This document shows, in pieces, positions 1 through 20,000 of a stretch of 20,000 nucleotides of DNA. The notes beneath the pieces were generated by a model that worked only from the letters and a program-made list of their open reading frames with translations, was not told the origin of the DNA and did not search any database. The stretch lies in the IMG/VR virus record IMGVR_UViG_3300032092_001856; one strand, given 5' to 3'. Source of the stretch: an uncultured virus (IMG/VR IMGVR_UViG_3300032092_001856). Taxonomy: Duplodnaviria; Heunggongvirae; Uroviricota; Caudoviricetes. The position numbers were made by a program, and so were the translations under genes. The first letter of the stretch is position 1, and every line of letters starts with the position of its first letter.

Positions 1-570
1 ATAATATTCATTCCATTGTTCTTTAGAATAGTTTAGGTATTTGTTATTGCCTTTGGTAAAATTGTCGTATAAGAACTGTAGTTGAACATTTACATTTTTA
101 TGTTTAAGAATGTTATAACATTCGTGTTGTTTTGCCCAGTTTTCAGGAGTCACTGCAACATAGACTGTAGAGTTTATATGCTTGTTAACAGCGTTCACAA
201 CATTTAAAAAATGATCAAAGTCTTCTGTAGCATGATAGGTAAGAGATAGATCATACAGGTTAGGAGCCATGTGTGTCCACTGCTCTATACTGGCTTGGCC
301 GTTAGATATTAATTTAAACTTAATTCTAGAATCTTTGTTAGATAGAATAACGTATTGTAAGGCTAGACTAAGTGTAGGTTCGCCACCATTGACATCTATT
401 CTAACATTAGAGAACGCCTGACTTTGATCAACTAAGTGAGCAAATGCCAGGCTGAGTTTGTCATGGTCCGGAAATAAGTTATTACCTGCTTTTAATTCCC
501 AACTGCAGTAGGAACAATCTAAGTTACAACTATTGCCAAGACTCCATTCTATTTGTAGTGTATCCGTCAC
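1..570 (-). CDS. Radical SAM protein (runs off window start)
   Basis: Hand translation from GTG at 570 (GTGA overlap with the HNH stop) is open to base 1. It reads MTDTLQIEWSLGNSCNLDCSYC... with CxxxCxxC and GGEPT motifs. Not in the ORF track. Confidence 0.9.
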   Translation of the reverse strand, partial: MTDTLQIEWSLGNSCNLDCSYCSWELKAGNNLFPDHDKLSLAFAHLVDQSQAFSNVRIDVNGGEPTLSLALQYVILSNKDSRIKFKLISNGQASIEQWTHMAPNLYDLSLTYHATEDFDHFLNVVNAVNKHINSTVYVAVTPENWAKQHECYNILKHKNVNVQLQFLYDNFTKGNNKYLNYSKEQWNEYY

Positions 571-1079
571 CTTAAGTACTCAAGCCATTCACTATGCCTT
601 ACTTGAAAAGGCATTGCTTTACGCTTATTTACTAGTTCGTAGAAGCTGGGCTTGTGTGGCTTAAACTTAGGAACAATCTTTTTATTATTACCTTTGCTGG
701 CATTGCAGGGACCGCAGGCGGTAACACAGTTTTCAAATGTAGTCTTACCACCTAGACTGGTTGGTAGTACATGATCTAATGTACAGTGTTTCTTTTCTAG
801 ATTGCAGCCACAATAGGCACAGTGATAGTTGTCACGCAGAAATACATTGCTTTTACTAAATCGAATAGCTATTTTAGGTTTCATGTACTCTTTGAGAATA
901 ACAATACTAGGTACAGCAGTTTCCCAGCGAGCTGATCTTACAATCCAATTATCGTGCCAAGCTAATACTGTGGCTTTATCTAAGACCATGTATTTGATTG
1001 CGTCCTGCCAAGTAATTGTACTAAGCGGCAGAAAGCTGACTGGTGCGCCGGTGGCGTTGAGTAATAGCGTATCTGACAT
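567..1079 (-). CDS. HNH endonuclease (McrA-like/HNH_5 type)
   Basis: RDNYHCAYCG...TLDHVLPTSLGGKTTFENCVTACGPCNASKGN; N-terminal LLLNA..PL..I.WQ.AI typical of this family. Confidence 0.93.
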   Translation of the reverse strand: MSDTLLLNATGAPVSFLPLSTITWQDAIKYMVLDKATVLAWHDNWIVRSARWETAVPSIVILKEYMKPKIAIRFSKSNVFLRDNYHCAYCGCNLEKKHCTLDHVLPTSLGGKTTFENCVTACGPCNASKGNNKKIVPKFKPHKPSFYELVNKRKAMPFQVRHSEWLEYLR

Positions 1080-1138
1080 TTTGGGTAATCATTTCTTTAT
1101 TGTACGAAACAGCTTGTATTATACAGCCGTTTAGGTAT

Positions 1139-1687
1139 TTACGCAAGTAATTTTTGAACAAATTCCGAACCAGAATGCTCAATAGAGCTAGTCCATTGGT
1201 CTGTTCCGTCTAGTCCAAAAACTCCTTCTTGCGTTGGAGTTGCTGTTAGCCAACTGAACGCATGATTGTAAGGGCTTACACCGTTAAGTTCATTTTCTAG
1301 TTGGTCCGGAGTCCATGCACATAATCCAACTATGAGTCTCCAGTAGTTTGGACAGTCGCCCATTGCTAGTCTCTGCAATAGATCTGCGTGTGAACTAATA
1401 CTAAACTGATTATTAATTTGCATTGTGTTTTCACAAGCCCATTCTGCACTATGTATCATAGTAAGAGCTTTTACATTAACTGGACCACCTACATACATAA
1501 ATCCGTCAATGTCGCAATCTACATTGCAATTTTGTGCAAACTCTCTAATGGGCATTTTACTAACTTTATTAAGCACTAGCCCCATACTACCGCGGGCATG
1601 ATTCTCTGTAACATAGATTACAGTCTTTTGCCAAAAGTTTCCCCTCACACTAGGAGGAGCAATTAAAAGTTTACCAGTTAAATTCAT
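1139..1687 (-). CDS. yqgE: YqgE/AlgH (DUF179) family protein
   Basis: GKLLIAPP...F.KTVIY...H...GSMGLVLNK...YVGGPV...G.CAW..QLE.EL...W pattern. Confidence 0.88.
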   Translation of the reverse strand: MNLTGKLLIAPPSVRGNFWQKTVIYVTENHARGSMGLVLNKVSKMPIREFAQNCNVDCDIDGFMYVGGPVNVKALTMIHSAEWACENTMQINNQFSISSHADLLQRLAMGDCPNYWRLIVGLCAWTPDQLENELNGVSPYNHAFSWLTATPTQEGVFGLDGTDQWTSSIEHSGSEFVQKLLA

Positions 1688-2571
1688 TATGCAAATCTTT
1701 GTATAGAACTCTTTACGTCAGCGATAGTAATGGATCCATCTTTGTTTTTATCCAAACCTTTATTTTGTTTGTACACCAAATCACTACTTAGGTTTGTTCC
1801 CGGTACTTTGCCGCCGCCTTGTTGTCCTAGTACAAAATCATCAGGATACCCAACAAACTTAGGCATAAACACTGCCATATATAAATCACCTAGATCCATT
1901 CCTGGTCTAACACCTACCATTTTAAAATACTTGTAGACATAGTCTAGTTGTTCAACTGCAGACATTCCTCGTAATGCTTCTACACTAGTTCCTAATGATC
2001 TAGCTGTGTCTGGCATAAACTGTATAAGTCCTGTAGCTCCTGACTGTTTGTTAACAGCTGCCGGATCAACTCTAGACTCCATTTTCATAATAGCTAATAA
2101 ATTTTTACTGCTTACACCTAATGCATCTGCAATCTTATCTAACTTTTTATTAAAATTAGGATCTTGAATTGCACTAGTATCTATACTACTTGCACTAGGT
2201 GCTGCTTTAACATCTGCAGGTGTACTTTTAATTAGCTTACCAGCAACATCAGGTTTTGATTTTAGAACGTCATTTAATTTAGCAACTGTGGCAGGTCCCG
2301 GATCTCCATCAACTGTTAATCCGTTATCTGTTTGAAACTTCTTAACTGCATCCACAGTCTCCGGGCCACGGATTCCATCAACGCCATGCTTTGGTAGAGG
2401 ATAACCTAATGCAATCAAAGCTTTCTGTACATCTGCTACTTCTGTGCCACGACGACCTTTAGGAACATCTACAGTAAATGATCCTAATTTATCTTTAGTT
2501 CTAGGAGCACCGGGTTCAGATCCAGACGGTCCAAACTTTTCATTTATAATTTTAAATTCGTTAAATCTCAT
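1687..2571 (-). CDS. Peptidoglycan-binding domain + lytic transglycosylase (SLT-like)
   Basis: VADVQKALIALGY...DGIRGPETVDAVKKFQ..NGLTVDG..GPAT (PG_binding_1); MKMES..DP.AVN..SGATGLIQFMPDTA (catalytic Glu, GLxQ). Confidence 0.92.
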   Translation of the reverse strand: MRFNEFKIINEKFGPSGSEPGAPRTKDKLGSFTVDVPKGRRGTEVADVQKALIALGYPLPKHGVDGIRGPETVDAVKKFQTDNGLTVDGDPGPATVAKLNDVLKSKPDVAGKLIKSTPADVKAAPSASSIDTSAIQDPNFNKKLDKIADALGVSSKNLLAIMKMESRVDPAAVNKQSGATGLIQFMPDTARSLGTSVEALRGMSAVEQLDYVYKYFKMVGVRPGMDLGDLYMAVFMPKFVGYPDDFVLGQQGGGKVPGTNLSSDLVYKQNKGLDKNKDGSITIADVKSSIQRFA

Positions 2572-2834
2572 TTGCGTGTGCCCCAGTCTGGTATCTTGCC
2601 ACCATATTTCTTGCCTTTAACTTTATGTCCGCCCATGGTCATACGACTCTCTGGGCCTTTACCCATTAAGTGACTTTTGTTGCCTTCTCGGCGGCGCAGG
2701 CCTTGACTCTTACATGATGCAAGATTACTGGCCCCTAAATCATTGTTAGGCTTAGTGCTTAAACATAGCTTTCTACTGGCTTTTTCGTCAATAGCGTCTA
2801 GTTCTTCGTCTGTAATAAATTCGTTAATTAGCAT
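2568..2834 (-). CDS. Small basic phage protein, possible internal virion protein
   Basis: ORF overlapping the next gene (ATGA); AATAAATA late-type motif just upstream; N-terminus MLINEFITDEE followed by a Lys/Arg/Gly-rich body. Confidence 0.7.
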   Translation of the reverse strand: MLINEFITDEELDAIDEKASRKLCLSTKPNNDLGASNLASCKSQGLRRREGNKSHLMGKGPESRMTMGGHKVKGKKYGGKIPDWGTRK

Positions 2835-2840
2835 AATACG

Positions 2841-2848
2841 TATTTATT
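2841..2848 (-). promoter_or_regulatory. T4-type late promoter-like motif (AATAAATA)
   Basis: One mismatch to TATAAATA, 6 nt upstream of the 2834 ATG in a short intergenic gap. Confidence 0.55.
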
Positions 2849-2851
2849 GTA

Positions 2852-3682
2852 TTAGGCTTCAAGGTCGATCCATTCGTATACGTTAAGCCACTTGCGTTTG
2901 CCTATTGTAGCTTTTAAGTGTTTAAGATCTGCACAGGTGCGTTGTCTAAATCGTGGTTTTTCGCTATCGGGCATGGGAATTGTACGTATTTCTACACCTT
3001 CTTGTTCTGCAATAGCTTCTGCAATATCTAGAAATGAATGCGATAGTCCAGAGCCTACATTCCATATGCCACTGCCCACAACAGTTTTCATAAAGTCTAA
3101 CTGTAGCTGACAGATATCTCCAACCCAAGTCCAATCTCTAAACACATGTTCTGCGTTGTCCCATACTTCAATGTAGCCATCTTTCTTGGCCTGCTGGCGC
3201 CATTTGTAGATAGCGTTAGCACGTCGGCCTCTTAGGTGCATCCACTTGCCGTAGACGTTATGGTATCTAAAACCCTGCACCATAATGTGCTGTTCTTGTT
3301 GAAAGACCCACCGATCAAATAGATACTTGCTCCATGCGTAGGCTGTTTGTGGATAGCAAGGTGCATACTCACTAGTGTCTTTAGTATTGCCGTAGACGCT
3401 GGATGAACTGGCATACTGTAAGTGTACACTGTGTTTGTTACATTCATTAAATAGACGCTGACTGAACTCTAGATTTTGTTGTAGTACTTTGTCTACATCC
3501 GTTTCGGTCATGTCTGCAATAGCACCTAGATGTATGACCCAGTTATAGGTTCGAACATCCGGAAACTCGTTAGGATTCCAGTCCCACCCATCTACTTGCC
3601 AGTCAGGTTGATGGTTTAAAAACGCCATCATGTTCTTGCCAATGAATCCTTCTGAGCCTGTTATTAACACTTTCATAAACAC
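2852..3682 (-). CDS. hldD: ADP-L-glycero-D-manno-heptose 6-epimerase-like NAD-dependent epimerase
   Basis: ITGSEGFIG Rossmann motif, HLGA, YASSSSVYG, YAWSK (YxxxK), FRYHNVYG, RD..V.D, GIWNVGSG. Confidence 0.85.
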   Translation of the reverse strand: MFMKVLITGSEGFIGKNMMAFLNHQPDWQVDGWDWNPNEFPDVRTYNWVIHLGAIADMTETDVDKVLQQNLEFSQRLFNECNKHSVHLQYASSSSVYGNTKDTSEYAPCYPQTAYAWSKYLFDRWVFQQEQHIMVQGFRYHNVYGKWMHLRGRRANAIYKWRQQAKKDGYIEVWDNAEHVFRDWTWVGDICQLQLDFMKTVVGSGIWNVGSGLSHSFLDIAEAIAEQEGVEIRTIPMPDSEKPRFRQRTCADLKHLKATIGKRKWLNVYEWIDLEA

Positions 3683-3694
3683 CTCTACTGGAGG

Positions 3695-3702
3695 TATTTA
3701 TA
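3695..3702 (-). promoter_or_regulatory. T4-type late promoter (TATAAATA)
   Basis: Exact TATAAATA on the minus strand between the HNH-like gene and the epimerase RBS (GAGGTG). Confidence 0.65.
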
Positions 3703-3710
3703 GATAAGAA

Positions 3711-4181
3711 TTAGCTAAAATAAGTTTTTAGCATTCCTTGATAGAAGCTGTCAAGTTCTTCTCGATTTGACATATCGCTTTTAAATTGATTTGCTTTTCG
3801 ACTAACAACTACGTAATTAGACAGCTCATCTTTGCCGCCATTACTCCTAGCAAGACGATGATCTAATGTAGGTTGATAGAAGCCTTCATCATTGTTTACA
3901 CTAGGGTTGAACACTCGGTTAAGTCCTCGGCCATAATCTAACGGAGTTCCGAATACTGGACATACATCAGGACAAACTTTAGCTAGGTCAATTTTGTCAC
4001 AAGGCCAATCTACTCCATAGGCCCAAATTAGTTTAAGAAATCTAGTTTGATTTTTACTAGATTTAAATTTCTCAAACAACAACTCAGATCCGTAAGTAGC
4101 TTGATCATAGTATGGATGAAACACTCTCGAAGAAAGGGCAGTGTGCCCTTCCTCCGTAAGCATGATTAGCTTATTCGGCAT
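3711..4181 (-). CDS. HNH-like nuclease
   Basis: CPVFG...PTLDHRLARSNGG...NYVVVSRKANQFKSD resembles the H-N-N beta-beta-alpha-Me core. Likely start is ATG 4181 (MPNK), overlapping the upstream stop. Confidence 0.7.
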   Translation of the reverse strand: MPNKLIMLTEEGHTALSSRVFHPYYDQATYGSELLFEKFKSSKNQTRFLKLIWAYGVDWPCDKIDLAKVCPDVCPVFGTPLDYGRGLNRVFNPSVNNDEGFYQPTLDHRLARSNGGKDELSNYVVVSRKANQFKSDMSNREELDSFYQGMLKTYFS

Positions 4182-5694
4182 TGTCAAACTCATCCATTGC
4201 CATAGATAAGTTGTCTTCTTCGTCATCATCTACAGATACTAATGTAGCAAAGTTAGAAGCAACCACAGACTCATTAATTGCACTAGGTTTAAATGTACTG
4301 AAGTTCTTAACGCACTCAGTTGAAGTATAAGGCATATCCATTTCGAACAACTGACCGCCACTGCTGGCAACAGGTTCTAATTTAAGATTAAATCCTTTCT
4401 TACGACCAGGTTGTGAACGAATCCATGCTTCATGATTTTCAATTAATGTTTTAATAGCAGCCGCAATCATCAATCCGCGATTGCCTGTGTTAGTATAACG
4501 ATGGTCTTTCCATTGTGTATACTTGCCTTTTTCCTTTTGAGGGAACTGTACTTTTAACTGTGCATTAACTTCTGGCCACACACGTTGTGAACTGGCCCAC
4601 TTCTCTGCAAGGATCTCTGCAATGGCAACCATAGTTGCATCTGTTCTTGCTTTAGAAGCTTGGCTACTAAGCAATTCGATTAGACCCCAGACTGGTGCGT
4701 GATCAACACTGCCACCGGGCCATGCTTGGCGTACAATCTTTAGAGCCTTTTCAAACACTTCACGGTTCTTGTACTCGTTCTTACAGTAAGTTTTAAAATG
4801 CTTTTGGAACTGACTGGTAAGATTACTTTCTCCAGGTCCTGGCTCTGCGGCATTTGGAACAAGGGTTACATCGCAATTAGTTAAAATCTTATCTAAGTAA
4901 TAGCTAGGCTCGTCTTCTTTCTTTAAAGGAAGACCTGCTGATAACATTTCTTTACCTCGATTAACACGATTCTTATGAATGTCGTAATCGGTAATAGGCA
5001 GTACATCGCCGTTACATGCAATGAACTGATTAAAGTCAATATAGCTGAGTTCTTTAAGCGAGAAGCCTACAGGAGGAGTCATAACACCGTGGAACACTAA
5101 CGCCACGGTACCGTGATTACCATCATTGCCGTAGACTTTGTTTTCTAGACTAGAGAATCGACCTTTTGCACCAAATACTAGACTAGAGTCAAAGTTGCAT
5201 AACAGTTTAAAGATACGATCCAATGCAATCTCTCGTTGTGCTTTCATGTTTAACTTTAAGAAGCGAACATGTACAGGGATACCGCTCATGACAGCTTCGT
5301 CAAGATTAAAGGCGCCAAGTTGTAATCCATACAAAACATTCTTACCTGTTTCTGGATCAATAATTTTTTGAAATGCTCGCAATACTTGTGTAAAGGCTGT
5401 AATAAAATCAACAGCACCCATGTGCTCAAGAATCAATTTACCTTTGTTTACGTGCAGGGCAGGAATCTTAGCACGTTTAATAATGTCCATTTTACGGTCA
5501 TAGTCTTCTTGGGGAAGTTGGCTAACTGGAATTCGAAACTCCTTCGGGCCAAAGATAAATGCAAGGTCTTCACCAAATGCATCTGTAATTTCTTCTGGAA
5601 AACCGTATTCAATACTAGAACGCCAAGTGTTAATAACCTGTTGTGCAGTTGTGCCAAGACTAGCTGTTGTAGCCTGTGAAGGGTTAGTTGTCAT
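4171..5694 (-). CDS. 507-aa protein with ParB/Srx-like (DGQH-type) domain
   Basis: QREI..DRI.KL..NFD...YGNDGNHG resembles the QR...FD...DGQH signature of ParB-like families; AAAGG RBS upstream; acidic C-tail. Confidence 0.55.
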   Translation of the reverse strand: MTTNPSQATTASLGTTAQQVINTWRSSIEYGFPEEITDAFGEDLAFIFGPKEFRIPVSQLPQEDYDRKMDIIKRAKIPALHVNKGKLILEHMGAVDFITAFTQVLRAFQKIIDPETGKNVLYGLQLGAFNLDEAVMSGIPVHVRFLKLNMKAQREIALDRIFKLLCNFDSSLVFGAKGRFSSLENKVYGNDGNHGTVALVFHGVMTPPVGFSLKELSYIDFNQFIACNGDVLPITDYDIHKNRVNRGKEMLSAGLPLKKEDEPSYYLDKILTNCDVTLVPNAAEPGPGESNLTSQFQKHFKTYCKNEYKNREVFEKALKIVRQAWPGGSVDHAPVWGLIELLSSQASKARTDATMVAIAEILAEKWASSQRVWPEVNAQLKVQFPQKEKGKYTQWKDHRYTNTGNRGLMIAAAIKTLIENHEAWIRSQPGRKKGFNLKLEPVASSGGQLFEMDMPYTSTECVKNFSTFKPSAINESVVASNFATLVSVDDDEEDNLSMAMDEFDNAE

Positions 5695-5715
5695 ATATTA
5701 CCTTTAAGTTTGATT

Positions 5716-5743
5716 AAAAACGGGTGGGCACTTTTGCCCACCC
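5716..5743 (-). terminator. Intrinsic terminator-like hairpin in 5' leader
   Basis: Perfect 9-bp stem GGGTGGGCA-4 nt-TGCCCACCC (5722-5743) followed on the minus strand by GTTTTT. Confidence 0.7.
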
Positions 5744-5788
5744 TACCACGCTAGATTTGTACCGGAGTAACTCTCTCAACGTGCATCT

Positions 5789-5817
5789 AGTATAACACTA
5801 CAATAATCTAATGTCAA
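5789..5817 (-). promoter_or_regulatory. sigma70 promoter
   Basis: TTGACA (5817-5812), 17 bp, TATACT (5794-5789). Confidence 0.8.
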
Positions 5818-5825
5818 CAACTATT

Positions 5826-6872
5826 TTAACCAAAGTCAAACAAACGATCAAATTCGCTGTCTGTTTGTTCCATTGCACCGTAGTCTGTAGCTTCATGTAC
5901 TTCGCGTGGTACAAACAAACGGTCCATGTATTTTGGAATTTGCAGATGTTGCATGCCAATATTCTTGCCAAAGAACAGTCCACGTTGTTGCGGATTGGCT
6001 GCTCGTCTAACGGCACATACACATACATAATCTCTTTGAGCAAAGAAGTCATACAGTGCCTGTGGGGTGTAGCCGTATTGAGAACATTGCTTAGGAACAA
6101 TCTCTACTTGTACACTAGGACGATACTTGTCTATTGTAGCAGTAGCACCTTCTATAACAAACAACTCACTACCTTCTACGTCAATCTTAATAGCATCAAC
6201 ATCTTCAAAGCCATAGCTGTCAATAGTTCTGCAAGGCACCTGTACTACATGATCACTCTTTTTAATCTGCTTGTCATCATAGATAGCAAAGTTGTGTCCG
6301 CCGTGTTCAGGATGGTCTTGTATTCCTATAGTGCCGCTGTCTTTGTTAGTCAAGGCGCACTCGTGAACGGTAATGTTGCCACGAATGTTCATGCTCTGTG
6401 GAATACCCTTCCAAGTAAACCAACCGCCTTCTTCGTCGGGCTTGCGATTAACTGCACCTACTTCATCAGTGCCTTCCCAATAGACACCGTGTAGGTTGCT
6501 ACGTTTGGCTATTTCAATATTGGCTTTGAGCATGGTCAAAGTAGTCGGCGTGGGCTCAAACGATTCTACATGATCTGCCCATTCTGCATAGGCAATAGTG
6601 TTGTTACCTACATTGGCTCCAACATCTATAATACGTCTAGCCGTTGGATAGATGGTTCTTATTAGTCTAGAATTGTTGCCTTGATAGTAGACATTGTTAC
6701 CACTAAATCTAGGACCTTGCAGGTTATCAATTGCTAATAACCAATAGCATCTGCCAAATTTATTAATAACTAAACGGAATTTATCGTTTTGGTAAAGCCC
6801 GCTAGGTTCCGGGAATCCAAAAAGTTGCTCAAATTCTTGAGAGGTGACGGTGGCTGTAATTTTCTGCGGCAT
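5826..6872 (-). CDS. FkbM-family SAM-dependent methyltransferase
   Basis: IIDVGANVG, SFEPTP, IKIDVEGSE motifs; start ATG 6872 (MPQK) behind AGGAG. Confidence 0.9.
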   Translation of the reverse strand: MPQKITATVTSQEFEQLFGFPEPSGLYQNDKFRLVINKFGRCYWLLAIDNLQGPRFSGNNVYYQGNNSRLIRTIYPTARRIIDVGANVGNNTIAYAEWADHVESFEPTPTTLTMLKANIEIAKRSNLHGVYWEGTDEVGAVNRKPDEEGGWFTWKGIPQSMNIRGNITVHECALTNKDSGTIGIQDHPEHGGHNFAIYDDKQIKKSDHVVQVPCRTIDSYGFEDVDAIKIDVEGSELFVIEGATATIDKYRPSVQVEIVPKQCSQYGYTPQALYDFFAQRDYVCVCAVRRAANPQQRGLFFGKNIGMQHLQIPKYMDRLFVPREVHEATDYGAMEQTDSEFDRLFDFG

Positions 6873-6906
6873 ACTAGTTCTCCTTCTAATCAATGTTCGC
6901 GTAGAA

Positions 6907-6980
6907 TATTTATATACACTTTACTATGCAATAAAATTTCTGTCAAACTAATTGACTTTATCCAAATTATCCTATATAAT
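6907..6980. promoter_or_regulatory. Divergent promoter region at the strand switch
   Basis: Plus: TTGACT 6952-6957, 17 bp, TATAAT 6975-6980. Minus: TTGACA 6946-6941, 17 bp, TAAAGT, plus late motif TATAAATA 6914-6907. Confidence 0.75.
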
Positions 6981-7012
6981 AACACATCGTCAACTAAAAG
7001 AAAGTTTCCAAA

Positions 7013-7189
7013 ATGCGTTTACTGTTAGTTCCAGTCCTTTTGGTTCTATATGGTTGTGCAGGCTACCAACCATTATGTCCAGGTACTAGATCCTACGATC
7101 CGCAGGTATGCCGCGGAGAAAAGTTTCAAAGACTACCTAATTTTCAAAACGAAGCAATTATTAGACATCAACGTGGGGAGAGATGGTAA
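7013..7189 (+). CDS. Small lipoprotein (58 aa)
   Basis: Hand translation MRLLLVPVLLVLYGCAGYQPLCPGTRSYDPQVCRGEKFQRLPNFQNEAIIRHQRGERW*; signal peptide with lipobox LYGC; TAATG coupling to the next gene. Confidence 0.75.
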   Translation: MRLLLVPVLLVLYGCAGYQPLCPGTRSYDPQVCRGEKFQRLPNFQNEAIIRHQRGERW

Positions 7190-7539
7190 TGGAACAGGCA
7201 TTCAAAGAAATCACCAAATGGGATGACGGTGTAACTACTGTTAACCATACCTATCTGTTCAACGGTGACAAGGCAGTTGCCTACATTCGATATGGCACCA
7301 GCGAACCATTTTGGTTTAAGAATCCAATTAAGATTGACAAGCGTGGTCGCAAGTTTGAACAGGTTAGTAATGATTCATTTGCTCTGTCAATAAATGTCTT
7401 TACACCTAATAACATTAAAGAAGTAACAGGCAGTAATGGTACTAAGTACATTATTAATTTAGATGAGAATACCTGCACATGCCCGGGTTATACATATCGT
7501 GGCACTTGCAAACATGTTAAAGAATTGGAACCTGCATGA
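7189..7539 (+). CDS. SWIM zinc-finger protein
   Basis: C-terminal CTCPGYTYRGTCKH; preceding GS.G..Y.I motif. Confidence 0.8.
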   Translation: MEQAFKEITKWDDGVTTVNHTYLFNGDKAVAYIRYGTSEPFWFKNPIKIDKRGRKFEQVSNDSFALSINVFTPNNIKEVTGSNGTKYIINLDENTCTCPGYTYRGTCKHVKELEPA

Positions 7540-7733
7540 CTTGGACTGTATATTTGTTTTTAGTGTTGGGCAATCAAGTTATAGACATTATGCACATAGA
7601 CGAACGACATGACTCTAAAACTGTCTGCGAGTATCATGCCATTACAGCTAAAAACGCTATGGCTACTATGCTTTCAGCCTTAGGTGATCGTGTGCGGGTT
7701 GATCAGGTACTTTGGTCTTGTAAGGGAGAATAA
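7536..7733 (+). CDS. Hypothetical protein with hydrophobic N-terminus
   Basis: ATGA overlap with upstream gene; fills the gene-dense operon. Confidence 0.65.
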   Translation: MTWTVYLFLVLGNQVIDIMHIDERHDSKTVCEYHAITAKNAMATMLSALGDRVRVDQVLWSCKGE

Positions 7734-7734
7734 T

Positions 7735-8271
7735 ATGATAGTCAAATCATATGACTATTCTAGTTTAATCACAGACAACGATGAAGAAGATGCTTGCCAC
7801 ATTATTAAAGGCATAATCGACGCTGGCAATTACTTTACCAACAGTCCTCCGTTTCAAACCAACGAGAATTTGTTTGGTAGGTCTGAAGCAGTTTGGCTAA
7901 AGTATCGTATGACATTCCTAACCAGTGTGTTCCTCTACTTAGGTAAGGAACACAAAGTAGCCAATATGATGGCTTGGTCGTTTATGAGTAATAAAGACTC
8001 ACAACCAGATCCAGAAAAACTTTGGCATCATCATGACAAACACGGCATGAAAGGACTAAGTGGTATATTGTATTTGCATGTACCTGACATACACGCAGAG
8101 TCCGGAACAGAGATGGCTCCGAACGGTCCTAAGGGCGATGGCAAGTTTTTTGTAGGGCCAAACAAACACTCTTGGAATATCTATCCTAGTGAAACTTGGC
8201 ATAGGCCTGGCCCTATTAGAACTAACGACTATCGTTATACACTAGCAGTTGATGTAGGGTACTACGAATGA
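7735..8271 (+). CDS. Putative 2OG-Fe(II) oxygenase-like protein
   Basis: WHHHD...LSGILYL...GT...IYPS..WHRP...R.TLA double-stranded beta-helix pattern; GGAG RBS before ATG 7735. Confidence 0.65.
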   Translation: MIVKSYDYSSLITDNDEEDACHIIKGIIDAGNYFTNSPPFQTNENLFGRSEAVWLKYRMTFLTSVFLYLGKEHKVANMMAWSFMSNKDSQPDPEKLWHHHDKHGMKGLSGILYLHVPDIHAESGTEMAPNGPKGDGKFFVGPNKHSWNIYPSETWHRPGPIRTNDYRYTLAVDVGYYE

Positions 8272-8588
8272 ATATTACTGTTAAAAAAACTGACAAGAGA
8301 TTCACTGGCTCGGACATATTCCATTATGTTGTAGATATTAAAAATGGGTCTTTTCCTGTAATTGCTAATAGATTTAGTAAAGCTCAAAAACTCAAAAAGT
8401 TCCAAGAGGTTAGGGATTGGTGCATACAAACTTGGGGCATGAGTTGTGAGCGTGAACACTACTTACAACTGCTAGGGGATGAATATGATGTTAATAGTCA
8501 TTGGTGTTGGCACAGTGAGTTCTACGACACTAAGATCTATCTACGCTCGGACAAAGAGGCCAATTGGTTTAAATTGAAATGGCTATGA
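8268..8588 (+). CDS. FxL[RK]W-family small protein, copy 1
   Basis: VRDWC..TWG; ends KEANWFKLKWL. Confidence 0.8.
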   Translation: MNITVKKTDKRFTGSDIFHYVVDIKNGSFPVIANRFSKAQKLKKFQEVRDWCIQTWGMSCEREHYLQLLGDEYDVNSHWCWHSEFYDTKIYLRSDKEANWFKLKWL

Positions 8589-8797
8589 CTATTACTATTG
8601 AAGATCGAGACCTAACTGCTATACTATGTATAGTTGCAGAACTACGTGCTAGTGGGTTGGTGCAAGGGGTGCATTTTGACTTTGCCTACAATCAACGCCG
8701 TTGGGATCCTATGATTGGTGACGTTAAAGGCTTTACCAATTTTACATTCTACGAAGAAAAGTATTCAACTCTATTTGCATTAAAATATCTGTCATGA
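8585..8797 (+). CDS. FxL[RK]W-family small protein, copy 2
   Basis: Ends FTFYEEKYSTLFALKYLS; ATGA overlaps at both ends. Confidence 0.75.
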   Translation: MTITIEDRDLTAILCIVAELRASGLVQGVHFDFAYNQRRWDPMIGDVKGFTNFTFYEEKYSTLFALKYLS

Positions 8798-9120
8798 CTT
8801 TAGAAGAAGCAATATTAGAAGACGCGGCACAGAAGATATCTGATGATATTGATAAACAGGTGCTTAAAGGTATGGGTTATGTTTTTGATTACTATCTAGA
8901 GCACGGCCGAGGCACAATCTACGGTCAGGAGTATCTCTCAGTGGCTCCAATAAATGCAGAAGGCATGTGGAGTGACATGATGGCATGGATGATTAAGACA
9001 TTTGGTCCTACACCCTTTGATAGTATATGGACACCCGGTCAACGTTGGCATGTAAACAATGCCAAGTTTTGGTTCCGTGATGCTAAAGACCGTGATTGGT
9101 TTGTATTGAGGTGGTCATGA
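8794..9120 (+). CDS. FxL[RK]W-family small protein, copy 3
   Basis: MMAWM..TFG; ends FWFRDAKDRDWFVLRWS. Confidence 0.8.
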   Translation: MTLEEAILEDAAQKISDDIDKQVLKGMGYVFDYYLEHGRGTIYGQEYLSVAPINAEGMWSDMMAWMIKTFGPTPFDSIWTPGQRWHVNNAKFWFRDAKDRDWFVLRWS

Positions 9121-9350
9121 TCAAAGTGGACCCATACCCTTATATCAATACTGCACATTTTTATTGGCAGAATAACATTCCTTGTAATCCCGAGTCTTAC
9201 CATGAAGGTCACTGGGATAAAGATTTTGAGAATTGGTTATGTCCTATATATCGATGCCGAATCAAAGTTAGAAAAAAAGACGGCTCTATAAGATGGTTTG
9301 AATTTGATAATGATCAAGATGCCATTTGGTTTAAACTGAGGTGGTCATGA
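9117..9350 (+). CDS. FxL[RK]W-family small protein, copy 4
   Basis: FENWL; ends FEFDNDQDAIWFKLRWS. Confidence 0.8.
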   Translation: MIKVDPYPYINTAHFYWQNNIPCNPESYHEGHWDKDFENWLCPIYRCRIKVRKKDGSIRWFEFDNDQDAIWFKLRWS

Positions 9351-9628
9351 CGGGATTTGCAAGCAAACGATCAATGTCTGCACAAGCATTTATGCACATG
9401 TACAAACAGCCTACTAAGATCATTTGGCATCAACTGCCCGGACGCAAGCTCAAAGCCACTTGGTTGCCGCAAGCAAGAGGATTTGAAATGGGATTAAAAG
9501 AATCCGATATGGATCCAATCCAAAAGTGGTGCCAGGATTCAAACTGTGGCAAACGTATTAGTTTTGATATGTTTCAATTCAAAACAGATAAACAGATAAC
9601 AATGTTCTTATTAAGGTGGAGTTCCTAA
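9347..9628 (+). CDS. FxL[RK]W-family small protein, copy 5
   Basis: IQKWC...CGKR; ends FQFKTDKQITMFLLRWSS. Confidence 0.8.
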   Translation: MTGFASKRSMSAQAFMHMYKQPTKIIWHQLPGRKLKATWLPQARGFEMGLKESDMDPIQKWCQDSNCGKRISFDMFQFKTDKQITMFLLRWSS

Positions 9629-9843
9629 TGATTTTAAAAACATGTGAAGTAGGTATGTTTAGACTTCCAGGCATTACTATTGAGGCTGAAGAAGAAGAAA
9701 CTATTACAGAAGAACAACTTAAAGAAATGGAAGATTGGTGTAACAGTGAGTTTGGCAAAGGTATGCGTATGACTGAAAGACTGTTCAGCTTCCGAAAAGA
9801 AAGTCAAAGGGATTGGTTTATCTTAAGATGGAGTAAAACATGA
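9628..9843 (+). CDS. FxL[RK]W-family small protein, copy 6
   Basis: MEDWC...GMR; ends FSFRKESQRDWFILRWSKT. Confidence 0.8.
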   Translation: MILKTCEVGMFRLPGITIEAEEEETITEEQLKEMEDWCNSEFGKGMRMTERLFSFRKESQRDWFILRWSKT

Positions 9844-10082
9844 GCAGCCTAGCAGAATACTTTGAAGCTAATAGACCTAAGCCTAAATATCAAGTTGGCG
9901 ATAGAATTGAAGGTATATATCAAAAGATTCCCTACGTTGGAACTGTATATACAGACAACATGCGTAGCGAACTAGAAGGACCTATGGTTAGTGTACACTT
10001 AGACTTGCCCATGAAGATTGGAAAGACTTGGCACGAATACATACGTGTTACATATAAAGACATTAAAGGACTACGTAAATGA
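9840..10082 (+). CDS. Hypothetical protein, possible SH3-like barrel
   Basis: KYQVGDRIEG...VGTV pattern; ATGA coupling. Confidence 0.7.
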   Translation: MSSLAEYFEANRPKPKYQVGDRIEGIYQKIPYVGTVYTDNMRSELEGPMVSVHLDLPMKIGKTWHEYIRVTYKDIKGLRK

Positions 10083-10315
10083 ACGGAACACCCTCAAGCT
10101 CTAGCCCAGGCATATCAGGCTTTATTGAAATATTCGACGGTCGATTGAATAAGATGAAGTTGCACCTTAAAGAAGAATTGACTAAGGCCAAACACGATAG
10201 AGACCGTAAAGCAATAAGCAGGATTATTGCTGATGCTAGGAAGCTAAACAAGACACTGAAAGAAATGCGTAATGCCAATACCAAACTGTGTCCACATTGC
10301 GGAGAAAAATTATGA
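10079..10315 (+). CDS. Hypothetical helical protein with C-terminal CPHCG
   Basis: ORF coupled at both ends; ends LCPHCGEKL. Confidence 0.7.
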   Translation: MNGTPSSSSPGISGFIEIFDGRLNKMKLHLKEELTKAKHDRDRKAISRIIADARKLNKTLKEMRNANTKLCPHCGEKL

Positions 10316-10707
10316 TTAAAGGAATAAACTCAAGCGGACGCTACTTAACTGTATCAGGAGGAAGCCCTTCTAGTACTTACATCAGTCCAGGTAGTGTTGG
10401 TGCGGGAATGTTACGATATAATAGTAATATGACCTGCATTGAAGTCAATGACGGCAACATGTGGAAACAATTAGAAACAGGGTATGCAACTGTTGAGTTG
10501 AATCCAGAAACAGAGAGTCTATTAGAATGGGCAAGGCTAGAACGTACTAAGCAACGAGTCCTTGCAGAACGTATTGAACAAAACCCTGCGCTGAAGAAAG
10601 CCTATGAAGCAGTACTACGAGCACAGGAAAACTTTGATATCCTAGATACGATTGCAGGCAATGAAGCTCCTGGCATAGTTGTAGGCTATAACTTTAACAC
10701 ACCATGA
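10312..10707 (+). CDS. Hypothetical phage protein
   Basis: ATG 10312 (MIKGINSSG) behind GGAG; GMLRYN...IEV.DG..W motif and C-terminal helix. Confidence 0.75.
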   Translation: MIKGINSSGRYLTVSGGSPSSTYISPGSVGAGMLRYNSNMTCIEVNDGNMWKQLETGYATVELNPETESLLEWARLERTKQRVLAERIEQNPALKKAYEAVLRAQENFDILDTIAGNEAPGIVVGYNFNTP

Positions 10708-11513
10708 AGAAAACACTAGTGGCTATTGCCCTGTATGCCGCGGGCTTTTGTTATGCTGGAGGTAGCTATGCTCTCTACAACTACGATAGAGAAGAATGGC
10801 AAGTAAGCTATAACTCATACGAAGTACGTAGCATTGCCAGCATTACCAAACTGTTTACTGCTGTGACTATCCTGCGCAGTGGTGTTGACTTAGACGAAAA
10901 GGTCAAGATCACAGGCAGGTCAAGTGGACGCTTCCCACGTGGCATGATGACCACTCGTATGGACTTAATGAAGGCCATGTTAATCTCTAGCGATAACCTA
11001 GCGGCTGAAACACTAGCCAATACCTACCCAGGTGGATTTGATGTCTACTTAGAAGATGCTAATCGTTGGATCACCGGTTGGGGATTGATCAATACTCGTG
11101 TAGTAGATGCTAGTGGATTACTGGCAGGCAATGTCAGTAACGTAAACGATCTAGTCAAGTTTCTAGCAAAAATACAGGGCAACAGTGTTATCCGTGATAT
11201 AACCAAAGAACGTAATACCACAGTGAGTGTGCCAAAAGGCAAGAAGACATTGACTATTAATCTCAAGAACACTAACTCAACCTTGTTCCAGTTTGATAAC
11301 ATCCTAATCAGCAAGACTGGCACTACCAATGCCGCAGGCAAGTGTGTGGTTATGATAGTAGAGAAAGCTGGAAGTCCTTATGCTGTGGTTATCCTTGGAC
11401 AAAAGAACTCACAGGAACGAGCCACATTGGCTAGCAATCTAATTACCATTAAACCAAATCCAAAGCCAGTAGAAGTTGAACCTGTATCAATAGACTTTAA
11501 GTTTCCAATATAA
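10704..11513 (+). CDS. Peptidase S11 D-Ala-D-Ala carboxy/endopeptidase (DacC/PBP7-like), exported
   Basis: Signal peptide; SxxK (ASITK), SxN (SDN) and KTG motifs of penicillin-binding serine peptidases. Confidence 0.9.
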   Translation: MKKTLVAIALYAAGFCYAGGSYALYNYDREEWQVSYNSYEVRSIASITKLFTAVTILRSGVDLDEKVKITGRSSGRFPRGMMTTRMDLMKAMLISSDNLAAETLANTYPGGFDVYLEDANRWITGWGLINTRVVDASGLLAGNVSNVNDLVKFLAKIQGNSVIRDITKERNTTVSVPKGKKTLTINLKNTNSTLFQFDNILISKTGTTNAAGKCVVMIVEKAGSPYAVVILGQKNSQERATLASNLITIKPNPKPVEVEPVSIDFKFPI

Positions 11514-11884
11514 TGGCAGTATCCGGAATGAACGATAAGGGATTGGATTGGGACAGTAGGACTGGACCAATAGGTGCTCCACGAGGCAAGATTGATCATG
11601 AGGTTATCGTTATAGACAATCAAGCAGTTCGCATATACACAATAACGGCACACACATTTAGGATGGGCGATGTTGAAGATCCAATACTCTATGCCGCCCA
11701 ACCATTATATGAATGGGAGCATAGTGAAGAAGGACAATGGATTATGAAAAATGCAGTTGAAACACCAGAATGGCATAGACATGCAGATCCATTTAATTAT
11801 GGATACCAATTTGCTATCACAGCCAAACTCAAAGAACAAGACTATACACATTGGCTAATAAAGTGGAAGAAGCTGTCCGCTTAA
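11513..11884 (+). CDS. Hypothetical phage protein, distant FxLKW-like C-terminus
   Basis: GDVEDP.LYAAQPL..W..SE.GQW; ends DYTHWLIKWKKLSA. Confidence 0.75.
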   Translation: MAVSGMNDKGLDWDSRTGPIGAPRGKIDHEVIVIDNQAVRIYTITAHTFRMGDVEDPILYAAQPLYEWEHSEEGQWIMKNAVETPEWHRHADPFNYGYQFAITAKLKEQDYTHWLIKWKKLSA

Positions 11885-11897
11885 ACTCAAAAAACTA

Positions 11898-11926
11898 TTG
11901 ACAGGCCGCCCTATTGACTGTATAAT
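11898..11926 (+). promoter_or_regulatory. sigma70 consensus promoter
   Basis: TTGACA 11898-11903, 17 bp, TATAAT 11921-11926. Confidence 0.85.
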
Positions 11927-11955
11927 TAACGCATACAGACAACAGAGAGCGTACT

Positions 11956-12384
11956 ATGGAATATCTAGTTGAAGCAACAACCCCGCAGGTTAGCAAGTTC
12001 TTAGACAGCCTAATGCCTTCTATGATTGAGCAATTGGGGTTGACTCGCAGTCGTAGGGCGGTACTGGTTAAAGTTACAGATGAAATTGAAGAAGGCATGC
12101 AAGGTGCTACACTCAATATCGAAATTGCAGACTGTTACCTAGTATTGATTAAACAACCAAAACGAGTTACCAAAGCTAGCCTATTAGAAATGGGCACAAC
12201 ATTGGCACACGAAATGGTACACGTTAGACAATTGGCTAAAGGGCAGATGAAGTTCTTGCCAAATCAAGCAAGGATCTGGATGGGCAAGCGTTATAATAAG
12301 CGTACACATTATCTGGATCAACCCTGGGAATTGGATGCATTTGCACGTCAAGAGATCTTATTTAGAAAGGCAATTGAATTATGA
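11956..12384 (+). CDS. Putative zincin metallopeptidase
   Basis: TLAHEMVHVRQ (HExxH) and downstream PWE.DAF. Confidence 0.8.
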   Translation: MEYLVEATTPQVSKFLDSLMPSMIEQLGLTRSRRAVLVKVTDEIEEGMQGATLNIEIADCYLVLIKQPKRVTKASLLEMGTTLAHEMVHVRQLAKGQMKFLPNQARIWMGKRYNKRTHYLDQPWELDAFARQEILFRKAIEL

Positions 12385-12902
12385 TTACACTTAAAGAATG
12401 GATGGAAGTCACCAACTATCGTATCACTGAGGGCAGTGACTACTATGCCTACGGTGGAGCCTATGCGCTGTCATCGTGGAGCGGTGATCAAGATGGCTAC
12501 AGTTTAGAGATCATCTTTGATCAAAAGACGCAAGAAGTCTATGAAGTACAGGCCTGCGACTACAAACACAACCGTGCCTATCGTTTAATTAACGAAGACT
12601 ACAAACACAATCCTAGAGACAACGAAGCTTGGGATGATGTCAAATGGATTGATCTAGAGTGCGACGACGACTGGATCCAAAAGGCTCTGAGCATTGTAGC
12701 AGGTGAAGACTACGATACCCGCGTGAGCATACCAATTGACATGCCCGATGCAGAGCTACTTAAATACATGAAGCTGGCACATGAGCGTGACGTTACCTTT
12801 AATCAACTGGTTGAAGAGGCTCTTCGCGAAGCTATCAAGGGCTATGAGCAGGATCCGGAAGCGGCACGTCAACGAGCACAAGATTGGATAAATCGTGATT
12901 GA
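12381..12902 (+). CDS. Hypothetical protein with possible C-terminal ribbon-helix-helix
   Basis: RVSIPIDMPDAEL...AHERDVTFNQLVEEAL resembles RHH; acidic N-terminal domain. Confidence 0.7.
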   Translation: MITLKEWMEVTNYRITEGSDYYAYGGAYALSSWSGDQDGYSLEIIFDQKTQEVYEVQACDYKHNRAYRLINEDYKHNPRDNEAWDDVKWIDLECDDDWIQKALSIVAGEDYDTRVSIPIDMPDAELLKYMKLAHERDVTFNQLVEEALREAIKGYEQDPEAARQRAQDWINRD

Positions 12903-13182
12903 AACACTATTATGCAAAGACTGCAAACACAGCTTTAGATCATGGGGTGACTGGTGGTTGCCCCCTAGTATTGCCCTACGCTGTCGTCTAAGGCATGTGG
13001 AAGCCAAGACTACTGTAGATCCTGTTACAGGACCTAAACACGAAGAGGCCTACTACGAACGATGCAGTGTGGCTCGTCAGACGTGGGCCTCTAAGCCTGA
13101 AAACTGTGGAGAAGGAGCCCAGTTCTGGCAACCCAAGCACAAGAAGGGCCTATTCAAATTGATTGCTAAATCTCATGTCTAA
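12895..13182 (+). CDS. Cys-rich hypothetical protein
   Basis: CKDCKH...C...C...CG..A.FW.PK. Confidence 0.7.
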   Translation: MIETLLCKDCKHSFRSWGDWWLPPSIALRCRLRHVEAKTTVDPVTGPKHEEAYYERCSVARQTWASKPENCGEGAQFWQPKHKKGLFKLIAKSHV

Positions 13183-13525
13183 GAAACGCACCCAACCCCA
13201 TACACTGTTGTTAGTTTGGGACTGCCTGGGGCTAGAGTACTCCTGCAATCTAACTGACTTTGAGAAGGACATGATGTGGGCGGCACTCAAAGGTGAGAAG
13301 CCCTCTGCTCGCATACCCCACTTGGACTTCCTGATACTCAGAGCCAGAGCCAACCCCCAGCGTAACTATGAGATCTATACAGTACAGGTAGACCCCGACG
13401 TGAGCCTAAAGGACATACAAGTCATGTTCAAAGACACGCCCCAGGAGATAGTGGATCTAGTACGTGCTAGAGGCCATAAGATCTACTCAGATAGACAGTA
13501 CAAAGAAGATAGGGTAATCCAGTGA
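13175..13525 (+). CDS. Hypothetical phage protein
   Basis: WDCLGLE...LRARANPQRNYEIY...PQ.IVDLVR.RG.KIYSDR; likely ATG 13175. Confidence 0.75.
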   Translation: MSKKRTQPHTLLLVWDCLGLEYSCNLTDFEKDMMWAALKGEKPSARIPHLDFLILRARANPQRNYEIYTVQVDPDVSLKDIQVMFKDTPQEIVDLVRARGHKIYSDRQYKEDRVIQ

Positions 13526-13713
13526 AGACCCTAGCCTTAGTTGTCATAGCCTCCGTAATAGCCGTGGCCCTGACCTGGGCGATTTGGTTCATAGCGCCCC
13601 GCGAAGAATACAGGGTCTATGACTGCAGCCTAGCCGAATTCCATCCCGATTACCCTCCAGCTGTACGTGAAGAGTGCAGACGAATTAGAAGTGAACAAAA
13701 GAACTACATATGA
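13522..13713 (+). CDS. Small single-pass membrane protein
   Basis: N-terminal TM helix; YDCSLAEFHPDYP..VREECR. Confidence 0.7.
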   Translation: MKTLALVVIASVIAVALTWAIWFIAPREEYRVYDCSLAEFHPDYPPAVREECRRIRSEQKNYI

Positions 13714-14075
13714 CATTTGAACTAACGTGGCTTGATCTAGGCCTGATTGTGGTATTGGCCTATGCGTGGGGCCGTTATGCACAGTGGCGTATCAACATGC
13801 ACAATCTTCTGAACAATCCCCAAAGAATTTCTGACATACTTGCCAAATATGCAGAAGTCACTGCTGTTGAACAGACCCCAAAAGATGTAGAAATAGAACT
13901 ACGTGTAGAATGGGTAGCAGATCAATGCTACATATACCGCAAGGATACCAATGAGTTTATGGCACAGGGCATGGACATTACCCAAGCGATCAATGCCATT
14001 GACTCCCGTGTTCATCAAGGTGCATTTGTAGTGCCCAAAGAAATGGCTACAAAACCACAAGAAAATCAACCATAA
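13710..14075 (+). CDS. Membrane-anchored hypothetical protein
   Basis: N-terminal hydrophobic segment; Y.Y.KDT.EFMAQG motif. Confidence 0.7.
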   Translation: MTFELTWLDLGLIVVLAYAWGRYAQWRINMHNLLNNPQRISDILAKYAEVTAVEQTPKDVEIELRVEWVADQCYIYRKDTNEFMAQGMDITQAINAIDSRVHQGAFVVPKEMATKPQENQP

Positions 14076-14151
14076 TGCTAGCACTAGCAGACTAGGCCTG
14101 CTATAATAGTAACACTGCGCAACGCAGATAAACATAAAAAAAGGAAAAATC

Positions 14152-14415
14152 ATGTTTAACACAGAAACAAAGACATACAAACTTTTCACTGCTCTACACC
14201 GGGGCGAGAAAGTAACTCCAGCTCAGGCAACCAAGCGTTTTGGCATTAAAAATATGTCAGCAGAAGTTAGCCGTATCCGTCAAGCAGGCTACGCTGTTTA
14301 TGCAAACAAGCGCCAAGCAGGCAACGGTGTTGCAGTAACTGAGTATGTTATTGGCAAGCCAAGTCGTAAGATTGTAGCCGCTGGTTACAAGGCTCTTGCT
14401 ATGGGCCTAGTCTAA
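14152..14415 (+). CDS. Winged-HTH-like small basic DNA-binding protein
   Basis: L..GEKVTPAQA.KRFGI.N.SA.VS.IR..GY; own extended -10 promoter (TGcTATAAT 14099-14107), AAGG RBS and downstream terminator. Confidence 0.7.
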   Translation: MFNTETKTYKLFTALHRGEKVTPAQATKRFGIKNMSAEVSRIRQAGYAVYANKRQAGNGVAVTEYVIGKPSRKIVAAGYKALAMGLV

Positions 14416-14449
14416 CTAGCAACCCTTAGAGTACCCACTCTATAAACAT

Positions 14450-14473
14450 AAGCCCCTTAATTGGGGCTTTCTT
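14450..14473 (+). terminator. Intrinsic terminator between convergent genes
   Basis: AAGCCCC-TTAATT-GGGGCTT followed by TCTT. Confidence 0.75.
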
Positions 14474-14485
14474 ATGACTGAGTAC

Positions 14486-14805
14486 AAAGGCCCCGCTGTT
14501 AAAATACACGTAGTTGATCTGGATACTTTAACAGTAACCAAGTGAGTGCGGGACAAGCTTCTGTTTCAATGCGCCAAATCCAATAGGATTCATCTGCATG
14601 TATATACGCACCAGTGTGCATGAGTAGACCGTTATCTTGACAATAACGATAAATTATATCAATTTCACTGCTATTACTGGCACAGGTTACACATACACGC
14701 ATAGTAATATATTTAACAGTATATACGCAATATACAGCTAAAGGCCCCGCTGTGGCATTCTCCCTATATACACATGCAAGCGTATATACACTAAAGGCCC
14801 CGCTG
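14486..14805 (+). repeat. Three copies of 13-mer AAAGGCCCCGCTG
   Basis: Exact copies at 14486-14498, 14740-14752 and 14793-14805. Confidence 0.9.
14499..14702 (-). CDS. Small hypothetical protein
   Basis: 67-aa ORF with TAAATA late-type core just upstream (14715-14710); ends LTWLLLKYP, similar to the FxLKW family. Confidence 0.55.
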   Translation of the reverse strand: MRVCVTCASNSSEIDIIYRYCQDNGLLMHTGAYIHADESYWIWRIETEACPALTWLLLKYPDQLRVF

Positions 14806-15478
14806 CGAAGGATCTAGAAAGAATCAAGGAGTTGCCAGAAGTCCTGTAGTGCGCGAAGCGCACACGCAGACGCTGAAAGAATTTTGAATCTAGAAGAGCT
14901 CGCGCTAGAATGGTCTAGAACAGTGGTTAGAATGGTGAAAACTTTGGTTGAGAATGGTGAAAAGTATTTGAGCATAGCCTCTCCACCCCACCCTGACCAC
15001 CGTTTGCGGCACCATTAGACCGTGGCCCCAAGGCCTTCTATTGGCTCTTTATCACGAATCCGTTGCACTTTATTGCACTTTGTCACACTTTTTCACACAA
15101 TTCTAAGTTTGAGCCTTGCTTGTAGAAGCGTATACGCATGGGGCTAGCATCTAGATTGCACTTTTCCACATTCTAGATGGACGGTTCTAGACTGTATTAA
15201 CTCTTGTATATACAGTATCAGACCGGAACTCCATATAGATCACTGTGAGTGTATATGACTGCGTATACGCATATAGACTCTACTAGTGTATATACAGTGA
15301 TATCATTCATTAGTATTACTAGAATTGTCATGTGCATGTATATACAGTAATGAGCCGAGGATATTCGATTATGTTTATGTGAATATAGGGCCGGGGACAG
15401 TTCAAAAATTGTATATATAGAGGCGGGATTAATACTTCTGTTTACAATTTTTCTATGTGTATAAGTCTGTTAGTAACC

Positions 15479-15568
15479 TGTGGATAACCTAGTTGTGGAT
15501 AACGTGTGGGAATCCTGTGGATAACTTTGCAAAATCTGCAGCGAAAAGTTATCCACATGTTATCCACA
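15479..15568. promoter_or_regulatory. Cluster of DnaA boxes (oriC-like)
   Basis: TGTGGATAA at 15479, 15494, 15516; TTATCCACA at 15549, 15560; degenerate TGTGGGAAT at 15505. Confidence 0.9.
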
Positions 15569-15645
15569 GGCCCAGTTAGCGCCAACTAACTTAGGTCTTA
15601 CGCCCGCAGTCGCCGTCCACCCCCACCTTGTTCGAACATGTCATT

Positions 15646-15674
15646 ATTATAGTGCCTTTTGGCAGAGTTGTCAA
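15646..15674 (-). promoter_or_regulatory. sigma70 consensus promoter directed into the DnaA-box cluster
   Basis: TTGACA (15674-15669), 17 bp, TATAAT (15651-15646). Confidence 0.8.
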
Positions 15675-15710
15675 CTACCCTACGGTCTGTGTGTGTTCTT
15701 TTAGCCACAG

Positions 15711-15739
15711 TTGACAGTTTGAGCTATCTGCGCTATAAT
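15711..15739 (+). promoter_or_regulatory. Early-type sigma70 promoter
   Basis: TTGACA-17-TATAAT. Confidence 0.85.
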
Positions 15740-15764
15740 TACGCTATAAACAAAAAAGGAAAAG

Positions 15765-15914
15765 ATGTACGCAATTATTAACGTTAATACTAAAACTATT
15801 AACTATTATACAACCGAAAATGCCGCTTCAGAAGCGTGTCGCGCTTATAATGTATTACCGGGCCATAAAGTTTATATTATAGACTTTACATTATCATTAA
15901 TCGAACAATTATAA
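15765..15914 (+). CDS. Small hypothetical protein (49 aa)
   Basis: MYAIINVNTKTINYYTTENAASEACRAYNVLPGHKVYIIDFTLSLIEQL*; AAGGA RBS downstream of a promoter. Confidence 0.7.
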   Translation: MYAIINVNTKTINYYTTENAASEACRAYNVLPGHKVYIIDFTLSLIEQL

Positions 15915-15925
15915 AAAGGATTATC

Positions 15926-16075
15926 ATGTCAGAAACTATTACTACAAAAGATAAACTTACTAGTTTAATGTTGCAAATGCAAGAGATTATCATGGAGGAT
16001 TATGAAGATAATGAAGATATACAAGATGCATTTAATGCATTAGCTTGTGCATTTGATTATTATATAGAAGATTAA
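15926..16075 (+). CDS. Acidic mini-protein (49 aa), paralog A
   Basis: MSETITTKDKLTSLMLQMQEIIMEDYEDNEDIQDAFNALACAFDYYIED*; AAGGA RBS; paralog at 18789. Confidence 0.85.
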   Translation: MSETITTKDKLTSLMLQMQEIIMEDYEDNEDIQDAFNALACAFDYYIED

Positions 16076-16086
16076 TATTATCTAAT

Positions 16087-16131
16087 AACAAAGACCCGCC
16101 AGTTGACAGGGTCTTTGTTTTGTGCTATAAT
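16087..16131 (+). promoter_or_regulatory. Promoter cassette with inverted repeat
   Basis: AACAAAGACCC-N11-GGGTCTTTGTT enclosing TTGACA 16103-16108; TATAAT 16126-16131. Confidence 0.85.
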
Positions 16132-16158
16132 ATACACTTACTAACAAGGAGCGACACT

Positions 16159-16398
16159 ATGTTAACATCTGCACAATGCAACGCTATAAACAGCGTGGGG
16201 CCACACTATAGTATTAACTTTAAACAGTTTGAGGCACGGGACGAGATGGAAGATTGCGAACAGTTAGCAGAGGGGCTCGTAGCAGAGGCAACTGCCTTTA
16301 CAGTTCGCGAGGACTTGGGAGGCATCACAGTATACTTAAAAGATAGTACTTTAGTTGCATTCTACGATTACGAGAACTTTGTGGGACACGTGTTTTAA
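16159..16398 (+). CDS. Small acidic hypothetical protein
   Basis: ATG 16159 behind AAGGAGC; EDLGGITVY...VAFYDYE. Confidence 0.8.
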   Translation: MLTSAQCNAINSVGPHYSINFKQFEARDEMEDCEQLAEGLVAEATAFTVREDLGGITVYLKDSTLVAFYDYENFVGHVF

Positions 16399-16412
16399 GC
16401 TCGTTTTAGCTA

Positions 16413-16454
16413 GTTTGGGGCCTTGTAAGTTGTTGATTTATATAGGCCCCAAAC
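16413..16454. promoter_or_regulatory. 11-bp inverted repeat enclosing an IHF consensus site
   Basis: GTTTGGGGCCT / AGGCCCCAAAC arms; minus strand AATCAA-CAAC-TTA (16438-16426) matches WATCAANNNNTTR. Confidence 0.65.
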
Positions 16455-16559
16455 GTGTTTACAGCGTTAAATTCGCTCGTGTGCTCACTATTGCACAAAA
16501 GATGTCTAATATTGCTGTAAACCGCGTTGTAAAAAAGCCACACTGCGAGTGCGGGGCAG

Positions 16560-16588
16560 TTGACAGTTTGGCTAGATCATTGTATAAT
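16560..16588 (+). promoter_or_regulatory. Early-type sigma70 promoter (leaderless transcript)
   Basis: TTGACA 16560-16565, 17 bp, TATAAT 16583-16588; ATG at 16595. Confidence 0.85.
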
Positions 16589-16594
16589 TAACAC

Positions 16595-16921
16595 ATGAAA
16601 ACACGTAGAACACCTAGACAAGATTGCAACTACATCATCTACGCTATGACATCAGAGCGTGGTGACTCTTACATTGGCTTGACACGTAAGAGCTTGCCTA
16701 ACGCAGACAAGGTTGTAGCAGAGCGTTGGCGCAAGCACAAGAGCCGTGCAGTCAACGAGAATCGTCTGTGGGCCTTGTACATCTACTTAAAGAGCGGTGG
16801 ACTTGCTATGACTTGGACTCATGAGATCATTGCCATAGTGCGTGGTCGTAAAGAGGCTTATGCCTACGAGCGTGAGCTGGTCAAGCTGTTTGAGCCAGAG
16901 TTAAACGATCAGTACTTATAA
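16595..16921 (+). CDS. Single-domain GIY-YIG nuclease-like protein
   Basis: YIIY...SYIGLT, ERWRKH (Arg), AYERELV (Glu), PELN (Asn). Confidence 0.8.
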   Translation: MKTRRTPRQDCNYIIYAMTSERGDSYIGLTRKSLPNADKVVAERWRKHKSRAVNENRLWALYIYLKSGGLAMTWTHEIIAIVRGRKEAYAYERELVKLFEPELNDQYL

Positions 16922-16958
16922 CCCTACGGTTGACTGGGTTATAAGTTTCTGTTATAAT
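16914..16958 (+). promoter_or_regulatory. Promoter cassette with inverted repeat
   Basis: ACTTATAACCC-N11-GGGTTATAAGT enclosing TTGACT 16930-16935; TATAAT 16953-16958. Confidence 0.85.
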
Positions 16959-16985
16959 AGACACATACACACAAAGGAGCGAGCG

Positions 16986-17267
16986 ATGCGACAAGATTAC
17001 ACAATGTATATCTACAAAACAGACAAGCGCACAAAGAGCGGCGAGCGTTTGGTTAGTACTACAGTATGGCAAGACCGTACTGCAGAAGCTATGGCTAATG
17101 AAGTGCGCGGTTTGGCCCTGCCTTATCCTGCACGACAAGGCTACCGTTTTGAGTACTTCCCTACAATGAAGACTGTACGCAACTTGATGTCGGGCAAGGA
17201 CATTCAAATCCCACATGACACACCACGTTCATGTGATCCCTCTAGCGAACTGTATTGGACCATGTGA
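16986..17267 (+). CDS. Hypothetical phage protein
   Basis: AAGGAGC RBS; ends V.NLMSG....I..DTP..CDPSSE.YW.M. Confidence 0.8.
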   Translation: MRQDYTMYIYKTDKRTKSGERLVSTTVWQDRTAEAMANEVRGLALPYPARQGYRFEYFPTMKTVRNLMSGKDIQIPHDTPRSCDPSSELYWTM

Positions 17268-17644
17268 TGACTAGATACTACGACGAACTGGCTGTTTACG
17301 AGCGCGATGGCTTTGATATTATTGTAGACAAGAGCTATGAAGACCTGGACCCAAAAGACTGTTTCGATGACGAGTGCTTCAACCTCAAAGAGATGTACGC
17401 AGACATTGAGTGCGGGAAACTTGACTGGTTCATGCTCCGTGTCCGAGTTATGGTTGAGAACATCGAACTCAGCTCGGAGTTCCTGGGCGGATGCTTATAC
17501 AGTGACGCCAAAGAAGTCCTTACTGACGGGACTGCCGAGGATCTCATCGACATGGCTTTGACAGAGGCTAAGAAGGATGTCTACAGACTATACAAGAAGT
17601 TCCAGGATCTTAGCTGGCACCTAGATGCAGGCCATGTAGCCTAA
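17267..17644 (+). CDS. Acidic hypothetical phage protein
   Basis: TGATG coupling at 17267; EL.SE.LGGCLY motif. Confidence 0.8.
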   Translation: MTRYYDELAVYERDGFDIIVDKSYEDLDPKDCFDDECFNLKEMYADIECGKLDWFMLRVRVMVENIELSSEFLGGCLYSDAKEVLTDGTAEDLIDMALTEAKKDVYRLYKKFQDLSWHLDAGHVA

Positions 17645-17651
17645 ATCATGG

Positions 17652-17705
17652 AATAACCCTACTAGCTGTAGGGTTATTGACAGCCTGCCCAAAACGTGCT
17701 ATAAT
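17652..17705 (+). promoter_or_regulatory. Promoter cassette with inverted repeat
   Basis: AATAACCCTAC-TAGCT-GTAGGGTTATT overlapping TTGACA 17677-17682; TATAAT 17700-17705. Confidence 0.85.
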
Positions 17706-17727
17706 ACATTTTTAAATAGGAGCAAAC

Positions 17728-18111
17728 ATGTACGATTTTAGCACACTAACACAAGCGCAAAAAGACGCTATGCAAGCACTTGTAAACAAATACAAAGACG
17801 TAGAGGGCGACTACGAAAGCACAATGCTAGGAGGCATTGTACACGGCTACTGCGACAGCGGCATTTTAACAGATGCATACAGCGTAGAGGACGCAGAGCT
17901 TGTTGCAAAGTACTTTACAGAGGACGCTATAGACAGCGGAACTATAGAGCAATTTAACGACTTTATTGTTGCAATAAGCGGCGGCACAGAGGAACTGCTT
18001 TGCTGTAAAGTTATAGACGAAATGTGCGCTATTATAGACGACGCGGAGTTAGCGGCGGCTTACATAGGCAAGCTAACAGACACGTTAATGCAAGACTGCT
18101 ACACGGATTAA
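17728..18111 (+). CDS. Highly acidic 127-aa protein
   Basis: About 26 Asp/Glu versus 6 Lys and no Arg; AGGAGC RBS. Confidence 0.8.
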   Translation: MYDFSTLTQAQKDAMQALVNKYKDVEGDYESTMLGGIVHGYCDSGILTDAYSVEDAELVAKYFTEDAIDSGTIEQFNDFIVAISGGTEELLCCKVIDEMCAIIDDAELAAAYIGKLTDTLMQDCYTD

Positions 18112-18117
18112 TATTAT

Positions 18118-18354
18118 ATGAGCTATAAACACATAGACGACGCACTGCAATGGACAGGGGCGATTGCTATTATTGCAGGGCATGTGCTTAACGCTGTAGG
18201 CCCTGCAGCCTATCCCTACAACATTGCTGTCTTTGCTGTAGGCACTGTAGCATTTTTAGCGTGGGCCTGCAGAGTGCGCAACTTGCCGCAGGCAGTTGTT
18301 AATGTTGTAGCATTAACCATAGGGCTAGTAGGGTTATACAACGCATACATTTGA
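18118..18354 (+). CDS. Small multi-pass membrane protein
   Basis: Three hydrophobic segments; its stop codon lies within the next TTGACA. Confidence 0.75.
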   Translation: MSYKHIDDALQWTGAIAIIAGHVLNAVGPAAYPYNIAVFAVGTVAFLAWACRVRNLPQAVVNVVALTIGLVGLYNAYI

Positions 18355-18379
18355 CAGTTTGGGCTCCCTGTGCTATAAT
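18351..18379 (+). promoter_or_regulatory. Early-type sigma70 promoter
   Basis: TTGACA-17-TATAAT with TG extension. Confidence 0.85.
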
Positions 18380-18401
18380 ACATTTTTAAGTAGGAGCAAC
18401 T

Positions 18402-18695
18402 ATGCGTAAATTAAGTAACACACATGCCGTAGCAATTAATAAGTTAATGCTACCCCTAATTAGTACATTAGCACATATTGATGACGATAATGACATTAAT
18501 ATGTACAAAATGTATGCGGACGATATTGCACATAATATTGCTGCATTATGTGTGTTTAATAACACATTAGATGCGGAAGTATTACACGATAATATTATGC
18601 GACAAGATACTTGCCCGCGTGAGCATTTTTATACTGTGTTAAAGTATATTGAAGATAATAAGTTAATACCTGCTAATATGTTTACTTGTATGTAA
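18402..18695 (+). CDS. Hypothetical protein
   Basis: AGGAGC RBS after a promoter; QDT.PRE motif. Confidence 0.75.
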   Translation: MRKLSNTHAVAINKLMLPLISTLAHIDDDNDINMYKMYADDIAHNIAALCVFNNTLDAEVLHDNIMRQDTCPREHFYTVLKYIEDNKLIPANMFTCM

Positions 18696-18700
18696 ACAAC

Positions 18701-18766
18701 AAAGACCCTACTAACTGTAGGGCTTTTTATAGCGCACTTGACGTTTTGAGCTAAGTGCGCTATAAT
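18701..18766 (+). promoter_or_regulatory. Terminator-like ACCC-N11-GGGC hairpin plus promoter within a 13-bp inverted repeat
   Basis: CCCTAC/GTAGGG followed by TTTTT; TTGACG 18738-18743, 17 bp, TATAAT 18761-18766; TTATAGCGCACTT/AAGTGCGCTATAA arms. Confidence 0.8.
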
Positions 18767-18788
18767 AAGTTTTTAACAGGAGCAAACA

Positions 18789-18941
18789 ATGCAAGAAGCT
18801 ATTAGCACAAAAGAAAAGTTAGTTAATTTAATGTTGCAAATGCAAGAGATTATTATGCAAGATTATGAAGATAATGAAGATATACAAAATGCATTTAATG
18901 CTTTAGCAAGTGCATATGATTATTATATAGATGAAGAATAA
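18789..18941 (+). CDS. Acidic mini-protein (50 aa), paralog B
   Basis: MQEAISTKEKLVNLMLQMQEIIMQDYEDNEDIQNAFNALASAYDYYIDEE*; 37/49 identical to 15926-16075. Confidence 0.85.
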   Translation: MQEAISTKEKLVNLMLQMQEIIMQDYEDNEDIQNAFNALASAYDYYIDEE

Positions 18942-18959
18942 TATTATATAATAATAAAG

Positions 18960-19010
18960 ACCCTACTAACAATAGGGTCGGTTGACGAGACAGCGAATCG
19001 AGAGTATAAT
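18960..19010 (+). promoter_or_regulatory. Promoter cassette
   Basis: ACCC-N11-GGGT 18960-18978; TTGACG 18982-18987, 17 bp, TATAAT 19005-19010. Confidence 0.85.
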
Positions 19011-19021
19011 AGATACATAGA

Positions 19022-19226
19022 CAGTTAGAAAAGAGCAAAGGTTACCTACACCGTTAGGGCTCTGGGAAGATTGCAATACCGACGGGTGTTGATCTAGTCC
19101 AGGTCATGAAGCCGAACAGCAATGTTCAGAGAAGCGGCGGATATGGTAGGCAGTAATGATGAAGGCAGACGATCTAGCAGACGGTGCTAGCGCCTAGTCC
19201 GGAGTTCCTTTACTCTTTTCTAACTG
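19022..19226 (+). ncRNA. Candidate structured non-coding RNA (~205 nt), family unknown
   Basis: 14-bp perfect closing stem 19022-19035/19213-19226 plus 5 more bp; internal hairpins including a GCAA tetraloop; lies right after a promoter; no RBS-led ORF seen. Confidence 0.7.
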
Positions 19227-19277
19227 GGCATTCAGGTAGCCCTGATGTAAGTCCAATCTAATTTATAGGAGCGAGCT

Positions 19278-19442
19278 ATGAAGAACGAGATTGAACGTTT
19301 GAACTTTGTCATCTGGGCCAAGGACCGTTACCCGGGATTTACTACAGATCCTAAGCAATATGCCAAAGCCAATCGGGCATGGCGGGCTGTGGCTCGTAAA
19401 GACCCTATGATTGACAAGGTTATTAGAACCTGCTATAATTAA
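19278..19442 (+). CDS. Small basic protein (54 aa)
   Basis: AGGAGC RBS; MKNEIERLNFVIWAKDRYPGFTTDPKQYAKANRAWRAVARKDPMIDKVIRTCYN*. Confidence 0.7.
   Translation: MKNEIERLNFVIWAKDRYPGFTTDPKQYAKANRAWRAVARKDPMIDKVIRTCYN
19402..19439 (+). promoter_or_regulatory. Promoter cassette embedded in a coding 3' end
   Basis: ACCC-N11-AGGT; TTGACA 19411-19416, 17 bp, TATAAT 19434-19439. Confidence 0.8.
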
Positions 19443-19471
19443 GACTAAGTTAAACAAAAGGAGCGAACCAA

Positions 19472-19729
19472 ATGTCAAACTACCCTAACATGAGCTACTG
19501 CATGGTTGAGAACACTCTCGGCGCATTAGATCAAGTGATCACTGCCATGCGCGAAGAAGGTCCTATGTTCTTGCGCGAGTTGAACCGCACAGAGCAAAGA
19601 GCTTTCAAAGAGCTGTTCGGCATGTGCGAAGACTTCCTCAGTGCCGCAGAAGAACTAGAGGACGAGTGCGAGAGAGACGGACAGCCCGACGAAGCCCAGG
19701 AGTGGGCAGACTTTGATCCAGACTGCTAA
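19472..19729 (+). CDS. Acidic hypothetical phage protein
   Basis: AAGGAGC RBS; NMSYC..ENT..AL and C-terminal DGQPDEAQEWADFDPDC. Confidence 0.8.
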   Translation: MSNYPNMSYCMVENTLGALDQVITAMREEGPMFLRELNRTEQRAFKELFGMCEDFLSAAEELEDECERDGQPDEAQEWADFDPDC

Positions 19730-19739
19730 GGAGAACACA

Positions 19740-19883
19740 ATGCAAGCATGGGACGTTATACGTAATGGTAGGGTCATAGACACTGTATTCTATGATAGGG
19801 ACTGTGAGCTGTGGTATGTGCGCAAAGGGCTCATTGAGCACGATGGCTACCCGGTTGACATTGTAGTCCAAAAGGCAGTATAA
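19740..19883 (+). CDS. Small hypothetical protein (47 aa)
   Basis: AAGGAG RBS; MQAWDVIRNGRVIDTVFYDRDCELWYVRKGLIEHDGYPVDIVVQKAV*. Confidence 0.75.
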   Translation: MQAWDVIRNGRVIDTVFYDRDCELWYVRKGLIEHDGYPVDIVVQKAV

Positions 19884-19884
19884 T
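19855..19884 (+). promoter_or_regulatory. sigma70 promoter embedded in a coding 3' end
   Basis: TTGACA 19855-19860, 18 bp, TATAAT 19879-19884. Confidence 0.75.
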
Positions 19885-19910
19885 AAACACTTAAACACAC
19901 AGGAGCGCAG

Positions 19911-20000
19911 ATGATTACAGCAGACACACTAGAAGTTCTAACTACATACAGCCCACAGTATCTAACCAAAGCCGCACAGAACGCAGGCTACAGAGGCCCA
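19911..20000 (+). CDS. Hypothetical protein (runs off window end)
   Basis: AGGAGC RBS; MITADTLEVLTTYSPQYLTKAAQNAGYRGP... Confidence 0.7.
   Translation, partial: MITADTLEVLTTYSPQYLTKAAQNAGYRGP

Follow-up and report, generated by a model that had tools for sequence, protein, structure and literature searches.

Structured RNAs of at least 200 nt that combine an invariant core with many covarying helices are rare, and those whose function is known are mostly ribozymes, ribonucleoprotein scaffolds or sensors. The large structured RNAs described in bacteria and phages include raiA, ROOL, GOLLD and OLE, which have ties to tRNAs and to phages. Stable RNAs can also be released from longer transcripts by cleavage of a duplex; RNase III, for instance, cuts the processing stems of rRNA operons (E. 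coli rRNA precursors) as well as sites in the early mRNA of phage T7. Among shorter RNAs, phage T4 encodes rnaC (species 1, 139 nt) and rnaD (species 2, 119 nt) within its tRNA cluster (GenBank AF158101 annotation), and the bacterial Y RNAs (YrlA), which Ro60/Rsr binds, are described as molecules of 80–130 nt encoded beside the Ro60 gene and bearing tRNA-like D and T arms (PMC4201824).

Sequence comparison indicates that positions 19022–19226 of the window (the whole 20,000-nt stretch of DNA that was analysed, from an uncultured virus) hold a member of an uncatalogued family of structured non-coding RNAs, about 190–290 nt in length, of giant freshwater phages. The family is new, being listed in no RNA catalogue. 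A strong sigma-70-type promoter of its own is predicted to drive transcription of the RNA, whose fold consists of two domains within a long closing stem, P1: in the first, a near-invariant stalk, P2/P2a, leads to a three-way junction with the arms P3 and P4, and the second, P5, is variable and modular. The features of the locus are the following:

18982–19010, + strand: sigma-70-type promoter, TTGACG (18982–87), 17-nt spacer, TATAAT (19005–10); 11 of 12 consensus matches
19022–19226, + strand: RNA gene, 205 nt, delimited by both strands of P1, the closing stem
19022–19041, + strand: P1 5′ arm (CAGUUAGAAAAGAGCAAAGG), partner 19207–19226, with one C/A mismatch (19036/19212)
19042–19050, + strand: P2 5′ strand (UUACCUACA), partner 19145–19156, with a 3-nt bulge (19150–52)
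19051–19055, + strand: P2a 5′ strand CCGUU, partner GGCGG at 19136–19140, not 19081–85
19058–19105, + strand: P3 arm; outer helix 19058–66 / 19098–105, inner helices 19069–80 / 19085–94
19105–19111, + strand: conserved CAUGAA(G), joining P3 to P4 (alignment A3)
19112–19129, + strand: P4 hairpin, C19112–G19129 and GAACA/UGUUC (19114–18 / 19123–27) with the GNRA loop GCAA (19119–22)
19130–19156, + strand: AGAAGC junction, P2a 3′ strand GGCGG (19136–40), 4-nt bulge and P2 3′ strand GUAG-GCA-GUAA (19146–56)
19158–19206, + strand: P5 domain; P5a 19158–60 / 19204–06, P5b 19164–66 / 19192–94, P5c 19174–78 / 19186–90
19207–19226, + strand: P1 3′ arm (CCUUUACUCUUUUCUAACUG), partner of 19022–19041
19231–19246, + strand: small hairpin TCAGG-tagc-CCTGA, 3′ of the RNA and outside the family; absent in L003

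Like raiA, ROOL, GOLLD and OLE, the lake-phage RNA combines an invariant core with a covariation-backed multi-helix fold, came to light through sequence alone and is linked to phages and tRNAs, but it is smaller and has been found, so far as searched, only in giant freshwater phages; since those four RNAs are all in Rfam and none of them matches, it lies outside them. With T4 rnaC and rnaD it shares being phage-encoded and non-coding, lying directly beside tRNA genes in the same orientation and, presumably, being matured along with the tRNAs; it differs from them in its greater length, in its closing stem of 17–32 bp and in occurring also as a stand-alone, promoter-driven early unit. The Y RNAs (YrlA; PMC4201824) are alike in joining a long stem made of the 5′ and 3′ ends to a folded module, in occurring in phages and in being linked to tRNA biology. 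They differ from the present RNA, which measures 205 nt in the window and 187–285 nt in relatives, whose body is matched neither by the tRNA model nor by any other Rfam model, and in which the conserved part is P2/P2a and not the closing stem. Finally, the arrangement recalls the RNase III stems of rRNA operons, in which a duplex of at least two helical turns flanks a stable RNA in a polycistronic untranslated transcript.

A covariance model built for the family (R1) scores 154.5 bits on the window (E = 1.5e-41), covering 19025–19223. In all, 75 distinct relatives were gathered from uncultured phage contigs; 75 of the 76 distinct motif matches fit the model at E <= 0.001, the members score 43–222 bits, and two weaker matches of 103 nt and 17.6 bits occur in L227 and L228. 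Two alignments were used, one of 28 sequences made with MAFFT and not fitted to the model, and one of all 75 sequences that was fitted to it. RNAalifold alone, run on the unfitted alignment, returned 42 pairs; compensatory changes were present in 32. When the 70-pair model is laid on the same 28 sequences, 88.9% of the cells are paired, versus 40.8–45.1% with the 3′ partners slid, and 44 of the 70 pairs have changed on both sides with pairing kept; the covariation score is 0.43 versus 0.08–0.12 for slid partners, a value reached by none of 500 shuffles. The fitted alignment gives 92.2% of cells paired (40–47% with slid partners), and an all-against-all mutual-information scan places the pairs of the model at the top. 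Among 1960 cells, G-U combinations number 231 and A-C combinations 48, an excess explicable only by an RNA of the + strand; where tRNAs flank it, the RNA has their orientation. Scanning with nothing but the 3′ motif brought back 65 true members, of which 63 had the exact 5′ motif, and the two with a variant 5′ core keep the pairing as G-U. On these comparative grounds the fold is maintained in the family by natural selection, and we regard it as almost certain that this is a genuine gene for a structured RNA and that the family is new.

The helices contribute to this picture in different ways. The closing inverted repeat (19022–41 / 19207–26) has 20-nt arms that are 95% complementary and lie 165 nt apart; its sequence differs between lineages with complementarity kept, since of the 17 P1 pairs in the model 15 have changed on both sides while still paired (93.6% of cells), and its length is 16–32 bp in 63 relatives. 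Across the 75 relatives, the P2 pair 19049/19146 is C-G in 50, G-C in 20, U-A in 3 and A-U in 2, and the P2a pair 19054/19137 is U-G in 39, U-A in 20 and C-G in 16, being unpaired in none. P3, whose apical loop is GACG (19081–84), shows changes on both sides in 14 of 15 pairs. In P4, the five stem pairs (5/5) and the outer pair have all changed on both sides, and the loop may be GCAA, GUGA, GAAA, GUAA or GCGA, or carry a longer insert. In alignment A3 the AUGAA of the P3–P4 junction shows little or no variation. Conservation within the RNA is lowest in P5, in whose place other members have unrelated modules; pairing nevertheless reaches 99% at its apical pairs, both sides of which have changed, and P5c closes a 7-nt loop, AGACGGU (19179–85). 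The mutual-information scan and the pair counts also point to a possible contact between the P3 and P5 loops, with 19083–19183 and 19084–19182 as candidate pairs. Its third and fourth pairs were rejected as unconvincing, 32/57 and 43/54 cells being paired and all four combinations of A/C with G/U being common at the third.

The window sequence on its own says less. Its minimum free energy of −78 kcal/mol, a z of −2.75 that was equalled in 2 of 200 shuffles, beats chance, though not strikingly, and the minus strand folds equally well as the plus strand (z = −5.3). Placed on the window sequence, the family structure has −48.4 kcal/mol, or −54.1 when refolded with that structure enforced, and an MFE of −68.6 is reached via other pairings.

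Several of these helices had been proposed in the first-pass annotation of this DNA, which envisaged a functional, expressed, structured RNA of unrecognised family; the covariation in 75 relatives, the lack of any Rfam 15 match and the presence of the stretch in 20 metatranscriptome runs support that proposal. The relatives bear out the closing stem (19022–41 / 19207–26) and the TTAC-CTAC/GTAG-GTAA helix, which covaries among them, together with the GAACA-GCAA-TGTTC hairpin (19114–27); the AGGC/GCCT pairing around CTAGC/GCTAG (19163–95) exists in the window as described, and the 3′ hairpin holds among relatives. Four further pairings are complementary in the window and not conserved. That of CCGTT with GACGG (19081–85) is paired in 105/140 cells of the 28-sequence MAFFT alignment, about half of the family having a GGCCGC loop in place of the latter; CCGYU pairs instead with GRCGG at 19136–40 (125/140 cells in the same alignment). 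TGATCT/AGGTCA is paired in 81/168 cells of that alignment, and for the GCC/GGC pairing around the GNRA hairpin many relatives show A opposite C or G in alignment A3 (a count of 27/81 cells used coordinates 1–2 bases off those proposed). The fourth, a suspected pseudoknot between 19058–66 and 19198–206, is paired in 133/248 cells of the 28-sequence alignment (53.6%), versus a background of 41–45%, and L013, which matches the window in its 3′ sequence but differs in its 19058–66 strand, argues against it.

The novelty of the family was examined against known RNAs. None of the 4227 models of Rfam 15 reaches its gathering score in the window; at E <= 10 over 18900–19350 the sole match is sR14 at 19274–19308, outside the RNA. 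Homologous loci were scanned in two sets, of 20 and of 10; nothing but the flanking tRNAs and plastid motifs scores in them. Sub-threshold matches at the 5′ edge appear at one locus each and are mutually inconsistent (sRNA71, 27.1 bits against a gathering score of 50; Plasmid_RNAIII, 26.2 against 60). A tRNA or tmRNA was rejected, ARAGORN finding no such gene in the window and calling tRNAs at homologous loci beside the RNA, never on it. Y RNA was discarded on the grounds that Ro60 (TROVE, PF05731) is found in 0/5 carrier genomes, in a search whose control detected it in 2/14 reference genomes; a retron msr-msd, on the grounds that the reverse transcriptase PF00078 is in 0/5 carriers and no large ORF adjoins the RNA in the window. 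No signal recognition particle model (4.5S / 7S) matches even at E <= 10, the P4 loop varies rather than being a fixed GNAR, and the SRP54 M domain is in 0/5 carriers. Homology to T4 rnaC and rnaD was likewise dismissed: with filters off, R1 gives them at most 6.4 bits, the level of random hairpins nearby, the rest of the 3-kb T4 stretch reaching 7.4 bits. Riboswitch membership is at odds with the varying downstream neighbour and with a P1 of 16–32 bp rather than a short and switchable one, and a miniature inverted-repeat transposable element with the one copy per genome and the ratio of G-U to A-C cells. Words that we take to be shared with 5S rRNA, the 23S GTPase-centre RNA, box C/D and K-turn motifs and the tetraloop receptor are not conserved family-wide and have no Rfam match. 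No description of this RNA was found in the literature searched; the candidates in PMC10690425 are at most 151 nt long, and the alignment supplements of that paper may list a fragment.

Where the carriers are near-complete, the RNA is a single-copy gene: five phage genomes of 320–353 kb, chosen because they carry it, have exactly one copy each, as does the window. A tRNA lies within 400 nt in 36 of 74 distinct loci, and some copies directly abut one; where a downstream tRNA exists, it is Glu or Asp in 27 of 33 loci. In G006 the RNA stands between tRNA-Thr and tRNA-Asp, the latter beginning 7 nt 3′ of it, with two tandem promoters ahead; in L200 the tRNA ends at 282–285 and the RNA starts at 281, with no promoter between them; and in L137 it is found in the middle of a tRNA array. 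Elsewhere, the window included, it stands alone behind a promoter of its own. Carriers with the RNA in tRNA arrays also have 21–27 tRNAs and a tmRNA. Downstream there may be a 54-aa ORF, an 85-aa ORF, another promoter (immediately so in L013, L037 and L038) or a tRNA for Glu, Asp, Ser, Leu or Ile. Among records with the neighbouring 85-aa gene family, the RNA occurs in 4 of 30, and in none of the five near-complete ones; the gene is accessory, just a subset of the related phages having it. In 50,697 GenBank phage records, blastn and megablast gave no match for the window, the RNA or two divergent relatives, and tblastn none for a 507-aa window protein. The 5′ motif also occurs in 17 cellular-genome contigs, none of which fits R1 at E <= 1, so that these matches were rejected as chance. 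As far as searched, the family therefore seems restricted to uncultured giant freshwater phages.

The stretch is contained in 20 freshwater metatranscriptome runs from 19 studies. This evidence consists of assembled contigs, whose depth cannot rank genes, from RNA libraries that can contain DNA; 19 of the 20 runs contain 0.20–0.45 of the sampled words, the RNA being 0.26 of the query. In run X12 the sole contig placed on the stretch covers 18986–19201. In run X2 a contig over 19041–19201 has a depth of 135.6 versus 3.6–4.0 for the flanking contigs, a value inflated by several co-occurring strains that share the core, and a contig has a sequencing adapter joined at 19041, which, with the duplex length of P1, hints at RNase III cleavage. 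Strain branching explains the contig ends at 19041, 19201 and 19226, which, like the uncovered flanks and the depths, are no guide to transcript ends or levels; a joint of 19226 to 19472 corresponds to the L003-type arrangement.

Taking all this together, we lean towards a stable trans-acting RNA that would be released via its closing stem or by tRNA processing, with a protein-bound core. Host RNase III would cut the P1 of 17–32 bp and free the RNA from its primary transcript; a phage-encoded RNase III is found in 0/5 carrier genomes, so the predicted cut would need the host enzyme. Where tRNA genes abut, tRNA-processing enzymes could release it. The RNA may then accumulate as a stable species and present its invariant core (GGUUACCUAC.CCGYUAGG, CAUGAA, GRCGGA, GUAGG..GUAAUGA) in trans to a host or phage protein, for which the bound RNA might serve as scaffold, sponge or decoy; this particular mechanism, protein binding in trans, is put forward only tentatively. 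A cis-acting leader on its own transcript, whether a processive antiterminator, a 5′ stabiliser or a processing platform for a tRNA or early operon, seems unlikely to us. Phage HK022 put RNA is a processive antiterminator that acts on RNA polymerase, and the position of the present RNA would suit such a role: it frequently comes first after a promoter, a consensus one (TTGACN-16..18-TANNNT) ending 20–30 nt before the core (GGTTACC motif) in 23 of the 75 distinct relatives, and G006 adds its tandem promoters and close tRNA-Asp, observations that fit a leader equally well. In the window no terminator separates the RNA from the ORF at 19278–19442, and L003 has a ribosome-binding site and ATG immediately 3′ of it. 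What follows the RNA is, however, inconstant (tRNAs, various small ORFs, or a promoter at once), the copies in L200 and L137 come after a tRNA with no intervening promoter or in mid-array, a closing stem of 17–32 bp could not switch like a riboswitch P1, and the X2 core is far deeper than the downstream sequence, which is weak evidence.

We consider it rather unlikely, though conceivable, that the family is a new class of compact RNA with such a biochemical activity (a ribozyme, for example, or an effector directed at RNA polymerase or the ribosome) within the tRNA/tmRNA tool-kit by which giant freshwater phages take over host gene expression, its active site being formed by the three-way-junction core and the P3–P5 loop contact. 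That the junction core is catalytic, cleaving itself free or releasing neighbouring tRNAs, or acting on another RNA, is quite improbable: a near-invariant core amid freely covarying peripheral helices and GNRA loops, the possible loop-loop contact, typical of compactly folded catalytic RNAs, and the RNA-processing surroundings of tRNA genes speak for it, but no Rfam 15 ribozyme family matches, a conserved cleavage-site signature was not found and the metatranscriptome contig 19041–19201 runs unbroken across the core. Equally improbable is an anti-defence decoy that would mimic a host or phage RNA target, for instance of tRNA-directed nucleases, and soak up a defence protein. Its accessory distribution, its presence in the arrays of tRNA-rich, tmRNA-bearing phages and the anticodon-arm dimensions of P5c (5-bp stem, 7-nt loop) would be in keeping with this; yet the loop AGACGKU has G at the position of U33, near-universal in tRNAs, neither ARAGORN nor the Rfam tRNA model calls the RNA, P5 is the part swapped for unrelated modules in other members, and no defence system is linked to it. 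The chance that the locus works at the DNA level, as a miniature inverted-repeat transposon, recombination site or origin, or is a fortuitous inverted repeat, is practically negligible. The 20-bp terminal inverted repeat around a 165-nt core, the unit lying between different neighbours in related strains and the folding of the minus strand could be read that way, but the strand-asymmetric covariation (G-U 231 vs A-C 48) contradicts it; besides, the copy is single in 5/5 genomes and in the window, no target-site duplication is seen at 19021/19227, the internal helices covary, and the arms differ between lineages and are complementary still.

Since the RNA occurs once per genome, beside phage tRNA/tmRNA genes, and is detectable in many freshwater metatranscriptomes, the family is probably an active part of host reprogramming by uncultured lake phages. 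With the covariance model, the secondary structure and the boundaries now to hand, synthesis, probing and imaging of the RNA, and its use as bait, are feasible before the phage is cultured. The family also bears on the unexplained 'stable RNAs' of the T4 and T5 tRNA clusters.

Some details concern the immediate surroundings. The promoter claimed ahead of the RNA, TTGACG-17-TATAAT, is present; it ends 11 nt before 19022, and transcription would be expected to start at about 19016–19018, 4–6 nt ahead of P1. In L003 the RNA is identical to that of the window over 205/205 nt, its flanks being 82–94% identical, and the identity stops exactly at 19226. The hairpin reported after the RNA (19231–46) exists in the window and, lying outside the family, is not a part of the RNA; no T run follows it and no terminator was called there. 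The remark that the RNA occupies a 'cassette slot' was roughly right, six near-consensus promoters lying within 2.5 kb of the window and a related strain having the unit between different cassettes. The nearest record to the window, G001, stops at window position 15890, short of the RNA, and the G+C content of the RNA is no different from that of its flanks.

The ~205-nt structured non-coding RNA at 19022-19226 of the window (+ strand) belongs to a sizeable, expressed and uncatalogued family whose fold is complex and conserved; it is almost certain that this is a genuine RNA gene and the family a new one. The gene is promoter-driven, strong purifying selection acts on its core sequence as well as on its multi-helix fold, and some giant lake phages carry it once per genome, often inside tRNA operons.

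Helices (P1-P5) and junctions of the RNA in the window
19022-41 / 19207-26, + strand: P1, closing stem
19042-50 / 19145-56, + strand: P2, with bulge 19150-52
19051-55 / 19136-40, + strand: P2a
19058-66 / 19098-105, + strand: outer P3
19069-80 / 19085-94, + strand: inner P3, loop GACG
19105-10, + strand: junction CAUGAA
19112-18 / 19123-29, + strand: P4, GNRA loop GCAA
19130-35, + strand: junction AGAAGC
19158-19206, + strand: P5, tip helix 19174-78 / 19186-90 with loop AGACGGU

TTGACG (18982-87), a 17-nt spacer and TATAAT (19005-10) match 11 of 12 consensus promoter positions on the + strand, and this is one of six + strand promoters of such near-consensus kind within the final 2.5 kb of the window. 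The 5′ arm of P1, CAGTTAGAAAAGAGCAAAGG (19022-41), lies 11 bases 3′ of this promoter and, across a gap of 165 nt, shows 95% complementarity to 19207-26. No + strand ORF of at least 30 aa was found in 19011-19250, and no tRNA or tmRNA was called in the window. Folded as RNA, 19011-19250 reaches -78 kcal/mol; since this corresponds to z = -2.75 against dinucleotide shuffles, 2 of 200 of which fold as well, and since the opposite strand folds equally well, the window sequence alone is a suggestive, not conclusive, case for a structured RNA.

No relatives were found among GenBank phages, and the nearest record to the window ends at position 15890, short of the RNA. An exact 20-mer scan of IMG/VR gave two contigs, one identical to the window and the other a related strain (L003) that matches it at every base between the promoter and 19226 and has different neighbours on both sides (flanking genes only 82-94% identical); the identity stops exactly where the closing stem ends. 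The surroundings of relatives of the adjacent 85-aa protein gave diverged copies in L013, L030/L033 and L037/L038, and these copies exposed the conserved words GGTTACCTA..CCG.TAGG and TAGG..GTAATG. The first of these (the 5′ word) occurs in at least 119 IMG/VR loci, many on contigs of 280-365 kb; pooled with the window and the earlier loci, these make at least 120 occurrences and at least 76 distinct sequences. Among the matches listed, 75 of 76 distinct sequences are matched at E <= 0.001 by the covariance model of the family (R1), and the exception, L177, was rejected as a chance occurrence of the word in coding DNA. The 5′ word was also present on 17 contigs from 185,579 species genomes, none of which matches R1; as far as IMG/VR, GenBank phages and these genomes were searched, the family appears to be restricted to phages. 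Weak 103-nt R1 matches (17.6 bits, E ~0.001) at L227 (G025 65170-65272) and L228 (G017 17219-17321), in records that each also carry a full copy, could represent a shorter relative or noise.

With 28 diverse members in a plain MAFFT alignment (A3), RNAalifold predicted 42 pairs, 32 with compensatory changes. A hand-refined model of 70 pairs in 11 helices was compared on A3 with controls in which every 3′ partner was slid by 1-3 columns: 88.9% of cells are paired (40.8-45.1% in the controls), both bases change in 44 of the 70 pairs (289 such cells versus 47-76), and the covariation score is 0.43 (0.08-0.12 in the controls), a value reached by none of 500 shuffles. The corresponding figures from 75 sequences lean towards the model because that alignment was fitted to it, with 92.2% of cells paired versus 40-47%, changes on both sides in 53 of 70 pairs and a score of 0.496 versus 0.05-0.09. 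The model's pairs also rank top in a model-free mutual-information scan of all column pairs. As G-U cells exceed A-C cells by 231 to 48 (of 1960), the + strand is the RNA strand, in agreement with the promoter direction and the orientation of neighbouring tRNAs.

The first-pass annotation had proposed a functional structured RNA of an unrecognised family, which is borne out by the covarying relatives and by the comparison with Rfam 15, where no family matches the RNA in the window or, down to E = 10, in 30 homologous loci. The closing stem it described is part of the covarying model, as are its TTAC-CTAC/GTAG-GTAA helix (19049/19146 is C-G in 50, G-C in 20, U-A in 3 and A-U in 2 of 75 relatives among the matches listed) and its GNRA hairpin, here P4; the AGGC/GCCT plus CTAGC/GCTAG arm was likewise confirmed, within a P5 that is modular, with at least five unrelated versions across the family. 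Other proposed pairings gave way. CCGTT with GACGG at 19081-85 is paired in 105 of 140 A3 cells, and a GGCCGC loop occupies this position in half of the family; family-wide, this partner is replaced by GRCGG at 19136-40, which pairs with CCGYU to form P2a. Because its changes are one-sided, P2a is only consistent with pairing (19054/19137 is U-G in 39, U-A in 20, C-G in 16 and unpaired in none of 75 relatives among the matches listed). The GACGG/GGCGG word has three copies, in the P3 loop (19081-85), the 3′ strand of P2a (19136-40) and the P5 loop (19180-84), each of which could pair with CCGUU at 19051-55; the middle copy alone is conserved throughout the family. TGATCT/AGGTCA is paired in 81 of 168 A3 cells and was dropped, as was the pseudoknot 19058-66/19198-206, whose 133 paired cells of 248 are close to background; L013 shares the 3′ sequence of the window but has a different P3 strand. 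In the window, the pseudoknot strands simply form an alternative nested pairing, used by the minimum free energy fold. That fold reaches -68.6 kcal/mol with pairings other than the family structure, for which the window sequence gives -48.4 kcal/mol (-54.1 if that structure is imposed on refolding), so that energy alone would count against the family model for this sequence. Such differences are common for multi-junction RNAs.

The sole strong mutual-information signal beyond the model helices joins the P3 and P5 loops. G19084-C19182 is G-C in 49 relatives and A-U in 4, C19083-G19183 is paired in 53 of 57, and in one lineage GMCG/CGKU becomes GGCA/AUGC, two compensatory changes together. Support for the neighbouring pairs is unconvincing, and a loop-loop tertiary contact is plausible. 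As to the core, invariance of the 5′ word is partly by construction, because the first scan required it. A second scan with the 3′ word alone (CGGA....GTAGG.AGTAATGA) gave 69 matches, 65 true members and 4 chance matches in unrelated DNA. Since 63 of these 65 keep the exact 5′ word, the other two having a single C-to-U change that preserves pairing as G-U, the core is conserved in sequence well beyond the requirements of pairing, which points to specific recognition.

Five near-complete carrier genomes of 320-353 kb (CheckV 92-100%; terminal repeats in one), selected for having the motif, each contain exactly one copy of the RNA, as does the window. In G006 it lies between tRNA-Thr and tRNA-Asp, within an island of 21 tRNAs and a permuted tmRNA, downstream of two tandem sigma-70-type promoters, and tRNA-Asp begins 7 nt after P1; in G005 it adjoins tRNA-Glu among 27 tRNAs and a tmRNA, and in G003 no tRNA was found within 14 kb of it. 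Among the matches listed, a tRNA lies within 400 nt in 36 of 74 distinct loci, 27 of the 33 loci with a tRNA downstream have tRNA-Glu (16) or tRNA-Asp (11) there, and a consensus promoter ends 20-30 nt before the core in 23 of 75, as in the window. The junctions can be very tight: in L087 the RNA end coincides with the tRNA start at 607, and in L200 the RNA, beginning at 281, meets a tRNA that ends at 282-285. The RNA is an accessory gene, present in only 4 of 30 records sharing the neighbouring 85-aa gene family and in none of the five near-complete records with that family.

Parts of window 18700-19500 are present in 20 metatranscriptome runs from 19 studies (freshwater, river, lake), 19 of which contain 0.20-0.45 of the sampled words, the RNA being 0.26 of the query. 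Assembled contigs of four runs were mapped onto the window. X12 has one contig covering 18986-19201, X1 one spanning 19041-19226, and X2 a 161-nt contig over 19041-19201 at a depth of 135.6 versus 3.6-4.0 in flanking contigs, although such depth cannot rank genes; in one X2 contig a sequencing adapter is joined at 19041. Since these are assemblies, RNA libraries may contain DNA, the core is common to several strains and the contig ends 19041, 19201 and 19226 are points of strain divergence, the data are evidence of presence in RNA libraries with a hint of abundance, and the ends are not mapped transcript ends.

Several known classes were rejected. Genes for Ro60, SRP54 and reverse transcriptase are each absent from all five carrier genomes, against a Y RNA (80-130 nt long according to PMC4201824), an SRP RNA and a retron, respectively. 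A relationship to T4 rnaC/rnaD was rejected because R1 gives these RNAs at most 6.4 bits versus 43-222 for family members, and a riboswitch was discarded on account of the variable downstream genes and a P1 of 16-32 bp. No description of the RNA was found in full-text literature searches; the text of a survey of structured RNAs in viruses, published in 2023, gives candidates of up to 151 nt only (PMC10690425).

We tentatively favour a protein-binding RNA acting in trans. P1 would be a processing duplex for RNase III, of the host rather than the phage because none of the five carrier genomes encodes this enzyme; the abutting tRNAs would provide RNase P and 3′-end cuts, and the excised core would accumulate and act on a protein partner via the invariant P2/P2a/junction surface. 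That the RNA is instead a cis-acting leader, serving antitermination, stabilisation or processing, seems rather unlikely, and a ribozyme or a specific anti-defence decoy is each improbable. A DNA element or chance can hardly account for the locus: the RNA is single-copy and its covariation strand-asymmetric, and for these reasons a DNA transposon was also rejected.

The permuted (two-piece) tmRNAs of the carrier phages lie at L203 12822-13311 (from G006) and L205 11049-11527 (from G005), beside 21 and 27 tRNA genes, with tag peptides ANVNKTVTVSGKNIKFSARSAKEALAV and ANDSQFALAA; the latter resembles proteobacterial tags, a possible hint about the host. In L087, L090, L100 and many type-B loci, a GTTCTTTAAAAA-like conserved word and a small hairpin (e.g. 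GGTAACCCGCAAGGGTTGC) sit ~60-20 nt upstream of P1, between promoter and closing stem of the tRNA-operon versions; the version in the window is without this word. Window 17677-19884 repeats a cassette grammar of hairpin (A)GACCCTAC...GTAGGGTC, near-consensus TTGACA-17-TATAAT promoter and small gene, and hairpin-plus-promoter units of the same kind lie upstream of the RNA in G006 (L203 7460-7625). Cassettes are shuffled at strain level: L003 and one X1 contig join 19226 directly to 19472, omitting a hairpin and a 54-aa ORF, and further joints skip 18341-18738, 19706-19868 and 19729-19874. The 49-aa ORF at 15926-16075 and the 50-aa ORF at 18789-18941 form a paralogous pair with 87% identity across 171 nt, and L003 is without the second of them. 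Two HNH-endonuclease-like ORFs (567-1079 and 3711-4229, - strand) occupy a leftward gene block, adjoining a radical-SAM protein (1-570), a baseplate-hub/lysozyme protein (1687-2571) and a nucleotide-sugar epimerase (2852-3682). G001, elsewhere 99-100% identical to the window, is without ~133 nt at 10167-10299 and has only ~19 differing nt in place of 13792-13899 (~108 nt).
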